Part shown: positions 1 to 64,000 of the stretch, piece by piece
How positions within the stretch are numbered: the first letter of the stretch is position 1
Layout of the letters: each line of letters starts with the position of its first letter
Source of the DNA: an uncultured Erysipelotrichaceae bacterium
GTDB lineage: Bacteria; Bacillota_I; Bacilli_A; RFN20; CAG-826
Assembly: GCA_900317295.1 (NCBI GenBank)
Contig: ONGB01000003.1
Span: 12,245-76,244, forward strand
Direction of reading: 5' to 3'
DNA: 64,000 nucleotides
The notes under the pieces: model-generated
Seen by the model: the letters and a program-made list of their open reading frames with translations, nothing else
Database searches by the model: none
What the model was told of the DNA's origin: nothing
Translations under genes and position numbers: made by a program

Positions 1-1
1 G

Positions 2-118
2 GACCTCATCTCCCATAGCCTCCAATTGGCCTACGCCAAAGTGAAAGAACTCTTCGGGGAAGAGGCCACCCAGGATTTGGAAGACGAAATCTTCTCCCGT
101 TTCTGCGTAGGGAAATAA
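2..118 (+). CDS. 3' end of upstream CDS (partial; product not identifiable, by Bacillus-type synteny could be metG)
   Basis: Open frame running in from the window edge, ending ...EDEIFSRFCVGK with TAA at 116-118 immediately before the tatD ATG. Confidence 0.3.
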   Translation, partial: DLISHSLQLAYAKVKELFGEEATQDLEDEIFSRFCVGK

Positions 119-904
119 ATGAAATACTTCGATTCGCATTGCCATCTCAATGATTCCGCCTTTGATGGGGACGCCAAGGAGGCGTTTCTCCGCGCGAAAG
201 AGGCGGGGGTTTTGCCGATTATCATCATCGGTTGGGATTTAGAATCCTCCAAAAAGGCCATCGCCATGGCGGAGTCTTTTGGCGAAGGCGTTTATGCGGC
301 GATCGGATATCATCCCGAAAACCTTGAAGGGATCACCGAAGAGGGATTAAGGGAAATCGAAAAGCTCGCTCTTTCTTCCTCTAAGGTCGTCGCGATTGGC
401 GAAATCGGGCTGGATCACCATTGGTTCAAAGACCCCAAAGACCACGAAAACCAAAAAGTTTGGTTCGTTCGCCAAATCGAATTGGCCAACCGCGTGGGGT
501 TGCCCATCTCGATCCACGCCAGAGACGCGATGGGTGATATGCTGCAGATCCTAAAAGAACACCCCGTGGATAAAGGCGGGGTCCTTCATTGCTATTCCGG
601 CTCCGTCGAGACGATGAAAGAATTGCTTAAACTTGGCTTTTATTTCGGTTTCGATGGTCCGATCACTTATAAAAACGCGAAAGAGCCAAAGGCCTGCGTA
701 GCCGAATGCCCCACGGACCGCCTTTTGGTGGAAACCGACTGCCCGTACCTCTCCCCGGTTCCGCTACGTGGAACACGAAACGAGCCGCAAAACATCCCTC
801 ACATCGTAAAGGCCGTCGCGGAACTTAAGGAAACGTCGGAAGAAGCGGTGGCCGCCGCCTTAAAAGAGAATCTTTTTAGATTGTTCCACGTGAAACATGA
901 TTGA
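119..904 (+). CDS. tatD: TatD-family metal-dependent DNase/hydrolase
   Basis: 261-aa ORF; N-terminal FDSHCHL motif and later GEIGLDHHW / HARDA / ETDCPYL motifs typical of TatD (YabD); conserved position before rnmV-rsmA. Confidence 0.85.
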   Translation: MKYFDSHCHLNDSAFDGDAKEAFLRAKEAGVLPIIIIGWDLESSKKAIAMAESFGEGVYAAIGYHPENLEGITEEGLREIEKLALSSSKVVAIGEIGLDHHWFKDPKDHENQKVWFVRQIELANRVGLPISIHARDAMGDMLQILKEHPVDKGGVLHCYSGSVETMKELLKLGFYFGFDGPITYKNAKEPKACVAECPTDRLLVETDCPYLSPVPLRGTRNEPQNIPHIVKAVAELKETSEEAVAAALKENLFRLFHVKHD

Positions 905-1436
905 ACAAAAGTACCCTGATATTATCGTGGTGGAAGGAGCCACAGACGAAGCGCTTCTACGCACGTTTTTAGATGCGGATATCGTTACGACGAACGGCTC
1001 AGATGTTCCACATGAAACCCTTGAATTCTTGAAGGAAGCCAGCAAGGTACGCGGGATCGTCGTCTTAACCGACCCCGATTCCCCCGGGAAAAGGATCCGC
1101 GACCGCATCGCCGAGGAAATCCCCGAGGTCAAACACGCTTTCGTTAGAAAAGAGAAGTCCATCAAACACGGCAAAGTGGGGGTCGCCGAATCTTCTAAAG
1201 AAGAGGTTCTTGAGGCCTTATCCCATGTCATTCCCTCGACTAAGGCGGCAAAAGGGGAATTGACCCATGCCGATTTGGTGGATCTTGGGTTGCTTGGGGA
1301 TGACGGGGCACAAAAGAGGAGAGAAGCGATAGAAAACAAGCTTCATCTAGGCCACGGCAACGCGAAGACCTTCCTTAAACGCGCGAATGCGTTAGGATTA
1401 AATAAAGAAAAGGTTTTGGAGGCAATGAAGGAATGA
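897..1436 (+). CDS. rnmV: ribonuclease M5 (Toprim domain, 5S rRNA maturase)
   Basis: 179-aa ORF, IIVVEGATDE...VVLTDPDSPG Toprim signature; overlaps tatD stop by 8 nt; conserved tatD-rnmV-ksgA order. Confidence 0.8.
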   Translation: MIEQKYPDIIVVEGATDEALLRTFLDADIVTTNGSDVPHETLEFLKEASKVRGIVVLTDPDSPGKRIRDRIAEEIPEVKHAFVRKEKSIKHGKVGVAESSKEEVLEALSHVIPSTKAAKGELTHADLVDLGLLGDDGAQKRREAIENKLHLGHGNAKTFLKRANALGLNKEKVLEAMKE

Positions 1437-2242
1437 AATCCGAAAGCCGTTTTTTTGAAGAAGTTGCCTCGCTAGAAAAACTCGCCAAGAAAGAAGTCGG
1501 GCAGAATTTCCTCATCGACCCCGAGGTGTGCCGCCGCATCGCCGGCCTTTTGGATTGCCAAGAAGGCGAAAAGGGCTTGGAAGTCGGCTTCGGGGCCGGA
1601 TCGCTTTCCTATTTCCTCGCGCAAACCAAAGGCGATTTCGACCTGATCGATATCGATGAGGCGATGCTTGCCCGCGCCGAAGAGGAATTCGAAGGGGCCG
1701 CCAACCTTCATCCCCAATATGGCAACGCCGCCAAATGGGATTATTCCCCTTATGACAAAATCGTGGGGAATCTGCCTTATTACATCACTTCATTGCTTTT
1801 GGAAAAGGCGTTCTTAGGCTCGGAAAAAGCCAAAAAGGCCGTCTTCATGGTCCAAAAGGAATTCGCCGCGCGCATTTTTTCCAAACCCGGGACCAAAGAC
1901 TATGGCCCTTTGACGGTCTTGATGAACATCCGCGGGACCGCGAAAAGGGAATTCCACGTCCCAAGAAGCGCCTTCGCCCCCGCGCCGCACGTCGATTCGG
2001 TCGTCTTTTCGGTCGAATTCGAAAAAGGCCAGGACCTACCCCGCATTTACGAAATCTACCGCTTCGTGAATTCGCTTTTCCTCAACCGCAGGAAAACGAT
2101 CCTTAATAACCTGAAATCGATGGTCCGCGACGGCGAAAAAGCCAAGACCATCCTAAAAGAAGCCGACATTTTGCCCTCCGCCAGGCCAGAAGAGCTCACC
2201 CCGGAGGATTATTGTTCCCTTTACGCCCTATGCAAGGATTAG
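1433..2242 (+). CDS. rsmA: 16S rRNA (adenine1518/1519-N6)-dimethyltransferase
   Basis: 269-aa ORF; GQNFLIDPEV start motif and SAM-MTase fold motifs (EVGFGAGSLS, GNLPYYITS); ATGA overlap with rnmV. Confidence 0.85.
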   Translation: MKSESRFFEEVASLEKLAKKEVGQNFLIDPEVCRRIAGLLDCQEGEKGLEVGFGAGSLSYFLAQTKGDFDLIDIDEAMLARAEEEFEGAANLHPQYGNAAKWDYSPYDKIVGNLPYYITSLLLEKAFLGSEKAKKAVFMVQKEFAARIFSKPGTKDYGPLTVLMNIRGTAKREFHVPRSAFAPAPHVDSVVFSVEFEKGQDLPRIYEIYRFVNSLFLNRRKTILNNLKSMVRDGEKAKTILKEADILPSARPEELTPEDYCSLYALCKD

Positions 2243-2259
2243 AATAAAGCCGCTCCACC

Positions 2260-3099
2260 ATGAACGTTAAAAGTTGCGCGAAGATCAACCTCGCCTTACA
2301 GATCACCGGGAAACGGGAAGATGGCTACCACACCCTCCGGATGATCAACCTCCCCTTGGACCTCCACGACGTGATCGAAATCACCCCGCTTTCGGGAACG
2401 GATTCCTATATCACCTGCGATGATATCCGCCTGATGGGCCTAAGGGCCAATCTTTGCACGCGCGCTTTGCAGGCGCTCCGCGACCGCTGCGGATTCAAGG
2501 AGAATTTCCGCATCCACATCCATAAGGAAATCCCTTTCGCCGCCGGGTTAGGCGGAGGGTCGAGCAACGCCGCCGCGGTTTTGCTCGCACTCAATTCGAT
2601 GCTCAAGCTGAAACTCAGCAAAGAAGAGCTCGCCGAAATCGGTTTGACCCTAGGGTCTGACGTGCCCTTCTTCCTCGACCCCAAACCGAGCGTTTTGGAA
2701 GGAATCGGAGAAAAAATCACCCCGATTTCCGTCAAAAAGAAATACATCTGCCTCCTCGTGAAGCCCGATGAGGGCCTATCGACGAAAGACGTCTACGCCG
2801 CCTGCGACAACGCTCCGCGGGAAAAGATTAATATCGACGCGGTGATTCAAGCCCTCGCCGACGGGGATGACAAAGCCATCGCGATGAACCGCGGGAACGA
2901 CCTCTATCCCCCCGCGAAGGAATTGCTCCCCTTGATCGGGAGACTCGCCGAAGAGCTGGCCTTCGCCTTCCCGATCTCCGGGATGACGGGGTCGGGGTCT
3001 TGCCTCTTCGCCCTCACCACCGACCTCAAAAAGGCGAAAGAGGCGGAAAAACATTATGAAAAAGCCGGATACATCACCCGGTTGACCCATGTTCTATAA
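2260..3099 (+). CDS. ispE: 4-diphosphocytidyl-2-C-methyl-D-erythritol kinase
   Basis: 279-aa ORF; AKINLALQITGKREDGYH and PFAAGLGGGSSNAAAVLLALN GHMP-kinase motifs. Confidence 0.85.
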   Translation: MNVKSCAKINLALQITGKREDGYHTLRMINLPLDLHDVIEITPLSGTDSYITCDDIRLMGLRANLCTRALQALRDRCGFKENFRIHIHKEIPFAAGLGGGSSNAAAVLLALNSMLKLKLSKEELAEIGLTLGSDVPFFLDPKPSVLEGIGEKITPISVKKKYICLLVKPDEGLSTKDVYAACDNAPREKINIDAVIQALADGDDKAIAMNRGNDLYPPAKELLPLIGRLAEELAFAFPISGMTGSGSCLFALTTDLKKAKEAEKHYEKAGYITRLTHVL

Positions 3100-3110
3100 G
3101 GAGGAAATCT

Positions 3111-4085
3111 ATGGGACGCTATGCCGTAATTCTCGCCGCGGGCAAAGGAACCCGCATGAAAAGCAAAAGGGATGACATTTCCAAGGTCTCTTTCCCGGTT
3201 TTGGGAAGGCCGATGGTCCGCTATGTGCTCGAAGCCCTCAAACCGCTAGGTTTAGAAAAGATCGTCACCGTCGTCGGCTTCGGCGGCGAAATGACCAAAA
3301 GCCTCGTCGAGGATTCTTCGGAAGTCGTTTGGCAAAAAGAACAGAAAGGCACCGGCCACGCCGTGATGATGGCCGCCCCAAACCTCGAGATGGAAGACGG
3401 GGAAACGATCATCTGCTGCGGCGACACCCCGTTATTGACCGATAAGACCCTGGAAGCCCTCTTCAATTCCCACGAAGCCAATCACAACGACCTCACCATC
3501 CTCACCGCGGAAGTCGATAACCCCTATGGTTATGGTCGCATCGTGAAGAAAGACGGCAACGTCCTCCGCATCGTCGAGCAGAAGGACTGCTCCCCCGATG
3601 AGGCGGCGATTCACGAGATCAACGCGGGGGTCTACATCTTCGATAACAAAGAGCTCTTCCGCGACTTGAAGGAACTCAAGCCCAACAACGCCCAAGGCGA
3701 ATACTATCTCACCGATGTCATCGCGATGTTCGTCTCCGCGGGGAAGCGCGTGAAAACCTTCTCCGTCGCCGATGTCAACGAGACGATGGGGGTCAATGAC
3801 CGCTACCAGCTTTCCAAGGCCGCGAAGATCATTCGCGCCCGCATCAACAAGAAATGGATGCTCTCCGGCGTCTCCATCGAAGACCCCGACACCACCTATA
3901 TCGGCCCGGATGCCGAAATCGGGCAAGACACCACGATCCGCCCCAATAGCCACATCCTTGGCCACGCGAAAGTGGGGCAGGGCTGCGTCATCGGGCCCGA
4001 CGCCTATGTCGAAGACGTCGAGATCGAAGACGGGGAAGTCATCGAATTCGGCTATATCCGTCCCGAAGACGAAGACGAGGATTAA
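3111..4085 (+). CDS. GlmU-like sugar-1-phosphate nucleotidyltransferase with truncated left-handed beta-helix domain
   Basis: 324-aa ORF with GGAGG RBS; N-terminus MGRYAVILAAGKGTRMKS matches the GlmU uridyltransferase G-loop; only about 80 aa of hexapeptide repeats follow, then an acidic EDEDED tail (GlmU is normally about 450 aa). Confidence 0.7.
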   Translation: MGRYAVILAAGKGTRMKSKRDDISKVSFPVLGRPMVRYVLEALKPLGLEKIVTVVGFGGEMTKSLVEDSSEVVWQKEQKGTGHAVMMAAPNLEMEDGETIICCGDTPLLTDKTLEALFNSHEANHNDLTILTAEVDNPYGYGRIVKKDGNVLRIVEQKDCSPDEAAIHEINAGVYIFDNKELFRDLKELKPNNAQGEYYLTDVIAMFVSAGKRVKTFSVADVNETMGVNDRYQLSKAAKIIRARINKKWMLSGVSIEDPDTTYIGPDAEIGQDTTIRPNSHILGHAKVGQGCVIGPDAYVEDVEIEDGEVIEFGYIRPEDEDED

Positions 4086-4103
4086 ACCCAAAACAAACGA
4101 AAG

Positions 4104-4127
4104 GCCTAGGAAAACCTAGGCTTTTTT
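4104..4127. terminator. bidirectional intrinsic terminator (GCCTAGG-AAAA-CCTAGGC + T-run) shared by glmU-like (+) and ppdK (-)
   Basis: Perfect 7-bp palindromic stem and T6 on + strand; T-rich tract also follows on the - strand. Confidence 0.7.
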
Positions 4128-4186
4128 CGTGTGAAGAGCAAAAGAAAACGCGCCCAGAAGAACTGGACGCGTTTCCGAGAAACGGC

Positions 4187-6841
4187 TTATTTCGCTTCCT
4201 TCTCGTGGAGGATGCTCGCTTGGGCCGCGGCAAGGCGGGCAAGCGGGACGCGGAAGGGCGAGCAAGAGACGTAGTCGAGACCGACTTCATCATAGAACAT
4301 GATGGAGGCGGGGTCGCCACCGGTCTCGCCGCAGACACCGATGAGGAGGTCCGGGCGGGCGGCGCGGCCGCGCTCGACAGCGATGCGAACGAGTTCGCCG
4401 ACGCCATCGACGTCGATGGTCTGGAACGGATCGAATTCGTAGATCTTCGCGTTGTAGTAGTACGGCAAGAACTGGCCGGAGTCATCACGGGAGAAGCCCA
4501 TGGTGAGCTGGGTGAGGTCGTTGGTGCCGAAGCTGAAGAACTCAGCGTCTTTGGCCAACTTGCCAGCCTGGAGGGCGCCTCTCGGGACCTCGATCATCGT
4601 ACCGACGTGGTAGACGAGCTTCTTGCCCTGCTTCTTGAGTTCGTCTTCGACGGTGTCGACGACGACCTTCTTAGCGAAGAGGTATTCTTTGCTCTCGCCG
4701 GCGAGCGGGATCATGATCTCGGGTTCGACGTCATGGCCGAGCTCTTTGGATGCCTTGATGGCGGCCTGGATGATGGCGCGGGCCAACATCGCATAGATTT
4801 CCGGATAAGCAACGCAGAGGCGGACGCCACGGAAGCCCATCATCGGGTTGGCCTGCTGGAGCTGGCCGATGCGATCGATGACCTTCTGTTCGGGGACGCC
4901 GAGCTTCGAGGCGAGGGCCTTGATGTTCTCTTTGTCGCCGATTTCCGGGAGGAATTCGTGTAGAGGCGGGTCGAGGAGGCGGATGTTAACCATCGAATCC
5001 GGGTTGGCGATGTACATATCGTAGAAGTCGCCAGCGAGGAACGGACGGATGCGCTCCAAGGCAGCTTCGCGCTGTTCGGTGGTATCAGAGAGAATCATCG
5101 AACGCATATTGAGGATGCGATCCTCGGCGAAGAACATACGCTCAGTGCGGCAGAGGCCGATGCCTTCGGCGCCGAAGCGGCGGGCATTGTGGGCATCTTC
5201 CGGCGTGTTGCAGTTCGCGCGGACTTTGAGACGGCGATACTTGTCGGCCCAATCCATAAGACGGCCGAAGTCACCACCCAAGTCGGCGGGGACCATCTTG
5301 ATTTCGCCTTCGTAGACGAGACCGGTGGAGCCGTTGACGGAGAGGACATCGCCTTCGTGGAAGACGCGATCGCCGACCTTGACGGTCTTGGCTTCTTCGT
5401 TAACGACGATTTCGGTGGCGCCGGCGACGCAGCACTTACCCATGGAGCGGGCGACGACGGCGGCGTGGGAAGTCATACCGCCGCGAGCGGTGAGAATGGC
5501 TTCGGAGTTGACCATGCCGATGATGTCCTCAGGAGAGGTTTCGGCGCGGACCAAGACGACTTTCTTGCCGGCATCATGCCAGGCTTTGCATTCTTCGGCG
5601 GTGAAGACGATCTGACCGGTGCCAGCGCCCGGGGAGGCGGGGAGACCGTGGATAACAGGTTCGTGCTTCTTGAGATCGGCGTCGTCGAAGGTCGGGTGGA
5701 GCAGGTCGTTGAGCTGCTTCGGCTCGACGCGGCAGACGGCGGTCTTTTCGTCGATGAGGCCTTCATCAACGAGGTCGCAGGCGATCTTCAAAGCGGCGCG
5801 AGCGGTGCGCTTGCCGTTGCGGGCCTGCAAGAAGTAGAGGGTGCCGCGTTCGATGGTGTATTCCATATCCTGCATATCGTGGAAATAGTTTTCCATGCGG
5901 GTGATGGTGGCCATGAACTCTTTGTAGACCTCGGGCATGCGGCGCGCGAGCTCATCGATGTGCAGCGGGGTGCGGACGCCAGCGACGACGTCTTCGCCCT
6001 GCGCGTTGGGAAGGAATTCGGCGTAGATCTTCTTTTCGCCGGTCGAGGGCGAGCGGGAGAAGGCGACGCCAGTGCCGGAATCTTCGCCCATGTTGCCGAA
6101 GACCATCGACTGGACGTTGACGGCGGTGCCCCATTCGTAGGGGATGCCGTTCATTTGACGATAGACGTTGGCGCGGGGGTTGTCCCAGCTGCGGAAGACG
6201 GCCGCGACGGCCTCTTTGAGCTGAACATACGGATCCTGCGGGAATTCCTCGCCAAAGACCTTCTTGTAGTATTCCTTGTAGGCTTTGACGAGCTCTTTGA
6301 GCTCTTCGGTCTTGACTTCGGTGTCAAGCTTGTAGCCCTTCTTTTCCTTGAGTTCGTCGAGCATCTTGTCCATCTCGGTGCGCGGATGGCCTTTGGCGAT
6401 GTTCGTGAACATCAAGCAGAAGCGGCGATAGGAGTCCCAAGCGAACCTCTCATTGCCGGAAGCTTCGGCGAGTTCCAAGACGGTCTTGTCGTTGGTGCCG
6501 AGGTTGAGGATGGTGTCCATCATGCCCGGCATGGACGTGCGGGCGCCGGAACGGACGGAGACGAGCAAGGGCATGCCGCTGCCGCCGCCGAATTTCTTGC
6601 CATTCAGTTTTTCGATTTCGTGGACGTGGGCCACGATGTCCTCCCAAACGAAATCGGGGATGGCTTTCCCGGATTCGTAGTAGAGCGTGCAGGCTTCAGT
6701 GGAGATGGTGAAACCGGCGGGGATGTTAACCCCGGCGGCGGTCATCTCGGCCAGACCGAAGCCCTTTCCGCCAAGGATTTCCTTGCCGAGTTTGAGCTCG
6801 TGGGCTTCCTTGAAGGAGTAGACGTACTTCTTATCTGCCAT
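4187..6841 (-). CDS. ppdK: pyruvate, phosphate dikinase
   Basis: 884-aa ORF, MADKKYVYSF...GGKGFGLAEM, central phosphohistidine region (GGMTSHAAVVARSMGKCCV) and C-terminal PEP-utilizing domain; GGAGGAAAAAATG RBS. Confidence 0.9.
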   Translation of the reverse strand: MADKKYVYSFKEAHELKLGKEILGGKGFGLAEMTAAGVNIPAGFTISTEACTLYYESGKAIPDFVWEDIVAHVHEIEKLNGKKFGGGSGMPLLVSVRSGARTSMPGMMDTILNLGTNDKTVLELAEASGNERFAWDSYRRFCLMFTNIAKGHPRTEMDKMLDELKEKKGYKLDTEVKTEELKELVKAYKEYYKKVFGEEFPQDPYVQLKEAVAAVFRSWDNPRANVYRQMNGIPYEWGTAVNVQSMVFGNMGEDSGTGVAFSRSPSTGEKKIYAEFLPNAQGEDVVAGVRTPLHIDELARRMPEVYKEFMATITRMENYFHDMQDMEYTIERGTLYFLQARNGKRTARAALKIACDLVDEGLIDEKTAVCRVEPKQLNDLLHPTFDDADLKKHEPVIHGLPASPGAGTGQIVFTAEECKAWHDAGKKVVLVRAETSPEDIIGMVNSEAILTARGGMTSHAAVVARSMGKCCVAGATEIVVNEEAKTVKVGDRVFHEGDVLSVNGSTGLVYEGEIKMVPADLGGDFGRLMDWADKYRRLKVRANCNTPEDAHNARRFGAEGIGLCRTERMFFAEDRILNMRSMILSDTTEQREAALERIRPFLAGDFYDMYIANPDSMVNIRLLDPPLHEFLPEIGDKENIKALASKLGVPEQKVIDRIGQLQQANPMMGFRGVRLCVAYPEIYAMLARAIIQAAIKASKELGHDVEPEIMIPLAGESKEYLFAKKVVVDTVEDELKKQGKKLVYHVGTMIEVPRGALQAGKLAKDAEFFSFGTNDLTQLTMGFSRDDSGQFLPYYYNAKIYEFDPFQTIDVDGVGELVRIAVERGRAARPDLLIGVCGETGGDPASIMFYDEVGLDYVSCSPFRVPLARLAAAQASILHEKEAK

Positions 6842-6967
6842 TTTTTCCTCCTAATGACATATGTGGGGCATTACCCCGACGTCGATAATGATAACACAGC
6901 CACCCTTGTTCTTAGAACAAGAAAGAGAAAAAAGAAGTGAAAAGGGATTATTGGTAAGGCAAAAGCC

Positions 6968-8251
6968 TTATTTAAGGATGTATTCGACGGCTTCTAGCGT
7001 GGTGGAGAAGGTGGCTTCAGGCACGGCGTCCGCGCACTTTTTCGCTGGACGGGGATCCCCGCAGGTGACGAGGAGGGGGTGCGCCCCGGCGTTGATCCCG
7101 GTTTGCACGTCTTGGAGGGTATCGCCGATGAAATACGATTTCGTTAGGTCGATGTTGAAGGCGGCTTTGGCCTTTTCTAGCATCCCGGTCTTCGGCTTTC
7201 GGCAGGAACAGGAAATCAAATAAGCATCATCGCCCTTCCCGTGGAAATGTTCTTTCGGGAAATGCGGACAGACATACAAAGCGTCCAAATACGCGCCTTC
7301 CGCCCCGAGCAACTTGCCCATATAGGCATGAATATCGTTGACCTGGGCTAGACTCGCTTCCCCGCGGGCAACGAGGGGTTGGTTGGTGGCACAGATGCAA
7401 AGATAGGGGGATTCATTGATTTTCTTAACGGCTTCCGAGGCGAAAGGGAGCAGGGTCAGCATCTCTGGGCGGACGACATAGTCGCCGAAAACATTGATGG
7501 TCCCATCGCGATCCAAAAAGATGGCCCGTTGAGGGTTCTTGAGGTTGCGGGCCTCCATGCGGCCGGAAAGATAGTCTTTTTCCGCGGGGATTAGGCCCTC
7601 GTCATCCAAACGATGGACGATTTCTGGGGAAGAGTAGTAGCAGGCGAGGCCCGATTCGACGGTCGGGAGCAACACCCCGTCATGGAACGGGAAGGCCTCT
7701 TCTTCCTCAGGGTCGAAGGTTTCGGATAGGTCAGAAGACACGAAGCATAGATCAAGTGGCACGAGGTTTTGATAATTAAAGTCCGCGCGCCCATCCGCGC
7801 CTTTGGGCATGATGGCGGAGACGTGTTTCCCATCCGGGGAGAGCGCGATGTCTTCCGCTTCCGGATAAGGCTTTGGCTGTGCGAAAAGCGTTAAGAAGCC
7901 ATCGCCTTTGTTATGAGCTTTATAGAAGCGCGAAAAATCAAGGCACGGGAGCAGGTTGCCCGGGACGAACAAAAACCCTCCCAAAGATGCGGCGACTTTG
8001 GCGAGGGAGCCTCCACCTCCTAGGGGCTTCTTGAGATAGACGTATCTGATTTGCTTTCCTTCGGGAAACGAACTCTTATCCGCCCCTTTTGGAAGCAAAA
8101 CGACAATCTCGTCTGCCCCACCATACAAAAGCAGAGAGATTTGGGCCTCCAAAAGCGTTTTCCCTGCGAAAGAAGCGAGGGCGGAGGTTTGCCCATAACC
8201 CGGGGTTTTAAAATCGGGAGAATAGGCAGCGTGATCTAGAAGGATTTTCAT
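6968..8251 (-). CDS. bifunctional-type protein: sugar-phosphate nucleotidyltransferase-like domain fused to D,D-heptose-1,7-bisphosphate phosphatase (GmhB-like HAD-IIIA) domain
   Basis: C-terminal half has FLDRDGTIN, CATNQP, CPH..H...CSCRKPKTGM (Zn site) and IGDTLQDVQTGINAGA motifs of GmhB; N-terminal about 230 aa align to the RmlA/HddC NTP-transferase fold (AGKTLLE...DEIVVL, PLGGGGSL, GDGFLTL). Confidence 0.6.
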   Translation of the reverse strand: MKILLDHAAYSPDFKTPGYGQTSALASFAGKTLLEAQISLLLYGGADEIVVLLPKGADKSSFPEGKQIRYVYLKKPLGGGGSLAKVAASLGGFLFVPGNLLPCLDFSRFYKAHNKGDGFLTLFAQPKPYPEAEDIALSPDGKHVSAIMPKGADGRADFNYQNLVPLDLCFVSSDLSETFDPEEEEAFPFHDGVLLPTVESGLACYYSSPEIVHRLDDEGLIPAEKDYLSGRMEARNLKNPQRAIFLDRDGTINVFGDYVVRPEMLTLLPFASEAVKKINESPYLCICATNQPLVARGEASLAQVNDIHAYMGKLLGAEGAYLDALYVCPHFPKEHFHGKGDDAYLISCSCRKPKTGMLEKAKAAFNIDLTKSYFIGDTLQDVQTGINAGAHPLLVTCGDPRPAKKCADAVPEATFSTTLEAVEYILK

Positions 8252-8335
8252 ATTATGACTCGCCTATTATCCCAAAAAGAGCGGGGCCATTCATCTGTTT
8301 TCAAAAGAAAGGCCCGCTTTTTCGCGGGCCGTTCG

Positions 8336-8920
8336 TTATTTCTTCGTGAAGAGTTGTTCTAGAGAATCCGATGCGATGACGAGACCGTTTTTCTCGATGG
8401 CCGCCATGGCGGAGCAATAGAAGATCGCGGCGAGGATCAGCGCCAACTGATGGGGATCGCCATCGACGAACACGCCCTTTTTCTGCGATTCGATGATCGC
8501 GGATTCATAGGTGAGAATCGGATCGAAGCGGACGCGGATATCCGTATTTGCGCGGTCGATGGTGCGGGCTTCGCGGGCACGGATGACGACTTGGATAATC
8601 AACATCGTGCGCTGATCGGCGGTCTCAATGTCTTTGATTATCTTGCCAAAAGCCTTGGGGAAATTCTCGGCGACGGCCGCTTTGTCTTGGGCGAAAAGGG
8701 CCAGCGGAAGGATGATTTCGTTATACAAAGCGCGGAACACGTCTTCTTTAGAATCAAAATAATGATAGAAAAGACCATGGGAGCATCGGGCTTGGTTGGT
8801 AATGGAGTCGACAGAGACCTCGTCATAGCCAAGGCGGGCAAAGACCTTAATGGCGGCTTCCAAAAGCTTACCGCGGCGGCGGTCTTTGATCGCTTGGTTT
8901 TGCGCGGGGGTGCGAGGCAT
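8336..8920 (-). CDS. TetR/AcrR-family transcriptional regulator
   Basis: Start assigned to MPRTPAQ (GGAG 8 nt upstream) rather than the longer ORF; HTH region VSVDSITNQARCSHGLFYHYFDSKEDV is the TetR signature. Confidence 0.7.
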   Translation of the reverse strand: MPRTPAQNQAIKDRRRGKLLEAAIKVFARLGYDEVSVDSITNQARCSHGLFYHYFDSKEDVFRALYNEIILPLALFAQDKAAVAENFPKAFGKIIKDIETADQRTMLIIQVVIRAREARTIDRANTDIRVRFDPILTYESAIIESQKKGVFVDGDPHQLALILAAIFYCSAMAAIEKNGLVIASDSLEQLFTKK

Positions 8921-9020
8921 AGAAAATACTCCTATTTCTTGTGTACCATTATTGTTTCTTCTAGACCTTTTTTCGTCAATAGAAAAGCGCCGGGAAATTA
9001 TTTTTACGCGTGCTAACGGC

Positions 9021-9995
9021 TTATTTGATTTCGGATATAAGAGCGCGTTTTTCCGCCTTTTTGATAGCAAAAAATGTCAAAGCGGCCACGCCGAGGAAAA
9101 GAACGACACCGGCGACGAACTGCCACCATTGGTTGGTGTGGGGGTTAACGTAAACGCCATGCATGTCGTTGTTTACGAACATGGATATGACCGAGCCTAG
9201 GACGAAGCCCAGGACGACCCCGAAAGTCCCTCTTCTGTGGTTCTCGAGAAGGGATTTCATCGCTTTTGAAACGGCGATCAAACCCACGAAGATCCCGATG
9301 AGCAAAACAAGGATAATCAATAGCCCGCCACCCAATTTCGATTTGTCGTGGAAGATCGATTCGTTGACGATATTTCCTTCCACATCATATTGGTTCATAA
9401 ATAGGTTAACGACAGGGTTATATAAACCAAAAATAAAGAGAACCATTGAGCCAGAAATACCCGGAATCAAGCAGGCGACCGCCGCTAAGAAACCAACGAA
9501 AAGCACAACGAAGAAGATCCACCAAGACTGGAACGGGGCATTAAACGCGGCCTGGAAATCCAAATTGGTGTTTATAATCCCCGCGGCGGAAAGGAAGGAA
9601 AGAACGCCAATCGAAGCAGCCAGCAAAAACCCTATCAAAATCCTTCCAAAGTCCGCAAAACCCAACTTTTCTCCACGCAATTCTTTTGTGATCACAGGCA
9701 ACCCGCCCGCTACAAAACCAGCTAAAGCGCCAATCACGATGAAAGGGAAATAGACATAGGCCAGTTTTTTCCAAAAGATGAGCAAGGCCACCGCAGAGAC
9801 GATGCAACCCAAAGCGATGGGAAGCAACGCCAAAAACGACCGTTTGAAATCCTTCCTCAAAGAGCTGATAGCTTCAATGAGTCGATCATATACATTGACG
9901 ATAATTCCAACCGTCCCGACGGAGACGCCCGGGAGGATTCCGGTGCCCAATGCGGCGCCACGGCCAAATTCCAAAAACCAGTCTTTCGCTTTCAT
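9021..9995 (-). CDS. polytopic membrane protein with internal duplication (DUF368-like; PGVSxG / PGISGS repeats)
   Basis: 324-aa hydrophobic ORF; two repeats each carrying a P-G-(V/I)-S motif; family assignment from memory of the DUF368 pattern. Confidence 0.45.
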   Translation of the reverse strand: MKAKDWFLEFGRGAALGTGILPGVSVGTVGIIVNVYDRLIEAISSLRKDFKRSFLALLPIALGCIVSAVALLIFWKKLAYVYFPFIVIGALAGFVAGGLPVITKELRGEKLGFADFGRILIGFLLAASIGVLSFLSAAGIINTNLDFQAAFNAPFQSWWIFFVVLFVGFLAAVACLIPGISGSMVLFIFGLYNPVVNLFMNQYDVEGNIVNESIFHDKSKLGGGLLIILVLLIGIFVGLIAVSKAMKSLLENHRRGTFGVVLGFVLGSVISMFVNNDMHGVYVNPHTNQWWQFVAGVVLFLGVAALTFFAIKKAEKRALISEIK

Positions 9996-10059
9996 TCGCG
10001 GATTAGTATATGCGTTTGCAATCCAATTGCGAAGGACGATGTGATACGATTATTTCGCT

Positions 10060-10605
10060 ATGCGAACCCTAGTTTTATATAAATCCAACACCGGCTGCAC
10101 AAAAGAATACGCCGAAAAGATCGCCAAGGCTTTCCAGACCGAGGCCGTCCCGCTTAAAAAAGGAGAATTTAAAAAGATCAACTTCGAGGACTATGACACC
10201 ATCGTTTTCGGTGGCTGGATCCTCGGTAGCCAAATCCAAGGGATCGATGATTTCCTATGGCGGTGGGACGAGATGTCTGAGAAAAACGTCATCGTTTTCG
10301 CCGTCGGGATGTCCTTCGCTACCAAGGAGTCGCGGAACAACCTGATCTCCGCGAACCTTTTGGATATGTATCATCTCCGCTTTTATCAATTGCGCGGCGG
10401 ATTTGATTATCAAAAACTCGGCCCGATTCAAAAATTTATGTTCAACATCGGCATTTCCCAAGCCAAACGCGAAACCGACGGGAAGACCGATGTCGATTTC
10501 CTCACGACCATTAAAGAGACCCCCTTTGAATATAGCGACGAAGCCGGCGTGAACCGCATCATCGGCGTTATGCAAAGCATCGAAAACGGGACCCCTAAGG
10601 CATAA
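10060..10605 (+). CDS. flavodoxin-like protein
   Basis: 181 aa; N-terminus MRTLVLYKSNTGCTKEYAEKIAKAF resembles the flavodoxin FMN-binding start. Confidence 0.55.
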   Translation: MRTLVLYKSNTGCTKEYAEKIAKAFQTEAVPLKKGEFKKINFEDYDTIVFGGWILGSQIQGIDDFLWRWDEMSEKNVIVFAVGMSFATKESRNNLISANLLDMYHLRFYQLRGGFDYQKLGPIQKFMFNIGISQAKRETDGKTDVDFLTTIKETPFEYSDEAGVNRIIGVMQSIENGTPKA

Positions 10606-10615
10606 ATCGGACAAC

Positions 10616-11203
10616 ATGAAGCTCATCGTCGGTTTAGGAAACCCCGGACGGGAATACGAAGGAACGAGGCACAATGCCGGTTATTTGGTATTGGACCAAT
10701 TCGCGGAAATGTGCCGCGCCGATTTTGACCGCTCCGGATTCAAAGGAATCTATGCTTTGGTGAAGAACCCCTCGTTTGCTGAGCCGATTCTGCTTTTGAA
10801 GCCCGAAACCTTCATGAATTTATCCGGGGAATCCGTCCGCGCCGCGATGGATTTCTATAAATTGAGCCCGGAAGACGTGCTCGTCATCTATGATGACATG
10901 GCCATTGAACCGGGCCGCATCCGACTGCGTCCTTTTGGAAGCTCTGGCGCGCATAAAGGCATGCAGAATATCATCGATTTGCTGGGCACGGACCGCATTA
11001 AGCGTATCCGTATCGGCATCGGAGAACCTCCATTCTCCGGGGTTGACTGGGTGTTGACCAAGCCCAAGGGCGAAGAAAAAGAAAAAGTCGAATCCGCCGC
11101 AGGCGAGGCCGCGAAGGCGATTCGCGACTACTTACTTAACGGTTGGGACTACGCGATGAACCACTACAATCAAAAGGAGGGGCACATTGAAAGAACTGCT
11201 TGA
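10616..11203 (+). CDS. pth: peptidyl-tRNA hydrolase
   Basis: 195 aa; MKLIVGLGNPGREYEGTRHNAGY is the canonical Pth N-terminus; precedes mfd as in Bacillus. Confidence 0.9.
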   Translation: MKLIVGLGNPGREYEGTRHNAGYLVLDQFAEMCRADFDRSGFKGIYALVKNPSFAEPILLLKPETFMNLSGESVRAAMDFYKLSPEDVLVIYDDMAIEPGRIRLRPFGSSGAHKGMQNIIDLLGTDRIKRIRIGIGEPPFSGVDWVLTKPKGEEKEKVESAAGEAAKAIRDYLLNGWDYAMNHYNQKEGHIERTA

Positions 11204-14200
11204 TCAGATTTATTCGTTGCCCATCACCTCCCCCCTCCTTGAGAAAAAGGGGTCTTTCGTCGTGGAAGAAACTCTCGGAACCGGACTCCTTTTTGCCTCG
11301 ATTTATCAAAAAGAGCCGCGAAATTATGCATTAATCGCCACAAACCTATATTCCGCCCAACGGCTTTATGAGTTCCTTTTGAACTTCCTTTCCGAAGAGG
11401 ATGTCGCCTTCTTCCCCGGCGACGAACTGCTCCGCGCGGAGACGCTTGCCAGCTCCCGCGAACTGCTCTCCCAACGTCTTTATGCCTTGGGGCAAATCAC
11501 CGCGGGCAAAAAGGGAAAAATCCTTGTTACGCATCCCGGGGCCCTGCTTCGTTATCTGCCTGACCCCGCCCTCTTTAAAAAGAAGACCCTGAAACTAAAA
11601 ATTGGGGATCATCTCGACTTTAGGCAGTTGAAGGCGGATCTGCTGGACATCGGCTATCAGGCCGTGGGCAAGGTGGAGCGCTCTCTCCAATACGCCTCAC
11701 GCGGGGACATATTGGATATTTATTCGGTTTCTTCCCTCGACCCCATCCGGATCGAATTCTTCGACGACGAGATCGAATCGATCCGCCTCTTTGATGTCAG
11801 AACCCAACAAAGCAAAGGCAATTTGAAAGAATGTTTGATCCTGCCAGCCACGGACATGCTGCTAAGCGACGAGGAGATCACCTCCTTTGCCCAAAGGGCA
11901 AGCGACGCTATTGAAGAAGAAGGCAAGCTAAAAGATCAGGCGGGCAAAAAATGGATGGATATGTTCCGCGCCTCGGTTTCTTTGGCGATGGAAGACATCG
12001 TTGGGAAGACCTATCGCAGCGATCTATATAAATACTATGGTTTCGCCTGCGCCCGCCCGCATTCGGTTTTGGAGTATTTCTCGCCGGAAATCATCTACGT
12101 CACATCGAAAGACGCCTTCTACGACGGCTCCAGCCGCCTGATCCATGAGGCCGAGGGCTTTTATCGCGAGCTTTATTTGGAAGGAAGGCTCCTCCCTGGC
12201 TGCCGTGCCTATATGGATATCGGGGATGCCTTAAAGCCCAAGACCAAAGTCATCTATTCGACGCCTTTCTCTACTTCGGGCGACGACCATCGTTTCCAAG
12301 CCCACAAGATTTCTTTGACGGGAACTTCCATCGCCTCTGTCCTGCCGTCGGTCCAAAGCTATTTGGCGATGAACGACAAAGTGGTGCTGTCCTTGCCTGA
12401 CGCCAAGCAGCGGTCCGCGGTTGTTTCTTTATTGGAAGAAAACGGGATTCCGTACGAGAAAACAACGGGTTTTCAGCTTCCGGAGGGGAAACTCTGCATC
12501 CAAGAAACCGCGATTTCCGAGGGGTTTGAGATCCCTTCTTTGCGCATCGCCTTCATCTCTTCTGCGGAGCTTTTCCGTCATAAATCCGTCGCCTCCAGAT
12601 TCGTTTCCAGATTCAAGGAAGGCACGGTGCTGCGGAGCTATGAAGAGTTGAAGCCGGGCGATTACGTGGTCCACGAATATAACGGGATCGGCCAGTTCCT
12701 CGACATCAAAACCATCGAAAGCGAAGGCGTGCACCGGGATTACCTCCATCTGGCCTACGCGAACAACGAATTCCTCTATGTTCCTTTGGAACAATTCCGT
12801 TTGGTCCGGAAATACGCCGGAAGAGAAGGGGTTGCCCCCAAGCTCTCCCGTCTTTCCACCCACGATTGGGAAAAACGGAAAGCCAAGATCAAAGACCGCG
12901 TCAACGAATTGGCGGATCGCCTTGTTTCCTTATATGGGGACCGCGCCAAGTCCGCCGGGTTTGCCTTCCCGCCGGATGACGAATTGCAAAAACCCTTCGA
13001 AGACGAATTCCCCTATGCCCTGACCCCCGATCAGCAAAAAGCCTTGGATGACATCAAGGCTGACATGGAAAAGCCCTTGATCATGGATCGCCTCCTGTGC
13101 GGGGATGTCGGATTTGGCAAAACCGAGGTGGCCTTCCGCGCCGCCTTCAAGGCGATATCCGCGGGGAAACAGGTAGCATTGCTCTGCCCGACCACCCTTT
13201 TGGCGAGGCAGCATTATGAAGTGGCCGCGGAAAGGTTTGGGCAATACGGGGTCCATTTGGCGTTGTTCTCTCGCCTGGTTCCCGAAAAGGAACAAAAGGC
13301 CTCCGCCGCGCTTCTAGCGGAAGGGAAGATCGACTTCGCCATCGGCACGCACCGCCTACTATCCAAGGAAATCTCCTTCAAAGACCTTGGTCTATTGATC
13401 GTCGACGAAGAGCAGCGCTTCGGCGTCGAGCAGAAAGAAAGAATCAAGGAAATCAAACGGAACGTCGATGTTTTGACCCTTTCGGCTACGCCGATCCCCA
13501 GGACCTTGCAGATGTCTTTGGTGGGCATTCGGCCCTTGTCGGAGATCAACACCGCGCCGGCTTTCCGCATGCCGATCCAAACCTATGTCACCCCCTTCAA
13601 AGAGGATGTCATACGAGAATTGATCGAACGGGAATTAGCGAGGCACGGCCAGGTTTATTACGTTCATAACAAAGTCGAAAGCATCTATGCGGTCGCCAAT
13701 CGCTTGGCGGCTAAGATCCCTGGCGCGGAAGTCGGGGTCGTCCATGGGAAGATGGACAAAGAGGAAGTGGAAGACGTCATGGAACGATTCTATGAAGGCT
13801 CTGTGAACCTTTTGGTCTGCACTTCCATCATCGAAAACGGCATCGACGTCCCCAACGCGAACATGTTGATCGTTGAAGACGCCGACCACTTTGGTTTGGC
13901 GCAGCTTTATCAAATCAAAGGAAGGGTGGGGCGCGGAAACCGCATCGCCTACGCCTATCTGACTTACCGCGAAAGAAAAGAAATGAATGACGAAGCGCAG
14001 AAGCGATTGACGGCCATTCAGGAGTTCACCGAGCTGGGCTCGGGATACAAAATCGCCCAACGCGATTTGATGATCCGCGGGGCGGGCGACATCCTCGGCC
14101 CCGAGCAAGCGGGCTTCATCGATTCGGTGGGCCTTGACCTTTACTTGAAGATGCTTAACGAGGCCGTCGAGGCCAGGAAGACGGGTGTCGAACCGGAGCC

Positions 14201-14669
14201 GCCCAAGGCGAAAAAGATGTTTTCCATCGATGCCTATATTCCCGCCGAATACGCCTCAAAAGGCGACAAGTTGGAACTCTATCAAGAACTCGAAGATGCC
14301 AAATCCGATGGAGAAATCGCTGCGTTTTCCAAAAAAATCCGCGATATTTATGGTAAAGTTCCGCCTGAGGTCAACCTGCTGATCTCCAAGAAGCGCATCG
14401 ACCTCTTAAGCGAAAACGAGGAGTTTGAAACCATCACCGAACAGCCCGATCGGATCGACGTGGACATGAGCCCGCTATTCACCCGCGTCGACGGAATCGC
14501 CACCGAGCTATTCGACGCGTTGGTCCCGTTCTTGCAAACCCTCAAGGTTTCCTTCTCGGGCAAGAAACTTAGGCTTTCTTTGTTCAAGAAGGGCGAATGG
14601 CTCATCACTTTAGAAAAGATGATGAAGGCGACCCATCGAACTTATGAGAAACACCGCACAATACCTTAA
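11187..14669 (+). CDS. mfd: transcription-repair coupling factor
   Basis: 1160 aa; UvrB-homology N-terminus, RNAP-interacting domain, DEAD/DEAH helicase motifs (GDVGFGKTEVA, LIVDEEQRFG, TATPIPRTL); TTG start with AAGGAGG RBS 6 nt upstream, overlapping the pth 3' end. Confidence 0.9.
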   Translation: MKELLDQIYSLPITSPLLEKKGSFVVEETLGTGLLFASIYQKEPRNYALIATNLYSAQRLYEFLLNFLSEEDVAFFPGDELLRAETLASSRELLSQRLYALGQITAGKKGKILVTHPGALLRYLPDPALFKKKTLKLKIGDHLDFRQLKADLLDIGYQAVGKVERSLQYASRGDILDIYSVSSLDPIRIEFFDDEIESIRLFDVRTQQSKGNLKECLILPATDMLLSDEEITSFAQRASDAIEEEGKLKDQAGKKWMDMFRASVSLAMEDIVGKTYRSDLYKYYGFACARPHSVLEYFSPEIIYVTSKDAFYDGSSRLIHEAEGFYRELYLEGRLLPGCRAYMDIGDALKPKTKVIYSTPFSTSGDDHRFQAHKISLTGTSIASVLPSVQSYLAMNDKVVLSLPDAKQRSAVVSLLEENGIPYEKTTGFQLPEGKLCIQETAISEGFEIPSLRIAFISSAELFRHKSVASRFVSRFKEGTVLRSYEELKPGDYVVHEYNGIGQFLDIKTIESEGVHRDYLHLAYANNEFLYVPLEQFRLVRKYAGREGVAPKLSRLSTHDWEKRKAKIKDRVNELADRLVSLYGDRAKSAGFAFPPDDELQKPFEDEFPYALTPDQQKALDDIKADMEKPLIMDRLLCGDVGFGKTEVAFRAAFKAISAGKQVALLCPTTLLARQHYEVAAERFGQYGVHLALFSRLVPEKEQKASAALLAEGKIDFAIGTHRLLSKEISFKDLGLLIVDEEQRFGVEQKERIKEIKRNVDVLTLSATPIPRTLQMSLVGIRPLSEINTAPAFRMPIQTYVTPFKEDVIRELIERELARHGQVYYVHNKVESIYAVANRLAAKIPGAEVGVVHGKMDKEEVEDVMERFYEGSVNLLVCTSIIENGIDVPNANMLIVEDADHFGLAQLYQIKGRVGRGNRIAYAYLTYRERKEMNDEAQKRLTAIQEFTELGSGYKIAQRDLMIRGAGDILGPEQAGFIDSVGLDLYLKMLNEAVEARKTGVEPEPPKAKKMFSIDAYIPAEYASKGDKLELYQELEDAKSDGEIAAFSKKIRDIYGKVPPEVNLLISKKRIDLLSENEEFETITEQPDRIDVDMSPLFTRVDGIATELFDALVPFLQTLKVSFSGKKLRLSLFKKGEWLITLEKMMKATHRTYEKHRTIP

Positions 14670-14694
14670 GGGATTGTGATAAACTTTACTAAGC

Positions 14695-14982
14695 ATGCGG
14701 CTGGATAAGTTCCTAAAAGTCTCCCGTTTGGTGAAAAGAAGAGAAGTTGCCAAAGAGCTTTGCGATGATGGGGATGTCCTCATCAATGGCAAGGTTGGCA
14801 AACCCTCCTCCGAAGTCGTCCCCGGGGACAAGTTGGTCCTCTACTTAGGACGCCACACCGTCACCGCGGAAGTGTTAGAAACCAGGCCGTTTGCGAATAA
14901 AGACCAAGCCGGGGAGCTCTATCGGATCCTCTCCGACGAAGTCAAAGAAAGGACAGACGAAAATGTTCAACTTCACCCTTGA
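14695..14982 (+). CDS. S4-domain RNA-binding protein (Hsp15/YabO-like)
   Basis: 95 aa; MRLDKFLKVSRLVKRREVAKELCDDGDVLINGK is an S4 domain; synteny with Bacillus yabO downstream of mfd. Confidence 0.7.
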   Translation: MRLDKFLKVSRLVKRREVAKELCDDGDVLINGKVGKPSSEVVPGDKLVLYLGRHTVTAEVLETRPFANKDQAGELYRILSDEVKERTDENVQLHP

Positions 14983-16216
14983 TCCCGAAGCGACGTATTT
15001 GGTCGCTTGCACCTATGGGGCCGATTCCATGGCCTTGCTGGATATGCTTTTGAAGAAGGGCGCCAAACCCGTCGTCGTTTCTTTGGACTATCACAAATTC
15101 GATTCTTCCCCCGCCGATTTCGCCGGGTTGGAGGCTTTCTGCAAAGAAAAAGGCCTTCCTTTTGAGCTTTTGGATGCGGCTAAACTCCCCGAAGAGAAGC
15201 AATATCACGAAGGGCAAGACTTCAAGGCTTGGGCGAGGAAGACCCGTTACGACTTCTTCAAGGAAATCTATAAGAAATACGACGCCAAGGCGCTTTATCT
15301 CGCCCATCAGCAGGATGATTTGCTCGCCGACTACCTCCGTCAGAAGAGGCTCAACAAATTCGAAGAGACCAGCTTCTCTGAAATCCGCACCGTCCGCGGG
15401 ATGGTCGTCGTCCGCCCGTTGATTCACTATTCCCACGAAGACTTGGTGGAATATAACCGCGAGAATCAGGTGCCTTATTCCCGTCGCAGCGACGCCTTCG
15501 AAGCTTTCCACGTACAAGATCCCATCCGCCAGGAAATCGCCGACCTCAACGAGATCGACCGCGGCCGTTTGGAGGAGGAAATGCAGGCGAAAAACGAGAA
15601 CCAACTCCGTCTCAGCTCCGAGCTTCAAGAGAAGGCCGGGCGAAGCGAAGAACTCGAAATCCGCGCGCTTTTCGCCTTGCCAAAGGACGATTTCTCCGCG
15701 ACGCTCATCCGTTTCGTTAACTCTGGGGACGCGAAGGTCCACCTTGGCGACGAAGACATTCAAAAGATCCGTCAATTCCTTTTGACCCCCCAAGCCAGCG
15801 CCGTTTATAAACTCAAAGGCAACACCCATCTCGTGAAACAATACGATGTCGTCTTCTTGGGAAAACGCTTTGACAAATTGCCCTATAGCTACACGTTGGA
15901 AAAACCGGGCAAACTCTCCACGGAGCAATTTGACCTCGACTTCTCCATGGGCGCGGAAGACCGCTTCATCAAAGAAAGCGACTACCCCCTGACCATCCGC
16001 ACCGCCTTGCCCGCGGATACCTTCGTTTTCGCCGGCTACCTGATGAACGTCCTCGAAGCCTATTCTTCTTGGAAAATGCCGGTAAAACTAAGGTATGTCT
16101 GGCCTGTATTCGTGAATAAGGACGGAAAGATCGTCTATGTCCCGCGTTATCGCGAGCACTTCCAGGAATATCATTCCTCCATCCTTCAGATGCACATTGA
16201 GGACAAAGAGCAGTAA
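14963..16216 (+). CDS. tilS: tRNA(Ile)-lysidine synthetase
   Basis: Start assigned to MFNFTLDP; LAHQQDDLLADYL / VRPLIHYSHEDL motifs fit TilS; the PP-loop reads ACTYGADS instead of the canonical SGGxDS. Confidence 0.65.
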   Translation: MFNFTLDPEATYLVACTYGADSMALLDMLLKKGAKPVVVSLDYHKFDSSPADFAGLEAFCKEKGLPFELLDAAKLPEEKQYHEGQDFKAWARKTRYDFFKEIYKKYDAKALYLAHQQDDLLADYLRQKRLNKFEETSFSEIRTVRGMVVVRPLIHYSHEDLVEYNRENQVPYSRRSDAFEAFHVQDPIRQEIADLNEIDRGRLEEEMQAKNENQLRLSSELQEKAGRSEELEIRALFALPKDDFSATLIRFVNSGDAKVHLGDEDIQKIRQFLLTPQASAVYKLKGNTHLVKQYDVVFLGKRFDKLPYSYTLEKPGKLSTEQFDLDFSMGAEDRFIKESDYPLTIRTALPADTFVFAGYLMNVLEAYSSWKMPVKLRYVWPVFVNKDGKIVYVPRYREHFQEYHSSILQMHIEDKEQ

Positions 16217-16316
16217 GCAATACGATTGACATCTTTCTCCGCGCGTTTAGATTCTTTACGCAACCGCGCGGAGATACTCCGCTTAGGCGGATTGAGACGA
16301 AAGGAAAGCAAGTAGC

Positions 16317-18455
16317 ATGAATGACGGAAAGCAAAAAAGAAGCATAATCGGGTATATCCTCCCGTACATTTTGGGCCTCGCCTTGGTCGGGTTATTCGTT
16401 TACCTGATCGTTGGCAACCTATTCAACACCACCGAAACATGGGCCGAATCCGTTTTGGATGACTATCTCGGTACTTACGTCGACGTTTCCGGAGGCGAAG
16501 GTGAGATCAAGATGCTTTCTTATGAAGACTATCGGAACAACGACGCTTCGAAGACTCACATCCTCCGTAGTTTTTCTGTTTCCGAAAGTTATAAGTCCGT
16601 TGGCGTTACCGGTCGCTATTTGAACCGAAACACTGGGAAAACTGGCGCCTTCACCGTTCGTATTCAGGCCGAGAAATGGAATTCCGAATTCGTTTTGTCG
16701 TTTGATGACCACGGAACGGTTTCTACTGTAAAGCACCTTTCCTATTCCTCGATGTTTACCTCTCGTGTTGATCAAGGTCGCGCGGCCGCAGAAAGTCCCG
16801 CGGAAGCCAAAACCTTCTATTACACCGTTTCCGATGCCTTCCAGGTCAGCTGGTGGGACACTTGGGGACCCACGATCATCATGACTGGTATCACCGTCAT
16901 TGTGGCGATTTTCCTCTTCTCCCGCCTGAGTCGCGCCGTAGGTGGTGGACGCGATGGCATCACCAGCTTCAACAAATCTCCTGCGCGCCGCGCGGACAAT
17001 ACGAAGGTGAAATTCACCGACGTCGCGGGTTGTGAAGAAGAAAAGCAGGAGATGGTCGAACTCGTCGAATATCTCAAAGACCCGAAGAAATACTCCAAAT
17101 TGGGCGCTCGCTTGCCCAAAGGCATCCTTTTGATCGGCCCGCCTGGCACTGGCAAAACCTTGCTGGCCAAAGCGGTCGCTGGCGAGGCTGGCGTTCCTTT
17201 CTACAGCATTTCCGGATCCGATTTTGTTGAGATGTATGTCGGCGTTGGCGCAGGACGCGTCCGCGATATGTTCCACCAGGCCAAGGCCACGGCTCCGTGC
17301 TTGATCTTCATCGATGAAATCGACGCCGTCGGTCGCCAGCGCGGCGCTGGCTTGGGCGGCGGCAACGATGAACGCGAGCAAACCCTGAACCAGTTGCTCG
17401 TCGAAATGGATGGTTTCGAGGCCAATTCCGGCATCCTCGTCATCGCCGCGACCAACCGTGACGACGTCCTCGACCCCGCGCTTCGTCGTGCTGGTCGATT
17501 TGACCGCACCGTCACCGTTTCTTTGCCAGACCGGGCGGGGCGTGAAGCGATTTTCCGTGTCCACGCCAGAGGAAAGAGTATCGATCCGAGTGTTGACTTC
17601 GATGCGCTTGCCAAGCGTACCGTCGGCTTCTCCGGCGCGGATATTGATTCCGTTTTGAACGACGCTGCGATTCTGGCTGTCCGCGGGAACAAGAGCGCGA
17701 TCACCCTTGCGGATATTGATGAGGCTATCGACCGCCGCATCTCTGGCCCTGCCAAATCTTCTAAAGGCATGTCGGAGAAAGAGCGCAAGCAGGTTGCTTA
17801 CCATGAAGCGGGCCACGCCGTCATCGGCATCAATCTGCCTTATAGCGATAAGGTGCAGAAGATCACGATCGTCCCGCGCGGCAACACCGGTGGGCACGTG
17901 CTCATGACCCCGGAAGACGACCGTTTCTTGATGACCAAGAACGAATTGATCGCCAGAATCACGGGCCTTTTGGGCGGCCGCACCTCCGAAGAGATCTTCT
18001 TCCAGGACGTTTCGACGGGCGCTTCTAACGACATTTCCGAAGCCACCAGGCTCGCTCGTTTGATGGTTACGGAATTCGGTATGAGCGAGCTCGGCCCAAT
18101 CCAATATGAGCGCGATACCGGATCGGTCTTCCTCGGCCGCGACTATGCGAATACCCAAAGGAATTTCTCCACCCAGGTGGCCTTTGAGATCGACAAAGCC
18201 GTTCGCAAGATCATCGAAGAAGCTCACGCGAACGCCGAAAAGCTTCTTCTTGAGCACAAGGATCAAGTGATCCTCGTCGCGGAACGCCTCCTCGATAAGG
18301 AAACCATCACCGCCGAGGAGATCGAATACCTCTGCAAGAACGGCCGCCTTCCTGACGCCGATAAGCCTGCGGAAGAACCAAAGCCTGAAAAACCGGCCGA
18401 AGAACCGAAGTCTGAAGAGTCCGCCAAGGAAGAGGACGCCCCCTCTAAAGAGTAA
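16317..18455 (+). CDS. ftsH: ATP-dependent zinc metalloprotease FtsH
   Basis: 712 aa; N-terminal TM plus periplasmic domain, AAA+ Walker [19 protein letters not shown], second region of homology, zinc motif HEAGHA; K/E/P-rich C-tail. Confidence 0.92.
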
Positions 18456-18679
18456 GGGCGATTACTGACGGTAAACTATGGCCACAAGATTTTTGAGTGA
18501 CGAAAAACACAATTGGAATTCACTCGCTTCTTGTGGCCGTTTTTCTTTTCGCGTTTTTAGTTCGAGAACAAGGGGCCGCATGATCTCGTTTTGGAGAGAA
18601 TTCGTAACCATCAGGTCAGTGGACAACCCTGCCTTTGATGACTATCGGGAGCGCTCCGCCTGTGTCTTGGAGGGCCAAT

Positions 18680-19657
18680 ATGTTTAAGGTTGGCGACGTC
18701 GAAATCCAAAAGCGCGTTCTCCTTGGGCCGATGGCTGGCATCACCACCATGTCCTACCGAGAATTCATGAAACCCTTCGGCGTAGGACTAAGCTTCTCTG
18801 AGATGGTTTCTGACTGCGGGATCGATTTCAATAACCGCAGGACTTTTGAGTATCTGAAGACTTCAAAAATCGATACGCCTGTCGCAATTCAGCTTTTCGG
18901 GTTTTCTGCCGAAAACACCACAAAAGCGATCAAAATAATCGAGAACGAAGCAGATTTTGATATTTTGGACATCAATTTAGGCTGCCCTGTTTTGAAAGTT
19001 ACCAAGACGGGTGCCGGGTCGGCCTGGCTAAAAGACAGGGACAAACTTCGCGCCTATATGAAGGCCGTCTGCGAGACCTCTTCGAAACCCGTCAGCGCGA
19101 AGATCCGCCTGGGCTGGGACGAGAACTCCATCAACGTTTATGAGGTCTCCAAAGACCTGGAAGAGGCCGGCGTTAAGCTGATCACCATCCATTGTAGAAC
19201 CAAAGCCCAAGGCTATTCCGGAATTGCCGATTATACCAAGGTAGCCAACATGAAGAACGTTATTTCGGTCCCGTTTGCCATCTCGGGAGATATCTTCACT
19301 CCCCAGAAGGCCAAAGAGGCAATCGACATCACGGGGGCCGATGCCGTCATGGTGGCCAGAGGCGGGGTTGGAAATCCTTTTCTATTGACACAAATCAATG
19401 AATATTTGGAAACGGGGAATCTCCTTCCTGACCCTACCGTGAAACAACAAGCGGAATGGGCGCTGGAATACGCGAAAAAACTCTGCGAAGAACATGGGGA
19501 ATCCGTCGCGATGAGAGAGCTTAGAGGCATCATCCCGCATTTCTTCTCCGGCTCCCCGGGATATAAAAAAGTCCGCGTTCAGATCGCCTCCTCTTTGACG
19601 ACGATGGACCAACTAGAAAAGATCCTGGAGGGGATAAAGTCCCGTGAACATTGCTGA
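18680..19657 (+). CDS. dus: tRNA-dihydrouridine synthase
   Basis: Start at MFKVGDVEIQ (GGAGGG RBS); LGPMAGITT, TIM-barrel FMN motifs; conserved Bacillus position after ftsH region. Confidence 0.8.
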   Translation: MFKVGDVEIQKRVLLGPMAGITTMSYREFMKPFGVGLSFSEMVSDCGIDFNNRRTFEYLKTSKIDTPVAIQLFGFSAENTTKAIKIIENEADFDILDINLGCPVLKVTKTGAGSAWLKDRDKLRAYMKAVCETSSKPVSAKIRLGWDENSINVYEVSKDLEEAGVKLITIHCRTKAQGYSGIADYTKVANMKNVISVPFAISGDIFTPQKAKEAIDITGADAVMVARGGVGNPFLLTQINEYLETGNLLPDPTVKQQAEWALEYAKKLCEEHGESVAMRELRGIIPHFFSGSPGYKKVRVQIASSLTTMDQLEKILEGIKSREHC

Positions 19658-20165
19658 ACGGCACGACCACGAATTTCCTCCGCTGATATTCCCGGATTCT
19701 GAGATTCTTATCCTTGGTTCTTTTCCTAGTGTCGCCTCCAGAGCCCAAAAGTTCTTTTATGGATATCCCATGAATCGGTTTTGGGGGATGCTGGCCGCCG
19801 TATACCAAGAGGACAAACCCAACTCCATAGAAGAAAAGACCGCTTTCTGCAAAAAACACCGCCTCGCGCTCTATGACGTCATCGAATCCTGCACCATCGT
19901 CGGCAGCAGCGATTCATCCATAAAAGATATCGTTTTCGCGGATATTTTCGGTTTATGTCAACAAGCGGGCATCAAAAAGATCCTGCTAAACGGGAAGACC
20001 GCTGGAAAGACTTTTCAAAAATACTTAGCGACCTTAGACAATCCTCAAGGATTCCCCGAGTTTGTCGTTTTGCCTTCCACATCCCCCGCCAATGCGGCTT
20101 GTTCGATGGACAAATTGGTCGAGGCCTGGCGCGCTGTTTTGATTGATTTCGCAACTTTTAAGTAG
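19644..20165 (+). CDS. Mug/TDG-family uracil/deoxyinosine DNA glycosylase
   Basis: 173 aa; ILILGSFPS, NRFW, VLPSTSPAN, LVEAWR align to the E. coli Mug motifs (GINPG, NRFW, VLPNPSG, LVEAYR). Confidence 0.7.
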   Translation: MNIAERHDHEFPPLIFPDSEILILGSFPSVASRAQKFFYGYPMNRFWGMLAAVYQEDKPNSIEEKTAFCKKHRLALYDVIESCTIVGSSDSSIKDIVFADIFGLCQQAGIKKILLNGKTAGKTFQKYLATLDNPQGFPEFVVLPSTSPANAACSMDKLVEAWRAVLIDFATFK

Positions 20166-20189
20166 TAAAAGTTCGTAAGCGAACAAAAG

Positions 20190-20639
20190 ATGGAAAACCA
20201 ACAAGGCTCTATTGGAAAACAAATCGGCAGAACCGCGAAGAAGATCCGGCGAGAGCTGGACCTTCTTTATGATGCGAATTTCGGAGAAGAGGGGATCACC
20301 CGTCAGCAAGCCCGCGTCCTGCGTTATCTGCACGAGCATCCTAATGCGACCGCCTTTGATGTCCAACAAGAGTTCTTTTTAGTGAAATCCTCCACCTCAG
20401 ATTTGTTGAACGGATTGGCCAAAAGACGCTTGATTGAGCATAGAAAAGCGGAAAAAGATCGTCGCCGTAAGACGATCGCTTTAACGGAAGCGGGTCGCGA
20501 GTTCGTTTATCGAGTCTCTGTTGTGTTTTCCCGTTTTGAGGAGGCCCTTTCTGTCTCAATAAGTGCGGAAGAAAAAGACGAACTTTCCCGCTTGCTTGAC
20601 AAGGTAGAGGCCGGTTTGGGAGTGAAATACGATGAGTAG
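20190..20639 (+). CDS. MarR-family transcriptional regulator
   Basis: 149 aa; winged-HTH region ITRQQARVLRYLHEH...DRRRKTIALTEAGRE typical of MarR; directly precedes two ABC exporter genes. Confidence 0.8.
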   Translation: MENQQGSIGKQIGRTAKKIRRELDLLYDANFGEEGITRQQARVLRYLHEHPNATAFDVQQEFFLVKSSTSDLLNGLAKRRLIEHRKAEKDRRRKTIALTEAGREFVYRVSVVFSRFEEALSVSISAEEKDELSRLLDKVEAGLGVKYDE

Positions 20640-22482
20640 CAACGACGATATCTTCATTCAGCGGGCCGAAGAACGGGCCGAAAGGGAACTTGCGGAAGCA
20701 AAAAAATCCCGCGCTTTCACGCGTCTATTGAAATACACCAAGGGTTATCGTGGCCAAATCGTCCTCGCGTGGATCTTCTGCGTGTTGGAAGTCGCTTGCG
20801 AGGTCGCCATCCCCACCTTGACTCGCCAGGTCATCAATATCATCGAGGGTGCCGGGGCCGTGCCCGCGGTCCCCATCGATTTTTCCCAGCTTTGGCTTTG
20901 GAGTGGCATTACCATGGGTCTTGCCATCTTCAGCGCCTTCTGCGGCATCGTCGCCGGTCAATTCGCCGCGGTCGCCAGCGCCGGTTACGGCCGTAACCTC
21001 CGTAAGGAGATGTATTACAAAATCCAAGACTATTCCTTCACCAACATCGACAAATTCTCTACCGCTTCCCTGGTCACGAGGATGACGACGGATGTCTCCA
21101 ATGTCCAATTCTCCTTGCAGATGATCCTTAGAACGGTCGTTCGTTCGCCGTTGATGCTCGTGTTTGCTTTGACCATGGCCCTCATCACCAAATGGGAGCT
21201 TGGACTTATCTTCCTCGCCGTCCTTCCCTTCCTCGCGTTTGCCTTGTTTGGCATCGCGATAATCGTCCACCCGACTTTCGTTCGCGTCTTCAATGCTTAT
21301 GACGACCTCAACGCCTCCGTTCAAGAGAACCTCAACGGTATTCGCGTCGTCAAATCCTTCGGTCGCGAAGAGTTCGAGAAAGAGAAGTTCGGGCGCGTGT
21401 CTTATTACATTTACCGCGGGTTCATCCACGCGGAGAAAATCTTGGCTTGGAATAACCCCTCCATGCAGATCGCCATGTATACCGCGACGCTTTTATTAGC
21501 GTATTTCGGGGCTAAATTCATCGTCGCAGGCGGAGGAGCGGGGGATTTCCAAGTGGGCCAATTGACCTCGATGTTCAGCTATTCGGGGCAGATTTTGATG
21601 TCCTTGATGATGCTGTCGATGTCCTTCGTCATGCTGACGATCTCCCGCAACTCCGCGGAGCGTATCTACGCCGTCATGAAAGAAGAACAGGACATCGTTT
21701 CCCCGGAGAACGCCTTGACCGAAGTCCCCGACGGATCGGTCGACTTCAATCACGTCCATTTCAAATATTTCAAAGACAGCGAAAAGGACGTCTTAAACGA
21801 CATCGATTTACATATTCCCAGCGGCTCCACCGTTGGCATTATCGGTGTAACGGGGTCCTCCAAAACGACTTTGATCTCCTTGATCGCCCGTCTTTATGAC
21901 GCGACGGAAGGAAACGTCCAAGTCGGTGGGAACGACGTCAAAGCATATGACCTCCATGTTCTTAGGGACGCGGTCGCCGTGGTGTTGCAGAAGAACACCT
22001 TGTTCACCGGGACGATCAAATCCAATTTGCTTTGGGGCAACGAAAACGCCACCGACGAGGAAATTAAAGAAGCCTGCCATTTGGCGTGCGCCGATGAGTT
22101 CATCGAACGCTTCCCCGAAGGATATGACACCAAAATCGAGGAGGGGGGCACCAATGTTTCCGGCGGTCAGAAGCAACGCCTTTGCATCGCCAGGGCGCTT
22201 CTGAAGAAGCCCAAGATCCTCATTTTGGACGATTCCACCAGCGCGGTGGATACCCACACCGACGCCTTAATCCGCGCCTCTTTCGCGACCAAAATCCCCC
22301 ATGTGACGAAATTCATCGTCGCCCAAAGACTTTTATCGATCAAAGAAAGCGACATCATCCTCATTTTGGAGGATGGCCGCATCATCGCTCAGGGCACCAA
22401 CGACGAATTGATGGAATCCTCGCCGGTTTACCGCGAGCTATATGAAACGCAGCTGGGAGGAGGTGACTTCGATGCCGAGTAA
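20632..22482 (+). CDS. ABC exporter, fused permease/ATP-binding subunit (half-transporter 1)
   Basis: 616 aa; 6-TM N-domain then Walker A GVTGSSKTTL, signature VSGGQKQRLCIARAL, Walker B ILILDDSTSAVD. Confidence 0.85.
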   Translation: MSSNDDIFIQRAEERAERELAEAKKSRAFTRLLKYTKGYRGQIVLAWIFCVLEVACEVAIPTLTRQVINIIEGAGAVPAVPIDFSQLWLWSGITMGLAIFSAFCGIVAGQFAAVASAGYGRNLRKEMYYKIQDYSFTNIDKFSTASLVTRMTTDVSNVQFSLQMILRTVVRSPLMLVFALTMALITKWELGLIFLAVLPFLAFALFGIAIIVHPTFVRVFNAYDDLNASVQENLNGIRVVKSFGREEFEKEKFGRVSYYIYRGFIHAEKILAWNNPSMQIAMYTATLLLAYFGAKFIVAGGGAGDFQVGQLTSMFSYSGQILMSLMMLSMSFVMLTISRNSAERIYAVMKEEQDIVSPENALTEVPDGSVDFNHVHFKYFKDSEKDVLNDIDLHIPSGSTVGIIGVTGSSKTTLISLIARLYDATEGNVQVGGNDVKAYDLHVLRDAVAVVLQKNTLFTGTIKSNLLWGNENATDEEIKEACHLACADEFIERFPEGYDTKIEEGGTNVSGGQKQRLCIARALLKKPKILILDDSTSAVDTHTDALIRASFATKIPHVTKFIVAQRLLSIKESDIILILEDGRIIAQGTNDELMESSPVYRELYETQLGGGDFDAE

Positions 22483-24427
22483 GATGAAACGCGGGGGCGG
22501 AAGAAAACGCCTGACCGGCAAAGAAGCCGCCCGCATCCTAAAGCGTCTTTTGAAGACGATGTTCTCCCTCTATCCGTGGCAGATTCCTTTGGCGTTGATC
22601 GTGATGTTCATCAACTCCGGCGCCGCGGTCATCGGGTCGCTTTTCACCGGCCAAATCGTCATCGGGCATTATCTAAGCCTGGCTTTGGGCCATCAAAGCG
22701 AAATCACGAACCCCTTATTGCTCGCTTTGCTTCCGAAGCAGGACTTCCCCGAGGGGCTGACCGTCGCCATCCTCATCATGGCGGGCATCTACCTCGTGGG
22801 CATCGCCTCCGCCTATTTCTATCAGATCATGACCTCGATCATCGGGCAGGGGACGCAGAAGAAGATTCGCGACGAAGTGTTCATGCACATGGAATCGCTG
22901 CCCCTATCCTATTTTGATTCCCGCACGCACGGGGACATCATGTCCATCTACACCAATGACATCGATACCTTGCGCGAAATGATCAGCCGCGTGATGCCGA
23001 TGCTCATCAACTCGTTGGTCACCATGGCGGTCGTTTTGATCGGCATGCTGCTCTCCAGTTGGGTCCTTGCTTTGGTGGTCTTGGGCTTCGGCCTCATCAT
23101 TTTGCTCATCGTCTTCTACGTCACCTCCCAGTCCGCGAAATTCTTCATCGGGCAGCAGCGCGCCCTTGGGGCAACCGATGGCTATATCGAGGAAATGATC
23201 TCCGGCCAAAAGGTCATCAAGGTGTTCAACCACGAAGAAGCCGCCAAAGAAGGCTTCGACAAGCTTAACGATGAACTTTGCTACTACACGACGAAGGCCC
23301 AACGTTTCTCGATGATTCTCGGCCCCGTGGTCAACAACATGTCCAACCTCCTTTACGTCGTCATCGGCGTGGTAGGGGCCTATGGATACGCGAACGCCTG
23401 GCCGACCATCGGTGTCGGCATCATCGTCTCCTTCTTCGGGATGGGCCGTTCCTTCACGATGCCGATCATGCAGATATCCAACCAAATCAACATGCTGACC
23501 ATGGCTCTTGCCGGGGCCCAGCGCATCTTCGAATTGATGGATGCCACCCCCGAAACCGATGAAGGTTATGTCACCCTCGTCATGGCCAAAGAAGATGAAT
23601 CCGGGCGACCCATACCATCGGATTCCTTCACGGGGAAGTGGGCGTGGAAGCATCCGCATACCGATGGATCCGGCACCGATTACGTGTGGATGAAGGGCAA
23701 GGTCAATCTCTATGATGTCGACTTTGGCTATCGCCCAGATAAGCTCGTCCTCCATGACATCACCCTCTACGCCAAGCCCGGGCAGAAAGTCGCTTTCGTC
23801 GGCCCGACGGGCGCGGGAAAGACCACGGTCACCAACCTCTTGAATCGCTTCTATGACATCGCCGACGGGAAGATCCGCATCGACGACATCAACGTGAACA
23901 AGATCAAGAAACACGATCTGCGACGCACGATGGCCGTCGTTTTGCAGGAGACGAACCTTTTCACCGCGACGGTCAAAGACAATATCCGTTATGGCAACCC
24001 CGAAGCGACTGACGAAGAAGTCATCCAGGCCGCGAAGCTCGCCAACGCGCATAATTTTATTGAGATGCTCCCGCAGGGGTATGACACGATGCTCGATGGG
24101 GCGGGCGCAGGGTTATCGCAAGGCCAACGCCAATTGATTTCCATCGCCAGGGCCGCCTGCACCAACCCGCCGATCTTGATTCTCGACGAGGCCACCTCTT
24201 CCATCGATAGCCGCACCGAAAAGCTGGTGCAGCAGGGGATGGACGCCATCATGAAGGGGCGCACCGTCTTCGTGATCGCCCACCGTCTAAGCACGGTTAA
24301 GAATTCCGACGTCATCATGGTCCTCGAATCCGGAAGGATCATCGAGCGCGGATCCCATGACGAGCTGATCGCCGCGAAGGGCAAATACTATCAGCTCTAT
24401 ACCGGCGGGAAAGAGGATTTGGCCTAA
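22472..24427 (+). CDS. ABC exporter, fused permease/ATP-binding subunit (half-transporter 2)
   Basis: Start at MPSKMKRGG after GGAGG; TMD plus NBD (GPTGAGKTTV, LSQGQRQLISIARA, ILILDEATSSID); about 50-aa insertion between TMD and NBD. Confidence 0.85.
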   Translation: MPSKMKRGGGRKRLTGKEAARILKRLLKTMFSLYPWQIPLALIVMFINSGAAVIGSLFTGQIVIGHYLSLALGHQSEITNPLLLALLPKQDFPEGLTVAILIMAGIYLVGIASAYFYQIMTSIIGQGTQKKIRDEVFMHMESLPLSYFDSRTHGDIMSIYTNDIDTLREMISRVMPMLINSLVTMAVVLIGMLLSSWVLALVVLGFGLIILLIVFYVTSQSAKFFIGQQRALGATDGYIEEMISGQKVIKVFNHEEAAKEGFDKLNDELCYYTTKAQRFSMILGPVVNNMSNLLYVVIGVVGAYGYANAWPTIGVGIIVSFFGMGRSFTMPIMQISNQINMLTMALAGAQRIFELMDATPETDEGYVTLVMAKEDESGRPIPSDSFTGKWAWKHPHTDGSGTDYVWMKGKVNLYDVDFGYRPDKLVLHDITLYAKPGQKVAFVGPTGAGKTTVTNLLNRFYDIADGKIRIDDINVNKIKKHDLRRTMAVVLQETNLFTATVKDNIRYGNPEATDEEVIQAAKLANAHNFIEMLPQGYDTMLDGAGAGLSQGQRQLISIARAACTNPPILILDEATSSIDSRTEKLVQQGMDAIMKGRTVFVIAHRLSTVKNSDVIMVLESGRIIERGSHDELIAAKGKYYQLYTGGKEDLA

Positions 24428-24453
24428 TCCGGCCGCGAAATGAGGCAGTTTTT

Positions 24454-25692
24454 ATGAAAGACGAAGCAATTAAGCAACTGATGAACCGCGAAGTCGAAAG
24501 GCAGAATCGCGGGATTGAGCTCATCGCCTCGGAGAACTATCCGTCCAAGGATGTGCGCGAGGCTTGCTCCTCGATTTTCATGGCCAAATACGCCGAAGGA
24601 TATCCCGGAAAACGGTATTACGGCGGCTGCGAGACCGTGGACGAAATGGAAACTCTCTCCATTGAAAGGGCCAAGGCGCTTTTTCGTTGCCGTTACGCGA
24701 ACGTCCAACCCCATAGCGGTTCCCAAGCCAATTTCGCCGCCTACCGCGCCATGCTCAACCCCGGGGATAAGGTTTTGTCTCTCGCCTTAAATGACGGAGG
24801 CCACCTCACCCACGGTTCCCCGGTGTCCTTCTCTTCCGCGGACTACACGTTTGTCCATTACGATTTGGGAAACGACGGACGTTTGGATCTGGAGATCATC
24901 AAACGGCGGCTTCATGAAGAAAAACCACGCCTATTCTTGGCCGGTTATAGCGCCTATCCCTTCGCTATCGACTTCGCCGCGATGCGGAAAATCATCGATG
25001 ACTATAACGCCCAGGCGGAAACCCCATGCCTTTTCATGGTGGATATGGCCCACATCGCCGGGATCGTCGCCGCAGGGCTATGCCAGAATCCCTGCGATTA
25101 TGCGGATGCGGTTACCTCGACCACCCACAAGACCCTCCGCGGGCCTAGAGGAGGCTTGATCCTCACCAATCGTGAAGACTTGGCCAAAAAGATCAATTTC
25201 GCCGTTTTCCCCTATTCCCAAGGCGGCCCCTTGGAACACATCATCGCCGGGAAGGCCGTGTGCTTCCTAGAAGACTCCAAACCAGAATTCAGGGCATACA
25301 TGCAGTTGGTTTTGGATAATACCAAGGCCTGCTGCGATGAGTTGATGAAGCTTGGATGCGTCTGCTCCGGAACCGAGAACCACCTGTTCCTGCTCGATGT
25401 GTTATCTTCCTTCGGCATCAATGGGAAAGAAGCTCAAGAGAGACTGGGGGAGATCGACATCACCGCGAACAAGAACATGATTCACGGCGATACCTTGCCC
25501 CCTCAGCAAGCTTCCGGCGTCCGTTTCGGATTCGCCGCCGCGACCACGCGGGGCTGCACCAAAGAAGACGCGAAGGAAATCGCCCACATCATCTATGACG
25601 CCTTAAAAGGCGAGGCAGACAAACAAAAGCTTATTTCTCGGGTGCAAAGCATCGTTTCCCGTTGGAAAAACGTATTGGAACTCGAAGCGTAG
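24454..25692 (+). CDS. glyA: serine hydroxymethyltransferase
   Basis: 412 aa; IELIASENY, PLP-lysine region VTSTTHKTLRGPRGG. Confidence 0.92.
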   Translation: MKDEAIKQLMNREVERQNRGIELIASENYPSKDVREACSSIFMAKYAEGYPGKRYYGGCETVDEMETLSIERAKALFRCRYANVQPHSGSQANFAAYRAMLNPGDKVLSLALNDGGHLTHGSPVSFSSADYTFVHYDLGNDGRLDLEIIKRRLHEEKPRLFLAGYSAYPFAIDFAAMRKIIDDYNAQAETPCLFMVDMAHIAGIVAAGLCQNPCDYADAVTSTTHKTLRGPRGGLILTNREDLAKKINFAVFPYSQGGPLEHIIAGKAVCFLEDSKPEFRAYMQLVLDNTKACCDELMKLGCVCSGTENHLFLLDVLSSFGINGKEAQERLGEIDITANKNMIHGDTLPPQQASGVRFGFAAATTRGCTKEDAKEIAHIIYDALKGEADKQKLISRVQSIVSRWKNVLELEA

Positions 25693-25759
25693 AACCCAAA
25701 GCGTGTGCCCGTTCCCAAATGGGCGCGTGTAGAGTAAGATAACCCACGACCTTAGGCAG

Positions 25760-27253
25760 GTGAGAATTATGGAAGAAAAACTGAACGACCAAGAACAAGC
25801 GCGCGTAGACAAGCTTGCCAAATACGAAGAACTCGGCATCGACCCCTTCGGATCCCGTTATGACTGGAAGGATCGCCTTTGCGACATCCGTCGTGAATAC
25901 GGCGACCTCTCCGCGGAGGAAATCGAAGCCAAACAGGTCCGCGTGAAAGCCGCGGGCCGCTTGATGGCCATCCGCCGCATGGGGAAGGCGAGCTTTGTCA
26001 ACCTTCAAGACGAATATGGGACCATCCAAGGTTGGATTGGGATCAATATCGTCGGGGAGTTCGACTACTCCGTTTTCAAGTTGGCCGACCTCGGCGACAT
26101 CGTCGGGCTAGAAGGCATCTTGATGAAGTCCCGCACTGGCGAATTGACGATTCGAGTGGAGAAATACACGCATATTTGCAAATGCCTCAAGCCGCTTCCT
26201 GAGAAATTTCATGGCTTAACCGACACCGAAGACCGTTATCGTCATCGCTATGTCGACATGATCGTCAACGAGGATTCCCGCCACATCGCGATCCTCCGTC
26301 CGCGCATCGTCAAAGAGATTCGCGACTACTGCGATAGCCTCGGCTTCGTCGAAGTGGAAACTCCGGTTCTTGACCCCGTTGCCGGCGGCGCGGCCGCTCG
26401 CCCGTTCATCACGCACCATAACGCTTTGGACAAAGACTTCCATCTTCGCATCGCCACCGAGCTTAACCTCAAGAAGGCGATGATTGGCGGCATCGATCGC
26501 GTCTATGAGATCGGCCGCATCTTCCGCAACGAAGGCATCGATACCCGCCACAATCCGGAATTCACGACCATTGAGCTCTACCAAGCCTATGGCGACCTCC
26601 AATCCATGCGCGAATGGACCGAAGGACTGTTCAAAGACATCGCCACCAAGGTTCTAGGCACGGAAAAGGTGCGGTGGGGCGACATCGAAATTGACTTCTC
26701 CAAGCCCTTCCGCTGGATTTCCATGGCGGAGGCCATCAAAGAGAAGACCGGCATCGACTTCACCCAGGACATTTCCTTCGAGGAAGCCGTCCGCCTCGCC
26801 AAGGAACACAAAGTCCCCTTGGAGAAGAGCTGGAACAGCACCGGTTACATCATGCAGGCCTTCTTCGACGAGTTCGTCGAGAAAGACCTCATCCAACCGA
26901 CCTTCATCCATACCTATCCGATCGAAGTGAGCCCGCTCACCAAGAAAGGACCGGACCCCCGTTTCGTGGAGCGCTTCGAGTTCTTCATCGGCGGATTCGA
27001 GTTCGGCAATGCCTATAGCGAGCTGAACAACCCCTTCGATCAGATGGAGCGCTTCCAGGCGCAGCTCGCGGCGAAGAACCGCGGCGACGAAGAGGCCAAC
27101 GACATCGACCACACCTTCATGGACGCCATGCGTTACGGCATGCCTCCCGCGGGTGGAATTGGGGTCGGTATCGACCGCCTCTGCATGCTCTTCTGCAACG
27201 TTCAGAACATCAGGGAAGTCATCCTCTTCCCCACGATGAAGGACGAGAAATAA
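25760..27253 (+). CDS. lysS: lysine--tRNA ligase (class II)
   Basis: 497 aa; N-terminal OB anticodon-binding domain, class II motifs (FRNEGID, GGIGVGIDRLCM). Confidence 0.92.
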   Translation: MRIMEEKLNDQEQARVDKLAKYEELGIDPFGSRYDWKDRLCDIRREYGDLSAEEIEAKQVRVKAAGRLMAIRRMGKASFVNLQDEYGTIQGWIGINIVGEFDYSVFKLADLGDIVGLEGILMKSRTGELTIRVEKYTHICKCLKPLPEKFHGLTDTEDRYRHRYVDMIVNEDSRHIAILRPRIVKEIRDYCDSLGFVEVETPVLDPVAGGAAARPFITHHNALDKDFHLRIATELNLKKAMIGGIDRVYEIGRIFRNEGIDTRHNPEFTTIELYQAYGDLQSMREWTEGLFKDIATKVLGTEKVRWGDIEIDFSKPFRWISMAEAIKEKTGIDFTQDISFEEAVRLAKEHKVPLEKSWNSTGYIMQAFFDEFVEKDLIQPTFIHTYPIEVSPLTKKGPDPRFVERFEFFIGGFEFGNAYSELNNPFDQMERFQAQLAAKNRGDEEANDIDHTFMDAMRYGMPPAGGIGVGIDRLCMLFCNVQNIREVILFPTMKDEK

Positions 27254-27262
27254 AAACGTGCA

Positions 27263-27297
27263 AAAAACCGGATTTCGTTGCAGAAGCCCGGTTTTTG
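27263..27297. terminator. bidirectional terminator between convergent lysS (+) and LTA-synthase-family gene (-)
   Basis: AAAAAACCGG ... CCGGTTTTTG hairpin flanked by A-run and T-run. Confidence 0.5.
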
Positions 27298-27305
27298 TTA
27301 TCGAT

Positions 27306-29243
27306 TTATAGGTTGATCGTGCCGACTTTGTATTCGTTCTTCGACCGCCCGACAAGATAGAAATTCAACTCAACCCCAGCGGGGATTGGGGCAACCTTTT
27401 CATAGTCGTCGCCCACCTTGTTGAGACGCAGCGAGACGAGGTCTCCGCCTTGCTCATATTCGACTTTGGCATAGGAGAAATATTCGGGGTCGTTCTTGAT
27501 GGAAGAGATGGATAAATGGCAACCATCTTCCTCAACCAAAGCAGACACTTCCGCCTTAGGCAGACGATGGGTCTTTTCCAGATGGGTCATATCCAAATTG
27601 CGGAGGCGGAGGAGTTTCTCCATGATCGGGGTTTCTTTTTGGACGTCCGCGGAGAGGCGGGCAAAGCCATATTTTTCGACCAGGGTTTCTTCGTTAGAGA
27701 ACAGGTTGGCGCCTAAGCCCAGGCGGTTCCCGTCGATTGTGCAGCCCAAGGCCGCCAAAGTGGTGGGGAAGGCATCGAAGGAGGAATACTCTCTTCTGGC
27801 GTTGGTGTCATAAGCGGAGACGGGCGCGGCGTTGATATAGGAAGCATAGGTGCGGCGTTGATAACCCTTGGGGGCGCCGTCAGCGAAATTCTTCGCCATC
27901 GAGGGGTGATCCCCCATTAGAACGAAAGCGGTATTGGCCTTGACCAAAGGATCGATTTCCGTATTCGTGGGATCATAGAACCATTCCACGAATTCGCTGA
28001 CTTGCTTGGAGTCGCAATGGAGGGCCTTTTCGTATTGGCGGTCATATTCGGGGTCGTCGCGGCAAAGATCGCATAGGTGCCCGTCGCCGCTGAAGATGTC
28101 CCCAAAATGGCTATCGACGGTGATGGCGGTCATATTGAACGGGCGGCCTTCGTCCACATAGGTTTGGCTCTTTTCGATGAGGTCTTCTTTCATGAAACGG
28201 AGAAGATCTTGGTCGTTGAAGCCCCACCACCCATCGTAATCAACGTGATTGGGGTCCTCTTCCGGGAGGGAGTGATAGTATTCGTAATCCTTGAACTCGA
28301 ATTCGCCGTGTCCGCTTAGGAACAATGCGCGCCCGCCGAAAGTCGCCGCGGAACCGCAGTAGAAAGTCTGGTCATACCCTTCGGTTTCTAATAGATCGCC
28401 AAGGCTCGTGACGCCGCCGAAGAAATCGACTTTGTTGCCGATCGCGGTCTCGAATAGGCCGATTTTGCAGGGAAGCCCGGTGCTCGTGGAGAAAATTCCG
28501 GCGGTGGTCCAGTTGGTGAGGGGAAGGGACAAGGCGCCGTTTAGCTTGGGGTCGGTTCCGCCGAAATCCTCGCCCATACTCTCGTTAAGCGCCGTGAGTT
28601 CGGGGATGATGTTTTTCTCGAAGATCCCGCCGTGGGCCGGGTCGGTGAAAGTGACTTCCGTCGATTCGAGATAGATGAAGACGAGGTTACGCTTCATCGT
28701 GGGGAAGAAAACGCGGGGATTGTCTTCTTCGTCATAGGGATCGACGTAATTCTCATCGAGCAACAGGGTCTTTTGGGAAGATAAGGCGATGTAGCCAGAG
28801 ACATCGAGGAAGTTCCAGGTGATCGTCCCAATGACCACGATGCCGATGAGGGCGAGGGCCCCAGCGCTATAGAAGGGAAATTTCTTTTGGGTGGGCCGTC
28901 TCCACCAAAGGGCATAAAGCATGACGGGGACGGAAAGCAAAAGCAAAGGCGCGACGACCGCGGACATGCAGAACCAGAAGACGGAACGCGCCGCGGTGCC
29001 GTCGAGCATCTTGAGCTGGGTGATGACCTCGACAAGGCCGACGTCATCCCAGTTCACGAGCATGTAAACGCAGGCACCGCAAACGAAAAGCAAAGCAAAG
29101 CAGCCAAGGAAAAAAGCAACGGATCCAATGATCCTCCAGACCATTTTCTTGCGACTTTGCTTAAGGTCTTTTTGGGGTTCTCCGGCGTTTTCCGCGGGAG
29201 TTTCCCCTTCGTTTTCCAATTTGGGCTCTTCTTCGTTCGGCAC
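27306..29243 (-). CDS. LTA-synthase-family protein (N-terminal multi-TM domain + extracellular sulfatase/alkaline-phosphatase-like domain, extra C-terminal domain)
   Basis: 645 aa; 4-5 N-terminal TM helices followed by a sulfatase-fold region, then about 120 extra C-terminal residues. Confidence 0.65.
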   Translation of the reverse strand: MPNEEEPKLENEGETPAENAGEPQKDLKQSRKKMVWRIIGSVAFFLGCFALLFVCGACVYMLVNWDDVGLVEVITQLKMLDGTAARSVFWFCMSAVVAPLLLLSVPVMLYALWWRRPTQKKFPFYSAGALALIGIVVIGTITWNFLDVSGYIALSSQKTLLLDENYVDPYDEEDNPRVFFPTMKRNLVFIYLESTEVTFTDPAHGGIFEKNIIPELTALNESMGEDFGGTDPKLNGALSLPLTNWTTAGIFSTSTGLPCKIGLFETAIGNKVDFFGGVTSLGDLLETEGYDQTFYCGSAATFGGRALFLSGHGEFEFKDYEYYHSLPEEDPNHVDYDGWWGFNDQDLLRFMKEDLIEKSQTYVDEGRPFNMTAITVDSHFGDIFSGDGHLCDLCRDDPEYDRQYEKALHCDSKQVSEFVEWFYDPTNTEIDPLVKANTAFVLMGDHPSMAKNFADGAPKGYQRRTYASYINAAPVSAYDTNARREYSSFDAFPTTLAALGCTIDGNRLGLGANLFSNEETLVEKYGFARLSADVQKETPIMEKLLRLRNLDMTHLEKTHRLPKAEVSALVEEDGCHLSISSIKNDPEYFSYAKVEYEQGGDLVSLRLNKVGDDYEKVAPIPAGVELNFYLVGRSKNEYKVGTINL

Positions 29244-29410
29244 GACGCTATTTTATTAGCCTTCTCCCTTCAGTGCGAAAACTTTTGTTCTTTCCTATGG
29301 AAAAACGAAGCGGTTTTTACAATTTCGCCCGTTCATGGGTATAGGAAAGGTGTAGAGGGTTTGACGCCGCCCTCTACGCAAACAACGGGAAGGAGAAAGA
29401 AAAACCTAGG

Positions 29411-29439
29411 TTGCCTAATCGCGTATGCGCTTGTATAAT
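29411..29439 (+). promoter_or_regulatory. sigma-A type promoter of rpsF-ssb-rpsR operon (TTGCCT-17-TATAAT)
   Basis: -35 TTGCCT at 29411-16, 17-bp spacer, -10 TATAAT at 29434-39; about 90-nt leader follows. Confidence 0.6.
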
Positions 29440-29446
29440 CCCATAG

Positions 29447-29535
29447 CCGTTTTGAAGGAAACGGCACACACTTCTATGGTCGCACGGTGCCAACCGAGGC
29501 GACCCATAGTCCGAAATTAGGAGGTGCACACAGCT
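29447..29535 (+). promoter_or_regulatory. structured rpsF 5' leader (possible S6:S18 autoregulatory element)
   Basis: Nested helices (CCATAG...CTATGG enclosing CCGTTT..AAACGG) and a second CCATAG copy before the AGGAGG RBS; identity with the described S6:S18 leader not verified. Confidence 0.3.
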
Positions 29536-29823
29536 ATGGAAAAGTACGAACTCATGTACATCATCTCCGCTGACCTGGACGAAGCGTCCCGCAAAGCTGA
29601 GATCGAGAAACTCCACAAGATCCTCACCGACAACAAAGCGGTCATCCGCGATGTCAAGGAATGGGGGGTCCGCGAGTTCGCGAGCCCGATTCACAAGCTC
29701 ACCAAAGGCTACTATGTCGTTCTTAAATTGGACGGCGAACACGCCGGGTTGCTCGAGTTTGAACGTCTTGCTCGCCTTGACAACCAAGTTATCCGTTTCC
29801 TGTTAACCGTTGATAAAGACTAA
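29536..29823 (+). CDS. rpsF: 30S ribosomal protein S6
   Basis: ATG 12 nt after AGGAGG; MEKYELMYIISADLDE... typical S6. Confidence 0.9.
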   Translation: MEKYELMYIISADLDEASRKAEIEKLHKILTDNKAVIRDVKEWGVREFASPIHKLTKGYYVVLKLDGEHAGLLEFERLARLDNQVIRFLLTVDKD

Positions 29824-29843
29824 GCTCTTAGGAGGATAACAAA

Positions 29844-30302
29844 ATGCTTAACAATGTCGTTCTAGTCGGTCGCCTTACCCGCGATCCCGAAATCCGTCAA
29901 ACCACCAGCGGCAACAGCGTGGCTTCCTTCACCCTCGCTTCCGATGATAGCCGCCGTGGCCCCAACAACGAAAAACAGACGGTGTTCATCAACGTCTCGA
30001 TCTTCGGTAAACAGACCGATGTCGTCAGCCGCTTCACGCGCAAAGGTTCCTTGGTGGGCATCACGGGTCGTTTGATCCAGCGCAAATACACCAACCGCGC
30101 CGGCGTGGAAGTCACCGCCACCGAAATCGTTGCCGAACGCATTGAACTCATGGACCCGAAAGGCGCCGGCGTCTCTGACGCGGAAGCCGGATATCAATCC
30201 GACCGTCCCGCCCCCGCCGCCCCCGCTTCCCAGGTTCGCCCCGAACCCGAAGAGAACGGAGGAAACCTCGATCCTCTCCTTGAGGACGACCTCCCCTTCT
30301 AA
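29844..30302 (+). CDS. ssb: single-stranded DNA-binding protein
   Basis: 152 aa; OB-fold N-terminus [16 protein letters not shown], Gly/Pro-rich linker and acidic C-tail ...DDLPF. Confidence 0.92.
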
Positions 30303-30325
30303 GTTCAGAAAGGATTAAAAAAAAT

Positions 30326-30550
30326 ATGGCTTTCCGTAAAATGCGGTCCCGCCGCAAGGCCTGCTACTTCAAGAAAAACCACATCAAATACGTCGATTAC
30401 AAAGACGTGGAGCTTCTCTCCCGCTTCATCGGCGCCGATGGGAAAATCACCCCGCGTTCCATCACCGGAACCTCGGCGAAGTATCAGCGTCAGCTTGCCG
30501 TCGCGATCAAGAACGCTCGCTTCATGGGCCTGCTCCCCGACGTCAAATAA
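30326..30550 (+). CDS. rpsR: 30S ribosomal protein S18
   Basis: 74 aa; [25 protein letters not shown]... canonical S18. Confidence 0.92.
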
Positions 30551-30639
30551 GTGCGAACCCGCTGTGTTAGGACGAGACCGATTCCCCTCGTTAATACGAA
30601 GACCGTTCTCCCCGAAGCACGAAGCAACAAACCAATAAG

Positions 30640-30662
30640 ACCGTCCATCGCTGGGCGGTTTT
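30640..30662 (+). terminator. intrinsic terminator of rpsF operon (ACCGTCC-loop-GGGCGGT + T-run); member of repeated terminator family
   Basis: 7-bp stem with one T.G wobble, 6-nt loop, TTTT; preceded by GAAGCAACAAACCAATAAG which recurs at 32030. Confidence 0.75.
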
Positions 30663-30699
30663 CTTATGTTTCTCCTCTTGCTAGTAGTATAATTGGCTT

Positions 30700-30815
30700 G
30701 GGAATGATGTCTCCCATCTAGAAATAGAGAACCGCAATGAAGTGCTGATGACGTCTATGACTTGTTTTGTCATAGAAATCAGCGCTTTTGTTTCTATGGC
30801 AGATGGGAGGTATCG
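30700..30815 (+). promoter_or_regulatory. structured 5' leader of the cation:proton antiporter gene with alternative hairpins and SD sequestration (riboswitch/attenuator-like)
   Basis: TATAAT at 30688-93; TCTCCCATCT (30710-19) pairs with AGATGGGAGG (30800-09), which contains the SD 7 nt before the ATG; inside, GTCATAGA can pair either with upstream TCTATGAC or downstream TTTCTATGGC (mutually exclusive hairpins). Confidence 0.45.
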
Positions 30816-32006
30816 ATGAATATATTTCTGTCTTTGTTTATTATTTTTGGTGGTGGGATCCTCGGTGGGTTTTTATTTGAGAAGATCAAACTCCCCAAAC
30901 TGGTGTGGTATATCATTCTCGGGATTCTTATTGGACCATCTTTGTTCAATATCGTTGATGATACGTTGCTGTCGGTTTCGTCTCATCTAAGGCAAATCGC
31001 TTTGGTCATCATATTGACCAGGTCAGGCCTATCTTTGAACATTAAGAACCTAAAGAAAATAGGGCGACCTGCGATATTGATGTGCTTTTTACCCGCTTGT
31101 TTTGAAATTGCGGGCATCACGATATTTGGCCCAATGCTCCTCGGGATATCCTATTTCGAAGCCTTGCTTCTTGGCTCGGTCTTGGCGGCCGTTTCGCCGG
31201 CGGTAGTGGTTCCGAGAATGATTCGCCTAATGGAAGAAGGATATGGAAAAGAACACTGCGTGCCCGAACTTGTGATGGCGGGGGCATCTTGTGACGACAT
31301 CTTTGTAATCGTCCTTTTCTATTCGTTCAAGAATCTGGTCGCAACGTCCGCCTTTGACGCTTGGAGCGTCGGGCAAATCCCCATTTCGATCGTCTCCGGT
31401 GTCATTTTGGGCATCGGAGTAGGCTTCTTGATGGTTTTAGCCATTCGATACATGAAACTAAATAGAATCGTCCATGTCATTTTGATGCTCGGTCTCTCCT
31501 TCGGGATGCTCGCCCTCGAGAATGCCTTGAAACCGTATTTCAGCGTTTCGTCTCTATTAGCCATCATCGTCATGGCATTTGTGGTGGGCGTCTTTAAAAA
31601 AGAGGAAGCGAAGGAGATGCAGAAATCCTATAACGGCTTATGGCAAGGTTTTGAAATCCTATTGTTCGCTCTCGTTGGCATTGCGGTCGATGTTCGTTAC
31701 GCTTTTTCAAAAGAAGGGGCAATCATCGTTGGGCTGGTTTTCATTGCGTTGGTATTTAGAAGTTTAGGCGTGTTTTGCAGCATAATTGCAACGAAATTCA
31801 CTTGGAAAGAAAAACTATATATCGTCATTTCTTATCTCCCTAAGGCGACCGTTCAAGCATCGATTGGGGCGATTGCTTTGTCCGAAGGCCTTGCTTGCGG
31901 CACGTTGGTGCTGACCGCTGCGGTGGTGGCAATATTGATAACCGCTCCATTGGGTGCGATATTGATGGATAACCTGAAAAACAAATTGCTTAAGAGGGAG
32001 GCGTAG
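30816..32006 (+). CDS. cation:proton antiporter (Na+/H+ exchanger-fold, CPA family)
   Basis: Start at MNIFLSLF after GGGAGG; about 396 aa, 11-13 TM helices, conserved TM-crossover discontinuous helices with Asp residues, typical of PF00999-type exchangers. Confidence 0.7.
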   Translation: MNIFLSLFIIFGGGILGGFLFEKIKLPKLVWYIILGILIGPSLFNIVDDTLLSVSSHLRQIALVIILTRSGLSLNIKNLKKIGRPAILMCFLPACFEIAGITIFGPMLLGISYFEALLLGSVLAAVSPAVVVPRMIRLMEEGYGKEHCVPELVMAGASCDDIFVIVLFYSFKNLVATSAFDAWSVGQIPISIVSGVILGIGVGFLMVLAIRYMKLNRIVHVILMLGLSFGMLALENALKPYFSVSSLLAIIVMAFVVGVFKKEEAKEMQKSYNGLWQGFEILLFALVGIAVDVRYAFSKEGAIIVGLVFIALVFRSLGVFCSIIATKFTWKEKLYIVISYLPKATVQASIGAIALSEGLACGTLVLTAAVVAILITAPLGAILMDNLKNKLLKREA

Positions 32007-32049
32007 TTCCTTCGACTCTTTTATAGGCAAGAAGCAACAAATCAACAGG

Positions 32050-32073
32050 ACCGTCCCTCGTGGGCGGTTTTTT
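32050..32073 (+). terminator. intrinsic terminator of antiporter gene (ACCGTCC-CTCGT-GGGCGGT + T6), repeat-family member
   Basis: Same stem as 30640 and 32326; preceded by AAGAAGCAACAAATCAACAGG (near-identical to the 30620 flank). Confidence 0.75.
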
Positions 32074-32325
32074 CATGCTCGTCCGTCCCTCGTCCCGGAT
32101 CTACTTAGAACCATCGACGTCGAAGCGACCTTATATATTTCATATATAACTCATTCTAACTAACCCCGGTCGGTCCACGTCACACGATCGTCCTTGTGGC
32201 TGGCAAATTGTTAGGCGTCGTCCGAATCGAGTCCCACGGGTCGAATATGGGCTTCGTCGGAGAGAGCGGAGTTTGTTCTTTTTCGGAGAATTGGCGTCGT
32301 CGTCGAACACCCGCTACAAAAACAA

Positions 32326-32350
32326 ACCGTCCCTCGTGGGCGGTTTTCTT
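32326..32350. terminator. bidirectional terminator (ACCGTCC-CTCGT-GGGCGGT, A-run upstream and T-run downstream) abutting the stop of the minus-strand ABC-2 permease
   Basis: Identical stem-loop to 32050; AAAAACAAA 5' and TTTT 3'. Confidence 0.7.
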
Positions 32351-33141
32351 TATGATCCGGTCGATTCGTATCGCCTGGCGCACAAGGTCCAAATAAGCAC
32401 GGACAACGCGAAGAACGCCACCGAAGCCCCGAAGATGATCAAGCTGAGCCAATAGGGGTTATAGCTTCCGTAGAGCAATGTGTCGATCGGTAAGGAGATG
32501 AACAACCCGAACGGCAGGATGAAAATCAAAATGAAGCGGATGGCCGCCGGGAAGATGGCGATCGGGTATTTCGCGTAGATGGTGAAGTTGTAGACGATCT
32601 GAAGAAGCGGGCCGCTGCGCTTGAAGATGAACGCCAATGACGAAATGGCGATTTTGAAGGAAGTGATGATCATCGCGCCGAAGATCGCCCCCACGACCAA
32701 AACGAAGATCGCCCCAAAGGAAACAGATACTTGAAGGTTTACCCCGCAGATGACGATCATCGTGATGCCGACGATGACTTCGCCGAACCCGTCGGGCTGG
32801 AACGTCTCCGCGAACATCTGGAAAATGACGGGGATCGGCCGCAGAAAGTGGCGGTCCATGTCGCCTAACTGGACGCGGCGATAGGCCACCAGCCAGAACT
32901 CGTCGCTGAAGAGGTGGTCCAAGGCGATGGGGATCATCGAGAAGCCATAAAAGAAACCGACTTCCGCAGGGGTGTACCCCTTCAACGAGGGAATCGTCTG
33001 CAAAATGAAGAAAATGGAGGCCAAAGAGCACGCGTTGGAAATCAAGAAGGACAGAATGGAAATGATCGTGTCCTTTTTGTATTCCAGGCGGGACAGCATG
33101 CTGCGCTTGATGCAGGTGAAATAGAGCTTGACGTACCGCAT
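32350..33141 (-). CDS. ABC-2 family transporter permease
   Basis: 263 aa, 6 TM; same operon as next permease and ATPase. Confidence 0.55.
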   Translation of the reverse strand: MRYVKLYFTCIKRSMLSRLEYKKDTIISILSFLISNACSLASIFFILQTIPSLKGYTPAEVGFFYGFSMIPIALDHLFSDEFWLVAYRRVQLGDMDRHFLRPIPVIFQMFAETFQPDGFGEVIVGITMIVICGVNLQVSVSFGAIFVLVVGAIFGAMIITSFKIAISSLAFIFKRSGPLLQIVYNFTIYAKYPIAIFPAAIRFILIFILPFGLFISLPIDTLLYGSYNPYWLSLIIFGASVAFFALSVLIWTLCARRYESTGS

Positions 33142-33142
33142 G

Positions 33143-34003
33143 CTATCCTCCCTGAACCGTCACGATTTTTATTGCGTGGTTGAAAAGCAATTTGGCCAAC
33201 AGCTCCAATAAAATGAGCCAGCCAAAGGAAATCAAAAGAACTTTCCCACATTCGAGGTAGTCGTACTTCATCATCAGAATCAGGACGGGGTTTTGGCTCA
33301 TCCCGGCGAAGGGCATATAGGAAACGATTTCCCGGAAGATGTTCGGGAAGAAGGCGATGGGGAGCAACGTGCCCGACAGAAAGGAGACCACGGTCGTCTT
33401 CAAGGCGTTGAGCCCCCATGCGGCGGAGGTGTAGAAGCAGAGGATCCCGAAGATGTAGGAGATGGCCCCGTTGAGCATGCAGGCGAGGACGCTGGCAACC
33501 AAGAACAGACCGAGGTGGGCGATGAAATCCCATACGGAAGGCACGGGCAAATAACCGATGCCGATAAGCACGCCCAATGCGCACGTGTATAAGGCAATCC
33601 CAAACACGACGAACATCATAAAGAACGCCCCGAGGGTCGATGCGATGAACTTGCCGCGATAGGAAATCGGCTTGATCAGGAAGTTTCCGATCGTCCCTTG
33701 GCGGACGTCATGATTGATGGACCACAGGGTATCGTCGTTGAACGTCACGAACCCGAATATCGTCGTCAGCACGACGTAGACGATCATCTCTTTGTACGTG
33801 AATCCGTTGATGGCGGCGTCGATCCCGCCTTCGCTGCTTTGATAGACGGCGAGCCAAAGGAAAACCAAGCACGCCACCTCGAAGACGGTGACGATCGCCC
33901 ACGTGATGATGTTGAAGCGGTACGCCATCATGTCGATGGCCGCCGCGCGGGCGAACGGCTTATATTTTCTTAGCCATTGCATGTTCTTCCTCTTGCTGTT
34001 CAA
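33143..34003 (-). CDS. ABC-2 family transporter permease
   Basis: 286 aa, 6 TM, paralogous architecture to the downstream permease; 1-nt gap between the two. Confidence 0.55.
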   Translation of the reverse strand: MNSKRKNMQWLRKYKPFARAAAIDMMAYRFNIITWAIVTVFEVACLVFLWLAVYQSSEGGIDAAINGFTYKEMIVYVVLTTIFGFVTFNDDTLWSINHDVRQGTIGNFLIKPISYRGKFIASTLGAFFMMFVVFGIALYTCALGVLIGIGYLPVPSVWDFIAHLGLFLVASVLACMLNGAISYIFGILCFYTSAAWGLNALKTTVVSFLSGTLLPIAFFPNIFREIVSYMPFAGMSQNPVLILMMKYDYLECGKVLLISFGWLILLELLAKLLFNHAIKIVTVQGG

Positions 34004-34970
34004 GAATCTGCTTTACGACATCTTCGATGGAAATATCCGCGATTTTCATATCTAAAGCGCGGTATTGGGAGAAGGCGTATTGAACGACGTGCTCAAGCAC
34101 GACCTTGTCCGCGTCGAAGGATAGCAAAACCTTGTCTTGGTCCATGGTCATCGTGACATCGTCAGAGAATGGTTTGACCGCGTTCGGGTCGAGATTCGGC
34201 GGAATGGTCAGCGTCAAAGTTTTGATGTTGCCGAAACGACGTTTGATATCACCTAACGGTCCGTCATAGATGATTTTGCCCCTCTCGATCATGATGATGC
34301 GGGAACAGAGGTTTTCGATGTCGGCCATATCGTGGGTGGTGAGGACGACGGTGGTGTGATATTTCGCATTAAGGGCATGGATCGCCGTGCGGATCTTGTC
34401 TTTGACAAGGACATCCATGCCGATGGTAGGTTCATCAAGGAAGAGGATCTTCGGGTTATGAAGCATCGAGGCGGCCAGGTCCGCGCGCATCCTTTGCCCC
34501 AAAGATAGGGTGCGGACGGGCTGGGTCATGAACTCATCGATGCCCAGGACGGAGGATAAGAAAGCGATCCGCTCCTCATAATCCGCATCGCTGATTTGAT
34601 AGATTTCCTTGAGGACTTTGAAGGACTCGACCAACGGAATGTCCCACCAAAGCTGGGTCTTCTGCCCGAAGACGACGCCGATGTCCTTGGCGACGACCCG
34701 GCGCTTCAGGTAAGGCTCTAAACCATCGATTAAGACCTTTCCGGAAGTGGGGGTGAGGATGCCGCACATCATCTTGATGGTCGTGGATTTGCCGGCGCCG
34801 TTGGAGCCGATATACCCCACGATTTCACCCTCGGATATGTCAAAGGACACATCATCGACGGCGCGGATTTCCGTGTATTTGCGCGAAAATAAAGTGGCGA
34901 ACATGCCGATAAGGCCTTTGCCCCGGATCGGCTTACGGAAAATTTTGACGAGGTTTTGAACTTGAATCAT
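33960..34970 (-). CDS. ABC transporter ATP-binding protein
   Basis: 336 aa; Walker A GSNGAGKST, signature LSLGQRMR, Walker B ILFLDEPTIGMD, plus C-terminal extension; 44-nt overlap with the permease gene. Confidence 0.8.
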   Translation of the reverse strand: MIQVQNLVKIFRKPIRGKGLIGMFATLFSRKYTEIRAVDDVSFDISEGEIVGYIGSNGAGKSTTIKMMCGILTPTSGKVLIDGLEPYLKRRVVAKDIGVVFGQKTQLWWDIPLVESFKVLKEIYQISDADYEERIAFLSSVLGIDEFMTQPVRTLSLGQRMRADLAASMLHNPKILFLDEPTIGMDVLVKDKIRTAIHALNAKYHTTVVLTTHDMADIENLCSRIIMIERGKIIYDGPLGDIKRRFGNIKTLTLTIPPNLDPNAVKPFSDDVTMTMDQDKVLLSFDADKVVLEHVVQYAFSQYRALDMKIADISIEDVVKQILEQQEEEHAMAKKI

Positions 34971-35051
34971 GGTTTGGAGAACTCGAATCGCTTTATTTTA
35001 GCGAAATAAAGAAACGAGATAAACGGACGGCCTATTTGTTATCATTTTCCC

Positions 35052-35729
35052 ATGACGGAAATACAGAAATATTTACTTTCTCAAGCCGATCAGAAATACC
35101 GCGACTTCACTTTGCCGCTTATCCCTACCGTCGATCCGGATACCTTCATCGGGGTCCGTCTTCCCGTCCTCAAGAAACACGCGAAAGTCTTAGGGACAGA
35201 GGAAGGAGAGGCTTTTCTCAATTCGTTGCCCCATAAATACCACGAAGAAAACATCCTGCACGCCTTCATCCTTTCCAACATCAAGGATTACGAAGAATTC
35301 ATTAGAAAAGTTGATGCGTTCCTGCCTTATGTCCAGAACTGGTCCGTATGCGACACGATCTGCAATAAGCACCTGGTCAAATACAGGGAGCCGTTATTAA
35401 AAGAAATCTATGCCTGGCTCAAAAGCGATGAGGTTTACCGGGCGCGTTACGCGATTAAGTGCCTGATGAATTACTACCTTGGCGAGGATTTCGCCCCCGA
35501 ACATATAGTGAAAGTGAAGGCCGTGAAGCTCACGGATTACTATGTGCGCATGATGATTGCCTGGTACCTCGCCACCGGGTTAGCCAAGAACTATGAGGAT
35601 TTCATTAAACCCATTGAGGAGAAGTGGTTCGACGACTTTACTCACAACAAGGCAATCCAAAAGGCAATCGAGTCCTATCGCGTCAGCGATGAGCACAAAG
35701 CCTATTTGAAAACATTGAAGGTCAAATAA
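35052..35729 (+). CDS. DNA alkylation repair protein (AlkD/AlkC-like HEAT-repeat family)
   Basis: 225 aa, all-helical; matches the PF08713 family pattern. Confidence 0.55.
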   Translation: MTEIQKYLLSQADQKYRDFTLPLIPTVDPDTFIGVRLPVLKKHAKVLGTEEGEAFLNSLPHKYHEENILHAFILSNIKDYEEFIRKVDAFLPYVQNWSVCDTICNKHLVKYREPLLKEIYAWLKSDEVYRARYAIKCLMNYYLGEDFAPEHIVKVKAVKLTDYYVRMMIAWYLATGLAKNYEDFIKPIEEKWFDDFTHNKAIQKAIESYRVSDEHKAYLKTLKVK

Positions 35730-35770
35730 CCGCCCATTGATGCGTACCCAATTTGCTGGACCGAATCGTT

Positions 35771-36439
35771 TTATTCGACAACAGGCAATTCTACCGATGT
35801 GGCGCCATAGTCGCTGACCGCGGTTTTCGAACTCCAGTGCACATCGGGACTATATGTGGCGTAGTAGTCATAGGATTGATAGAGGATCCGTCCGTTTTCG
35901 AATTTGGCTCTGATATTGGAATAAACGTAATTGCCAACCGTTTTGGTTTCGGCGATCAACTCGTAACGGCGCGTGCTGCCGTTATATTTCATTTCGTTGA
36001 AAGCGACCCAATCGGCGATGGTCGGGAAAACCATATCATCGGGCAGGGAGTCGTTTTCATATGTCTGTTTTACCATCGCGCCCTCTTCTTCGTAATAGAC
36101 GTCATATGTCCAAGTGCGATCCGTCTCGCTATAGGTGCCTTCATGGAATTGGAGATAACCCACCCCATACGAAGTCTCCATACAGACTTTTCCGTTATCG
36201 TATTTGGTGCGATAGGTATACGTTTTTTCCCCATTGTTTTCGGTCCATTCCGCGGTGAAATTCAGCGTTGCCATTTGGGCGACGAACGTCCTATAAGAGA
36301 ATTGATTATATTGTTCTTCCGTCACCACGTGATTGACCTTGGGCGCGGCCGACTTGCTGCTCGCGGTTTCGCCGCTTTGGCCGCAACCCGCCATCAAAGC
36401 GCCCGCGGCCGTCAGAAGAATAAAGTGACTCAATTTCAT
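35771..36439 (-). CDS. lipoprotein of unknown function
   Basis: Start at MKLSHFILLTAAGALMAGCG (AAGAGGAAGCC RBS); signal peptide with LMAGC lipobox; rest is Tyr/Thr-rich and probably beta-rich. Confidence 0.55.
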   Translation of the reverse strand: MKLSHFILLTAAGALMAGCGQSGETASSKSAAPKVNHVVTEEQYNQFSYRTFVAQMATLNFTAEWTENNGEKTYTYRTKYDNGKVCMETSYGVGYLQFHEGTYSETDRTWTYDVYYEEEGAMVKQTYENDSLPDDMVFPTIADWVAFNEMKYNGSTRRYELIAETKTVGNYVYSNIRAKFENGRILYQSYDYYATYSPDVHWSSKTAVSDYGATSVELPVVE

Positions 36440-36562
36440 AATGGCTTCCTCTTTAATCATTATATCCCATGCGTGCATTCTTAATTCCTTGCTTTATTGT
36501 TGGCTCACCGATGGCCCCTCTTTTCTACACGTCCCGAAATGCGTGGTAAAATATCGATTAAC

Positions 36563-37363
36563 ATGAGTTTTTACGATTGGTTTTTCCTTGAAAAAGACCG
36601 CCCGGCGGCCGGGCTTTTTTCTTGGTCCCATCTATTAAGCGTCACCATCATCCTTGCCGGGCTGATGGTTTGGGCGTATTTCCTTGGAAAGAAGCATAAA
36701 GATAATCCGAAGGGCCAACGAATCGTCTTGATCGTCGCTTCCGGCGCTCTGATCGCTCTCTACATCATGAAAATGGCCTTCCTTTTGGCGACCACCGATG
36801 ACGTCGTTAATACGTGGCGCGAAAACATCCCCCTCTTCTTTTGCGATGCCATCATCTTCGTCGTTCCGATTGCGGCTTTTGCAAAAGGCAGGGCGCAGGA
36901 TATCTGTTTCGATTTCATCGCGATATGCGGTTTCTTGATGGGATTCATGGGAAATTATTTCGCGGGGAACGTCTATAGCTACCACCCCGCGTTTAGCTAT
37001 CTGTCTTTGATCAGCGCCTTCAATCACGGCATCGCGGCATTTGCGGCGATGTTCGTCTTCGTGGCGAGGCTGAACAAGATGGAGAAACGGAATATCCCTT
37101 TCGTCATTGGCATCCTTTTCGTGTTGATGACCATCGCTTTGATCGTCGACTACATCACCGGGGAGAATTACGTGTTCTTCCTCGGCGGAAGCGGCACCCC
37201 ATTTGGCCTGATTTTTGACTGGGTGCAGCATAACCTCATCATCTACCAAATCATCATCTACGTCATGCAATGCGGGTATATCGGCCTCTTCTACGTGGTC
37301 TATTACCCCATCAAGAAATGGATGGATGGCAGAAAGAAAGTAGAAGCGCCCAATGAGCAGTGA
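36563..37363 (+). CDS. integral membrane protein, uncharacterized (about 7 TM)
   Basis: Start at MSFYDWFF; 266 aa, hydrophobic throughout; overlaps the next gene start by 11 nt. Confidence 0.45.
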   Translation: MSFYDWFFLEKDRPAAGLFSWSHLLSVTIILAGLMVWAYFLGKKHKDNPKGQRIVLIVASGALIALYIMKMAFLLATTDDVVNTWRENIPLFFCDAIIFVVPIAAFAKGRAQDICFDFIAICGFLMGFMGNYFAGNVYSYHPAFSYLSLISAFNHGIAAFAAMFVFVARLNKMEKRNIPFVIGILFVLMTIALIVDYITGENYVFFLGGSGTPFGLIFDWVQHNLIIYQIIIYVMQCGYIGLFYVVYYPIKKWMDGRKKVEAPNEQ

Positions 37364-38477
37364 CCTAAACCAAACGAGCCTAGAAAAGCGCAGGTATTAC
37401 CCGGTTTTGGATTTGGTGCGGTTCCTCGCCGCGCTTTTGATCGTCGGGGTGCACATCTTCCCCGAAGGATCCACCACGGAAGGAATCGGATTAGATCGTT
37501 CCGTCCCCACGTTGCTTGGATTGTCATTTATGAATGCCTGCCTGCGCATCGCCGTCCCCGCGTTCTTCCTCATCAGCGGTTTCCTTCTTTTCAAGAAGAT
37601 CGGGGATGATCCAGAACATAAATGGCAACACATTGGGGCTTTCTGTCTCAGAATCTTGTTCCTCCACATCTTTTGGTATGCGGTGGGTTTGCCGTTAACC
37701 ATCAGGGATATCACCGGCTTTGTCTCCCAAAGTGACACGAATGGGCTGATCAGGTACATCGTGATCACTTTGTGGAAAGGGGCCCCCAGGGGGTATTGGT
37801 TCCTGGTGTCCTTGGTCCTGTCGGTGGTGATCACCGCTTCCTGCCGCTCCAAGAAATCCATGACCGTCTTAGCCGTCATCGCGGGCACGCTATATGTTTA
37901 TGGCTGCCTCAACAGCGCGTATTTTGGGATTTTTCTCTTAAATAATGATCCCGTTTCGAAGGCGTTTTACCAAGTCGGGGAATACCTTGAATTAAGTTTC
38001 TGCCCGTTGCAGGCCCTCTTATTCGTCGTCCTTGGGCGGTTCTTCGCGGAACACGGGTCTTTTAAGATCAAGGGCAACGCCGTAATCCTTCCCGCGGTCT
38101 TTCTCCTGATGATGGGGGAATTGTTCTTAACCATGTATGGGAACCTTTACGTCTATCCTGACGCGTTCTTTTCTCTGCCGATCTTTGCTTTTTTCCTGAT
38201 GAATCTATTGCTTGGCATCAACGTGGAAAATGAAAAGTTCACCGAAGTGGCGAAAAAGCTGAAACGGGTCGGAAGCTTCTCCTATCTATTCCATTTCCAG
38301 TTCTTCTGTTACATGCATTGGATTTTAGACGCCACGGGGAACAACATCTTCCGCGATCAATATGGCTGGCTGTTCATCCCTTATTTGATCTGCGTGGCTT
38401 TGTGCTTCGGGCTGCAAACCCTCTTCGAATACCTATCGAAAAATAAATACCTGGGATTCCTCCGATATTCTTATTGA
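37353..38477 (+). CDS. acyltransferase family 3 (OafA/YrhL-like) membrane protein
   Basis: 374 aa, 10 TM; N-terminal YPVLDLVRFLAALLIVGVHI matches the acyltransferase-3 start. Confidence 0.65.
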   Translation: MSSDLNQTSLEKRRYYPVLDLVRFLAALLIVGVHIFPEGSTTEGIGLDRSVPTLLGLSFMNACLRIAVPAFFLISGFLLFKKIGDDPEHKWQHIGAFCLRILFLHIFWYAVGLPLTIRDITGFVSQSDTNGLIRYIVITLWKGAPRGYWFLVSLVLSVVITASCRSKKSMTVLAVIAGTLYVYGCLNSAYFGIFLLNNDPVSKAFYQVGEYLELSFCPLQALLFVVLGRFFAEHGSFKIKGNAVILPAVFLLMMGELFLTMYGNLYVYPDAFFSLPIFAFFLMNLLLGINVENEKFTEVAKKLKRVGSFSYLFHFQFFCYMHWILDATGNNIFRDQYGWLFIPYLICVALCFGLQTLFEYLSKNKYLGFLRYSY

Positions 38478-38544
38478 ATTTACTTTGTGACGCTTTTGTG
38501 ACCGGAAACCTGACACCATAGAAACAACAAAAGAGGTCGCCATT

Positions 38545-38807
38545 ATGAGAAAAGATCTACTGAAAGGCCTGAGCGAAGAACAAATCCAAAAAGCCAGCCG
38601 TTGCGAAAATCCCGAAGAGCTTTGGCCCTCGCCAAAAAGGAAGGCGTCGAACTGACGACGGATGAGTAACTCGAAGCCGTCAGCGGCGGATGCGGCTGGT
38701 TTACCACGTTGCCTTCTTGCCCCGAATGCGGCAACAAATGGGTCTACGAAATCGACGAAGGAAAACGGTGGAAGTGCTCCTCCTGCGGCAAGAAGTGGCA
38801 TAAATAG
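38545..38807 (+). pseudogene. disrupted RiPP-type precursor peptide gene (Nif11-like leader with GG cleavage motif + 38-aa 6-Cys core); -1 frameshift near 38620 and in-frame TAA at 38667-38669
   Basis: AAGAGG RBS 8 nt before ATG; frame 1 gives MRKDLLKGLSEEQIQKASRCENPEEL then derails (stop 38653). Shifting -1 continues LALAKKEGVELTTDE*LEAVSGG-CGWFTTLPSCPECGNKWVYEIDEGKRWKCSSCGKKWHK*, i.e. a canonical ...ELLALAKKEGVEL..DEELEAVSGG leader interrupted by TAA where GAA is expected; followed by a family terminator at 38825-38856. Confidence 0.6.
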
Positions 38808-38824
38808 AATTGCAAACAAGAATA

Positions 38825-38856
38825 AATCCACCCGTTGCTGGGCGGATTTTTCTTTT
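38825..38856. terminator. bidirectional intrinsic terminator (AATCCACCC-GTTGCT-GGGCGGATT + T-run), repeat-family variant
   Basis: 9-bp stem with one mismatch and T5; convergent with the AKR gene ending at 38859. Confidence 0.65.
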
Positions 38857-38858
38857 CC

Positions 38859-39641
38859 TCAAAGCGTCTTTACGCGGTCGAGTTTTTCTTTGTCTTCTTG
38901 GGTCAATTCGAAGTCGAACTCGAAGTTGTCCTTCATATGGTCTTTGCTGCGGCTTCTAGGAAGCGGGACCGTCCCTAACATATCCGCGTATTTGATGCAG
39001 ACCTTCGCTGGGGAAACGTTGTATTTCTTAGCGATTTCCCCAACGGTTTCGTTTCCCAATAGCCTGCCGACGCCCAAGGGAGAATAGGCTTCGACGAGGA
39101 TGTTCTTCTCGTGGCAGTAATCGATGACTTCCTGCGGAACGTGGCCGACGTGTATGCGAATTTGGTTGGCGAAGATTGGCTCCGAAGAATGCTCTTCGAT
39201 GTTCTTGATGTCCTTGACGGTGAAATTAGAGACCCCGATGTTTTTGATTCTGCCTTCCTTCTTCGCCTCGGTCAGGGCGCGCCAGACTTCGAGGTTGCCT
39301 TTGTGGAAGCGGGGGCCCGGGAGCAGCATCAGCGCCCAAGGCTTCGGCGCGTGGATGAGCATGAGGTCTAGATAATCCACTCCAAGGCGTTCTAAGGATT
39401 CATCGATTGCCTTCTTGGCGTCCTTGTAGTTTTTGATCTCTGCGGGGATCTTCGAGGTGATCCAGATCTCTTCCCGCTTCAGGCCGAGTTCTTTGATGGC
39501 CTCGCCGATCTCGCTTTCGTTGCGGTAGGCGATCGCGGTGTCGAAGTGGCGGTACCCGATTTCGTAGCCTTCGATGAAGACGCGCTTCGCATCTTCCTTC
39601 GCGATTTGCCAGAAGCCGAGGCCGGGATTGGTGATTTCCAT
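38859..39641 (-). CDS. aldo/keto reductase
   Basis: 260 aa; GYRHFDTAIAYRNE and the rest of the AKR catalytic tetrad context, NADPH-binding C-terminus. Confidence 0.8.
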   Translation of the reverse strand: MEITNPGLGFWQIAKEDAKRVFIEGYEIGYRHFDTAIAYRNESEIGEAIKELGLKREEIWITSKIPAEIKNYKDAKKAIDESLERLGVDYLDLMLIHAPKPWALMLLPGPRFHKGNLEVWRALTEAKKEGRIKNIGVSNFTVKDIKNIEEHSSEPIFANQIRIHVGHVPQEVIDYCHEKNILVEAYSPLGVGRLLGNETVGEIAKKYNVSPAKVCIKYADMLGTVPLPRSRSKDHMKDNFEFDFELTQEDKEKLDRVKTL

Positions 39642-39823
39642 AGACGTTCTCCTTGGGGGTGATGGCCTAAATATAAAGTATCGCGCGGAATAGGAAAGGC
39701 ATATGCACCCGTCCCCACGCCTTCGCGGTTTTTATAATAAAAACCAAATATGACGAAGATCCGTTAGCCTACCAAGAGGAAAAAAGAATAACCCCCTTTG
39801 CCAAATAAGAGGATAATCCTTGC

Positions 39824-41134
39824 TTGTCCGTTATGTTGGCGACCCTGATCATTGCTCTAGTTACCTTCGTTCTGATGGCGGTGTCCATCGTCTTTTTCCC
39901 GATGGTCTCCATTGGGAAGGTGAAAATAGGGACTTATTGGATCGTCGCGGTGATCGGCGCGGTCATTTTACTATCCACGTCCTTATCCCCGATTCAAGAG
40001 GTCTATCGAGAATTGACCGCGCCCACCAGCATCAATCCGTTGAAGATCCTGATCCTATTCTTCTCAATGACGATCCTCTCGATCTATCTGGATGAGGTAG
40101 GGCTGTTCCGTTTCTTGGCGGGCGTCGCCACCAAAAAGGCCAAGGGTAATCAATTGGGTTTGTTCTTCGCCATCTATGGCCTCACCTCGATTTTGACCAT
40201 CTTCACCTCCAACGACATCGTCATTTTGACGTTGACCCCCTTTATTTGCTTCTTCGCCAAAAACGCGAAAATCAACCCCCTTCCCTACCTGATCACGGAA
40301 TTCGCCGCGGCGAACACGTGGTCGATGATGCTGATCATCGGGAACCCGACCAACATCTACCTCGCTTCCTCCGCGGGCATCGATTTCCTCGGTTATTTCA
40401 AAGTCATGCTCATCCCGACTTTGTTTGCTGGCTTGACGGAACTTTTGGTGGTTTTCTTGGTGTTCCGGAAACAGCTGAAGGCGCCGATGTGCGCGGAAGG
40501 CGAGGAATATCGCATCGAAAGCAAACCGGATTTGATCCTCGGGCTCGCGTTATTGACGGTGTGTTTGGTCTTGATGGCGATTTCCAGTTATGTGCCTTTT
40601 GAAATGTGGATGATCTCCGCCGGATGCGCGGTCGCTTTGATCGTCGGGGCGCTAGTGGAACGGCTTTTGACCCACCGCCACTGGGAATACCTCATCGATT
40701 CCTTCAAGCGACTTCCCTATTCGTTGATCCCCTTCGTCCTTTCGATGTTCGTGATCGTCGTCGGACTGAACGCCCAAGGCGTCACCGCGGAATTCGGGAG
40801 TTTCCTTAACGCGGGCAGCCCCATTTGGGTTTATGGGTATTCTTCCTTCTTGGCCTCCAACCTCATCAATAACATCCCGATGAGCATCTGGTTCTCTTCT
40901 TTGCTTTCGGGGTTAGAGGGAAGAGCGTATACCCAAGCCGTATTCGCGAGCATCATCGGCAGCAACATCGGGGCGTTCCTGACCCCCATCGGCGCTTTGG
41001 CGGGAATCATGTTCTCCGCGACGCTTCATAAATATGAGGTCAAATACACGTTCTTCGATTTCGCCAAGCACGGGGCTTTGATTGCCATCCCGACCATCTC
41101 CGTCGCCTTGCTTGGGCTGCTTCTTGTTTCTTAA
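39824..41134 (+). CDS. anion permease of the ArsB/NhaD (CitMHS-like) superfamily
   Basis: 436 aa, about 12 TM, two-repeat topology; TTG start 12 nt after AAGAGG (ATG alternative at 39833). Confidence 0.5.
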   Translation: MSVMLATLIIALVTFVLMAVSIVFFPMVSIGKVKIGTYWIVAVIGAVILLSTSLSPIQEVYRELTAPTSINPLKILILFFSMTILSIYLDEVGLFRFLAGVATKKAKGNQLGLFFAIYGLTSILTIFTSNDIVILTLTPFICFFAKNAKINPLPYLITEFAAANTWSMMLIIGNPTNIYLASSAGIDFLGYFKVMLIPTLFAGLTELLVVFLVFRKQLKAPMCAEGEEYRIESKPDLILGLALLTVCLVLMAISSYVPFEMWMISAGCAVALIVGALVERLLTHRHWEYLIDSFKRLPYSLIPFVLSMFVIVVGLNAQGVTAEFGSFLNAGSPIWVYGYSSFLASNLINNIPMSIWFSSLLSGLEGRAYTQAVFASIIGSNIGAFLTPIGALAGIMFSATLHKYEVKYTFFDFAKHGALIAIPTISVALLGLLLVS

Positions 41135-41140
41135 GCCGCG

Positions 41141-41175
41141 AAAAAAGGGGCGTGGTTTTTTGCCCCCTTTCATTT
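41141..41175. terminator. bidirectional terminator between convergent permease (+) and secreted-protein gene (-)
   Basis: AAAAAAGGGGC ... GCCCCCTTTCATTT hairpin with flanking A and T runs. Confidence 0.5.
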
Positions 41176-41199
41176 CGTTTTAGCCTAGACGTGTATCGA

Positions 41200-41934
41200 T
41201 TAATTGCAGGTATAGGTGAATTTCAGTTCTTTGAACATGCAGCTGAGCTTATGGCCCGCCTGGATGAATTTGCTTTCGTAGTAGGTGAACTGGAAGCCCA
41301 TCAAATTGAAGCCGCTGGCGCTATATTCGATGGAATCCGTGATGGAGAGCATGTTCACGGCCTTGTGGGTGTTTTTGTAAGAGCCGCTGTCGTAGAACCC
41401 GCCGAGGGAAGGGATTTTGACGAGGCTATCATAGGAAACCCCTTTGAGGTTGTTATAGAAGTTCGCGCCGTCCAAATTCGCGTATTTGAGCTGAACGCAG
41501 TATTCCTCGCTGCTGTTGTTGCTGTTGGAAGTCACGTCGAACGTGGCCTTCATGCCGACATTTCCCTCGAAAGAGAAAAGGACATTGAAGTTATAGGCGT
41601 TCGCGCCCGCGCTTCCCGAGTTGTCAATGCCAAACGGGTCGCCCAAGGAGCTTCCGGTCGATTGCAGCCCGCAGTCATTGAAGATGATCGCCCCAAGGAT
41701 GAAACAGCCATTGGCTAAGGGAATGGTGAACTTTTTGTCGGCTTTGCCGGCGGTGTGCTCCCAGTCTTCTAGCGCGACGGTCTTCAGGGTGTTGTTGTCG
41801 AGGGTGACGGATTTCTCTACTCCCGCGCCCCGAAGAAGTTGGGATTGATGTCTGCCGAGCGCGGCGACGCCGACGGCGGCGATGGCGGAGACGGCGGCGA
41901 GGGCCGTTAATCCGATTTTGAGGGTTCTTTTCAT
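41200..41934 (-). CDS. secreted protein of unknown function (signal peptide)
   Basis: Start at MKRTLKIGLTALAAVSAIAA (GGAGG 7 nt upstream); Ser/Asn/Gly-rich, probably beta-rich; no recognizable catalytic motif. Confidence 0.5.
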   Translation of the reverse strand: MKRTLKIGLTALAAVSAIAAVGVAALGRHQSQLLRGAGVEKSVTLDNNTLKTVALEDWEHTAGKADKKFTIPLANGCFILGAIIFNDCGLQSTGSSLGDPFGIDNSGSAGANAYNFNVLFSFEGNVGMKATFDVTSNSNNSSEEYCVQLKYANLDGANFYNNLKGVSYDSLVKIPSLGGFYDSGSYKNTHKAVNMLSITDSIEYSASGFNLMGFQFTYYESKFIQAGHKLSCMFKELKFTYTCN

Positions 41935-42160
41935 GGTGTGCCTCCAAAAATACAAGGGATAGTATGGGAATTTGAGAAAGCATTGCAACAATAAAATTAC
42001 TTTTAGTAATCCGAAGAATGGCCTTTTAAGACATTTCGTTTGGAAATGAACAACTTCTCAAAGCAAAGGCGGCGAAAAAGGGGAATGATGGAACCCCCTC
42101 GTCCTAAATTCTTGTTTTTATAAAACACCTAAGGGCTTTTGGGTATAATAGAGCCCGCCT

Positions 42161-43069
42161 ATGAACATCGTTGAAACGAAAGATTTAGTGAAGAAATACG
42201 GCGGCCACCCCGCGGTGGACCACGTGAACATGCACATCCCAGAAGGGGCGATTTATGGTTTTGTTGGGGAGAATGGCAGCGGCAAGACGACCATTATGCG
42301 CGTCTTGACCGGTTTGGCCGAGCCTAGCGAAGGCACTTATTACCTCTGCGGGATCGAAAGGAAGGACAAGGCCATCTACGCGGCGAGGAAGCAAATGTCC
42401 GCGCTCGTGGAAGTCGCCTCCCTCGTCCCGACGATGACCGCGAAGGAGAACATGGCCTACCAAGAGCTTTATCTCGGCATTCGCCTGACCGATGCGGAAC
42501 GGGACGAATTGCTTCGCCAAGTGCATTTGGAAAACGTCGCGAAAAAGAAGGTCAAAAACTTCTCCTTGGGCATGCGTCAGCGCCTCGCGATCGCCCTGTG
42601 CTTGATGAACAAGCCCAAATTCCTGATGCTCGATGAGCCGATGAACGGCCTTGACCCCCAAGGCATCGCCGAACTCCGCGACCTCATCGTGGAACTCAAT
42701 AAAACCACCGGGGTCACCGTGCTGATCTCCTCCCATATCCTTTCGGAGCTCGAGAAGATCGCCACCCATTATGGTTTCATTTCCCATGGCCGGCTCTTAG
42801 AAGAATTGACCGTGGAGGAACTAAACGAAAAAGGCCGTAAATCCTTGATGGTTTTGGTCGATAACGTGAAAAAGGCGGCGGCCTGCTTGGCCGCCGCGGG
42901 ATTAAAGGAAGTCCAAAGCGCCCCCAACGGGGAGGTGCGGATCTACGACGATTGCGATATCGCCTCGACCGTCGCCGCCTTGGCCAAAGACGGCATCAAG
43001 ATCCTTTCGATCCGCTCCAATGACGAAAGCGTCGAGGATTATTACCTCGATTTGGTGAAGGGGAGGTAA
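42161..43069 (+). CDS. ABC transporter ATP-binding protein (ABC-2/BcrA-like)
   Basis: 302 aa; Walker A GENGSGKTT, signature FSLGMRQRLAIALCL, Walker B FLMLDEPMNGLD; TATAAT only 11 nt upstream of ATG (leaderless candidate). Confidence 0.8.
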   Translation: MNIVETKDLVKKYGGHPAVDHVNMHIPEGAIYGFVGENGSGKTTIMRVLTGLAEPSEGTYYLCGIERKDKAIYAARKQMSALVEVASLVPTMTAKENMAYQELYLGIRLTDAERDELLRQVHLENVAKKKVKNFSLGMRQRLAIALCLMNKPKFLMLDEPMNGLDPQGIAELRDLIVELNKTTGVTVLISSHILSELEKIATHYGFISHGRLLEELTVEELNEKGRKSLMVLVDNVKKAAACLAAAGLKEVQSAPNGEVRIYDDCDIASTVAALAKDGIKILSIRSNDESVEDYYLDLVKGR

Positions 43070-43073
43070 GACC

Positions 43074-43907
43074 ATGAGAAATCTAATGCGTGCCTTCTTC
43101 TTCAAGCTCTTCCGCGATTGGACCTTCCGCATCACGTTGTTCATCGGGCTTGGCCTCGCCGTGTTCTTGACCTTGATCTATTGGGCGATCGACCACGGTT
43201 TCGGCTCCGCGGCGGAGGATGGTCTATTCTGCACGGGCGAGAATTTATTGATCAGCTCGCTTAGCCCCGCGCAGAACTTCGGCATCGCCGTCCCCATCAA
43301 CCTCATCAGTTTCACCGTCCTTGAATTCACCCACGGCACGATCCGCAACAAGATCATCGCGGGCAATTCTAAAGGAAAGATTTATCTTAGCCTCCTTTTA
43401 AGCGGGCTGACCTTCACCTTCCTTTTGATCATCGCCTATGCCGGGCTTTGCACCGGGCTCGCCTCCCTCTTGGGCGGATTCCATATCAACGGAAGCGTCT
43501 TGGGCATGGCCATGGGGAAGCTCAACGCCGAATATCTCTGGAAATACCTGGTTTTGATTGTCTTGGCCTATGCTTTGATCACCTTCATCGCCGTGTTCTT
43601 CGCGACGCTGTTCCGCAGCATTGGGCCCTGCATCCCCATCGTCATCATTCTCGTCTTGTTTGCCTATTTCAGCGCGACGATCATCGGCGGCTTGACCTCG
43701 AGCCTTCCCCAGCTCGACGGCGCCCGCGAGGTCCTGCGCATCGTCAACCCCTTCTATTCGATCGGGGCCTTCGCCGTCGACACGGAAGGCGGGAACCTCG
43801 TCATCTCTAACGAAGCCTTCTTCTCCGAGATCATCAACACCGCCGTCTATTCCTTCATCTTTGTCTTCTTCGGGTTCCTCCTGTTCAAGAAGCGCGACGT
43901 CAAATAA
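43074..43907 (+). CDS. ABC-2 type permease
   Basis: 277 aa, 6 TM, follows ATPase with 4-nt gap. Confidence 0.6.
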   Translation: MRNLMRAFFFKLFRDWTFRITLFIGLGLAVFLTLIYWAIDHGFGSAAEDGLFCTGENLLISSLSPAQNFGIAVPINLISFTVLEFTHGTIRNKIIAGNSKGKIYLSLLLSGLTFTFLLIIAYAGLCTGLASLLGGFHINGSVLGMAMGKLNAEYLWKYLVLIVLAYALITFIAVFFATLFRSIGPCIPIVIILVLFAYFSATIIGGLTSSLPQLDGAREVLRIVNPFYSIGAFAVDTEGGNLVISNEAFFSEIINTAVYSFIFVFFGFLLFKKRDVK

Positions 43908-43928
43908 AGAAACAATTCGCGGAAAACT

Positions 43929-44606
43929 ATGCGAAATCAGCCATATTTTGATCCTAAACCGCGCCGCTACCCCTTCCCGGAATTGACCGATCAGCATTAT
44001 CTGGTCGTCAAGAAAGACCGGGGCATCGTTTTCGATGAGAAGTATCCCTATATCGATCATTCGAAAACTTTTTTGCGCAAGCAGTGGTGGACCCGCTTGC
44101 TGCTCCGCACCATCGTTTTCCCGATGACCAAGGTGAAGCTTAGCCTCCGCATCAAAGGGAAGGAAAACCTCAAGAAATACAAAGACGTCATCCAAAACGG
44201 CGTCGTCGGGGTCTCCAACCACGTCAACATGTGGGACTACCTCGCCATCCTTTCCGCGGTGAAGCCCAAACACCCCGGGCTGATCGCCTGGGCGAAGAAC
44301 GTCAATGGCGAAAGCGGGACTCTGGTTCGCCTCGTCGGCGGCATCCCCATCCCCGAGAAGAATTTCAAGGCGACCAAAGCCTTCATGGAGACCGTCGTCG
44401 ACCATGTCAAAAACGGCGGGTTCCTGCAGATCTACGCCGAAGGCAGCATGTGGGAGTATTATGCCCCCATCCGCCCCTTCAAAAGCGGGGCGGCCTATTT
44501 CTCCGTCAAAAGCGGAAAGCCGATACTCCCGATGGCCTTTTCCTATAGGAAATCCACTTGGATCAGGCGGCTATTCGGCCCGCTTGCCTCCCTCAGCTCA
44601 CGATGA
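43929..44606 (+). CDS. 1-acyl-sn-glycerol-3-phosphate acyltransferase-family (PlsC-like) protein
   Basis: 225 aa; HX4D motif in VSNHVNMWD, downstream EGS and P motifs (IYAEGSMWEYYAPIRPFKSGAAY). Confidence 0.65.
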   Translation: MRNQPYFDPKPRRYPFPELTDQHYLVVKKDRGIVFDEKYPYIDHSKTFLRKQWWTRLLLRTIVFPMTKVKLSLRIKGKENLKKYKDVIQNGVVGVSNHVNMWDYLAILSAVKPKHPGLIAWAKNVNGESGTLVRLVGGIPIPEKNFKATKAFMETVVDHVKNGGFLQIYAEGSMWEYYAPIRPFKSGAAYFSVKSGKPILPMAFSYRKSTWIRRLFGPLASLSSR

Positions 44607-44767
44607 AGTGTGCCGCCTCGCCGGGATCGATCCGAAGAAAAACATCTATCCCGCGGTTTATAACCACGACCACCGCATCGATTACTATTGAAAACCCCGC
44701 GGAATCGCGGACGGATGCGATTATCCCTCGCATTTCCTTCCGCTGAAGCGGATAATGTCCAAGCCCT

Positions 44768-44890
44768 ATGTCACACACCCTTATCGCCACATCGAACATC
44801 ATCGGCATCGTCGTGCTGGTCGCCATCCTCGCGGTGACGATCGCCGTGTGCTTCTATTTGATATCGCTGAAAGATAAGGGCGACAAATAA
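44768..44890 (+). CDS. possible small single-TM protein (40 aa)
   Basis: MSHTLIATSNIIGIVVLVAILAVTIAVCFYLISLKDKGDK; no convincing SD; kept as low-confidence. Confidence 0.2.
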   Translation: MSHTLIATSNIIGIVVLVAILAVTIAVCFYLISLKDKGDK

Positions 44891-44952
44891 CCTTTCTTTA
44901 TTCCAATAAGGTGTTTGCACTCTCCGCGCCTGCGCCTATAATTTTCTCGCTT

Positions 44953-47028
44953 ATGCCCAAATCCACGTATTCCAGCAAAAAGAAAGCCCCAAAGACCTCG
45001 ATGTCGGTCGTTTTGCGCCGCATCGTCATCCAGACCGCCGTTTGGCTACTTTCCGAAGCGGTATTGCTCGCCACGCTTTCTTTGCTTTATTTCTTCGATA
45101 TCCCCACCGGCTTTAAGGCCGCGATGGTCGACTGGTATTGGCTCTTCATCGCCATCGCTATCACCGTCATCAACATGGTGTTCCTTTTGATCGCCGAGGT
45201 GCGGATCTTCCGCATCCGCCGCCGCAGCGACATCGAAGCCGCTACCGTTGTCGGCAGCGATATCCAGGAAGCCTATAACTTCGGCCAGCTCGGCCTCGTG
45301 GTCACCGACGACAACGACATGGTGCTTTGGACCAACAATCTCTTCAAAGAACGCCAAGTCGACTTGCTCGACCAAAACATTCTCGAATGGCAACCCGCCC
45401 TCGCCGAACTGAAGAACGCCCCGGCGGAAATGACCCAAAAGCTCGAGATCAATAGCCATAACTACGTCGTCAAATACCTCGCCGATGCCCGCCTTTATAT
45501 CTTCAAAGACACCACCGACTACGAATCCGTCAGCGAATATAACCGCCAGCAGGCGATCTGCATCGGCGTCATCATGCTCGACAACTATAGCGACCTCGCC
45601 GGCAAGACCGAAGACGACAACAATGACCTCATCACTAAGGTCCGCACCGTCATCATCGATTACGCGAAGAAGATGGGCATGCTGCTCCGCCGTTACCGTT
45701 CCGACTCCTATTTCGCGATCTGCAACTTCGAAAGCCTTGATCGCATGGAGGCCGATGGTTTCTCCGTTCTACAGGAAGTCCGTTCCTTAGGAAAAGGCCA
45801 GCAGGTCATCCCGACCCTTTCCATCGGTTTCGCCCACCACATCGATGACGTGAACAAGCTCTCCGAAATGGCTTCGAACGCCATCGACATCGCCAACTCC
45901 CGCGGCGGCGACCAGGCGGTCGTCTCCCATTATGGCGAAGAGCTTCGCTATTTTGGCGGCAAAGTCGCCGCGATGGAGAACACGGGCCGCGTGCAGTTCC
46001 GTTCCGTCGCCGACTCCCTCATCGGCATGATCCGCGGCGCTTCCAACGTCTATGTTTCCGGTCACCTTGACGCGGATATGGACGCGCTAGGCTCCTGCTT
46101 GGGCATCATGGCGATCTGCGACTATTGCAAAGTGCCCTGCGAAATCATCTATGACCCCAAAATCACCGAGAAAAAGACCCGTTTGGCTTTCCAAAGCTCC
46201 TTCCCCAAAGCCGCTTTGGAACGCATGACGATCTCCCCGAGGGACGCCGAAGAAAAGATCCGTCCGTCCACCTTGTTCGTGGTCGTCGACGTCTCCGTTC
46301 CGAGCTTGGTTATGGGGCACCGCGCGCTTGAGAAGAGCGCCAAGACGGTCGTCATCGACCACCATCGCCGCGGCGAGACCTTCATCGATAAGCCCGTCTT
46401 GAGCTACATCGACCCCTCCGCTGGCAGCGCCTCGGAAATCGTTGCCGAAATGATTAAGTACGCGACCGCGAACCCGCGCATTGAAGTGCACCCGACCTTC
46501 GCGACCATCATGCTCTCGGGCATCTTCCTCGACACCTCGTTCTTCAAATCCAAATCCACCGGCATCCGCAGCTTCGAAGCCGCGGAAATCCTCAAGGAAT
46601 TCGGCGCGGATAACTCCAAGGCCGACGACTTCCTTAAGGATGAGATCGAGGAATACAACCTCGTTACCCGTATCGCCGCGACCATGCGCACGCCTTATAC
46701 CGGCATCGTCTATTGCCTCTCTGAGGATAGCGAAATCATCGAGAAGGCATCCTTGGCGAAGGTCGCCAACCAGGTGCGCGAGCTACGCGGCATCAACGCC
46801 TCGTTCGTCATCGGGCGCACCAAACAGAACGAAATTGGCATCTCCGCCCGCTCGGATGGGTCGGTCAACGTTCAACTATTGATGGAAAAAATGGGTGGGG
46901 GCGGCCACTTCGGCATCGCCGCGGCCACCTTCACGAACTCCAGCGTCGCCGTGGTGGAGGCTAAGCTCCTCGACACCTTGGAGATGTATCTGGAAGAAGC
47001 AAAAGCGGATCTGGGAGGTAATCGATAA
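44953..47028 (+). CDS. gdpP: cyclic-di-AMP phosphodiesterase GdpP (2 TM + PAS-like + degenerate GGDEF + DHH/DHHA1)
   Basis: DHH motif SGHLDADMDALGSCLG, DHHA1 GGGGHFGIAAATF; TTTGCA-17-TATAAT promoter places the TSS a few nt before ATG 44953 (alternative start 45001); conserved position before rplI-dnaB. Confidence 0.8.
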   Translation: MPKSTYSSKKKAPKTSMSVVLRRIVIQTAVWLLSEAVLLATLSLLYFFDIPTGFKAAMVDWYWLFIAIAITVINMVFLLIAEVRIFRIRRRSDIEAATVVGSDIQEAYNFGQLGLVVTDDNDMVLWTNNLFKERQVDLLDQNILEWQPALAELKNAPAEMTQKLEINSHNYVVKYLADARLYIFKDTTDYESVSEYNRQQAICIGVIMLDNYSDLAGKTEDDNNDLITKVRTVIIDYAKKMGMLLRRYRSDSYFAICNFESLDRMEADGFSVLQEVRSLGKGQQVIPTLSIGFAHHIDDVNKLSEMASNAIDIANSRGGDQAVVSHYGEELRYFGGKVAAMENTGRVQFRSVADSLIGMIRGASNVYVSGHLDADMDALGSCLGIMAICDYCKVPCEIIYDPKITEKKTRLAFQSSFPKAALERMTISPRDAEEKIRPSTLFVVVDVSVPSLVMGHRALEKSAKTVVIDHHRRGETFIDKPVLSYIDPSAGSASEIVAEMIKYATANPRIEVHPTFATIMLSGIFLDTSFFKSKSTGIRSFEAAEILKEFGADNSKADDFLKDEIEEYNLVTRIAATMRTPYTGIVYCLSEDSEIIEKASLAKVANQVRELRGINASFVIGRTKQNEIGISARSDGSVNVQLLMEKMGGGGHFGIAAATFTNSSVAVVEAKLLDTLEMYLEEAKADLGGNR

Positions 47029-47489
47029 TGAAAGTCATTATGTTGCAAGACGTGAAGAAAATCGGAAAGAAAGGCGAGACCGTCGTCGTTTCCGATGGCT
47101 ATGGGGTCAACTATCTGATTCCCCGTGGCTTGGCCAAAGCCTCCACGGACTCCTCCCAAAAGCAACTCGCCCGCGATAACGCCGCGGAAGAGGCCCGTCA
47201 GAAAGAGCTGAAGGCCGAGGCAGAGAAAGTCAAAGCCAAGCTCGAAGGACTCACCGTCGAGTTCGCTTTGAACGTCGGCTCCGACGGCCGCGTCTTCGGC
47301 TCCATCAGCACCAAAGAGATCGCCGAAGGGCTTTTGAAGCAGCACGGCATCGAAATCGACAAACGCAAATTCATCGATAAAACCCCCGCGAATGCGCTTG
47401 GCTATACCCGTTTGAAGATCGAACTCTATAAGGGCAGCCAAGGCCAAGTCGTCGGCACGGTCAACGTCCATGTTTCGGAGCAGGAATAA
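47028..47489 (+). CDS. rplI: 50S ribosomal protein L9
   Basis: 153 aa; MKVIMLQDVKKIGKKGETVVVSDGY; TAATG overlap with gdpP. Confidence 0.92.
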   Translation: MKVIMLQDVKKIGKKGETVVVSDGYGVNYLIPRGLAKASTDSSQKQLARDNAAEEARQKELKAEAEKVKAKLEGLTVEFALNVGSDGRVFGSISTKEIAEGLLKQHGIEIDKRKFIDKTPANALGYTRLKIELYKGSQGQVVGTVNVHVSEQE

Positions 47490-49006
47490 TGGCGAACTCC
47501 ATCCTTTTGCCCTCCAACTTAGAAGCCGAGCGCGCCGTCTTGGGCTCGATGCTCATCGAAGCTAGCGCCACCGACATCGCTTTGGCCACGCTCCGCACAG
47601 AGGATTTTTCCGACGCCGATCCGCGCAACCGCCTCGTCTTCGAAGCGATGAAGGAACTCCATTCCCGGAAGATCCCCGTGGATGCCGAAACCGTCATCGG
47701 CCAGCTCATCAACGCGAAGAAGGATGAAATCGCCGGGGGCGTCCCCTATTTGCTAGAACTCGTCAACACCACCATCACCCCGGAGAACATCAACCAATAC
47801 GTGGAGATGGTCAAAGAGGAAAGCGTCCTCCGTCAGTTGCTTTTGAAAGCCAATCAGATCATCGAGCAATATGGCAAAGGCGTCCCGAGCGTCAGCGATT
47901 TTATTGTCGAAGCCAATAACGAGATCACCAAGATCGCCCAACAACGCACCGTTGGGGGCATGCGTTCCGCCCAGGAAGTCGCCATCACCGTCGAGAACAT
48001 GATCGCCGAGAAGATGAACGCGGATAACCGCGGCGTCACCGGCATCTCCTCCGGTTACCGGAGTTTGGATAACTTCACCCATGGCTGGCAAAAAGGCGAC
48101 CTCATCATCTTGGCCGCCCGCCCTTCCGTCGGGAAAACCGCGCTAGGGATGAATTTCGCCTATAATGCCGCCTACGAATCGAAGGTCCCCGTGGGCTTCT
48201 TCAGCCTTGAAATGGGCGCGGAGAAGGTCATGGAGCGCTTGATCGCCTCGCGCGCCACGGTCCCCAACGACAAGATCCAGACCGGGTTCTTGAAATCCAA
48301 TGAACAGGTCAAGGTGCACGCCGCCGTCCAAGAGATCGCGACCACCAACCTCTATATCGACGATACTTCCGACTCCTTGCTAGGCGACTTGCTCGCCAAA
48401 GCGACGAGGCTCAAGACCATGCATCCCGACCTCGGGCTCATCGTCATCGACTACTTAGGCAAAATCCGTTACCAGGAGAAGGCTGATCTTTCCCAGCGTC
48501 AGCAGGAAGTCTCCTATGTCTCCACCGCGTTGAAATCCTTGGCCAGAAGGCTTAACGTCCCGGTCATCTGCTTAGCCCAGCTCAACCGTAACGTCGACCA
48601 AAACGAAGACAAGCGCCCCTCGCTTTCCAACCTCCGCGAATCCGGTGCCATTGAGCAGGACGCCGACATGGTCCTTTTGATGTATCGCCCCGACTATTAC
48701 ACCAATCTCGGCATCTCCACCAAAACCCGCGGGCAGCGCCGCGCCGCGGAGCATGGGGAAGAGGACAAGGCCCAGGAACAAAACGCGCTATCCCCCGAAG
48801 AGAGGGAAAAAAACGGCGACGCCTCCGACACCGAGATCATCGTCGCGAAGAACCGCAACGGGAAGACCGGCACCATTCACCTGTTGTTCACCAAGTCCTA
48901 TTCCCGCTTCTCCGAACCGACCCCGGATTACATCGAGAAGCAGGCCGCCATCGAATACGCCGCCACGACGGGCACCAATCCTTTCGGCGACGATTCCAAT
49001 GATTAA
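47489..49006 (+). CDS. dnaB: replicative DNA helicase
   Basis: 505 aa; N-terminal LPSNLEAERAVLGSML, Walker A ARPSVGKTALG, Walker B LIVIDYL. Confidence 0.92.
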   Translation: MANSILLPSNLEAERAVLGSMLIEASATDIALATLRTEDFSDADPRNRLVFEAMKELHSRKIPVDAETVIGQLINAKKDEIAGGVPYLLELVNTTITPENINQYVEMVKEESVLRQLLLKANQIIEQYGKGVPSVSDFIVEANNEITKIAQQRTVGGMRSAQEVAITVENMIAEKMNADNRGVTGISSGYRSLDNFTHGWQKGDLIILAARPSVGKTALGMNFAYNAAYESKVPVGFFSLEMGAEKVMERLIASRATVPNDKIQTGFLKSNEQVKVHAAVQEIATTNLYIDDTSDSLLGDLLAKATRLKTMHPDLGLIVIDYLGKIRYQEKADLSQRQQEVSYVSTALKSLARRLNVPVICLAQLNRNVDQNEDKRPSLSNLRESGAIEQDADMVLLMYRPDYYTNLGISTKTRGQRRAAEHGEEDKAQEQNALSPEEREKNGDASDTEIIVAKNRNGKTGTIHLLFTKSYSRFSEPTPDYIEKQAAIEYAATTGTNPFGDDSND

Positions 49007-49760
49007 TCTTTGCTTTGTCGCCTCCGGTTCCAAAGGGAACGCCACGCTGCTTAGCGATGGCGATACTTTGATTCAAATCGATATGGGGGTTTCTTTGAAA
49101 ACCCTGCGCACGGGATTGGTCCATTTTGGCAAATCCGTCAGCGAAATCGATGCGTTATTCATCACACATGGCCATGCCGATCACATCTCCGGCGTGCCTT
49201 TGTTCCGCGGGAAGATCCCTATTTTCGCCACGGAAGGCACCTTGGATGAAGCTGAGGTTTTCGAAGTGATCGAACCCTATGTGGGAGTCAATGTGGGCAA
49301 CATCTCCATTTTCCCTTTCTCCACCTCCCATGACGCGCCTAATCCCGTGGGATATCTCATCTCCGCCGGGGAGACGAAACTCGGTTATGTGACCGACACG
49401 GGGACATTGGATGACACCGCGCTTAGCCTGCTTCATGACTGCGACTATTACCTATTCGAGAGCAATCATGACCTGGAGATGTTATTAAAGAGCAACCGCC
49501 CCAAGATCCTCAAAGACAGGATCCGCGGGGATTATGGCCACCTATCTAACGCGGATTCCGCCTCTTTCCTCTCCTCTTTGGTCGGACCAAAGACCAAGGC
49601 CATCTACCTCGCCCATCTTTCCGAAGAATGCAACACCCCTGACAAAGCCTTATCCACCCAACGTAGGATTCTAGAAGAAAGAGGCGTCGATTTAGGAAGG
49701 GTGAAAGTCGTTTTGACCAACCAATGGAAAGAAGTACTCGGAGGGGATTGGGCGATATGA
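48999..49760 (+). CDS. MBL-fold metallo-hydrolase (YycJ/WalJ-like)
   Basis: Start at MINLCFVASGSKGN (8-nt overlap with dnaB); HGHADHISG metallo-beta-lactamase motif. Confidence 0.75.
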   Translation: MINLCFVASGSKGNATLLSDGDTLIQIDMGVSLKTLRTGLVHFGKSVSEIDALFITHGHADHISGVPLFRGKIPIFATEGTLDEAEVFEVIEPYVGVNVGNISIFPFSTSHDAPNPVGYLISAGETKLGYVTDTGTLDDTALSLLHDCDYYLFESNHDLEMLLKSNRPKILKDRIRGDYGHLSNADSASFLSSLVGPKTKAIYLAHLSEECNTPDKALSTQRRILEERGVDLGRVKVVLTNQWKEVLGGDWAI

Positions 49761-50236
49761 AGATCACGCTTTATTGCATCGGCTTCCTTAAGGAAACCTA
49801 TTGGAAGACCGCCTGCGCGGAATATCTGAAGCGCCTTAAGCCCTACGCCGAAGTGAATATCGTCGAATGCCCCGATTTCCCCTGCCCGGAGAAATGCTCC
49901 CTCGCCGAAGAAGAGGCGATCAAAGACAAAGAGGGGAAGAAGGTATTGGAGAAGCTTTCCCCAAGCGATTACCTCATCGCCTTGGATCTCCATCATCCAG
50001 AATGCGACTCCCCCACCTTCTCCAAGCGCCTTGAAGCCGCCTTCGTGAAGGGCAAAAGCAAAGTCTCCTTTGTCATCGGGGGATCGCTGGGGCTATCGGA
50101 TGAATTAAAGAAACGCGCGAACGAATTCCTGACCTTCGGGGAGATGACTTTCCCCCATTCCTTGGCCCGGGTGATGCTATTAGAGCAGATCTATCGCGCC
50201 TTCCGGATATCCCGAAACGAACCCTACCATAAATGA
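49757..50236 (+). CDS. rlmH: 23S rRNA (pseudouridine1915-N3)-methyltransferase
   Basis: Start at MKITLYCIGFLKE; SPOUT-fold YbeA family; ATGA overlap with MBL gene. Confidence 0.8.
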   Translation: MKITLYCIGFLKETYWKTACAEYLKRLKPYAEVNIVECPDFPCPEKCSLAEEEAIKDKEGKKVLEKLSPSDYLIALDLHHPECDSPTFSKRLEAAFVKGKSKVSFVIGGSLGLSDELKKRANEFLTFGEMTFPHSLARVMLLEQIYRAFRISRNEPYHK

Positions 50237-50267
50237 AAACACCCGCGATTTCGCGGATGTTTTCTCT

Positions 50268-51080
50268 TTAAGGACGGATTTTGTCGATGAGCCCGAAGTG
50301 GAGGCAGGCGGAAGCCCAGCCATCTTCATCAATGTCGGGCGCGGTATACTCCGCGACCTTCTTGGCTTTGGGAGATCCGGCGCCCATGCAGGCAGAATGG
50401 CCGCAGTAGAGCATCATCTCCACATCGTTTTCCCCGTCCCCCAAGCACGCGGCTTCTTCGGGGGAGTAACCGTAATATTCCAAGACGGATTGGATGCCTT
50501 TGGATTTGTCGGAATCGTTGAGCATGATATCGACCGCGTATTCATCCCACCTGGCGGATTTGCAGCCCTGCAAGTGGGGGAGGAAGAGCGATTCGTCGAA
50601 GGCATCGCAGAAGGCGATCATCTGATAGACCACGCGGTCATAATGATCAGGGAAGGTGCGCGGTTGGGGGAAGCGGGTGCCGTATTTCTCGTGGGCGGAG
50701 ATGACGCGCTCATCGATCATGTTGATGTGGCCTTCGCTTTCTTCGATTAGGGTAAGTCCGAAACGGAGCCGCTTCGCGAAGGTGATCATCTTATCGACGA
50801 CTTCGCTGGGAATCGGGTATTTGTAGATGATGTTCCCGTCGATGATGGCGTTGCTGCCATTCATCGTCACAAGGCCATCGGGGGTGACGTAGCTAAGGAT
50901 CCCCGATTTGCGGATTAGGTAATAATTCCTGCCGGAGCAAAGGAACACCTTGATGCCTTTCCGCTGCATGTCCTCAAAAGCGTGGATCGCGGAGCGGGGC
51001 ACTTGATGCGTGACGTGGGAAAAAAGCGTGCCGTCGATATCGGTGAACACGATTTTGATGTCTTTCTTCCCGTTTTTCAT
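50268..51080 (-). CDS. Cof-type HAD-IIB hydrolase
   Basis: 270 aa; IVFTDIDGTLF motif I, GDGENDVEMM motif IV. Confidence 0.8.
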   Translation of the reverse strand: MKNGKKDIKIVFTDIDGTLFSHVTHQVPRSAIHAFEDMQRKGIKVFLCSGRNYYLIRKSGILSYVTPDGLVTMNGSNAIIDGNIIYKYPIPSEVVDKMITFAKRLRFGLTLIEESEGHINMIDERVISAHEKYGTRFPQPRTFPDHYDRVVYQMIAFCDAFDESLFLPHLQGCKSARWDEYAVDIMLNDSDKSKGIQSVLEYYGYSPEEAACLGDGENDVEMMLYCGHSACMGAGSPKAKKVAEYTAPDIDEDGWASACLHFGLIDKIRP

Positions 51081-51138
51081 AAATCTTTTTCGCTTAAAAC
51101 AGGCTTATTGACCACAAGAACGCGCCAAGGGTGTAAAC

Positions 51139-51495
51139 TTGTTTGGCGAGTATTTTATGCTTTACGACGCGTTTGACAAGTACCAACCCTTCGTGGATGA
51201 GCGCAATAAGCTCGTGCATGCCTATAAAGATGAAGAAGGCAATACCTTTTACGTCGAGCCTGGATTCTATGAAGGATTGATGGGCTTCAAGGAAAAGCGC
51301 GCGGACGATTTCCCCCGCATTATGGAGGCGATCGACCAGGTGATCAAAAAAGAAAAGAAGGTCATCTTCACCGCGGATTTCGAAAATCCATGGATCACGA
51401 GAGACGGCTTCATCTACCGCGAGATATCCGACATCACCGATCCCCTGCTGATCTTTGTGGAGGACAAATCCCGCGGATCGGATTACGGAGACTAA
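51139..51495 (+). CDS. hypothetical protein
   Basis: 118-aa ORF (alternative start 51157) between divergent promoter region and terminator; no recognizable motif. Confidence 0.4.
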   Translation: MFGEYFMLYDAFDKYQPFVDERNKLVHAYKDEEGNTFYVEPGFYEGLMGFKEKRADDFPRIMEAIDQVIKKEKKVIFTADFENPWITRDGFIYREISDITDPLLIFVEDKSRGSDYGD

Positions 51496-51524
51496 AAAGC
51501 ACGGCGGACCGTGCTTTTTGTTTT
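51496..51524. terminator. bidirectional terminator (AAAAAGCACGG-CGGA-CCGTGCTTTTT)
   Basis: Perfect 7-bp stem with A5/T5 flanks between convergent genes. Confidence 0.7.
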
Positions 51525-52725
51525 ACTTGGCCGGCGCTTGTGTGCTTAGCGATTTCATCGACAGCCACATGATGCGGATGCCGTAGAGGAAGACGAAGGC
51601 GAACAAGGCGAACTGCGGCAACAAGAAGCCGACGCCGAGGGCGAGGATGCCAGGAGCCAAGGCCGCATAGAAGGCGATCTTCCAGCAATCCCAGATCGTG
51701 AAGATGCGGTAGGGGTTGCGCTTGCCGCGGGTCAATAAGAACAGGATGAGACCGAAGAGAAGTTCCACGCCGGCGAAGATCCCGGCGGCGATGCCGGTGT
51801 AGGCCCAAGCGGTGGAGATGCGGGTTTGATCGGTCGAGCGGTTGATGATCGACTTGTATTTCTTGACGACGGCGGTCTTCAATTCGTCACCGGTGAGGTG
51901 GGCGCCGCCTTCCCCGGTCGCGGAATCATAGATGTCCTTGAAGTCCGTGCCTTTGAGGGCGGAGTAGGAGCCTGCGGGAGCGGAGTAGGAGAGCGCCCCG
52001 TTGGCTTTATAACGGATGAAGTAGATGTGGGAATCGCCGAAGGCCAACGCGTTGATACCTTCGATATCGGAACTATATTGGTCGACGAAGTTCGGGTTGT
52101 TCCCTTTGGTGATGGATTTCACGAAAGCCGCGTCGGAGAATTCCTTGTAATCCCCGGTTCCATCGGCTTTGTAATGCTCTTTGACGAAGACGTTGAAGAT
52201 CGGAGCGCCGGCGGAGGTGGATTGATCGCAATACCACGGATAATCCTCGGCGGAACCGAGGAAGTCGGCCCAGGCCTGGACGTTTTGCTTGGCGCGCGCT
52301 TCTTCCGTGGTGGTTTCCGCGTTATAGGTGGCGGTGGTGATTTCGAGCTTGCCCTCATCGTTGATGAGGATGGTGCATCCCTTCTCGCTTAGGGCTTTGG
52401 AGAAATTGACCAAGCCCTGGTCATAGGAGAAGGTGGGGGCCTTAAGCAACCCCGACCCGTAGTTGACATTAAGACGGGTGACGAGGTTCGGGACCGCGGA
52501 GGTGACGACGCCGGTGAGGGCGAAGCCAACCGCGAGGAAAACGAATCCGAGCCCGCGGAATTCGCGTCCCGCCTTGATGCAGGCGTCATTATTGACGAGG
52601 GTCAGGAAACTGGTTTTGATCCGGTCTTTGGCCTCGGGGCTAAGGGGTTTCTTTTCCTTCTTCGGCCCGTTATTGACCGGAGTGGCCCTGACGGTTCTGT
52701 TGTTCTTCTTCTTTTTCTTCGACAT
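51523..52725 (-). CDS. membrane-anchored protein of unknown function (N-terminal basic region, TM, large extracytoplasmic domain, C-terminal multi-TM)
   Basis: Start at MSKKKKKNNRT; about 400 aa; no recognizable catalytic motif. Confidence 0.45.
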   Translation of the reverse strand: MSKKKKKNNRTVRATPVNNGPKKEKKPLSPEAKDRIKTSFLTLVNNDACIKAGREFRGLGFVFLAVGFALTGVVTSAVPNLVTRLNVNYGSGLLKAPTFSYDQGLVNFSKALSEKGCTILINDEGKLEITTATYNAETTTEEARAKQNVQAWADFLGSAEDYPWYCDQSTSAGAPIFNVFVKEHYKADGTGDYKEFSDAAFVKSITKGNNPNFVDQYSSDIEGINALAFGDSHIYFIRYKANGALSYSAPAGSYSALKGTDFKDIYDSATGEGGAHLTGDELKTAVVKKYKSIINRSTDQTRISTAWAYTGIAAGIFAGVELLFGLILFLLTRGKRNPYRIFTIWDCWKIAFYAALAPGILALGVGFLLPQFALFAFVFLYGIRIMWLSMKSLSTQAPAK

Positions 52726-52796
52726 CTTCTCTAGCCTTTTGCTAAAAGCAAAGTAAAAGATACACGCAACCGGGATAATTTGCCACATAAAAAGAA

Positions 52797-53330
52797 ATGA
52801 GGTTTATAATCCCCTTCATGCGAGACAAAAGAAGCGACTATAACCGCCACGGCTGGTCTTGCTATGTCGCCGGGGGCCTTTTGCTTTCTTCCGCGGTCTT
52901 TTTCTTCTTCCCGTTCGTCGGGTCTTTCCTCGAAGGCGGGAAGTTCGTTTCTTTCCCCGTGAATGCTTTGATTTTCGGCGGAGAAGCGACTTACGAAAAC
53001 CTCGGATACACGACCTCTTTTTCCTTCTCGGAGAACTATTGGCTTTTTGCCTTTGCGATCTGCTTGGTCTTGGGGGCGCTAGGGGCTTTCCTAAGCCGGA
53101 ACGCCACAAGGGAGCTGACCATCTCGCTTTTCCTATCTTCGATTGGATTCATCGGTATCGCGATGGCTTTGCTGATCCTGCATTGGGTCAACCCCGGTCT
53201 TCCTTTGATGTCTTTGCGTTTCGGTTGGGCGTTCTTCGTTTGGGATAGTCTTGCCGGCGCTGCGTTAATTATCCTTTTGGTTTCGATCATCCGTTCCCGC
53301 CTCTACTGGCGGAATCGGAGCGTGAAATAA
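52797..53330 (+). CDS. hypothetical membrane protein
   Basis: 177-aa ORF with 4-5 hydrophobic helices; weak RBS; start ambiguous (52797 or 52818). Confidence 0.35.
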   Translation: MRFIIPFMRDKRSDYNRHGWSCYVAGGLLLSSAVFFFFPFVGSFLEGGKFVSFPVNALIFGGEATYENLGYTTSFSFSENYWLFAFAICLVLGALGAFLSRNATRELTISLFLSSIGFIGIAMALLILHWVNPGLPLMSLRFGWAFFVWDSLAGAALIILLVSIIRSRLYWRNRSVK

Positions 53331-53383
53331 TAGGGTTTTCGCTTATTTTCCATCTTCCTTTGTCTAGCGGAGGCGGTATAATG

Positions 53384-53398
53384 CTCCTCGCCTTTAAG
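53384..53398 (+). promoter_or_regulatory. promoter -10 region (TATAAT at 53387-92) for ssrA
   Basis: GGTATAATG about 20 nt upstream of the mature tmRNA 5' end; the precursor leader would be removed by RNase P. Confidence 0.5.
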
Positions 53399-53410
53399 GC
53401 AGTTGTTCTT

Positions 53411-53820
53411 TGATAACGTGGGGACGTACTGGTTTTGATTCGGAAGGTCGGTCATCGACTGCAGTGGTCTGGTAGACCCTAAGACCGAAAAACAATAACT
53501 GACAACTCTGTCAAACCCTGGATGGTGCGTAACAACGCCGTCCTCGCTCGCGCCTAATTAGAGCACCCCTCGATGGGTTCCCGCCAAGCGGGACGAGCAC
53601 GTCCGCCCCTCATTTCTCGCCTATTGAGGGAGCGGGCGCAACACCAAGGCGATAAGCGCGTAGCGTTGGCTAGCGCGTAACGTCGAAAACCTTACCAGCC
53701 ATGGGTCATGCGCTTTGGGGCGTATCTTCAACCATGACCCGAGACTTGAAACGCCATAAACTGTAGGCGTCGATGGTTAGTCTTCCGAAGACCGGAGTTC
53801 GACTCTCCGCGTCTCCACCA
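53411..53820 (+). ncRNA. ssrA: transfer-messenger RNA (tmRNA)
   Basis: 5' GGGGACG pairs with 3' CGUCUCCACCA (acceptor stem with G3.U), T-arm GGAGUUCGACUCUCC, ends in CCA; starts and ends like B. subtilis tmRNA; tag ORF GAC(53492)...GCC-TAA(53546-48) preceded by AAUAACU as in B. subtilis; followed by terminator 53834-53866. Confidence 0.93.
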
Positions 53821-53833
53821 CGTTGAATCAAAA

Positions 53834-53866
53834 AGCCGAGCACTTGATTGTGTTCGGCTTTTGCTT
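53834..53866 (+). terminator. intrinsic terminator of ssrA
   Basis: AGCCGAGCAC-TTGATT-GTGTTCGGCT 10-bp stem (one G.U) followed by TTTT. Confidence 0.8.
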
Positions 53867-53875
53867 TCTGATCCT

Positions 53876-54064
53876 TTAATCGGCCAGCCTGAATTCATTC
53901 ACTTGAAGGGTGAAGACATCTATTGTCTTGCCATTTGAATCAAAGAGCTCAACTTCATAAAGCTCGCCCGGACGCCAGATTTCAACGACTGCGCCCTGGG
54001 TGCCCTTTTTAACCGACCCTTTGTCAACGGTTGTAACAACCGAATCAAACAGTTTAATTTCCAT
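53876..54064 (-). CDS. small DUF4926-like protein (putative antitoxin/immunity partner)
   Basis: 62 aa; KKGTQGAVVEIWRPGELYEVELFDSNGKTIDVFTL pattern resembles the DUF4926 family; 11 nt downstream of the 166-aa gene on the same strand. Confidence 0.45.
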   Translation of the reverse strand: MEIKLFDSVVTTVDKGSVKKGTQGAVVEIWRPGELYEVELFDSNGKTIDVFTLQVNEFRLAD

Positions 54065-54075
54065 AAAAACTCCTT

Positions 54076-54576
54076 TTACTTGATGTAGTTGGTAATCATT
54101 CGAGGTTCTTTTGAAGTTTTTTCAATGCCATAGACGGCGACTACCGTTGCGGTTCTTCCGTTTGCCCCGGTTACTTCTATTCCATATGCGTATTTTATTA
54201 CACCGAATTTGTTTTCGTGTATTTTCAATAGACTCGCTGTTCCAGAAATAATCGCGACATGAATCTGGTTTTTCAAAGAAAGGTAGTTTTCCTTTGTATA
54301 CCCTAGCAGTTTTTCGTACAAAACCGCTTTGTCCCTCCCATTTGGGTTATTAAAATCAAGCGAATACTTTAGAAACTTTTCGTCAGGAGTAATTGCCTTC
54401 TTATAATTGGGCATTATTCGACTGGTTGATCCTTCCTTGGGATAGGTTTTAACATCGCTAATTTGCGAATGGCCCTTTTTGTAATTAGATGAAGCGTCTT
54501 TTTCACCACCTCCATATCTTCCGTTTGACGAATCATAGGGCTGGAGCTGATGCCCTCCGCCGATTTTCACTGGCAT
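54076..54576 (-). CDS. hypothetical protein, Gly-rich N-terminus + about 110-aa C-terminal domain (putative toxin-like partner)
   Basis: 166 aa; no match to a housekeeping family; lies in a low-GC islet next to tmRNA, tightly coupled to the DUF4926-like gene. Confidence 0.4.
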   Translation of the reverse strand: MPVKIGGGHQLQPYDSSNGRYGGGEKDASSNYKKGHSQISDVKTYPKEGSTSRIMPNYKKAITPDEKFLKYSLDFNNPNGRDKAVLYEKLLGYTKENYLSLKNQIHVAIISGTASLLKIHENKFGVIKYAYGIEVTGANGRTATVVAVYGIEKTSKEPRMITNYIK

Positions 54577-54664
54577 AAAGAAGCCTCCTTTTTATAGCCA
54601 ATAATCTAGAAGGAGATTGGTTGAGTTGACAATCTATGGGAAGTTGATGAAAAATTGATGTGAA

Positions 54665-55837
54665 ATGGACGAAAAAACAGAAAATCATAAATTCAACATC
54701 GGAGCTTTTTTGAAAGTGCTGTTTCAGTACCTATCAGACAAATACACAAAAGCTACCGCCACGAACGAGCTGTTTGACCCGTTTTTTAAATACATCGACA
54801 GCTCCTACGATTTTGATAAGGCCATCGTCAGCAAACTCGCTTCGCACAAAATCAATATTCCACAAAAGGTTATCAAGGCGGTTTTGAAATTCGGTAATGC
54901 GAGCAAAAAGGAGTTCGAACGCGCGATTCAAGACATCACTGATGAAAAGTTTTTTCTTTTTCTGGAAGGCTTAGCGGAAGAAATCGAAACACACAAGACC
55001 GAAAGCGCCAAAGAGCTCTCGAGGGTTTTGGATTTTTATAAAGGAAGCGAGGTGAGCGATTTTCTAAATGCGGCGTTTGTTTATGCTGTCCTTTCTCCCA
55101 ACGCGCCAAGCGAGAAAAAACAAAAAACGGGAAGACCAAAAGGAGGCACACACGAATACATTTTTTATCTCTCTCAGACAGAAAAAGAGGAACAGGCCAA
55201 GGTCTTAAAAAACAAAATCCTCAAAAGCGTAAAAAAGTTGACGCTCGACGATCTTCGCGACATTTTGGCTTTAATGACATATACAACGGTTTGTTTTTCA
55301 AAAGAAGAAAAAGTGAAAGCCTCCCTAAGATTTCTTCAAGGATGGAAAGTCCTTTATGGTTTGACCCCGACCCAAGAGCTGTTACAAACAATAAAGGACA
55401 TAGGTAGGTTCAGCGAACCGGATGTTCGTGAAATATTCGTGGGATGGGAGGAAGCGGTTTATGAGGCCAATGATACGAAAAAGGCCAACCATCTAAAAAA
55501 CCTTTTTACCCGAGCAAAAAGAATGAATAGTTTTGCCAACATATCCAAATACGCAGACAGTTTGGTTGATGAAGAAGACTTAGGAAAATCCGGTGCGTTC
55601 TCTGCTTCTTTAGTGAGAAACAAATTCTTTCTCCCAAACTTTTTGGATCATTTGACTAGTTCGTTATGGAGTTATTGTTGCTCGGTGGCTAGGCTGGCGC
55701 ACAAAGCGGGAGTCCAAAAGGATTTTGAGAAAAAGCTTGACGATATGATGGCGGTGACTCCTAAAAACAAAACAACAACCGAGCGGATTGAATACCTCAG
55801 GGAGCTAGCAACACAAGAGATTTCGCGACATTTCTGA
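54665..55837 (+). CDS. hypothetical protein (390 aa, helical, K/E-rich), low-GC accessory gene
   Basis: Long ORF in an AT-rich segment, no Walker or other recognizable motifs. Confidence 0.45.
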   Translation: MDEKTENHKFNIGAFLKVLFQYLSDKYTKATATNELFDPFFKYIDSSYDFDKAIVSKLASHKINIPQKVIKAVLKFGNASKKEFERAIQDITDEKFFLFLEGLAEEIETHKTESAKELSRVLDFYKGSEVSDFLNAAFVYAVLSPNAPSEKKQKTGRPKGGTHEYIFYLSQTEKEEQAKVLKNKILKSVKKLTLDDLRDILALMTYTTVCFSKEEKVKASLRFLQGWKVLYGLTPTQELLQTIKDIGRFSEPDVREIFVGWEEAVYEANDTKKANHLKNLFTRAKRMNSFANISKYADSLVDEEDLGKSGAFSASLVRNKFFLPNFLDHLTSSLWSYCCSVARLAHKAGVQKDFEKKLDDMMAVTPKNKTTTERIEYLRELATQEISRHF

Positions 55838-56069
55838 CCCGCCAATTAAGAAATGTGCAACGACCAACTTGCAATAAAAGTCCAATCTTTTTTCGCAAGG
55901 ATATTGAAAACAAAAACCTTTAAAAAATAAAAAAGAAATTTTTTGAAAATATTTATCGCGCGTGTTTCCTATATATAAAAAGATTAAAGGTGATTTTTAA
56001 GAAAAAAGTTCGATGATTCCTAAGTTTTTGCACATTTTGAAAATTTTTAAAAAAATGTGGAAAAAAGTG

Positions 56070-56097
56070 TTGACATGCGTTTCGAGAGGCGTATAGT
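56070..56097 (+). promoter_or_regulatory. strong sigma-A type promoter (TTGACA-16-TATAGT) driving the large ncRNA candidate
   Basis: -35 TTGACA 56070-75, -10 TATAGT 56092-97; AT-rich UP-like region with inverted repeat CACATTTT/AAAATGTG at 56039-56064. Confidence 0.65.
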
Positions 56098-56103
56098 AAT
56101 GTG

Positions 56104-57568
56104 TTCCGCGGGGAACGCTGAGCTTCGGCTCTGCGAAACCGCGAAACCTCAGATCTTGGTTCTACAAGTTCTGTGAAGGGAATGCACGATGCCCCCAGGG
56201 CTCCTTGCCTCAAAGGTCGGCTGCCTCGAAAGAGACAAAGGCGATGCGGAATCTTGACCCCGCACCTCTACGGAGCGCTTCTCCGTTCGGTAAACCGATA
56301 AAACGAAGGTGGACGGTTAAACCTCTTGGCTACGGCCTTCTGGTGGACCCGCTCACAAAGGGCTCCTCTTCTTGGGTTGAGGAAAGCCACCGCCGAAGCG
56401 CTACCCTGGCGGCCAGTGAACTGGTGAGAAAGGGCGCTGCGAGAAAGCTTGAAAAAGCCAACCTCGCGATCTGGAGACAACGGACTTCGCCGAATCTCCA
56501 AGCGGAATTCATCCCTCCGCCTCGTGCACGAGAAAAAGCGATGATGCCCCGCGTAAACGCTTGCCAAAGCGGTAGCAACGGGCGAAGGGCAACCCTCGGA
56601 AGGAATCCTGCCTTCCCCAGTAAACTGGGAAAACCAAGGGTGACGGGCCAAACCGGACCATCAATCCCGGTCAACCGTCTAAGCCAGAGGAAGCGATTCC
56701 TCTCCGTGGAACACCCCATCCACCCGATAATCATCGCGAAACATGGGACCCAGCAAGGACCTAACCCCGCAAGGGAACGGACGACCTGGTCAACGGGCTG
56801 CATCGAAAGATGATGTCCGCGGCGCTTCTGCCCCGCCGCCAAGTAGAACTTGGATAAAGTCTCAGGTGGATGAACCGCAAGGTTCGAAGAGGTGAAAAAC
56901 CTCCGGCCCCGAGAGAAGGCCCCGGTAAACCGATAACTTCCCTCTCCGACCGCATCATGGCATGGCCCAATCCGCCCTCTGCCGCGGAAGGTAGTCACCT
57001 ACATCAGGTGCGACGATAGCCTCGCCGTCAGTGAAACTGGAAATGAGGCTGCGAATCCGTCGGTTCCCTTCGGGGCTCAGGCTGATCCGTGAACTCCTAG
57101 GAATTCATAACTAGGATGGTGCCAAAAGAGGCTCGGCGCGCGGTAAACCGCTGGAAAAGCCTCGAACCCAGACGCAAGCCTGGGGGAGATCAGAGACGCA
57201 AGTCCCTGAAGGAAGTCGTTCCACCCTGCAATTCGTGAAGTCGGAACGTGGTAGAGATACCTGAGCGAACGAAGATGTACCTCAGGATCGACATCGAGAC
57301 CTACTAGGAGCGATCCGAAATAGGCCTAGGAAGATAAGAGTTCTTCTCAGCGGTACACCGCGAAATCAAAAACTTGTTCCTGAATGCCTTCCTTGATCAA
57401 GCAAGGTCCGCGGTAAGGATCGATCATCCTCGGATGAGTGGTTGGTTGGAATCTCCCACGAGGTAAACCTCGAATACGAAATATCCCGACGCAATTGGAG
57501 CTATACGAGTCGTTAAACAGGAAAGCCAAGCGACACCACGCAGCGATGCGTGGCGTTTTCTTTTTTAG
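56104..57568 (+). ncRNA. candidate large (about 1.47 kb) GC-rich structured noncoding RNA of unknown class
   Basis: Bounded by a consensus promoter and an intrinsic terminator (CCACGCA-GCGA-TGCGTGG + TTTTCTTTTTT at 57535-57568); no T-runs inside; only overlapping Arg/Pro-rich low-complexity ORFs on both strands; many hairpins capped by UUCG/GNRA loops (GAGC-UUCG-GCUC 56119-30, CCC-UUCG-GGG 57067-76, several GCGAAA); CGGUAAACCG occurs 3 times. Confidence 0.55.
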
Positions 57569-57571
57569 GGC

Positions 57572-58093
57572 TTATTTGTCGATGTAGAACACCCGTCCGG
57601 GCTTTCTTTCTTTCGCCGGAGCGGGTTGGCCATAGCCTAAGGCGCAGTGGCCAATGCCTTCATAATCCCCTTCAATCCCGTGGGCTTTGAGCCAGGCCTT
57701 GCCTTCTTCGGAATCGAATTCCTCTTTCGCACGATGGATCCAAATCGATTGGACGCCTTCCGCTTGGGCGGCGTTCATGAGGTTGCCTAAAGCCAACGAG
57801 CCATCATAGATGTAGCAGAACGCGTCTTTCCTGGCCAAGACGATGACGATGACCGGGGCGCCATAGAAGGGGTCAATGTCTCCTCTTCCTAGGATGCCCG
57901 CGTTAAGCTTGCGCAGCCATTCCCTTTCTTTCTTATCGCGGACCACGACGAAGATCGGGCTTTGGGAGCCGACGCCGGTGGGGGCGTATAACCCCGCTTC
58001 GAGGATGCGGTCGAGTTTCTCTTGCTCCACCGTTTTCTCTGGATCGAAAGCGCGGCAGCTCCTCCGCGTGAGTAAGGCTTCTAATGCTTCCAT
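57572..58093 (-). CDS. nitroreductase-family protein
   Basis: 173 aa; LLTRRSCRAF N-terminal motif and FMN-binding fold motifs. Confidence 0.8.
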   Translation of the reverse strand: MEALEALLTRRSCRAFDPEKTVEQEKLDRILEAGLYAPTGVGSQSPIFVVVRDKKEREWLRKLNAGILGRGDIDPFYGAPVIVIVLARKDAFCYIYDGSLALGNLMNAAQAEGVQSIWIHRAKEEFDSEEGKAWLKAHGIEGDYEGIGHCALGYGQPAPAKERKPGRVFYIDK

Positions 58094-58149
58094 GATGTTT
58101 TCTCCTATCTGCCTTATTTTAAGACGGCTTTCGTTCTATACTAAAGCCC

Positions 58150-58845
58150 ATGGATTTCTCTGGCTGGGAAAAACTGTCTCTCGTCGACTTCGACGACAAC
58201 CTCACGACCACTCTTTTCATGGCGGGCTGCCCATTCCGCTGCCCCTTTTGCCATAACGGGGACTTGGTCCTTCATCCGGAAAACGCCCCGAAGATCCCGT
58301 GGGAAGAGATCCTAGACTATCTAAAAAAGCGTAGAGGCATGTTAGACGCCGTCTGCGTCTCCGGTGGCGAGCCGACCTTGATGCCCGACCTCAAAGAGAA
58401 AATCCGCGAGATCAAAGAGCTTGGCTATATCGTCAAATTGGATTCCAATGGCTGGCGGCCCGATTTATTGAAAGGGCTTATCGAAGAGAAGCTCGTCGAC
58501 CACATCGCGATGGATATCAAGAACTCCAAAGAGAAATATTCCGCGACCGCGGGGGTGGAAGTCGATATGAGCCAAATCACCCAATCCGTGGACCTATTGA
58601 TGCATTCGGGGATCAGCTATGAATTCCGCACGACGATCATTGAGGAATTCCATGACGAAGACGACATCCGCCGCATCGGGGAATGGATTAAGGGGGCAAA
58701 GATGTATCGGTTGCAAAGATTCATCGACGGGGAAACCTGCATCTACCGTGGCCTTCATCCCATTAGCTTAGATAAGGCCGAAGGATTCATAGAGATTCTC
58801 AAACCCTATATCGAAAATGTCGATTTAAGGGGATACGACAAATAA
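58150..58845 (+). CDS. nrdG: anaerobic ribonucleoside-triphosphate reductase activating protein (radical SAM)
   Basis: 231 aa; CPFRCPFCHN CX3CX2C cluster motif in NrdG context; convergent with trxB-nrdD. Confidence 0.8.
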   Translation: MDFSGWEKLSLVDFDDNLTTTLFMAGCPFRCPFCHNGDLVLHPENAPKIPWEEILDYLKKRRGMLDAVCVSGGEPTLMPDLKEKIREIKELGYIVKLDSNGWRPDLLKGLIEEKLVDHIAMDIKNSKEKYSATAGVEVDMSQITQSVDLLMHSGISYEFRTTIIEEFHDEDDIRRIGEWIKGAKMYRLQRFIDGETCIYRGLHPISLDKAEGFIEILKPYIENVDLRGYDK

Positions 58846-58846
58846 A

Positions 58847-58886
58847 AAAGAGCGGAATTCCGATGCATGGGTCCGCTCTTTTCGTT
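58847..58886. terminator. bidirectional terminator between nrdG (+) and trxB (-)
   Basis: AAAAAGAGCGGA ... TCCGCTCTTTTCG hairpin. Confidence 0.6.
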
Positions 58887-59793
58887 ATTTCGAATTCAGG
58901 TAATTGGCCGCGCTCATCGCCGCGATCGCCCCATCGCTGGTGGCGGTGATGACCTGGCGGATTTTCTTCACGCGGCAATCACCCGCGGCGTAGATCCCAG
59001 GGGTCTTCGTCGCCATGCCTTCGTCAACGACGATGAAGCCTTTATCTAGATCCACCCAGGAGGCGAAACGATCGTTATCGGGGATCTGGCCGATCGCGAT
59101 GAAGCAACCGTCGCAGGGGAAGGTCTTAAGTTCCCCGGTCTTCTTGTCTTTGAAGGTGACCCCGACGAGCTCTTCTTCGCCTTCGAACCGCACGGCTTCA
59201 TACTCATGGACGAAGTCGATGTTTTGGATTTGATTCATCCGTTTGATGAGGATGTCATCGGCGAAGAATTTGTCGAAAAGAGTGACCACCTGCACGTGTT
59301 TTGAGGTCTCCGAGAGCATGATCGCATATTGAAGGGCGGTGTTCGCGTCCCCGATGAGGAGGACGTCTTTCCCCGTGTAGAAAGCCCCATCGCAGACGGC
59401 GCAGTAGGAGATGCCTTTCCCGGTGAGTTCCTCTTCGCGGTCCAGCCCGAGTTTGCGGTGCTTGCATCCGGTAGCGATGATGATGGTCTTGCTCTCTTTC
59501 TCGCCATAATCGGTGATGACCTTGAAGCCTTCTTCGGTCTTCGTAACGCTTTGGACATCACAGACATCGAATTCCACCCCTAGCGCGCTGATCTGCTCAA
59601 AAAGATGATCGGAGAAATCTAGCCCCGAGATCGAGGCGACGGAGGGGAAGTTCTCTAGGCGCGGGCTTTCGGCGATTTGCCCGCCGAAGGCTTCGCGTTC
59701 GAGGATGAGGACGCTTTTGCCGGCGCGCAATAGATATAAGGCCGCGGTCATTCCCGCGGGGCCGCCGCCGATGACGATGCTATCGTAGATCAT
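58885..59793 (-). CDS. trxB: thioredoxin-disulfide reductase
   Basis: 302 aa; FAD GGGPAG motif, redox-active CAVC, NADPH-binding GGGDSA-like motif. Confidence 0.85.
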   Translation of the reverse strand: MIYDSIVIGGGPAGMTAALYLLRAGKSVLILEREAFGGQIAESPRLENFPSVASISGLDFSDHLFEQISALGVEFDVCDVQSVTKTEEGFKVITDYGEKESKTIIIATGCKHRKLGLDREEELTGKGISYCAVCDGAFYTGKDVLLIGDANTALQYAIMLSETSKHVQVVTLFDKFFADDILIKRMNQIQNIDFVHEYEAVRFEGEEELVGVTFKDKKTGELKTFPCDGCFIAIGQIPDNDRFASWVDLDKGFIVVDEGMATKTPGIYAAGDCRVKKIRQVITATSDGAIAAMSAANYLNSK

Positions 59794-59862
59794 GGTTGTC
59801 GTTCCTTTCTTAGTGAGAAGAAAGCCCTCTCCGTTTCGGGAAAGGGCTTGAGGTTTCTGGGC

Positions 59863-62244
59863 TTACGCCTTCTTCGATTCGATGAAGCCCTTGATGTTGC
59901 TGGCGTTCTCGTAGATCTTGTAGCCCTCTCCGTCAGGAGCGACGAGGGTCGGGGCTTGCTTGATTCCGAAGGAGTTCGTCAAATCGCGGTTGGTGGCCGC
60001 GTCGATGTTCTGATAGGCGATGCCGGCTTTGTCGAGGAGCATCTTCGCCATCTTGCAGTTCGGGCAGGTCGGGGAGGTGAAGAGCATCACTTCGGTGACC
60101 TTCGGCGCTTCCTTGTTCACGTGGTCATGACCGCATGCGCAGGAGGCTCCGTCATGGGCGTGGGGCATCTGGGAGTCGCGGATTTCGTAGGTTTTGCGCA
60201 TCTTGAACTCCTGGACTTTGCCCGCGTTCCAGTTCTTGACCGGGCGGTAGTAGCCGGTGATGCGGGAGTAGACCTCAGCCTCTTTGCCGCAGATCGGGCA
60301 CTTCCATTGCTCGCCGCTGAGATAGCCATGGTCGGCGCAGACCGAGTAGGTCGGGGACATGGTGTAGTAGGGGAGCTTGTAGTTCTCCGCGATCTTGCGG
60401 ACGAGCTTCATGCAGGATTCCCAGTTCGGGAGGCGCTGGCCAAGGAAGGCATGGAAGACGGTGCCGGAGGTATAGAGGGTCTGGAAGCGGTCTTCGATGT
60501 CGAGGGCGTTGAAGATGTCATCCGTGAAGCCGACGGGGAGGTGGCTCGAATTGGTGTAATACGGGGTCTCGCCGTTTTTGGAGGCGGTGATGATGTCCGG
60601 GTAACGCTCCTTGTCGTGCTTGGCAAGACGGTAGGAGGTGGATTCCGCCGGGGTGGCCTCGAGGTTATAGAGGTCGCCATAACGCTCCTGGTAGTCGGAG
60701 AGTTTATTCCTCATGTGGTTGAGGACCTCTTCGGTGAATTCCTGGGCGGCCGGCTGAGTGAGGTCGGCGCGGATCCAACGGGCATTGAGGCAGGCTTCGT
60801 TCATCCCAACCAAACCGATGGTGGAGAAGTGGTTGTTGAAGGTGCCGAGGTAATGCTTGGTGTAGGGGTAGAGGCCAGCTTCCAAGAGCTTGGAGATGGT
60901 CTGCCTCTTAACGCGGAGCGAACGGGCGGAGATGTCCATCAAGCGATCGAGGCGGGCATAGAAGTCTTCTTTGTCGGTCGCGAGGTAGGCGATGCGCGGC
61001 ATGTTGATCGTGACGACGCCGACGGAGCCGGTGGATTCGCCAGAACCGAAGTAGCCGCCGCTCTTTTTGCGGAGCTCGCGGAGGTCGAGGCGGAGACGGC
61101 AGCACATCGAACGGACATCGCTAGGCTTCATGTCGGAGTTGATGTAGTTGGAGAAGTAGGGGGTGCCGAACTTCGCGGTCATCGTGAAGAGAAGCTTGTT
61201 GTTCTCGGTCGCGGACCAGTCGAAGTCGCGGGTGATGGAATAGGTCGGGATCGGGTATTGGAAGCCGCGGCCATTCGCGTCGCCTTCGATCATGACTTCG
61301 AGGAAGGCTTTGTTGACCATCGCCATTTCTTCTTTGCAATCGGCGTAGGTGAAGGGCATTTCCTTGCCGCCCACGATCGCGGGGAGGTTGGCCATGTCAT
61401 CGGGGACGGTCCAGTCGAGGGTGACGTTGGTAAACGGCGCCTGGGTGCCCCAGCGGGACGGGGTGTTGACTCCATAGATGAAGGACTGGATGCACTGCTT
61501 GACCTCTTTGTAGGAGAGGTTATCGACTTTGACGAACGGAGCGAGATAGGTATCAAAAGAAGAGAATGCCTGCGCGCCCGCCCACTCGTTCTGCATGATG
61601 CCGAGGAAGTTGACCATCTGGTTGCAGAGGGTCATCAAGTGGTTGGCGGGGGAGGAAGTGATCTTCCCGGGGACGCCGCCTAGGCCTTGCTGGATGAGCT
61701 GCTTCAGCGACCAACCGGCGCAATAGCCGGTGAGCATGGAGAGGTCATGGATATGGATGTCCGCGTTGCGGTGGGCGTCGCCGATCTCCTTGTCATAGAT
61801 CTCGGAGAGCCAGTAGTTCGCGGTGACGGCGCCGGAGTTGGAGAGGATGAGGCCGCCGACGGAATAGGTGACGGTGGAATTCTCTTTGACGCGCCAGTCG
61901 GAGATGCGGAGGTAGTTATCAACCACGTTCTTGAAGTCGAGATTGGTGTTCTTGACTTGGCGGAGCGCCGCATGCTTGGAACGATATTCCATGTAGGACT
62001 TGGCCACATCGACGTAGTTGGCCTGGATCAAGGCGATTTCGACAGCGTCCTGGATGTCTTCGACCGCGACTTTCTCATCCTTGATCTTGTTGTTGAAGAT
62101 CGAGGTCACGCGGAGGGCGAGGAGCTCGACGATGTCGGGGGTGCAATCCTTGTGTTCGGCGAGGAAAGCACGCTCGATGGCGCTTTCGATTTTCTTGAGG
62201 TCGAACGGCACGACGGTGTTGTCTCTTTTGATGACTTGAAGCAT
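59863..62244 (-). CDS. nrdD: anaerobic ribonucleoside-triphosphate reductase (class III) with C-terminal glutaredoxin/NrdH-like CxxC domain
   Basis: 793 aa; N-terminal ATP-cone, glycyl-radical motif RITGYY, Zn-ribbon CPICG; His/Cys-rich linker HAHDGASCACGHDH, then about 80-aa thioredoxin-fold domain MLFTSPTCPNCKMAKMLLDKAGIAYQNID...; AAGGAG RBS. Confidence 0.85.
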   Translation of the reverse strand: MLQVIKRDNTVVPFDLKKIESAIERAFLAEHKDCTPDIVELLALRVTSIFNNKIKDEKVAVEDIQDAVEIALIQANYVDVAKSYMEYRSKHAALRQVKNTNLDFKNVVDNYLRISDWRVKENSTVTYSVGGLILSNSGAVTANYWLSEIYDKEIGDAHRNADIHIHDLSMLTGYCAGWSLKQLIQQGLGGVPGKITSSPANHLMTLCNQMVNFLGIMQNEWAGAQAFSSFDTYLAPFVKVDNLSYKEVKQCIQSFIYGVNTPSRWGTQAPFTNVTLDWTVPDDMANLPAIVGGKEMPFTYADCKEEMAMVNKAFLEVMIEGDANGRGFQYPIPTYSITRDFDWSATENNKLLFTMTAKFGTPYFSNYINSDMKPSDVRSMCCRLRLDLRELRKKSGGYFGSGESTGSVGVVTINMPRIAYLATDKEDFYARLDRLMDISARSLRVKRQTISKLLEAGLYPYTKHYLGTFNNHFSTIGLVGMNEACLNARWIRADLTQPAAQEFTEEVLNHMRNKLSDYQERYGDLYNLEATPAESTSYRLAKHDKERYPDIITASKNGETPYYTNSSHLPVGFTDDIFNALDIEDRFQTLYTSGTVFHAFLGQRLPNWESCMKLVRKIAENYKLPYYTMSPTYSVCADHGYLSGEQWKCPICGKEAEVYSRITGYYRPVKNWNAGKVQEFKMRKTYEIRDSQMPHAHDGASCACGHDHVNKEAPKVTEVMLFTSPTCPNCKMAKMLLDKAGIAYQNIDAATNRDLTNSFGIKQAPTLVAPDGEGYKIYENASNIKGFIESKKA

Positions 62245-62869
62245 GGCTTGTCTCCTTGATGATGATTTTCCAAGAGGGGCTAAGAAAGGTCAGGACCCCT
62301 TTCCCTCTTATGTCAGGCAATAGCCCCCTTCGGGGCTGTGCTCGATAATTATGGTGAATGGAGAAGCAAAATCAAGGGCAATGCGCAGCCATGAAAAATG
62401 GGGTCGAAAAGTGCCCCTTGAAAATTCTTTTCCACATTTTTTCCACACGACATCGGAACATTTTGAAAACTCGTTTTGAAAAGGGGCGCGAAAAAGGCGA
62501 AAAAACAGCCTATTTTTTATATAAAAAATGTTGTCAGTGTCCAAACATTTCATAAAAAAACCTGGAACCATCGAAAGTTTTCGTTTTTGCACTTTTTGAC
62601 AGAGCCCTATACCAACAAACTACTAACTTGACGATCCGCGGAAAAAAGAGACCTCCTGGGAAACCCTAGGCTTTTCCACATTTTCGAACCGCCGATTTCT
62701 TAAATTGACGGAAAAACGGAACGCCGTTTTGCCCCTTTTTATCGACGGGTCGGCTTAAGGTGAAGAAAAAACCGTTTTCGGAAAAAATTTTCTTAACGAA
62801 ACTTAAACCCCCGTTTGCTTTATGCAAAATGGGTTTTATTATATTTGCCGTATCCTAAAGGAGTGTCTT

Positions 62870-63640
62870 ATGACAAAAGAAGAAAAGAAAGCCGCGAAGG
62901 CCCAAAGAAGGGCCGAGCGCAAAGAAAAAGGAAAAGGTCTCTGGGCCGAATTCAAGGAGTTCATTAACAAGGGCAACGCCTTCATGCTTGCCGTTGGCGT
63001 CGTCATCGGCGGCGCGTTCTCCGCGATCGTCAACGCGTTCGTCAACATCCTGACCTCGCTCGCCACCTGGCCGGTCCCTGGCGGACTTGCCGGTCTCGTG
63101 AGCCCGCTCCCCGCGATCACGGATGTCCAAAAAGGCCTTGGCGCTGGTGCCCATCTTGATATCGGCATCGGCCAGCAATTCGCCGCTGCTGACCTCCTCG
63201 ACAAAGCCGATGCCCTCGCCACCAAGCTTTATGGCGCTGGCTATAGCGATGTCCAGTTCGTCGACGCCAAAGGGATGTTGACCTCCAACTACACCCTCTA
63301 TGGCAAGGTCTACTACTACAACGCCACCGCCCTCATCAACTGGGGCACCCTCCTCAACGCCGTCATCGCCTTCGTCATCATCGCCGTCGTCCTCTTCATC
63401 ATCGTGAAGGTCGCCAACAGCGCCGCCGCGAAGAAGGCCCAGATGGAAGAAGAAGCCCTCGAGCGCTACTACCTCAAGCATCCGGAAGAAAGGCCGGCCC
63501 CCGAGGATCCCGCGAAGCCGAAGCCCACGACCGAAGAACTCTTGGCCTCCATCCTTGTCGAGCTTAAGAAAGCCAATGGCGAAGAAGCTCCCGAGCCCGA
63601 AGAGATCGTCGCTCCGGAAACCGAAGCCGCCGAGGAATAA
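62870..63640 (+). CDS. mscL: large-conductance mechanosensitive channel MscL homolog with expanded periplasmic loop and long acidic/Pro-rich C-tail
   Basis: Start at MTKEEKK (AGGAG 8 nt upstream); EFKEFINKGNAFMLAVGVVIGGAFSAIVNAFV matches the MscL TM1 signature; about 115 aa between TM1 and TM2 (usual about 30); 256 aa total. Confidence 0.7.
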   Translation: MTKEEKKAAKAQRRAERKEKGKGLWAEFKEFINKGNAFMLAVGVVIGGAFSAIVNAFVNILTSLATWPVPGGLAGLVSPLPAITDVQKGLGAGAHLDIGIGQQFAAADLLDKADALATKLYGAGYSDVQFVDAKGMLTSNYTLYGKVYYYNATALINWGTLLNAVIAFVIIAVVLFIIVKVANSAAAKKAQMEEEALERYYLKHPEERPAPEDPAKPKPTTEELLASILVELKKANGEEAPEPEEIVAPETEAAEE

Positions 63641-63658
63641 AACCTTAAACCAACAGAA

Positions 63659-63680
63659 GACCGCCCTTGTGGCGGTTTTC
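63659..63680 (+). terminator. intrinsic terminator of mscL (ACCGCC-CTTGT-GGCGGT + T-run), repeat-family member
   Basis: Preceded by AACCAACAGAAG like the other family members. Confidence 0.7.
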
Positions 63681-63705
63681 TTTCTGTTTCGTTGCCCTTA
63701 AACTT

Positions 63706-64000
63706 ATGGGCATGCGAAACGTGATGCTAGAAAAGATAGAGAATTTCCGCGATTTGGGCGGATATGCCTGCGATTATGGCGAGACCTCCTTCGGGGTCGT
63801 TTACCGTTCGGCGACCATCGCTTATGCCAGCGATGACGACAAAGCGAAAATCCGTTCCTTGGGCATCAAGACGATCATCGATCTCCGCGAAGAGAAAACC
63901 AAAGAGGCTTTGCCTTGCCCCTTCAAAGGCGAGGAGGGCATCACTTTATTGGAGCTTCCCGTTAATGGGAACGGGCGCATCGCCACGCATTACGAAGACT
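63706..64000 (+). CDS. tyrosine-phosphatase-family protein (Y_phosphatase3-like), 5' partial in window
   Basis: IENFRDLGGY motif characteristic of the PF13350-type phosphatase N-terminus; ORF continues past the window end. Confidence 0.55.
   Translation, partial: MGMRNVMLEKIENFRDLGGYACDYGETSFGVVYRSATIAYASDDDKAKIRSLGIKTIIDLREEKTKEALPCPFKGEEGITLLELPVNGNGRIATHYED

Follow-up and report, generated by a model that had tools for sequence, protein, structure and literature searches.

Which signal controls the antiporter gene that stands alone downstream of a small ribosomal protein operon in the 64,000-nt stretch of DNA analysed here (the window), and by what means does its leader respond? The gene (30816..32006, on the + strand, as are all features of the leader located below) encodes an NhaP-type cation:proton antiporter homolog of 396 aa that matches PF00999 (Na_H_Exchanger, E 1.9e-44). 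No NCBIfam equivalog scored above its cut-off for this protein, and near homologs carry the JGI name ‘NhaP-type Na+/H+ or K+/H+ antiporter’. Since the genes beyond the antiporter run on the opposite strand, while rpsF, ssb and rpsR (29524-30550) and a terminator between rpsR and the leader (30637-30662) lie upstream, the leader heads a single-gene unit. The first-pass annotation saw in this leader a switch for a cation, built mainly around a helix that hides the Shine-Dalgarno (SD) sequence. The motifs TCTCCCATCT (30710) and AGATGGGAGG (30801) are each present in a single copy within the window. All three copies of the 8-mer from which alternative hairpins had been proposed are where the annotation placed them, namely TCTATGAC at 30754, its reverse complement GTCATAGA at 30769 and TTTCTATG at 30791. 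The SD, GGGAGG, occupies 30805-30810, leaving a spacer of 5 nt before the ATG at 30816. The leader folds with a predicted energy of -51.4 kcal/mol (z = -7.2), which none of 200 dinucleotide shuffles matches.

A comparison with Rfam by cmscan, the check that the first-pass annotation had suggested, settles the class of the leader. It is a member of RF01734, the crcB motif or fluoride riboswitch aptamer, and matches the full model (positions 1-64 of 64) at 30691..30764, with 37.5 bits against a gathering score of 34 (3.5 bits above it) and an E-value of 8.9e-7 over the 64-kb window. A short P2 and an optional hairpin that counts as an insertion keep the score modest. The match ends 52 nt 5' of the antiporter start. 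RF01734 and tmRNA are the only two families with gathering-level matches in the 64-kb window; the tmRNA gene (RF00023, 105 bits) is located at 53420-53820 (+). In a local search of 30500-30900 with permissive filters and E<=10, RF01734 was recovered with an E-value of 5.6e-9, and neither nhaA-I, DUF1646 and yybP-ykoY nor any other riboswitch family gave a match; the three named families likewise had no gathering-level match across the 64-kb window. Every defining feature of a fluoride riboswitch that can be tested in silico is present in the leader. In our judgement it is very probably a fluoride riboswitch (RF01734) that would turn on the NhaP-type antiporter gene as cytoplasmic fluoride rises; we infer both the response to the ligand and the ON polarity from family membership and anatomy. 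As such, the leader would be one more ordinary case of an already known class, and routine Rfam annotation would label it.

The same association recurs in relatives of the gene. The 80 best-matching antiporter loci (L005-L084) were collected by searching a profile of diverse homologs against contigs from one genome per species. Their proteins are 45-95% identical to that of the window and come mostly from Bacillota, including Mollicutes/Erysipelotrichaceae-like MAGs, Lachnospiraceae, Oscillospiraceae, Ruminococcus and others, the closest being L005 from an uncultured Mollicutes MAG (95% identity). A gathering-level RF01734 match lies directly 5' of the antiporter in 60 of these 80 loci (16, 14, 14 and 16 per batch of 20). 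Conservation of the leader upstream of orthologous antiporters, the absence of which the first-pass annotation would have taken as a refutation of its reading, is thus found, and what is conserved is the fluoride aptamer. This also bears on the proposal that the leader is a cation- or pH-responsive riboswitch (DUF1646, nhaA-I, yybP-ykoY or a new class) acting mainly by SD sequestration. The gene is indeed that of a cation:proton antiporter, the three named classes regulate cation transporters according to PMC9646797, and the minimum-free-energy fold does hide the SD. However, given the lack of any such match in 30500-30900 and a conserved core in 60 relatives that is the fluoride aptamer, we consider this proposal extremely improbable. 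Sensing of Na+ (DUF1646), Li+ (nhaA-I) or Mn2+ (yybP-ykoY), as the annotation had envisaged, gives way to the fluoride class.

The elements of the aptamer are present, conserved and covarying. The P1 hairpin (30700..30715) pairs GGGA (30700-30703) with UCCC (30712-30715) across an 8-nt loop, AUGAUGUC, as seen in both the Rfam alignment and the pair check, and the loop holds the pseudoknot 5' strand GAUGUC (30706-30711). P1 is paired in 31/31 relatives, two of which show a double change from G-C to A-U. Between P1 and the AACC linker sits the optional hairpin UCUA-GAAA-UAGA (30717..30728), an 11-nt insertion in the Rfam alignment, which folds in all 31 relatives with widely differing stem sequences. 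An extra hairpin is described as ‘present in 31% of crcB RNAs’ in PMC3023696. P2 (30734..30745) joins GCA (30734-30736) to UGC (30743-30745) around a 6-nt loop; it has 3 bp versus 4 bp in the consensus, a shortness that costs score. Its pairs 1-2 are kept in 31/31 relatives, and pairs 3-4 vary between A-U, U-A, C-G and G-C. The conserved core GCUGAUGAC (30744-30752) is followed by the pseudoknot 3' strand GACGUC (30750-30755), the whole element covering 30744..30755. The pseudoknot 30706-30711 / 30750-30755 has six pairs in the window, one of them G-U, and each of the five pairs counted in relatives is formed in 29-31 of 31 leaders; pair 3 (U-G / A-U / G-U) and pair 5 (U-A / C-G) covary. These counts come from an anchored parse of 31 leaders, as the MAFFT alignment shifts the clade with an 8-nt P1 loop by one column. 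The core nucleotides (AUG in the P1 loop, AACCGC and GCUGAUGAC) match the consensus in the cmscan alignment and are invariant or nearly so in the MAFFT alignment of relatives, and the conserved GAUGAC / AACC residues are present in the leader. In B. cereus, a long-range reverse-Hoogsteen A-U ‘linchpin’ pair, A40-U48, is needed for the fluoride-locked state (PMC8752731).

Around the aptamer, several further features deserve description. A putative -10 box, TATAAT, can be read at 30688..30693 with a weak -35, and would set the start of transcription near G30700, where P1 begins. A consensus promoter scan made no promoter call upstream of the leader, where a good -35 is absent. The segment 30648-30815 is almost unchanged among the close relatives L001-L004. 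A mini-ORF of five codons (ATG ATG TCT CCC ATC TAG, 30705-30722) falls on the P1 loop and the P1 3' strand; it probably exists only because the aptamer loop has a conserved AUGA, and a leader peptide seems less likely. A 46-nt module with a terminator (GCAnGAAGCAACAAAnCAAnAnGACCGTCCnTCGnGGGCGGTTTT) occupies 30617-30662, just 3' of rpsR, and a second copy, 78% identical, occupies 32027-32072, 20 nt past the antiporter stop codon. The two copies are direct repeats 1410 bp apart that enclose the promoter-riboswitch-antiporter cassette; a 22-nt core of the module is found a third time at 32326-32347, 276 bp further downstream. The repeated module may mean that the cassette was inserted or duplicated; a dispersed intergenic repeat would be another explanation. 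By eye, 32090-32135 looks like the intergenic DNA 5' of the leader in L001 and L003.

How the aptamer would be coupled to expression is suggested by what follows it. An intrinsic terminator spans 30742..30793, with a base stem formed by 30742-30749 / 30778-30785, a top stem formed by UCUAUGAC (30754-30761) and GUCAUAGA (30769-30776), a U tract, UUUUGUUU, at 30786-30793 and a local fold of -23.8 kcal/mol. A simple terminator scan gave no call at 30742-30793, where an internal loop breaks the stem. The 5' strand of the terminator takes in the 3' half of P2, the conserved core and also the 3' strand of the pseudoknot; because of this last overlap, the terminator and the folded aptamer are mutually exclusive. 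The alternative hairpins of the first-pass annotation can be understood in these terms: copies 1 and 2 of the 8-mer do pair, and copy 3 does offer an alternative partner, but it had escaped notice that the pairing of copies 1 and 2 is the top of a terminator ending in UUUUGUUU. In 59/59 parsed leaders, a hairpin on GCUGAUGAC and the pseudoknot strand precedes a U tract, L076 and L081 having been left out for their short U tracts. Terminators often overlap the crcB motif, an arrangement that predicts ON switches in which the ligand raises expression (PMC2864571) and that has been studied in detail in B. cereus crcB (PMC8752731). By analogy, without fluoride 30742-30761 would pair with 30769-30785, so that the terminator and UUUUGUUU would halt transcription before the gene. 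With fluoride, the pseudoknotted aptamer (~30700-30755) would be locked and the terminator 5' strand withheld, allowing RNA polymerase to read through. In the members of the class that have been studied, fluoride is bound as a Mg2+-fluoride cluster. We read the primary mechanism as transcription termination/antitermination, not SD sequestration. The broader view of the first-pass annotation, a riboswitch with mutually exclusive structures that controls the antiporter, thereby appears sound, the RF01734 match supplying the class and terminator versus aptamer the predicted pair of structures.

The borderline Rfam score and the short P2 could also be taken to mean that the aptamer is a degenerate remnant and that nothing more than a terminator or attenuator is left between the antiporter and the rpsF-ssb-rpsR operon, and the flanking repeated terminator modules hint at rearrangement. 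Against this, the core nucleotides and the pseudoknot are all intact, and the leader is almost unchanged in L001-L005 (antiporter 95% identical) while the flanking intergenic DNA diverges. Twelve distinct leader substitutions separate these close relatives; nine fall in modelled helices, of which eight, among them all six in the terminator, retain pairing. The substitutions are all transitions and may count as mild evidence. Moreover, the same clade-specific architecture is found in L005, L006, L007 and L009, where RF01734 scores 34.8-44.7 bits. A remnant thus seems very unlikely.

The helix on which the first-pass annotation laid most weight is real and even longer than claimed, with 15 bp instead of 10. 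The SD region with its flanks (30801..30815) pairs with 30705-30719, a segment that takes in the 5' strand of the pseudoknot, the 3' strand of P1 and the first bases of the optional hairpin. The 15 uninterrupted pairs (12 Watson-Crick and three G-U), reaching up to the base that precedes the AUG, are based on sequence reading and a length computation, with 13 of them listed in the pair check. In mononucleotide shuffles of the 119-nt leader, a helix of the 10-bp type with G-U allowed arises in 622/2000 cases, versus 9/2000 for a helix of at least 15 bp. The duplex of the window (-16.9 kcal/mol) is the strongest among 31 relatives. The full-length helix is shared only by the window and its closest relative, L005, with an interrupted version in L006 and L009; in L021, L033 and L043, the complementarity extends into their own SD flanks. 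Family-wide, there is no cognate specificity between anti-SD and SD: the mean is -9.1 kcal/mol for cognate versus -8.8 kcal/mol for non-cognate combinations, and 809/5000 permutations reach the cognate mean. The complementarity is generic because the P1 3' strand of the subclass (UCUCCC) inherently complements SDs of the GGAG type. As a conserved, co-evolving element of the family, the anti-SD helix was thus rejected by the duplex test. In L015 (L015:2392-2500), the SD region GAAGGGAAUGAUUGU is a near-duplicate of the P1 5' strand and loop GGAAAUGAUGUU, and may mimic the P1 5' strand in competing for the P1 3' strand.

The third 8-mer has a more specific partner. As UUUCUAUG (30791..30798), it straddles the end of the U tract and the bases just after it, and forms eight pairs with CAUAGAAA (30771-30778) in the terminator 3' strand. 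Because of its location at the end of or after the U tract, this post-terminator repeat is confined to read-through RNA. Distant relatives with other terminator sequences have similar repeats, for example UUUCUGCG after the terminator 3' strand CGCAGAAA. We compared the terminator 3' strand with the 42 nt past the U tract in 59 leaders, in cognate and non-cognate combinations. Pairing of -9 kcal/mol or better was found in 17/59 cognate cases versus 9.7% of non-cognate combinations, and the cognate mean was reached by 0/10000 permutations. By this comparison, the post-terminator repeat is evidently a real and recurrent accessory of the antiporter-associated subclass, and not a universal one (~30% of relatives). 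The terminator 3' strand is the conserved partner of the third 8-mer. A pairing of the third 8-mer with the 3' half of the optional hairpin (AUAGAG / UUUCUAU), which appears in the minimum-free-energy fold, was also considered and set aside, being unconserved in distant leaders by eye. Two loci, L049 (L049:2311-2500) and L084 (L084:2132-2300), display an aptamer followed by two tandem hairpins, each with a U tract, of which the second re-uses UUUCUGCG; these are the same repeated pieces as in the platform of the window, in another arrangement.

Repeat and helix together raise the question of a second layer of control, in which antitermination would be combined with fluoride-dependent translation through the 15-bp helix. 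A full-length RNA with an unfolded aptamer would have its SD concealed by the helix, paired to the P1 3' strand and pseudoknot strand. In the ON state, the repeat at 30791-30798 would tie up the freed terminator 3' strand as a decoy, keeping the aptamer folded and the SD open in the read-through mRNA. In favor of such a scheme, the helix covers the entire SD and spacer and, through shared strands, excludes the folded aptamer. The predicted chance of finding the SD unpaired goes from 0.02 when the RNA folds freely to 0.40 with the aptamer locked, in folding predictions that leave out the pseudoknot and folding kinetics, and the hairpin of the repeat with the terminator 3' strand forms in the fold with the aptamer held folded. 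The cognate specificity of the repeat in 17 of the 59 relatives and the extended complementarity in L021, L033 and L043 are consistent with it, and repeat strength correlates with anti-SD strength over the 59 leaders (Spearman 0.36, p 0.005), a figure uncorrected for shared ancestry. An SD-sequestering model is also published for another crcB RNA in PMC3023696. On the other hand, every P1 strand with UCUCC can pair with every GGAG SD, only the window and L005 have the long helix, and the repeat is missing in ~70% of relatives. The evidence is suggestive only, and we regard the combined scheme as a possibility with the odds against it. It extends the explanation by fluoride antitermination without contradicting it. 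Somewhat more doubtful still is the generalization that a subset of antiporter fluoride riboswitches, of which the window would be the strongest case, has a three-part platform: a terminator in competition with the pseudoknot, a repeat past the U tract to capture the terminator 3' strand in read-through RNA, and an SD which, when the aptamer is unfolded, pairs with the P1 3'/pseudoknot strand. If true, the leader would have two exclusive global folds, and the co-transcriptional decision on fluoride would be carried into, or re-checked at, translation.

What follows most directly is that a switch-like leader without explanation receives a standard annotation and that its expected ligand is corrected from a cation to fluoride. 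Fluoride riboswitches control a wide regulon besides the exporters CrcB/Fluc and CLC-F. The antiporter would accordingly be a part of the fluoride-stress response, probably serving to keep pH or ions in balance during HF influx and not to detoxify Na+/Li+. With the riboswitch upstream of 60 of the 80 loci, the NhaP-like homologs make up a coherent branch of the fluoride regulon that is biochemically uncharacterised. For a long time CLC-F proteins were wrongly annotated as chloride channels, and the true substrate or role of the NhaP-like subfamily in fluoride stress may likewise differ from ‘Na+/H+ antiport’. If borne out, the joint presence of terminator, repeat and anti-SD helix could offer a compact example from nature of coupled transcriptional and translational control.

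Among the closest known systems is one in Clostridioides difficile, also a member of Bacillota, where a fluoride riboswitch precedes the CD0656-0657 operon of a CLC-type channel and an NhaP-type antiporter (PMC11477304). As in the window, the riboswitch acts on an NhaP-type Na+/H+ or K+/H+ antiporter; unlike in C. difficile, the antiporter of the window is alone in its unit, with no CLC-F gene between riboswitch and antiporter. Na+/H+ antiporters are the next most common gene class of fluoride riboswitches after exporters, as stated in PMC11139923. In anatomy, the leader resembles the crcB-type ON switch of B. cereus: in both, P1 closes an 8-nt loop that pairs with the 3' tail as a pseudoknot, P2 is present, the core has AACCGC and GCUGAUGAC, and a terminator overlaps the 3' part of the aptamer (PMC2864571, PMC8752731). 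It differs from the B. cereus switch in its optional hairpin, its 3-bp P2, its gene, which is an antiporter and not crcB, and the addition of the post-terminator repeat and the long anti-SD helix; from the Rfam consensus, in which P1 is GGcG/CgCC, it differs by having GGGA/UCCC. The Li+ nhaA-I, Na+ DUF1646 and Mn2+ yybP-ykoY riboswitches are, like the leader as we interpret it, ion-sensing ON switches 5' of cation transporter genes, but there is no match in sequence or structure, and their ligands are cations whereas that of the leader would be an anion. In the crcB literature compared here, we found no description of a terminator and an extensive SD-sequestering helix in one fluoride riboswitch. 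Each kind of platform has been modelled separately: PMC3023696 gives alternate structures for crcB RNAs with a terminator in Roseburia intestinalis and with SD sequestration in Acidothermus cellulolyticus. Both kinds are also present in the window, where they are combined in a single leader.

Follow-up and report, generated by a model that had tools for sequence, protein, structure and literature searches.

The window analysed here is a stretch of DNA of 64,000 nucleotides. Its forward strand carries, at positions 38545-38807, a small disrupted gene which, once repaired, encodes a peptide made of a 48-residue leader ending in GG and of a 38-residue Cys-rich core. This gene follows two genes for membrane proteins carried by the same strand and faces an intact aldo-keto reductase gene carried by the opposite strand. 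The features of this region are:

36563..37363, + strand: gene for a TMEM164-family membrane protein, syntenic in the related contigs
37353..38477, + strand: gene for a membrane acyltransferase (Acyl_transf_3), the upstream neighbour, syntenic in all conspecific contigs
38533..38536, + strand: Shine-Dalgarno-like GAGG, 8 nt ahead of the start codon (ATG at 38545), kept in the orthologous contigs
38545..38807, + strand: disrupted peptide gene, pseudogene of an 86-aa precursor, as delineated by alignment of the DNA with 12 orthologous contigs
38545..38622, + strand: first part of the leader, MRKDLLKGLSEEQIQKASRCENPEEL (frame 1 translation), including the family-invariant leader Cys C20
38619..38621, + strand: frameshift site, TTT where 12/12 orthologues have TTTT, i.e., a 1-nt deletion (alignment column at 38620)
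38654..38656, + strand: in-frame duplication of GAC (3 nt) adding a second Thr (VELTTDE versus VELTDEQ), private to the window
38667..38669, + strand: premature stop TAA in place of the CAA (Gln) of the EQL-x-AVSGG motif, this Gln being invariant in the family alignment
38670..38690, + strand: last leader residues, LEAVSGG, bearing the double-glycine cleavage motif (frame 3 translation)
38691..38804, + strand: core of 38 aa, CGWFTTLPSCPECGNKWVYEIDEGKRWKCSSCGKKWHK, with an N-terminal Cys and two zinc knuckles, CPECG and CSSCG
38824..38849, both strands: GC-rich bidirectional intrinsic-terminator hairpin with T-run, separating the peptide gene from the convergent aldo-keto reductase gene
38859..39641, - strand: convergent aldo-keto reductase gene, intact, sharing its terminator with the peptide gene

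Translation of the three forward frames reproduces the leader-core peptide that an earlier note on this DNA had proposed at this position. From the ATG at 38545, frame 1 reads MRKDLLKGLSEEQIQKASRCENPEEL and thereafter leaves the conserved reading for WPSPKRKASN and a stop codon. The conserved reading resumes in frame 3, where ALAKKEGVELTTDE is followed successively by the TAA at 38667-38669, LEAVSGG, CGWFTTLPSCPECGNKWVYEIDEGKRWKCSSCGKKWHK and a TAG (38805-38807). The translatable product of the disrupted gene is at most a leader fragment of 36 aa. Its first part is identical (100%) to residues 1-26 of the orthologue carried by contig L095 and matches the leader profile with an E-value of 1e-12.

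Alignment with the 12 orthologous contigs reveals five changes in the gene that only the window has: a synonymous substitution at 38610, a T4 run shortened by one T at about 38620, the doubling of GAC at 38654-38656, a C to T transition at 38667 that turns CAA (Gln) into TAA, and a G to A change at 38734 that replaces Ser by Asn, a natural variant also found in P0032. This alignment refines the initial description of the lesions. The frameshift was rightly placed at about 38620, but the actual change is TTTT to TTT and not TTT to TT; similarly, the stop at 38667 is present, but the codon found in the orthologues is CAA (Gln) and not the expected GAA (Glu). Both disruptions initially noticed are therefore found again, and a third one, the in-frame GAC duplication at 38654-38656, had been overlooked. 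As for the six Cys ascribed to the core, only five are counted there; the sixth is C20 of the leader, which is nearly invariant in the family.

The ribosome binding site and the terminator, initially described as intact, are both present, but the terminator is bidirectional and also serves the convergent aldo-keto reductase gene. Its folding energy in the window is -20.6 kcal/mol on the - strand versus -15.2 kcal/mol on the + strand, where it has one A.C mismatch; in an orthologue devoid of this mismatch, the + strand also reaches -20.6 kcal/mol. Since the aldo-keto reductase gene also needs a terminator, the survival of this hairpin tells little about the peptide gene.

It should be emphasized that the lack of any adjacent maturase or exporter, correctly stated for the immediate surroundings of the gene, is true of the whole 64-kb window, where no maturase or peptide exporter was found. 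A pair of ABC transporter genes (20632-24427) was considered as a candidate exporter and rejected, as the proteins are MsbA-like and the alignments with the NHLP ABC1 model miss the N-terminal peptidase region. The sole Radical_SAM match among the scanned ORFs of the window is a 231-aa protein (58150-58845) devoid of SPASM domain. In the same way, a gene encoding a 235-aa protein on the - strand (35771-36478) was discarded as a diverged AbiEii-like nucleotidyltransferase (NTase) gene (BLASTP E=4.8, zero Pfam matches). The leader HMM, when run over the window, matches the two fragments of the 38545-38807 gene and no other sequence.

Besides, genes of the Acyl_transf_3 and TMEM164 families are repeatedly seen close to members of this peptide family in other MAGs, and the TMEM164 family adjoins peptide genes in loci L001, L003, L037, L057 and L091. 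The nearest labelled MAG loci have only a horizontally transferred cassette in common with the window, their housekeeping proteins being about 53-62% identical.

A protein search using the repaired peptide retrieved 26 homologues, including an intact one of 86 aa that shares 95% identity with it (P0001), so that the resemblance to a leader-core precursor is not due to chance. Intact orthologues and their neighbourhoods, which the earlier note had proposed to seek in related genomes, could thus be located. The 90% cluster of P0001 includes seven further members, among them P0027, an intact protein of 86 aa encoded by 23 contigs from NCBI, IMG, ENA and Logan; scanning JGI metagenome contigs for exact occurrences of the DNA that encodes the core gave no match. 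Twelve independent contigs from rumen metagenomes (L005, L006, L095-L104) carry the intact 86-aa gene at the same position, in the syntenic order TMEM164-family gene, Acyl_transf_3 gene, peptide gene, convergent aldo-keto reductase gene. Compared with these 12 contigs, the frameshift deletion, the GAC duplication and the TAA are found in the window alone. L103 even shares the haplotype of the window in the upstream acyltransferase gene, yet its peptide gene is intact. The 12 intact orthologues vary only at four synonymous sites, by one conservative K/R change and by the use of TAA or TAG as stop codon, which points to purifying selection on the gene where it is intact. A frameshift and a nonsense codon in the window, together with an intact orthologue at the syntenic site elsewhere, correspond to what is expected for a unitary pseudogene.

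That the gene is in fact intact in the organism, the lesions being sequencing or assembly errors, was already thought to be the less likely reading and is still rather improbable. The 1-nt deletion does sit within a T4 homopolymer, and P0028, from another assembly, has lost a different single nucleotide (C3 to C2) only 5 nt away. Furthermore, lesions aside, the gene is about 98% identical to its intact orthologues, and a PlsC-like acyltransferase gene of the window harbours an odd deletion of 77 nt at about 44596. However, a deletion, a tandem duplication of 3 nt and a C-to-T transition form a pattern foreign to homopolymer error. Besides the peptide gene, the window and L095 have 19 genes in common over about 25 kb, of which all except this PlsC-like one (18/19) are full-length and gap-free, which makes a real pseudogene likelier than an assembly error. 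The remaining gaps relative to the conspecific contigs, apart from the two of the peptide gene and the 77-nt one, all lie outside the gap-free coding alignments. Three lesions of three different kinds in otherwise clean coding DNA therefore favour a real, recent and lineage-specific pseudogene.

Independent frameshifts affect the same short leader segment in P0028 and in L017, and this stretch of short homopolymers appears to be prone to indels, either biologically or technically. Local hypermutation was also considered, as five private changes are found in the gene versus none in the 350 flanking nt. This candidate was dropped because the identity of the window to any of the sampled relatives is only 93-98%, so that the divergence of the gene (about 2-2.7%) does not exceed the background.

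While the pseudogene is thus retained, the idea that it is what is left of a bacteriocin or RiPP locus is not: even strains with an intact copy have it as a lone orphan, and most members of the family are orphans as well.

The disruptions could also, in principle, be bypassed, either by programmed -1 frameshifting at CUU-U combined with read-through of the stop, or by production of a functional leaderless zinc ribbon from the internal TTG at 38709. A -1 slip after CTT would restore exactly ...EELLALAKK..., and the ORF starting at this TTG encodes both knuckles. However, there is no slippery heptamer of the X XXY YYZ type, the TAA is an efficient stop found here without any recoding context, position 38709 is not preceded by a Shine-Dalgarno sequence, and 12/12 orthologues have a simple in-frame version of the gene. 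Two independent recoding events would also be required in a gene of 260 nt. This explanation is extremely improbable.

The leader of the repaired peptide ends in LEAVSGG, directly followed by a Cys, and has the organisation expected for a long GG-ending leader preceding a variable core. Its Nif11 character, put forward from the start, is carried by the family rather than by the window peptide, which scores below both curated cut-offs (17.0-17.8 bits versus 32.3 for TIGR03798; 20.7 bits versus 23.8 for the Pfam model Nif11, PF07862). Among 27 family members, 20 match PF07862 and 19 match TIGR03798 with E<=0.01 (best E-values of 8.8e-6 and 2.6e-5, respectively). Judging from these scores, the family is a distant relative of TIGR03798/PF07862 and not a curated member. 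A weak match to the lactobin A/cerein 7B model TIGR03949 is seen for 9/27 members. For the window peptide, the ComC family model (PF03047) gives only E=0.2 and 12 bits, versus a cut-off of 20.4, with a leader of 48 aa; among NCBIfam models, the SCIFF precursor model gives no match even at E<=10. The AlphaFold2 model of P0001 includes three helices in the leader and is disordered at residues 47-53, i.e., around the GG.

The suggestion that the core resembles a zinc ribbon is borne out by profile and model alike. The repaired window peptide reaches 27.7 bits with the zinc ribbon family PF12760, above its gathering cut-off of 25.4, and its core carries the knuckles CPEC and CSSC. In the model of P0001, whose confidence is moderate (mean pLDDT of 67), the core is predicted to be beta-rich with a pLDDT of 81-83. 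Foldseek superposes it on the zinc ribbons of L37ae, PhnA and TFS with 1.1-1.5 A across about 30 residues; these are local superpositions, as a Foldseek search against the PDB gave zero matches at E<=1e-3. The HMM match, the knuckles and the modelled beta-strands all indicate a putative PF12760-like four-Cys zinc ribbon.

The family to which this peptide belongs is large. A profile search among 1.84 billion cluster representatives retrieved 3,090 representatives of 50%-identity clusters at E<=1e-3, of which 465 at E<=1e-10, and tblastn confirmed at least 144 loci (one genome scanned per species). Among the matches listed, the hosts are mostly rumen MAGs labelled Erysipelotrichaceae, Bacilli, Bacillales, Lachnospiraceae or Pseudobutyrivibrio. 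The leader HMM has 271 matches in the fetched loci, with a maximum of 13 in a single 16-kb locus; at least three copies are found in 38/94 loci, and tandem arrays reach 13 copies. Recurrent ORFs of about 100 aa beside family members, initially grouped as "Cluster 1", were rejected as partner genes, since they correspond to the peptide genes read in antisense.

The architecture is highly constant among 236 unique full-length copies. The leader ends in GG in 234/236 and contains the leader Cys in 233/236, while a Cys lies at most 4 residues past the GG in 232/236. At least two CxxC motifs, indicative of zinc ribbons, are found in 228 of the 236 cores, and a CPxC in 206. The leaders have a median pairwise identity of 71%, versus 29% for the cores, which are hypervariable. 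Some members bear database names such as "transposase-like protein" or "ribosomal protein L37AE/L43A", and no description of a family combining such a leader with a zinc ribbon was found in the searchable literature.

Relatives of the window peptide, outside the window, lie in exporter gene clusters in six loci (L004, L023, L045, L049, L072 and L091). Five of them (all except L072) encode a radical-SAM/SPASM protein of 464-468 aa that does not match any NCBIfam equivalog, its best scores being about 100 bits versus cut-offs of 400 or more. The genes found beside it encode a HlyD-N-like protein of 130 aa, similar to the N-terminal part of the NHLP secretion protein, an ABC transporter with a Peptidase_C39 domain (834 bits on TIGR03796) and a second ABC transporter (666 bits on TIGR03797). 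The peptide encoded directly upstream of the radical-SAM gene usually belongs to a short-core subtype of 13-18 aa with one Cys, e.g., GGCGSDNHKHRKIES; therefore, the zinc-ribbon type may not be the substrate of the radical-SAM enzyme. Zinc-ribbon members are nevertheless present in these clusters, directly upstream of the radical-SAM gene in L045, between this gene and the HlyD-N-like gene in L049, and as a 64-aa version with a truncated leader in L004.

Another recurrent partner is a gene for an AbiEii-like nucleotidyltransferase of 236 aa. About 14 loci, found in different MAGs, carry this gene on the same strand as a family member and 25-70 nt upstream of it. Compared with PDB sequences, the nucleotidyltransferase has only a weak match, 5uvd, a "nucleotidyltransferase-like protein" (E=0.015). 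In L072, the gene order is peptide, NTase, HlyD-N-like, ABC and ABC, the exporter genes being the same as those of the radical-SAM clusters.

For most copies, no exporter is encoded within 8 kb, and most zinc-ribbon copies are far from exporters and often located in islands rich in toxin-antitoxin genes; genes of the Phd/YefM, ParE-GNAT and HipA-like types recur close to family members. For example, the MAG RGIG9687 has one radical-SAM/exporter cluster (L049), together with PEP genes on L022, L025 and L041 (about nine according to the ORF calls). As only a minority of the copies belong to clusters combining a radical-SAM or NTase gene with exporter genes, orphan copies are normal in this family. 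In Nif11-type prochlorosin systems, likewise, one machinery serves many dispersed precursor genes.

This distribution bears on another explanation, according to which the family would consist of small cytoplasmic zinc-ribbon proteins, which could act with the NTase as partners or regulators or else belong to toxin-antitoxin or defence islands, the disrupted gene being a dead copy of one of them. A canonical four-Cys zinc ribbon is a fold typical of intracellular modules that bind nucleic acids or proteins, and the close association with the AbiEii-like gene, the recurrent Phd/YefM, ParE-GNAT and HipA-like neighbours and the distance of most copies from any exporter all fit such a role. However, in 234/236 copies the GG marks precisely the passage from the conserved to the hypervariable part, where the modelled linker is disordered, and a conserved N-terminus joined to a hypervariable C-terminus, along with an organisation in tandem arrays, characterises leader-core precursors. 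Furthermore, zinc-ribbon members are found within the exporter clusters of L004, L045, L049 and L072, the NTase gene of L072 is grouped with the HlyD-N-like and ABC genes as in an operon, and the matches to Nif11 and GG-bacteriocin leaders, even if weak, recur. A cytoplasmic role thus appears unlikely, though somewhat less so than an artefactual origin of the lesions.

In the reading that we prefer, a single-copy "orphan" of a large peptide family of rumen Firmicutes, whose intact copies would encode exported precursors of the Nif11/NHLP type, has become a lineage-specific pseudogene at 38545-38807; the probability of this reading is estimated at about 0.78. The intact 86-aa product (P0027, P0001) comprises a leader of about 48 aa, distantly related to Nif11, with three predicted helices, an invariant Cys and the end EQLxAVSGG, then a flexible GG junction directly followed by a conserved Cys, and a putative four-Cys zinc-ribbon domain of 38 aa. 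The leader would steer the peptide to a C39-peptidase ABC exporter of the NHLP/Nif11 type, putatively encoded elsewhere in the genome, possibly after modification by a radical-SAM/SPASM enzyme or an AbiEii-like nucleotidyltransferase able to recognise this leader. The exporter would then cleave after GG48 and secrete a Cys-rich mini-domain of 38 aa, with an N-terminal Cys and a four-Cys ribbon that could either bind zinc or have its thiols cross-linked by the radical-SAM enzyme. The intact product may act as a bacteriocin or as a signal. Such a scheme would resemble the prochlorosin-type systems, with dispersed precursor genes and one common machinery. In the lineage of the window, the loss of a T from the T4 run, the duplication of GAC and the CAA to TAA change would have destroyed the frame, while the ribosome binding site and the shared terminator persist.

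Among known systems, the family adjoins the Nif11-like precursors (TIGR03798/PF07862, e.g., the prochlorosin ProcA) by the type of its leader, its GG motif and its NHLP-type export genes. Both have a long helical leader (here about 48 aa) ending in GG, conserved leaders joined to hypervariable cores, and many paralogous genes per genome, mostly distant from the single biosynthetic/export cluster; as for Nif11-like precursors, relatives of the window peptide adjoin genes for an NHLP-type ABC1 with a C39 peptidase, an ABC2 and an HlyD-N-like protein. However, besides scores under the curated cut-offs for the window peptide, the family differs by its invariant leader Cys and the conserved Cys right past the GG, and by cores that look like folded zinc ribbons, whereas those of Nif11-like precursors are linear and rich in Ser, Thr and Cys. 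The enzymes also differ, these being an unclassified radical-SAM/SPASM protein or an AbiEii-like NTase instead of a LanM or a cyclodehydratase, as do the hosts, which are rumen Bacilli, Erysipelotrichaceae and Lachnospiraceae and not cyanobacteria.

Other classes resemble the family in part. Class II double-glycine bacteriocins and pheromones (ComC/BlpC, PF03047; TIGR03949) have a similar cleavage motif of the E-x-L-x-x-V/I-x-GG type and, presumably, the same processing by an ABC exporter with a C39 peptidase; however, their leaders are 15-30 aa long, versus about 48 aa and three helices here, and their cores are amphipathic or hydrophobic peptides instead of zinc ribbons. The Cys-rich radical-SAM RiPPs of Clostridia (SCIFF/ranthipeptides, sactipeptides) share with the family Cys-rich cores of about 40 aa, Firmicute hosts and, in some loci, an adjacent radical-SAM/SPASM gene. 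They differ in that the Cys of the family are set as CPxCG...CxxCG knuckles, that the SCIFF model is not matched and that the peptides encoded directly upstream of the radical-SAM gene are mostly of the short, single-Cys subtype. Finally, stand-alone zinc ribbons (L37ae/L43, the N-terminal parts of PhnA/YjdM and of the IS1595 transposase, PF12760) also have two CxxC knuckles 10-25 residues apart, but the family lacks any transposase or ribosomal context and its ribbon, joined to a GG leader, is hypervariable between the knuckles.

The zinc-ribbon core, the invariant leader Cys, the unclassified radical-SAM enzyme and the AbiEii-like NTase were found in no family described in the curated libraries or in the searchable literature. 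It is tempting to go further and to propose, tentatively and as a conjecture less probable than the reading given above, that rumen Firmicutes harbour an undescribed class of peptides. These would be mini-proteins made of a zinc ribbon behind a Nif11-like GG leader, diversified in tandem arrays of up to 13 genes, cleaved and exported by NHLP-type peptidase-ABC transporters and tailored either by a new radical-SAM/SPASM enzyme acting at the conserved Cys beside the cleavage site or by an NTase of AbiEii fold acting as a peptide-modifying enzyme and not as a toxin. If this were true, a folded zinc-ribbon domain would for the first time be seen to serve as the core of a RiPP or bacteriocin, and an AbiEii-like NTase would for the first time be linked to peptide maturation. 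Neither of the two candidate tailoring enzymes, the unclassified radical-SAM/SPASM protein and the AbiEii-like NTase, fits any described RiPP class.

Taken alone, the feature found in the window is a routine recent pseudogene, and its value is that of a pointer to the family. The lack of an adjacent maturase is the normal state in this family and not evidence of a decayed locus. The family consists of thousands of small genes of rumen bacteria that are either unannotated or mis-annotated as transposase-like or ribosomal proteins. If their products are exported, these genes would provide a large and fast-diversifying repertoire of secreted mini-proteins, which could be bacteriocins, signals or metal-binding peptides, in the competitive ecosystem of the gut.

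In the window, the peptide gene, with its loss of one T, is not the only disrupted gene:

43929-44606, + strand, ORF of a disrupted PlsC-like acyltransferase gene (PF01553), with a 77-nt deletion at about 44596

Relative to the conspecific contigs L095-L097, the 77 nt are missing from within this gene, which cuts the encoded protein from 279 aa to an ORF of 225 aa, and the junction carries a 4-nt CTCA microhomology. This deletion is a second gene-disrupting lesion of the window's lineage or assembly. Other copies of the peptide family are also disrupted. The orthologue P0028 (JGI/IMG, 67 aa) has a distinct 1-nt loss (CCC to CC), 5 nt from the deletion of the window, while a copy at locus L017 (8484-8751) is frameshifted directly after ...EELLAL and another, at L057 (454-882), is in two fragments. 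The stretch of short homopolymers coding for ELLALAKKEG seems to be indel-prone.

Two further features lie upstream of or overlap the peptide gene, and a tmRNA gene lies elsewhere in the window:

38483-38502, direct repeat CTTTGTGAC / TTTTGTGAC with an 11-nt period, read in the sequence
38433-38831, - strand, long antisense ORF over the peptide gene
53420-53820, tmRNA gene (RF00023, 105 bits)

The repeat falls in the 67-nt intergenic region 5' of the peptide gene and is mostly kept in the orthologous contigs. It shares nucleotides with a weak -35-like TTGTGA, and TAGAAA follows 17 nt further on. The repeat may be a promoter or regulator site; a promoter scan gave no match at its threshold. Antisense ORFs over the peptide genes (96-156 aa, those of "cluster 1" being found in 23 loci) look conserved and could mislead gene callers. 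Their "PPLTA..CSS" is the antisense of AVSGG, and these ORFs come about incidentally, from the conservation of the leader coding sequence.

The window also carries a cassette that was compared at the DNA level with three loci from differently labelled rumen Bacilli MAGs (L056, 8513-13508; L061, 6149-8566; L062, 4770-7605):

30563-35021, whole cassette
30691-30764, fluoride riboswitch (RF01734)
30762-32006, Na+/H+ exchanger
within 30563-35021, two ABC-2 permeases and one ABC ATPase

The riboswitch/exchanger part shares 96-97.5% DNA identity with these loci and the ABC genes about 81% with loci of such MAGs, whereas the adjoining ssb encodes a protein of only about 53% identity in the same comparison. 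The cassette is missing from the conspecific contigs L095 and L096. It looks horizontally transferred. In all three MAG loci, it sits downstream of rpsF-ssb-rpsR, with a family peptide gene within 1-2 kb. L056 holds a repeat of the roughly 280 nt at window 32031-32309.

In a family profile search, the zinc-ribbon part matched P0144 (550 aa) in 8 separate stretches; apparently this protein is a relative of the family cores that carries several ribbons in tandem. At four loci, a short-core subtype directly precedes an unclassified rSAM/SPASM gene:

L004, 10001-11818
L023, 6502-8100
L091, 9639-11400
L049, 1974-3960

Its core has 13-18 aa with a lone Cys directly after GG (e.g., GGCGSDNHKHRKIES and GGACSNTSTKERPKFES), and its leader variant is ACDDV.DL.QLAKDEG. 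Genes for STAS/SpoIIE partner switching and for a HipA-like protein of about 399 aa are found repeatedly near this subtype.

At about 14 loci, an AbiEii-like nucleotidyltransferase (about 236 aa) is encoded on the same strand, 25-70 nt 5' of the family peptide gene, including:

L001, 9265-10291, and L012, 2841-3901, nucleotidyltransferase and peptide genes
L027, L044, L048, L054, L073 and L077, the same pair
L072, 187-6092, nucleotidyltransferase locus

In L072, the nucleotidyltransferase gene occupies the place of the rSAM gene, with the peptide gene on one side and the HlyD-N-like/ABC/ABC exporter genes on the other. Rather than a toxin, the AbiEii-like nucleotidyltransferase may be a peptide-tailoring enzyme.

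Follow-up and report, generated by a model that had tools for sequence, protein, structure and literature searches.

A low-GC segment beside ssrA as a candidate three-gene conflict cassette with an exchangeable predicted RNase toxin

tmRNA genes are classic integration sites of genomic islands, and an AT-rich stretch that begins directly behind ssrA raises the question of whether it is the remnant of such an island or a unit in its own right. We pursued this question in a 64-kb window, the whole 64,000-nucleotide stretch of DNA analysed here, from an uncultured Erysipelotrichaceae bacterium. A first-pass annotation, made from the letters alone, had described an islet inserted at the 3' side of ssrA, with a toxin-like gene coupled to a DUF4926-like gene and a 390-aa orphan, and had suggested a decayed island or a non-integrase insertion that may act in defence or addiction. 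In our analysis, the segment has a probability of about 0.5 of being a self-contained, horizontally mobile three-gene conflict cassette, of a tripartite defence or abortive-infection type, whose mechanism we infer.

The low-GC segment and its coupled gene pair

The drop in GC content right after the tmRNA terminator is real: positions 53863-56069, about 2.2 kb, have a GC content of 39.6%, some 4 sd under the window mean of 52.8% (0.528, sd 0.032), and form the lowest-GC 2.2-kb stretch anywhere in the window, with values of 0.39-0.43 over 53800-56050 as opposed to 0.52-0.60 in the flanks. Only three ORFs occupy the segment, none of them recombinase-like in Pfam, NCBIfam, PADLOC and PHROG scans. 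The minus-strand pair of 166 and 62 aa, separated by 11 nt between the stop codon of the former and the start of the latter, and the 390-aa gene beyond it were recovered as annotated; together with an 88-bp control region, the three genes take up 2.0 kb:

53420..53820, plus strand: tmRNA gene, ssrA (ARAGORN; Rfam RF00023, 105 bits)
53831..53862, no strand assigned: hairpin terminator with an A-tract before and a T-tract after it (terminator scan)
53876-54064, minus strand: 62-aa DUF4926 ORF, predicted immunity protein, with its own Shine-Dalgarno sequence (Pfam E 1.2e-13)
54076-54576, minus strand: 166-aa ORF, predicted toxin gene, with its own Shine-Dalgarno sequence
54577..54664, no strand assigned: 88-bp divergent control region between the toxin operon and the 390-aa gene (promoter scan)
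54665-55837, plus strand: 390-aa all-helical two-domain partner (AF2 pLDDT 86.6; divergent synteny with toxin operons)
55838..56069, no strand assigned: AT-rich spacer, GC about 0.33, from the cassette to the strong promoter of the adjacent non-coding locus

The ssrA gene, with the tag peptide DNSVKPWMVRNNAVLARA, is the left neighbour of the cassette and lies outside it. As its A- and T-tracts are symmetric, the terminator at 53831-53862 could be used on both strands, serving ssrA (plus) as well as the convergent toxin operon (minus). The right edge of the low-GC segment falls within 55838..56069. Judged by its composition, the segment is accessory and foreign to its surroundings.

Two parts can be told apart in the 166-aa protein:

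54082..54414, minus strand: DUF6883 domain, residues 55-165, predicted BECR-fold RNase toxin (Pfam E 7.6e-19)
54505..54576, minus strand: N-terminal motif, residues 1-24, MPVKIGGGHQLQPYDSSNGRYGGG (alignment of toxins)

The DUF6883 match scores 68.4 bits against a Pfam gathering threshold of 27. The AF2 model, whose block-mean pLDDT is 80-94 for residues 51-166, has helices at 65-72, 81-91 and 98-111 and then a four-stranded antiparallel sheet (115-121, 127-136, 142-151, 159-165), in keeping with the BECR fold, in which N-terminal helices pack on such a sheet. The Foldseek search that the annotation had proposed for this protein led to a BECR tRNase toxin, the best PDB match being 6CP9, CdiA-CT of Klebsiella pneumoniae 342, or Kp342 (E 8e-4, probability 1.0, TM 0.63-0.69, with the matching chains ascribed to the toxin by length and topology). 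The Kp342 toxin comprises five helices and four strands and has K, Y, H, R and T in its active site (PMC9086364). K67, Y71, K83 and N97 do not vary across 12 diverse DUF6883 domains, where R159 and T/S162 are mostly conserved; by residue type, the conserved K, Y, R and T/S resemble K157, Y160, R252 and T255 of the Kp342 active site, whereas an invariant His, the counterpart of the catalytic His of Kp342, is missing from these 12 domains. The cassette thus resembles the CdiA-CT/CdiI pair and other BECR pairs in its predicted order of helices and then a sheet of four antiparallel strands, and in an immunity gene directly downstream, but it shows no detectable sequence similarity to Kp342 and has neither CdiA filament nor CdiB; its immunity protein is a 62-aa DUF4926 protein, and its toxin is free-standing, at 166 aa, with an N-motif of its own. 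DUF6883 and DUF4926 are both mentioned in a preprint on the classification of BECR toxins, which reportedly groups DUF6883 with the BECR RNases. On the strength of the model, the DUF6883 protein is a predicted RNase toxin.

Residues 1-54 have no match in Pfam, NCBIfam or PHROG, and the pLDDT of the N-motif is low (46-57), as expected of a flexible peptide. No signal peptide or transmembrane segment was found in the toxin or the 390-aa partner. PDB sequence searches with the three cassette proteins and the profiles A3 and A8 returned nothing significant, and NCBIfam and PHROGs scans of the cassette proteins nothing useful.

The label "DUF4926-like" for the 62-aa protein was correct, its match reaching 50.6 bits against a gathering threshold of 29.1; Pfam finds no HTH or RHH in it, the sole extra match being a sub-threshold SH3_12. 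DUF4926 follows DUF6883 across phyla, for example in Rahnella (E 3e-23). MuF/minor-capsid proteins, from an Anoxybacillus prophage and from 11 IMG/VR contigs, likewise have DUF6883 as their C-terminal domain, every one of these genes having a 54-62-aa ORF directly next to it, which was DUF4926-like in 3 of the 5 scanned, with weak matches; tblastn of our toxin against the phage collection gave no match. As in the described MuF polymorphic toxins (PMC5576092), a small gene comes right after the DUF6883 toxin domain. Unlike them, the window has no MuF domain or phage context, the 54-residue N-terminal region carries MPxKIGGG…YDxxNGRYG instead, and the cassettes are accompanied by a 390-aa partner gene that is absent from viral contigs. 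With a BECR-type model, a domain known from MuF toxins and DUF4926 following it across phyla, the annotated reading of the pair as toxin and immunity is strengthened, and the sequences suggest that the DUF4926 protein is the neutraliser.

The annotation had considered the architecture to be that of either toxin-antitoxin or toxin-immunity modules. The latter, with the toxin gene first, stands; the usual type II order does not apply. Type II antitoxins carry an autoregulating DNA-binding domain, and their genes usually come first. Our pair shares with these modules two coupled genes, for a toxin and a small protein neutraliser, in a compact, mobile and chromosomal setting, but differs in gene order, in a neutraliser with no recognisable DNA-binding domain, in the third, large divergent gene that is invariably there, and in toxin domains that are swapped in the style of polymorphic toxins.

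A unit that recurs at other loci

The 390-aa protein is the most constant part of the three-gene unit. All nine distinct members of its family that we examined have a divergent small toxin operon, in which the toxins are DUF6883 proteins (five), an EndoU protein, two with unknown C-domains, and DUF4417 joined to Ntox50 or to an unknown part. Seven of these nine toxins share the N-motif MPxKIGGG…QEYDxxNGRYG, which heads, among others, an EndoU toxin and the toxins of L104 and L113. Behind it stand four or more distinct C-terminal parts (among them DUF6883, EndoU and two of unknown kind), and the genes downstream vary with the C-domain, from DUF4926 to a 106-aa or a 194-aa gene. A constant N-terminus, interchangeable C-terminal toxins and an immunity gene of their own downstream characterise polymorphic toxins, and we observe all of these features here; a recognised N-terminal trafficking or secretion domain was found in no toxin, nor were secretion genes found in the neighbourhoods.

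Homologues of the 390-aa protein, at 24-30% identity, adjoin DUF6883+DUF4926 in three unrelated chromosomal contexts. Sister cassettes are flanked by ogt and thrS in one place and by an AraC gene and SpoIIE in another, neither site having a tmRNA or tRNA gene, and the cassette at L011 is a low-GC insert in a host of 0.50 GC. The family is rare, a set of 1.84 billion proteins containing about 16 full-length members, which limits the statistics and is also why a JGI metagenome scan with the family alignment added only two new loci. A word-indexed search with the 390-aa protein returned only itself; homologues were obtained with a synteny-derived alignment and an exhaustive profile search. In IMG/VR (scanned with the family alignment) and in phage and plasmid collections (tblastn against plasmids), we found no family member.

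These loci bear directly on the idea that the segment is a decayed, integrase-mediated island directed at the ssrA 3' end, with the three genes as unrelated cargo. In its favour, a low-GC segment abuts a gene of a kind known to attract islands, and homology with the nearest species (L018, nrdD 87% identical) ends exactly at the tmRNA 3' CCACCA. In that species, the DNA is rearranged on both sides of ssrA, the cassette is absent and other genes (GGDEF, folA, thyA) occupy the site; the cassette itself is present in 21 of 21 same-species contigs. Relatives were located via nrdD, the lineage-specific 421-aa neighbour having yielded none. The annotation had seen neither an integrase nor a direct repeat of the ssrA 3' end, and both observations hold for the 64-kb window. 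The search it recommended for a degenerate, attR-like duplicate detected no second copy in the 64 kb, either with 23 nt at up to 3 mismatches or in a blastn-short search using the final 80 nt, and integrases and att repeats were likewise absent from every cassette examined. Moreover, the three genes are a conserved unit rather than random cargo, they occur at ogt|thrS and AraC|SpoIIE without a tRNA or tmRNA gene, and they nearly fill the low-GC segment, leaving no room for decayed island genes. We thus regard an island remnant as highly improbable; the adjacency to ssrA is incidental, and the proposal that ssrA served as the integration site finds no support. The case counsels caution against reading every AT-rich islet beside ssrA as an integrase-borne island.

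The partner protein and its relatives in defence systems

The 390-aa protein consists of two domains and a linker:

54698-55093, plus strand: N-domain, residues 12-143
residues 144-163, plus strand: disordered K-TGRPK linker (AF2 model)
55154-55813, plus strand: C-domain, residues 164-383

It had been described as an orphan without recognisable motifs, a description that no longer fits, since profile searches, Pfam and PADLOC scans and hhalign matched both domains. The N-domain has its homologues in the N-terminal parts of LmuA, ThsA-macro and CTD11 proteins (99.6%, hhalign; E 7.9e-4 against the PADLOC LmuA model), and the C-domain in the C-terminal parts of KAP-like NTPases (99.9%, hhalign), corresponding to the C-terminal ~215 residues of 550-620-aa PDC-S49/KAP-like proteins. 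The 390-aa protein has no Walker A motif or P-loop, no NTPase match in Pfam or PADLOC, and no direct match to the PADLOC PDC-S49 models. Foldseek comparison, which the annotation had also proposed here, gave no significant neighbour, the hits in PDB and BFVD being generic armadillo-like noise (E > 0.01, TM < 0.25), so that the biochemical role of the partner is deduced from its context.

A Cap4- or HamA-like nuclease in the N-domain is unlikely, as the domain is all-helical and has no invariant acidic or basic residues. DNA binding by a basic N-domain is not consistently supported either, with a pI of 6.3 in the window protein and a median of 5.8 among LmuA and ThsA relatives, and a ribbon-helix-helix in the conserved 'TGRPK…FYLSxxEKEE' stretch was discarded because the AF2 model has a disordered linker there, followed by a helix, without a strand. 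The linker carries an AT-hook-like GRP motif. Among the relatives of the N-domain, one gave a weak HamA match.

Type II Thoeris pairs a ThsA of TM and macro domains with a ThsB TIR protein (PMC11204291), and LmuA effectors of Lamassu/ABC-3C have been described (PMC12663957). The partner N-domain is homologous to the N-terminal domain that takes the effector position in a macro-type ThsA and in LmuA proteins carrying CTD6 or CTD11. At one locus, L105, on which the Thoeris link is based, a ThsA (N-domain plus macro) and a ThsB-TIR gene are found with a similar divergent operon, of DUF4417+toxin and a small protein. Neither of the two LmuA-type loci examined has a toxin operon nearby, and the N-domain is therefore not always accompanied by a toxin in cis. 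Unlike these systems, with which it has a single domain in common, the window contains no LmuB (an SMC-like ATPase gene), LmuC or LmuA C-terminal domain, and no ThsB TIR protein or SLOG or macro sensor of ThsA, the Thoeris components being found only in the related locus L105. PDC-S49/KAP NTPases likewise share only their C-terminal domain with the partner, which, unlike them, has no P-loop NTPase domain; the KAP-like relative P0030 adjoins a restriction-modification system, as does the CTD11 relative P0068.

Control region, proposed mechanism and competing readings

The spacer between the divergent genes holds two sigma-70-like promoters and a series of oriented repeats:

54626-31 (plus) and 54632-27 (minus): overlapping -35 boxes, TTGACA and TTGTCA
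54620-24, 54625-29 and 54643-47: GTTGA repeats
54654-58: ATTGA repeat

In nine such divergent spacers, GTTGA occurs 18 times in the forward and never in the reverse orientation, compared with 1.5 expected, and none of 20000 shuffles reached 18. Since toxin and immunity genes are co-transcribed, lifting repression alone would not be enough to release the toxin.

In the cassette as we picture it, the 166-aa protein would be an intracellular RNase toxin, its BECR-type DUF6883 resembling the tRNA-cleaving Kp342 CdiA-CT, and the DUF4926 protein, co-transcribed and translationally coupled, would be the cognate immunity protein that blocks it by direct binding. The 390-aa partner is probably a sensor or regulator that sets when the toxin acts: its C-domain, common with KAP/STAND-like NTPases, may perceive an infection or stress cue, and its N-domain may couple this cue to the toxin operon, either via the oriented GTTGA repeats over both promoters or via binding of the toxin's N-terminal peptide. 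Growth arrest would follow, in the form of abortive infection or addiction. Every step involving the 390-aa protein is deduced from context, and all structures are predictions. As the halves of the partner have counterparts among established or candidate proteins of anti-phage defence, the unit probably represents a module for defence or addiction that is as yet undescribed; "defence or addiction system", as the annotation had put it, stays the best reading. One caveat to an intracellular site of action is that the best-known bearers of DUF6883, EndoU and Ntox50 are interbacterial toxins that are exported.

This caveat leads to the alternative of an interbacterial polymorphic toxin that is exported, with the N-motif as trafficking signal, the 390-aa protein as export adaptor or chaperone and DUF4926 as protection for sister cells. 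The constant N-terminus with swapped C-terminal toxins and matching small downstream genes is a hallmark of such toxins, and DUF6883, EndoU_bacteria and Ntox50 are domains of delivered toxins (PMC5576092, PMC9086364). Yet toxin and partner lack a signal peptide or transmembrane segment, no secretion apparatus accompanies them, and the N-motif, of only ~25 residues, matches no known trafficking domain. Three genes are all there is, wedged among housekeeping genes in several genomes, both partner domains are common to cytoplasmic defence or defence-candidate proteins, and the absence of the 390 family from IMG/VR, phage and plasmid collections also speaks against export, which we consider unlikely. 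We are similarly doubtful about a plain selfish TA addiction module that persists by post-segregational killing, in which the 390-aa protein would be a mere transcriptional regulator with no sensing of infection. Such a module would be expected to be compact, of low GC and present at varied loci without mobility genes, as seen here, and the operator-like repeats over both promoters and the AT-hook-like motif in the disordered linker would suit a regulator; the two-domain protein, however, is far larger than typical TA regulators, and its domains turn up again in proteins of Lamassu and Thoeris type and among PDC-S49-like NTPases, of which one adjoins a restriction-modification system. The toxin-first order and a small partner with no recognisable DNA-binding fold likewise fit poorly. 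This alternative overlaps with the conflict cassette that we favour, as many TA modules act in defence.

Toxin-immunity pairs and BECR RNases are familiar; the new element, as far as the sequences tell, appears to be the constant third gene for a helical two-domain protein that faces an exchangeable toxin operon, of which we found no description in the literature. We tentatively raise the possibility that the 390-aa family represents an undescribed class of defence in which a helical sensor or adaptor commands a separate, exchangeable BECR RNase toxin-immunity operon, and that its N-domain is a general module for coupling to toxin operons, one that Thoeris (ThsA-macro), and perhaps also Lamassu (LmuA), would have recruited instead of an effector of their own. 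Immune sensing that relies on small molecules or SMC proteins would in that case be wired to a trans-encoded TA-like effector, via GTTGA operators or the toxin N-peptide. Should the coupling be real, immune sensors would make modular use of a trans-encoded toxin-antidote pair as effector, and DUF6883, DUF4926, the LmuA/ThsA N-domain and the PDC-S49 C-domain would each gain a function. The idea lends itself to direct testing, as the whole system is confined to three genes, 2.0 kb and a delimited control region of 88 bp; the GTTGA repeats of that region are seen again in the spacer of the L113 cassette.

Layout and surroundings of the cassette

The cassette and its neighbours are arranged as follows (window positions).

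53420-53820, + strand: tmRNA gene (ssrA; ARAGORN, Rfam)
53831-53862: hairpin terminator 3' of the tmRNA gene
53876-54064, − strand: 62-aa ORF (DUF4926), with its own Shine-Dalgarno sequence
54076-54576, − strand: 166-aa ORF (DUF6883, predicted toxin), with an 11-nt gap to the 62-aa ORF downstream and its own Shine-Dalgarno sequence
54665-55837, + strand: 390-aa ORF, divergent from the 166-aa ORF across an 88-bp spacer
56070-57560, + strand: neighbouring "large ncRNA locus"

Since the ORFs, the tmRNA gene and the GC drop were all confirmed, the first-pass annotation had described the locus accurately, both in the AT-rich drop after the tmRNA terminator and in the minus-strand pair, 11 nt apart, and the 390-aa gene that follows. 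GC content is 0.39-0.43 over ~53800-56050, compared to 0.52-0.60 in both flanks, and no 2.2-kb segment of the 64-kb window has a lower GC content than 53863-56069, at 39.6% and ~4 sd under the mean; this shift is not due to chance. The 390-aa gene lacks a Shine-Dalgarno sequence and a -10-like element stops 9 nt before its ATG (window 54650-54667), for which reason its mRNA may be leaderless. The -10-to-ATG geometry, as read from the sequence, is similar at three comparison loci (L099, L102, L104).

The initial proposal that ssrA had served as an integration site was not borne out. The absence of an integrase and of a direct repeat of the ssrA 3' end, already noted then, was confirmed, the search of the 64-kb window for a second copy of that end, exact or degenerate (attR-like), returned none, and no terminal repeats of the cassette were found; moreover, the sister-cassette loci are free of tRNA and tmRNA. 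We consider it highly likely that the cassette is not an ssrA-integrase island, and its ssrA neighbourhood is incidental. In the nearest GTDB species, UBA7278 (nrdD 87% identical), GGDEF, folA, thyA and other genes lie between ssrA and nrdG, and similarity to the window stops exactly at the tmRNA 3' end; because its ssrA is rearranged on both sides, it does not represent a clean empty site. The cassette is present in all same-species contigs.

The tmRNA tag itself (DNSVKPWMVRNNAVLARA; window 53501-53557 within ssrA) is of unusual length, and ARA takes the place of the usual LAA at its end; that of UBA7278 is nearly identical (DNTVKPWMVRNNAVLARA; L018:18801-19193). The neighbouring ncRNA locus, unrelated to the cassette in composition, possibly encodes a novel ~1.4-kb structured RNA. 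It has a GC content of 0.58, a near-consensus promoter (TTGACA-16-TATAGT, 56070-56097), many hairpins with GNRA-type loops and a terminator-like hairpin (57536-57553), and its 56100-57090 segment folds with z = -4.2 against 20 shuffles. No credible ORF was found in 56070-57560 and no Rfam family matched even at E <= 1; all copies of the locus are in same-species contigs, and the nearest species lacks it.

A predicted RNase toxin and its probable immunity protein

The 62-aa protein, previously called DUF4926-like, is indeed a DUF4926 protein (Pfam, E 1.2e-13), while residues 55-165 of the 166-aa protein constitute a DUF6883 domain (Pfam, E 7.6e-19). An AlphaFold2 model of the latter, built with ten homologues as input, has a mean pLDDT of 80 (block means 80-94 across residues 51-166) and consists of three helices and then an antiparallel sheet of four strands. 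Its sole significant Foldseek match in the PDB was 6CP9 (E 8e-4, probability 1.0; TM 0.63-0.69 on target, 111 columns), the CdiA-CT/CdiI complex of Klebsiella pneumoniae 342, in which we assigned the matched chains to the toxin by length and topology. According to a review, this toxin is a BECR-fold tRNase of five helices and four strands, with an active site composed of K157, Y160, H170, R252 and T255 (PMC9086364). A bioRxiv 2026 preprint on BECR RNase classification names DUF6883 six times and DUF4926 twice.

Four residues (K67, Y71, K83 and N97 in window numbering) do not vary among 12 diverse DUF6883 domains, with R159 and T/S162 mostly conserved; the window toxin retains all four. The conserved residue types are like those of the Kp342 site, but no histidine is invariant in DUF6883. 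The 'LDxxH' position (residue 78, window 54343-54345) is His in most domains; because Asn or Ser replaces it in the window toxin and in a few relatives, it is not an essential catalytic histidine in this family.

The genomic contexts of DUF6883 in a prophage, in IMG/VR contigs and on a plasmid are independent evidence that lends the toxin reading its strength. A 'minor capsid protein' beside the portal gene of an Anoxybacillus prophage combines Phage_Mu_F with a C-terminal DUF6883 (E 1e-20), and a 56-aa ORF overlaps its gene as the next one downstream. In eleven IMG/VR contigs, a DUF6883-like domain forms the C-terminus of a 430-514-aa protein, and a 54-62-aa ORF lies within a few bases 3' of each gene. 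All five of these proteins that were scanned contained DUF6883 (E 4e-13 to 3e-28), four matched Phage_min_cap2 or Phage_Mu_F (two only below the curated cutoff), and three of five scanned small ORFs showed weak DUF4926 similarity. This is the arrangement of MuF polymorphic toxins (PMC5576092). A longer unannotated ORF on a Rahnella plasmid also has DUF6883 (E 2e-26) at its C-terminal end, with an annotated DUF4926 gene (E 3e-23) next. Together with the two Pfam assignments and the 6CP9 match, the MuF and Rahnella contexts support the early view of the pair as a toxin/immunity module: the two proteins are, with high confidence, a toxin and its immunity protein, and the pair belongs to known kinds. 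We infer that the DUF6883 protein would act as an RNase and be neutralised by DUF4926.

One partner gene, exchanged toxins

A word-indexed search with the 390-aa protein matched only itself, and homologues were located via the genes surrounding toxin homologues (54-59% identity). A divergent 388-397-aa gene adjoins DUF6883 and DUF4926 in three unrelated genomic contexts, and its products are 24-30% identical over their full length. Only ~16 full-length family members emerged when 1.84 billion representative proteins were searched exhaustively with a profile. In the nine distinct members with a readable upstream flank, a small toxin operon always faces the family gene.

Contexts of the cassette and divergent operons facing 390-family genes (L, comparison loci or contigs; P, related proteins)
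Window and 21 same-species contigs: ssrA / cassette / non-coding locus
L011-L013: ogt / cassette / thrS
L015-L017: AraC / cassette / 114-aa gene, then SpoIIE
L098 (P0024) and L115 (P0012 type): DUF6883
L102 (P0019): EndoU_bacteria toxin, 178 aa, and 106-aa gene
L104 (P0028): 167-aa protein with unknown C-domain, and 194-aa gene
L113 (P0026 type): toxin whose C-terminal part is of a fourth kind, running off the contig
L099 (P0021): DUF4417, Ntox50 and 100-aa gene
L101 (P0020): DUF4417, 159-aa gene and 151-aa gene

The 390-aa protein is therefore not the orphan it had been assumed to be, and the three genes, which recur together at ogt/thrS and AraC/SpoIIE away from ssrA, very probably form one functional unit. 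The L011 cassette is a low-GC insert as well (0.36-0.41 vs ~0.50 in the host). Seven of the nine toxins share a ~25-residue N-terminal motif, MP(V/T/Y)K(I/T)GGG-x3-Q(E/P)YD(S/P)xNG(R/Q)YG, followed by differing C-terminal domains; this region has low confidence in the model of the 166-aa toxin, as would be expected of a flexible peptide. The cassette toxins carry the signature of polymorphic toxins, namely a constant head, swapped toxin domains and matching downstream genes; here the head is tied to one specific partner gene.

The toxins of DUF4417 operons beside family members have Gly-rich N-termini without the MPxKIGGG motif. There, the DUF4417 gene overlaps the toxin gene start by 17 nt (L099:829-845, L101:3427-3443), and by 4 nt at L105, a Thoeris-like locus, which points to tight coupling in translation or to a frameshift fusion. 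DUF4417 is reported to be enriched in phages and fused to ParB-CTPase folds (PMC12704722). At L015:9739-14770, ~3 kb from the cassette, a Peptidase_C39 ABC transporter, a second ABC transporter and a radical-SAM/SPASM gene resemble a RiPP or bacteriocin export cluster; since none was seen beside other cassettes, this is probably a coincidence.

Domain relatives, control region and proposed mechanism

The AlphaFold2 model of the 390-aa protein (18 family members as input, pLDDT 86.6) is entirely helical and comprises two domains, residues 12-143 and 164-383, joined by a disordered linker with a conserved K-x-GRP-K/R motif; neither a Walker A motif nor a hydrophobic segment is present in the protein. 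Foldseek returned no significant neighbour in PDB or BFVD. By profile search, each domain has its own set of relatives. The N-domain heads proteins with ABC-3C CTD6 or CTD11 C-termini (PADLOC LmuA, the Lamassu protein, E 1e-65 and 1e-46) and a macro-domain ThsA of Thoeris (PADLOC ThsA, E 2e-44); residues 12-153 of the window protein match LmuA weakly themselves (E 7.9e-4). The C-domain forms the last ~215 residues of 550-620-aa proteins with KAP/ATPase_2-type P-loop NTPase N-termini, which match the PADLOC candidate PDC-S49; one of them, P0030, adjoins a restriction-modification system and a MobL relaxase. Profile-profile comparison of the sequences confirmed both relations (N-domain, 99.6%, E 5e-25, 151 columns; C-domain, 99.9%, E 1e-34, 215 columns; cross-controls, 0.5% and 17%). 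LmuA has its effector in the N-terminal part and docks to LmuB/C through its CTD (PMC12663957), and ThsA has so far been reported in two variants, SIR2-SLOG and TM-macro (PMC11204291); the shared N-domain thus occupies the position where Lamassu and Thoeris normally have the killing domain.

If the N-domain acts with a separately encoded toxin, a toxin operon is expected near other N-domain proteins. The macro-type ThsA of L105 (P0081) has a ThsB-TIR gene next downstream and a divergent upstream operon of DUF4417, a 142-aa protein with faint PBECR1 similarity and a 105-aa protein, the same type as beside two 390-family members. Neither of the two LmuA-type loci examined has a toxin operon: L106-108 (CTD6, MC2 and an ATPase-sized gene of 404 aa with no Pfam on record, in a phage-like region) and L112 (CTD11, MC7 and DUF2326, beside a type I RM system). 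The link to toxin operons is thus supported, in Thoeris by a single locus, but not universal. The L105 locus itself (3344-6620) is a non-canonical Thoeris-like one, its ThsA combining the helical N-domain with a macro domain, without TM or SIR2.

The 88-bp spacer contains divergent sigma-70-like promoters with overlapping -35 boxes on opposite strands (TTGACA / TTGTCA, 54626-54632). Nine spacers upstream of 390-type genes, that of the ThsA locus among them, contain 18 copies of GTTGA, every one oriented like the 390-type gene and none in reverse (1.5 expected; 0 of 20000 shuffles reach 18); the L113 spacer repeats this oriented pattern, and L105 has four to five GTTGAGAT repeats with a 10-nt period. 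In the window, copies at 54620, 54625 and 54643, with ATTGA at 54654, span both promoters. As the repeat is constant, immunity proteins vary and the N-domain is the sole protein element shared by all these loci, the N-domain is the most economical candidate binder; this support is indirect, because the N-domain is not consistently basic.

In the reading we favour, with a probability of about 0.5, the DUF4926 partner would keep a BECR RNase toxin inactive, while the 390-aa protein would perceive a cue via its C-domain and, via its N-domain, control the toxin operon or the toxin itself, resulting in growth arrest, as in abortive infection or addiction. Alternatively, the toxin could be exported against other bacteria, with the 390-aa protein as adaptor; we regard this export reading as unlikely. 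It also seems improbable to us that the cassette is just an addiction module in which the 390-aa protein is a large regulator. We found no description in the searchable literature of the tripartite architecture or shared toxin head, of the oriented repeats, or of the domains held in common with proteins of Lamassu, Thoeris and PDC-S49; that the cassette is a new way to wire immune sensors to trans-encoded toxins is a tentative proposal.

Short direct repeats of other sequence lie upstream of the LmuA-type genes, CTATAGRTA x3 at L106:5960-5995 and TTAGAGTG x3 at L112:1145-1190, and upstream of each is also a divergent gene whose product ends in a sigma-70 region-4-like HTH.

Follow-up and report, generated by a model that had tools for sequence, protein, structure and literature searches.

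A conserved 1.45-kb structured RNA from gut or rumen bacteria, candidate founding example of a class of very large bacterial noncoding RNA

Genomic Locus and Gene Boundaries

The window analyzed here, a stretch of DNA of 64,000 nucleotides taken at its whole length, belongs to a metagenome-assembled genome (MAG) of a reduced-genome member of Bacilli (Candidatus Enteromonas). It contains a tmRNA gene (53420-53820), which is the sole Rfam match nearby, and no other tRNA gene was found in the 53-58 kb region. The tmRNA gene is followed by a strain-variable islet of 41% GC (53821 to ~55911) and, at a distance of 2.3 kb, by the gene of a large RNA present in a single copy outside any rRNA operon. 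In this species (species A) the nearby genes are nrdG, one for a nitroreductase, and, depending on the strain, either an orphan of 390 aa or toxin-antitoxin genes. The RNA gene has the following parts.

55912-56069, forward strand: AT-rich upstream region (25% GC), UP element-like, accompanying the RNA gene
56070-56097, forward strand: sigma-70-type promoter, TTGACA (56070-56075), 16-nt spacer, TATAGT (56092-56097)
56104-57534, forward strand: body of the structured noncoding RNA, ~1.43 kb (~1.46 kb including the terminator), with ~45-50 local hairpins
57536-57566, forward strand: intrinsic terminator, stem 57536-57542 / 57547-57553, GCGA loop, U tract 57556-57566

A first-pass annotation of this DNA had proposed a consensus promoter, a strong intrinsic terminator, and a transcript free of internal T runs, and all three were recovered. 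The promoter agrees with the consensus in 11 of 12 positions and is the top-scoring promoter-like site within 53-59 kb; just upstream of its -35 box lies a 14-nt inverted repeat (56025-56038 / 56052-56065, 93% complementary). The promoter is conserved in species B, where it reads TTGCAT-N16-TATAGT; its spacer is similar (GCGTTTC...GCG), an A/T-rich tract likewise precedes it, and the predicted transcripts of both species begin with the same bases, ATGTGTTCCGC. The terminator stem of 7 bp, including five G-C pairs, is conserved in all strains, while the contigs of other lineages stop short of its position. The RNA is rich in GC (55.8%, equal to that of the host) and contains more A (26.6%) than T (17.5%). 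No T run in 56104-57534 exceeds two bases, TTT being absent versus 7.5 occurrences expected from shuffles; in lineages A-D, UUU is found 0, 3, 0, and 0 times versus 7.5, 7.0, 6.5, and 2.4 expected, respectively.

Five short JGI contigs, from three lineages in all, fall entirely inside the predicted transcript, with ends at 56112-56161 and 57132-57534; two of these, from different lineages, stop at ~57532-57534. To judge by these positions, they would fit assembled transcripts; an alternative in species A is that assembly breaks at variable flanks.

Coding Potential

Overlapping ORFs occur on both strands (202 aa on the forward strand, 222 and 127 aa on the reverse one), and are, as described in the first-pass annotation, rich in Arg (12%-16%) and fairly rich in Pro (7%-10%). 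Substitution rates at the three codon positions (0.33, 0.41, and 0.32) demonstrate no codon periodicity, and indels among homologues are mostly non-multiples of three. The 202-aa ORF is interrupted by 5-11 stops per frame in species B and is broken in other lineages, and every ORF is conserved no better than its antisense counterpart. Searches of 5.8 billion and 1.84 billion proteins identified no ORF homologues beyond spurious ORFs on the same RNA; a match to a 746-aa repetitive protein (P0058) was rejected as a low-complexity false one. Neither a conserved ORF nor a third-position bias was observed, in agreement with the earlier claim that the region lacks coding potential.

Homologues and Conserved Base Pairing

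The spurious ORFs called on the RNA were used as handles in the search of protein-indexed metagenome collections, a practical trick by which gene callers' errors on structured RNAs retrieve RNA homologues. Full-length homologues, 66%-77% identical, were found in three further lineages, represented by L109/L110 (E = 1e-163), L113/L114 (1e-220), and L115 (1e-96). The RNA has thus been conserved in a minimum of four lineages, all from uncultured bacteria of the gut or rumen and one or more of them a Bacilli MAG; our literature search retrieved no description of it.

The distribution of the RNA among relatives is patchy. Two sister Candidatus Enteromonas MAGs, whose nrdD genes are 81%-82% identical at the nucleotide level, have no such RNA within 10 kb of nrdD. 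Relatives recognized by the 421-aa neighbor (42%-43% identical) possess tmRNA with no such RNA beside it, and in the closest of the relatives with this neighbor (L104, 77% amino-acid identity) the sequence stops ~50 nt before the RNA. When the adjacent nitroreductase was used as a synteny guide in GTDB genomes, the RNA was found in 0 of the 80 loci listed; this gene is too widespread for the purpose, the best among the matches listed being 64% identical. The neighboring 390-aa ORF, tried in the same role, is an orphan known only from this species.

Check of the homologues for covariation, as suggested with the first-pass annotation, gave a strong result. In the alignment of the four lineages, 95.8% of the 307 predicted pairs are paired, and 110 of the 307 carry compensatory changes, versus 8-23 in slid controls. 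In the five-sequence alignment, 95.2% of cells are paired (36%-45% when slid) with 81 compensatory pairs (3-13 when slid), a value reached by none of 500 shuffles; all these counts are judged against slid controls and shuffles rather than by R-scape-type significance of single pairs. The fold predicted from the window sequence alone behaves similarly: double changes preserve the pair in 65 of 90, 55 of 69, and 46 of 62 cases in the three other lineages, versus ~33%-36% in slid controls (Fisher p from 1e-9 to 1e-11). Even within the species, a C-G pair has changed to U-A at 57304/57317, and the U-G intermediate is seen. Pairs are thus kept by compensatory change far above controls, and selection acts on base pairing, not on a reading frame. 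Together with the ORF analysis and Rfam searches (see below), these data support the central reading of the first-pass annotation, a promoter-to-terminator, noncoding, highly structured RNA of no known family.

Local Fold and Repeated Hairpins

The RNA folds into a chain of ~45-50 short-range hairpins and small junction modules, with A-rich single strands as linkers. Short-range covarying helix runs number 19 versus three in the parallel-orientation control, whereas long-range runs number six in both, none of them being supported, in an alignment of effectively four sequences from which long-range helices and pseudoknots may have escaped detection. Similarly, among predicted pairs spanning at most 70 nt, 153 are kept and 42 broken, as compared with 13 and 13 for longer spans. 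The long-range helices proposed by minimum-free-energy and RNAalifold folds, e.g., 56198-56207/56742-56751 and 56765-56783/57058-57075, contain many broken pairs, their count equals that of the control, and they were rejected. Support for only short-range helices in the same test argues for an extended, modular fold. By eye, none of the modules matches the consensus of a K-turn or a T-loop.

The high density of hairpins capped by UUCG and GNRA tetraloops, pointed out earlier, is evident: UUCG, GAAA, GCAA, and GCGA loops are all present, and GCGAAA occurs four times. The motif reported in three copies, CGGTAAACCG, is indeed located at 56288, 56923, and 57141; GAGCTTCGGCTC is found at 56120 and CCCTTCGGGG at 57066. 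GTAAAC occurs six times in the 1.47-kb RNA versus 14 times in the remainder of the 64-kb window, both strands included. Hairpins of the form NN-G[U(A/G)NA]C-NN were observed nine times versus 0.14 expected (Poisson probability 5e-14; never more than three in 1,000 shuffles). The nine or ten hairpins consist of a stem, the G[U-A/G-N-A]C loop with its closing pair, the other strand of the stem, and then an A-rich tract; they are conserved and their stems covary. Several blocks of 20-45 nt are nearly invariant. The main conserved elements, all on the forward strand, are listed below.

56287-56298, forward strand: G[UANA]C hairpin 1, UCGG-UAAA-CCGA, then UAAAAC, with an enclosing helix 56278-56281 / 56305-56308; the stem covaries (UCGG/CCGA, UUGG/CCAA, CCGG/CCGG), the loop being UAAA or UAGA in the four lineages
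56412-56425, forward strand: hairpin 2, CCAG-UGAA-CUGG, set within a covarying outer helix, in its internal loop (GGCGG ... UGAGAA); lineage C has UAAA as the hairpin loop
56521-56532, forward strand: hairpin 3, CUCG-UGCA-CGAG, then AAAA; lineages B, C, and D have a UACA loop
56598-56628, forward strand: tandem hairpins, GGAAGG-AAUCCUG-CCUUCC (unchanged between lineages A and B; the loop differs at one position in C and at several in D), then G[UANA]C hairpin 4 (CCAG-UAAA-CUGG; stem covarying as CCAG, CUAG, CUGG, CCGG) and GAAAAC
56794-56819, forward strand: two-tier hairpin, CGGGC-UG-CAUC-GAAA-GAUG-AU-GUCCG; the inner stem covaries (CAUC, CUGC, CGGC) within a nearly invariant outer tier
56923-56932, forward strand: G[UANA]C hairpin 5, CGG-UAAA-CCG, then AUAA or AAAAA; invariant apart from a UACA loop in lineage D
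57014-57053, forward strand: module with an outer helix containing three covarying pairs, 5' loop GCCGU, the CAG-UGAAA-CUG hairpin, and 3' loop GAAAU
57086-57163, forward strand: most conserved stretch, with the UCCUAG-GAAUUCAUAA-CUAGGA hairpin (its 10-nt loop nearly invariant), GGUGCC, and the G[UANA]C hairpin 7 module GAGGCU-CGGCGC-GCGG-UAAA-CCGC-UGGAAA-AGCCUC
57211-57255, forward strand: nearly invariant block GAAGGAAGUCGUUCCACCCUGCAAUUCGUGAAGUCGGAACGUGGU with an 8-bp hairpin 57217-57224 / 57240-57248
57329-57361, forward strand: tandem hairpins, invariant GGAAGA-UAAGAGU-UCUUCU, then G[UANA]C hairpin 8 (GCGG-UACA-CCGC; stem covarying to GCUG/CAGC in lineage C) and an A-rich tail
57460-57471, forward strand: G[UANA]C hairpin 9, GAGG-UAAA-CCUC, then GAAUACGAAAU; the stem is AAGG/CCUU in lineage C

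In particular, positions 57128-57163 are near-identical in lineages A, B, and C, whose overall identity is 66%-77%. Colinear similar blocks also weakly suggest an internal tandem duplication with a period of ~610 nt (global alignment z 2.5-3, profile E ~0.02), the hairpin module being the clear repeat.

Possible Function

The region from 56104 to ~57534-57566 of the forward strand is probably an independent ~1.45-kb noncoding RNA gene of no described family, whose product would work in trans as a scaffold or platform with many binding sites. Transcription from its own promoter, aided by the AT-rich upstream region, would be strong and would end at the intrinsic terminator, and the near-total lack of UUU would keep the many G+C-rich hairpins from serving as premature terminators. 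Reiteration of one hairpin motif, as in CsrB and RsmZ, points to a single partner bound at many sites; this partner, most likely a protein, would dock at the G[UANA]C hairpins with their A-rich tails, and the invariant blocks would bind further ones. The outcome could be a large ribonucleoprotein particle or sequestration of a factor. The scaffold role is our best guess from the anatomy of the RNA, held with moderate confidence; the protein-sponge RNAs on record are far smaller and simpler, and the many distinct invariant blocks would also suit an RNA that is catalytic or assembles with itself. In species B, the gene upstream of the RNA encodes a GGDEF-domain protein and the context differs from that in species A; the two share no conserved protein-gene neighbor, and thus the context offers no clue to the partner.

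A tentative alternative, to which we give the lesser but appreciable weight, is a machine made of RNA only, either a ribozyme of globular shape or a homo-oligomer that assembles by itself, as in ROOL, GOLLD, and OLE, all of which are known to form RNA-only multimers (PMC12286853). On this rather unlikely reading, the A-rich strands and the GNRA and UANA loops would serve for tertiary and quaternary contacts of RNA with RNA and not for binding of proteins. It is consistent with the size of the RNA, its density of conserved helices, its many GNRA (GAAA, GCAA, GCGA), UUCG, and UANA loops, the invariant helices and loops (GAAUUCAUAA and AAUCCUG), and two complementary conserved loop motifs, CUUG (56253-56256) and CAAG (57398-57401). 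However, long-range helices are unsupported in the test that clearly detects short-range ones, no candidate pseudoknot or kissing loop rises above the chance level of covariation, and the palindrome GAAUUC, considered as a possible contact, is broken in lineage C (AAAUUC).

Relation to the Islet and to Mobile Elements

The first-pass annotation placed the RNA within a low-GC islet inserted next to tmRNA, a setting it likened to those of GOLLD and ROOL RNAs. Comparison of strains corrects this placement. The islet contains DUF6883 and DUF4926 genes plus the 390-aa orphan gene in the window and in strain L001, and Phd/YoeB in L095; homology between strains with different islets restarts at 55911-55924, and the RNA is 97.4%-100% identical between them. 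All strains retain the RNA together with the AT-rich region before it (from ~55912), whatever the islet content, i.e., the RNA adjoins the islet and is kept while the latter is swapped, showing no linkage of presence or absence to the islet genes. Nor was a link to phages found: BLAST against phage and plasmid collections gave no match to the RNA, and scans of IMG/VR gave chance matches only. Among the latter, L111 has a short profile match (E = 1e-4) around a seeded 18-mer in what is apparently coding sequence; no further similarity to the RNA was seen in L112 or in the 48 loci that a looser pattern retrieved. A phage or prophage location and tRNA neighbors, as known for GOLLD and ROOL, were not observed.

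It is unlikely that the RNA is cargo of a mobile or defense-related element left by an old insertion beside tmRNA and serving that element (in defense, anti-defense, or maintenance) and not host housekeeping. Such an origin would agree with the position 2.3 kb from tmRNA and adjoining an islet of strain-dependent content, with the patchy distribution, which includes the two sister MAGs and distant relatives that have tmRNA without the RNA alongside, and with the different context in species B. It is opposed by retention in every strain through islet exchange, by the absence of an accompanying integrase, repeat boundary, or phage gene, by a GC content equal to the host's, and by the phage, plasmid, and IMG/VR searches.

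Still less probable is a precursor cut into many small hairpin RNAs, in the manner of an sRNA array, in place of one working molecule. Local hairpins in a row, some of them repeated, with conserved single-stranded linkers in between, are a layout that such a precursor might show, but the units are dissimilar apart from the UANA hairpins, there is no regular period (self-similarity z 2.5-3, E ~0.02), and assembled contigs cover nearly the full length.

Known Families and Novelty

Our preferred assignment to no described family, made also in the first-pass annotation, is in agreement with cmscan against Rfam 15, which gave no match at E up to 10 in lineage A, 1 in B, and 5 in C and D. Covariance models of OLE, GOLLD, and ROOL are unmatched in lineages A-D; the rRNA, RNase P, tmRNA, 6S, and SRP models detect only the neighboring tmRNA; the Csr/Rsm family models do not match the window RNA; and for group II introns there is neither an Rfam match to it nor a conserved ORF. 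It is very improbable that the RNA is a divergent member of a described family missed by the models (an OLE variant, ROOL, GOLLD, group II intron, RNase P, or rRNA fragment): although OLE variants with reduced structure do occur in the reduced-genome gut clades RF39 and TANB77 (PMC11332333), permissive cmscan is negative in four lineages, the RNA is more than twice as long as OLE or ROOL, and an oapA-type neighbor is absent. Finally, a protein-coding gene or decayed pseudogene, as implied by the 189/202-aa ORF annotated by gene callers in public assemblies, is already contradicted by the lack of protein homologues outside ORFs on the same RNA, the broken ORF without codon periodicity, equal conservation of the strands, and compensatory pair changes, which would be unexpected in either case.

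Conserved in at least four lineages and matched by no family, this RNA strongly suggests itself as the candidate for a class of very large bacterial RNA not described before. We consider it probable that it is the founding example of such a giant class; it would then organize a large ribonucleoprotein particle or RNA machine not recognized so far. The list of large structured RNAs in bacteria is short: rRNA, RNase P, tmRNA, and group I and II introns, and later OLE, GOLLD, ROOL, and raiA, and each of them, once discovered, started a line of work. With its ~1.45 kb this one would, to our knowledge, exceed in size all structured bacterial RNAs other than rRNA and introns. A conserved RNA of the size of 16S rRNA in a genome of ~1.2 Mb is costly, which implies an important function. 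With its unusual modular fold, and matched by no family, it offers a well-defined object for cryo-EM, pull-down of partners, and ribozyme assays, and the four-lineage alignment with its invariant blocks enables a wide covariance-model search at once.

Comparison with Known Large RNAs

The first-pass annotation judged the RNA to be in the same size class as the ornate noncoding RNAs or larger, and at ~1450 nt it is over twice the length of OLE or ROOL. OLE RNA (RF01071) is likewise a large, ornate, stand-alone RNA of Bacillota with extensive conserved sequence and structure, serving as a ribonucleoprotein scaffold with Oap proteins; the window RNA is ~2.4 times longer, has no oapA neighbor, and apparently lacks long-range helices. 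GOLLD RNA (RF01998), at ~800 nt the largest ornate bacterial noncoding RNA described before, also has many hairpins, but it is usually phage-borne, lies beside tRNAs, and forms RNA-only multimers, whereas for the window RNA no phage link was found. ROOL RNA (RF03087), originally from rumen metagenomes, is large and ornate as well; it is ~580 nt long and forms a cage with long-range multi-stem junctions. The architecture of the window RNA, with dozens of local hairpins and the reiterated G[UANA]C-plus-A-tail module, is unlike all three.

CsrB and RsmZ resemble the window RNA in that a short hairpin recurs many times in a transcript that stands alone, between a promoter and a terminator of its own. 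However, their motif is GGA, which in our reading of the fold is mostly buried in stems of the window RNA, unlike in a Csr/Rsm sponge; here it is G[UANA]C with an A-rich tail, and the RNA is about four times longer and has many further invariant, non-repeated elements. Finally, 16S rRNA is similar in its length (~1.5 kb), in the A-rich character of its unpaired regions, in the abundance of GNRA and UUCG loops, and in having a strong promoter preceded by an AT-rich region. The window RNA differs from it in being unmatched by the SSU and LSU models, in its unsupported long-range helices, and in its single copy outside an rRNA operon.

Predicted boundaries and coding potential of the RNA gene

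The region beyond the tmRNA gene very probably contains a new gene for a conserved structured non-coding RNA. The first-pass annotation had placed it between a consensus promoter and an intrinsic terminator, and both signals were recovered among the following features of the window.

30691-30764, fluoride riboswitch (Rfam RF01734; its 37.5 bits exceed the gathering threshold)
53420-53820, tmRNA
54076-54576 (- strand) and neighbours, DUF6883 and DUF4926 genes
54665-55837, 390-aa orphan ORF
56070-56097, promoter TTGACA-16-TATAGT (11 of 12 consensus positions, top site of a promoter scan in 53-59 kb)
~56104 to 57534-57566, + strand, candidate non-coding RNA
57536-57553, terminator-like hairpin, followed by a T-rich tail

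The ~1.46 kb between the two signals has a G+C content of 55.8% and contains 26.6% A versus 17.5% T. As originally described, it carries three copies of CGGTAAACCG together with GAGCTTCGGCTC, CCCTTCGGGG, and a repeated GCGAAA (four copies), as well as mutually overlapping Arg-rich ORFs on both strands (202 aa on the plus strand, 222 and 127 aa on the minus strand). It also lacks any internal T-run, the TTT count over 56104-57534 (1.43 kb) being zero versus 7.5 expected from shuffles. In the window species (lineage A) and in three further lineages described below (B, C, and D), UUU is found 0, 3, 0, and 0 times, with 7.5, 7.0, 6.5, and 2.4 occurrences expected. Since UUU is nearly absent from a transcript full of G+C-rich hairpins, we infer that selection has kept intrinsic termination from occurring too early. 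The AAA count is 48-65 in the three lineages with a full-length sequence and 33 in D, whose sequence is shorter.

The promoter is kept in species B as TTGCAT-N16-TATAGT, along with the first transcribed bases, a good part of the spacer, and a long A/T-rich upstream tract. The terminator is seen in lineage A only, and the B and D sequences are without the 3' part. Just upstream of the -35 box lies a 14-nt inverted repeat, TTTTTGCACATTTT / AAAATGTGGAAAAA (56025-56065), a few positions of which vary between strains and which might serve as an operator or belong to an UP element.

The claimed lack of coding potential is borne out by comparison of lineages A and B, where the 202-aa frame has substitution rates of 0.33, 0.41, and 0.32 at its three codon positions, most indels measure 1-2 nt, and the homologous region of species B has 5-11 stops in each frame. 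A search of 5.8 billion proteins with the 202-aa ORF found no relative outside its own 90% cluster, and no ORF of at least 20 aa is common to all lineages. The apparent protein similarity across lineages is equal on both strands and is therefore merely nucleotide conservation. A protein-coding reading is thus rejected, given the absence of codon periodicity, the broken frames in B, and the lack of a shared ORF.

Homologues and conserved base pairing

Scanning of the whole window with Rfam 15 at gathering thresholds detected only the tmRNA and the fluoride riboswitch, and ARAGORN reported the tmRNA only. A permissive Rfam scan of 55800-57700 (E up to 10) gave just noise in the AT-rich promoter region and no match to OLE, GOLLD, ROOL, raiA, HEARO, RNase P, introns, or rRNA; the homologues from other lineages were equally negative. 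The proposal that the RNA belongs to no known family therefore stands.

DNA searches of phages and plasmids with the RNA found nothing, scans of IMG/VR (including DNA patterns from conserved blocks) gave chance matches only, and a synteny search via the nitroreductase gene recovered no RNA homologue among the 80 loci listed. The successful route used a spurious ORF on the RNA as the search handle. A related-locus search of JGI metagenomes led to two species B loci, L109 and L110. By nhmmer, both align with the entire RNA (E 1e-163 and 1e-150), and identity is 66.5% across 1339 nt. A phmmer scan of 1.84 billion representatives yielded two further spurious ORFs, P0059 and P0060, whose contigs L113/L114 (lineage C) and L115 (lineage D) carry homologues that are full-length or nearly so (E 1e-220, 1e-212, and 1e-96). 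The RNA is thus present in at least four lineages, with pairwise identity of 69-78% by BLAST.

Five JGI contigs of 1.0-1.4 kb (L097, L110, L113, L114, and L115) lie wholly inside the predicted transcript, with 5' ends at 56112-56161. Because they never pass the predicted RNA ends, these contigs may be metatranscriptome assemblies. In two of them, which represent different lineages, the 3' ends (57532 and 57534) lie immediately before the terminator stem, a position that hints at a trimmed RNA 3' end. Nucleotides 1-27 of L097 have no match to the window, which probably reflects misassembly at a hairpin, and the other 1410 nt match.

Covariation had been suggested as a test of the RNA, and it strongly supports conserved pairing. 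The RNAalifold structure of A and B comprises 370 pairs, of which 81 show compensatory changes. A pair-counting tool scores 81 compensatory pairs versus 3-13 with slid partners, and 95.2% paired cells versus 36-45%; the observed values were reached by 0 of 500 shuffles. The four-lineage alignment gives 307 pairs (95.8% paired), of which 110 are compensatory versus 8-23 in slid controls. With four lineages, this support applies to the pairs collectively, and long-range contacts may have escaped detection. To avoid circularity, the window sequence was also folded alone and its pairs were scored in the other lineages: pairs changed on both sides are still paired in 65 of 90 cases in B, 55 of 69 in C, and 46 of 62 in D, versus ~33-36% in slid controls (Fisher p 1e-9 to 1e-11). 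Strains of the window species have 29 variable sites inside the RNA; 57304 C->U occurs with 57317 G->A, and one strain contig (L102) has the U-G intermediate.

Architecture of the RNA

Every covariation-supported helix spans ~50 nt or less. Covarying runs, defined as at least four columns pairing in all lineages with at least two positions covarying, number 19 at short range versus 3 in a parallel-orientation control, and 6 versus 6 at long range. Among pairs of the single-sequence fold in which both sides have changed, 153 short-range ones are kept and 42 are broken; for long-range pairs the counts are 13 and 13, and 19 and 75 when one side has changed. On these counts, the predicted long-range helices are not believable. 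On the present data from four lineages, the RNA resembles a chain of ~45-50 hairpins and small junctions.

The recurring unit is a 3-5-bp stem with a G-C pair closing a U-A/G-N-A loop (UAAA, UAGA, UAAG, UACA, UAUA, or UGAA), followed by an A-rich tract and often set within an outer helix whose 5' internal loop is G/C-rich. The + strand of the RNA has nine of these hairpins, where their frequency in the remainder of the window predicts 0.14 (Poisson 5e-14). Their stems covary across lineages, and the loops remain in the family. Other loops are of the GNRA and UUCG/CUCG types, and long near-invariant loops include AAUCCUG, GAAUUCAUAA, UAAGAGU, and GAAGAU. Segments 57128-57163, 57211-57255, and 57329-57361 are almost unchanged in A, B, and C, at an overall identity of 66-77%.

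The complementary loop motifs CUUG (56253-56256) and CAAG (57398-57401), kept without covariation in every lineage covering them, possibly form a loop-loop contact. An ancient internal duplication of ~610 nt is a faint possibility. At 56648-56652, the window strain and contig L001 have GCCAAAC, and all other strains compared have GTCTCGC; this cluster of four differences, in a hairpin region of low conservation, may mark a small patch of recombination, changes elsewhere being single and scattered.

Genomic context and distribution

Same-species contigs from rumen and gut metagenomes, found by exact-protein look-ups with the flanking genes, share 97.4-100% RNA identity. The islet between the tmRNA and the RNA (53821 to ~55911, 41% GC) has strain-dependent content: DUF6883, DUF4926, and the 390-aa orphan gene, found in this species alone, in the window and most contigs, and a Phd/YoeB toxin-antitoxin pair in contigs L095/L096 and the relative L104. 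It has the appearance of a classic swap site linked to tmRNA. Contrary to the first-pass annotation, the RNA does not lie inside this low-GC islet; the islet ends at ~55911, and the RNA is kept whichever islet content is present. Strains with different islets become homologous again at 55911-55924, before the promoter begins, so the RNA gene and its 25% G+C upstream region are a stable neighbour of the islet. In contigs L098 (1702-2417) and L099, a gene for an IS200/IS605-type Y1 transposase is inserted at ~57562, directly after the terminator U tract and before the nitroreductase gene.

The DnaB, NrdD, and TrxB proteins of the window belong to 90% clusters labelled 'Bacilli bacterium' and 'Candidatus Enteromonas sp.'. 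Candidatus Enteromonas corresponds to GTDB UBA733 (order RFN20, family CAG-826), and a described member of the genus has a ~1.2-Mb genome with 57% G+C (PMC8035907). Two sister MAGs (GCA_034089705.1 and GCA_034171505.1), with nrdD 81-82% identical to that of the window at the nucleotide level, have no RNA within 10 kb of nrdD; there a Na/Pi cotransporter gene follows the nrdD-trxB-nrdG block, without the nitroreductase gene. Since the RNA and the nitroreductase gene are both absent, the whole tmRNA-to-nitroreductase stretch may be accessory in the window species. Relatives with 42-43% identity of the 421-aa neighbour have the tmRNA and no such RNA beside it, and in species B the RNA comes after a GGDEF-domain gene. 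The RNA thus has no conserved neighbour and is patchily distributed among the relatives examined. Its location and patchy distribution leave a low probability that it serves as mobile-element cargo.

Possible role

The ~1.45-kb unit is conserved, heavily structured, and non-coding, has promoter and terminator signals, and lies outside all Rfam families. We tentatively favour a role as a multivalent scaffold or binding platform because the hairpin-plus-A-tail module is reiterated, many blocks (helices among them) are invariant, and no long-range helix is supported, although this mechanism is somewhat less likely than not. Such a platform would build a large RNP or sequester a factor. The main rival to the scaffold is a machine or assembly made of RNA alone, like ROOL, GOLLD, or OLE.
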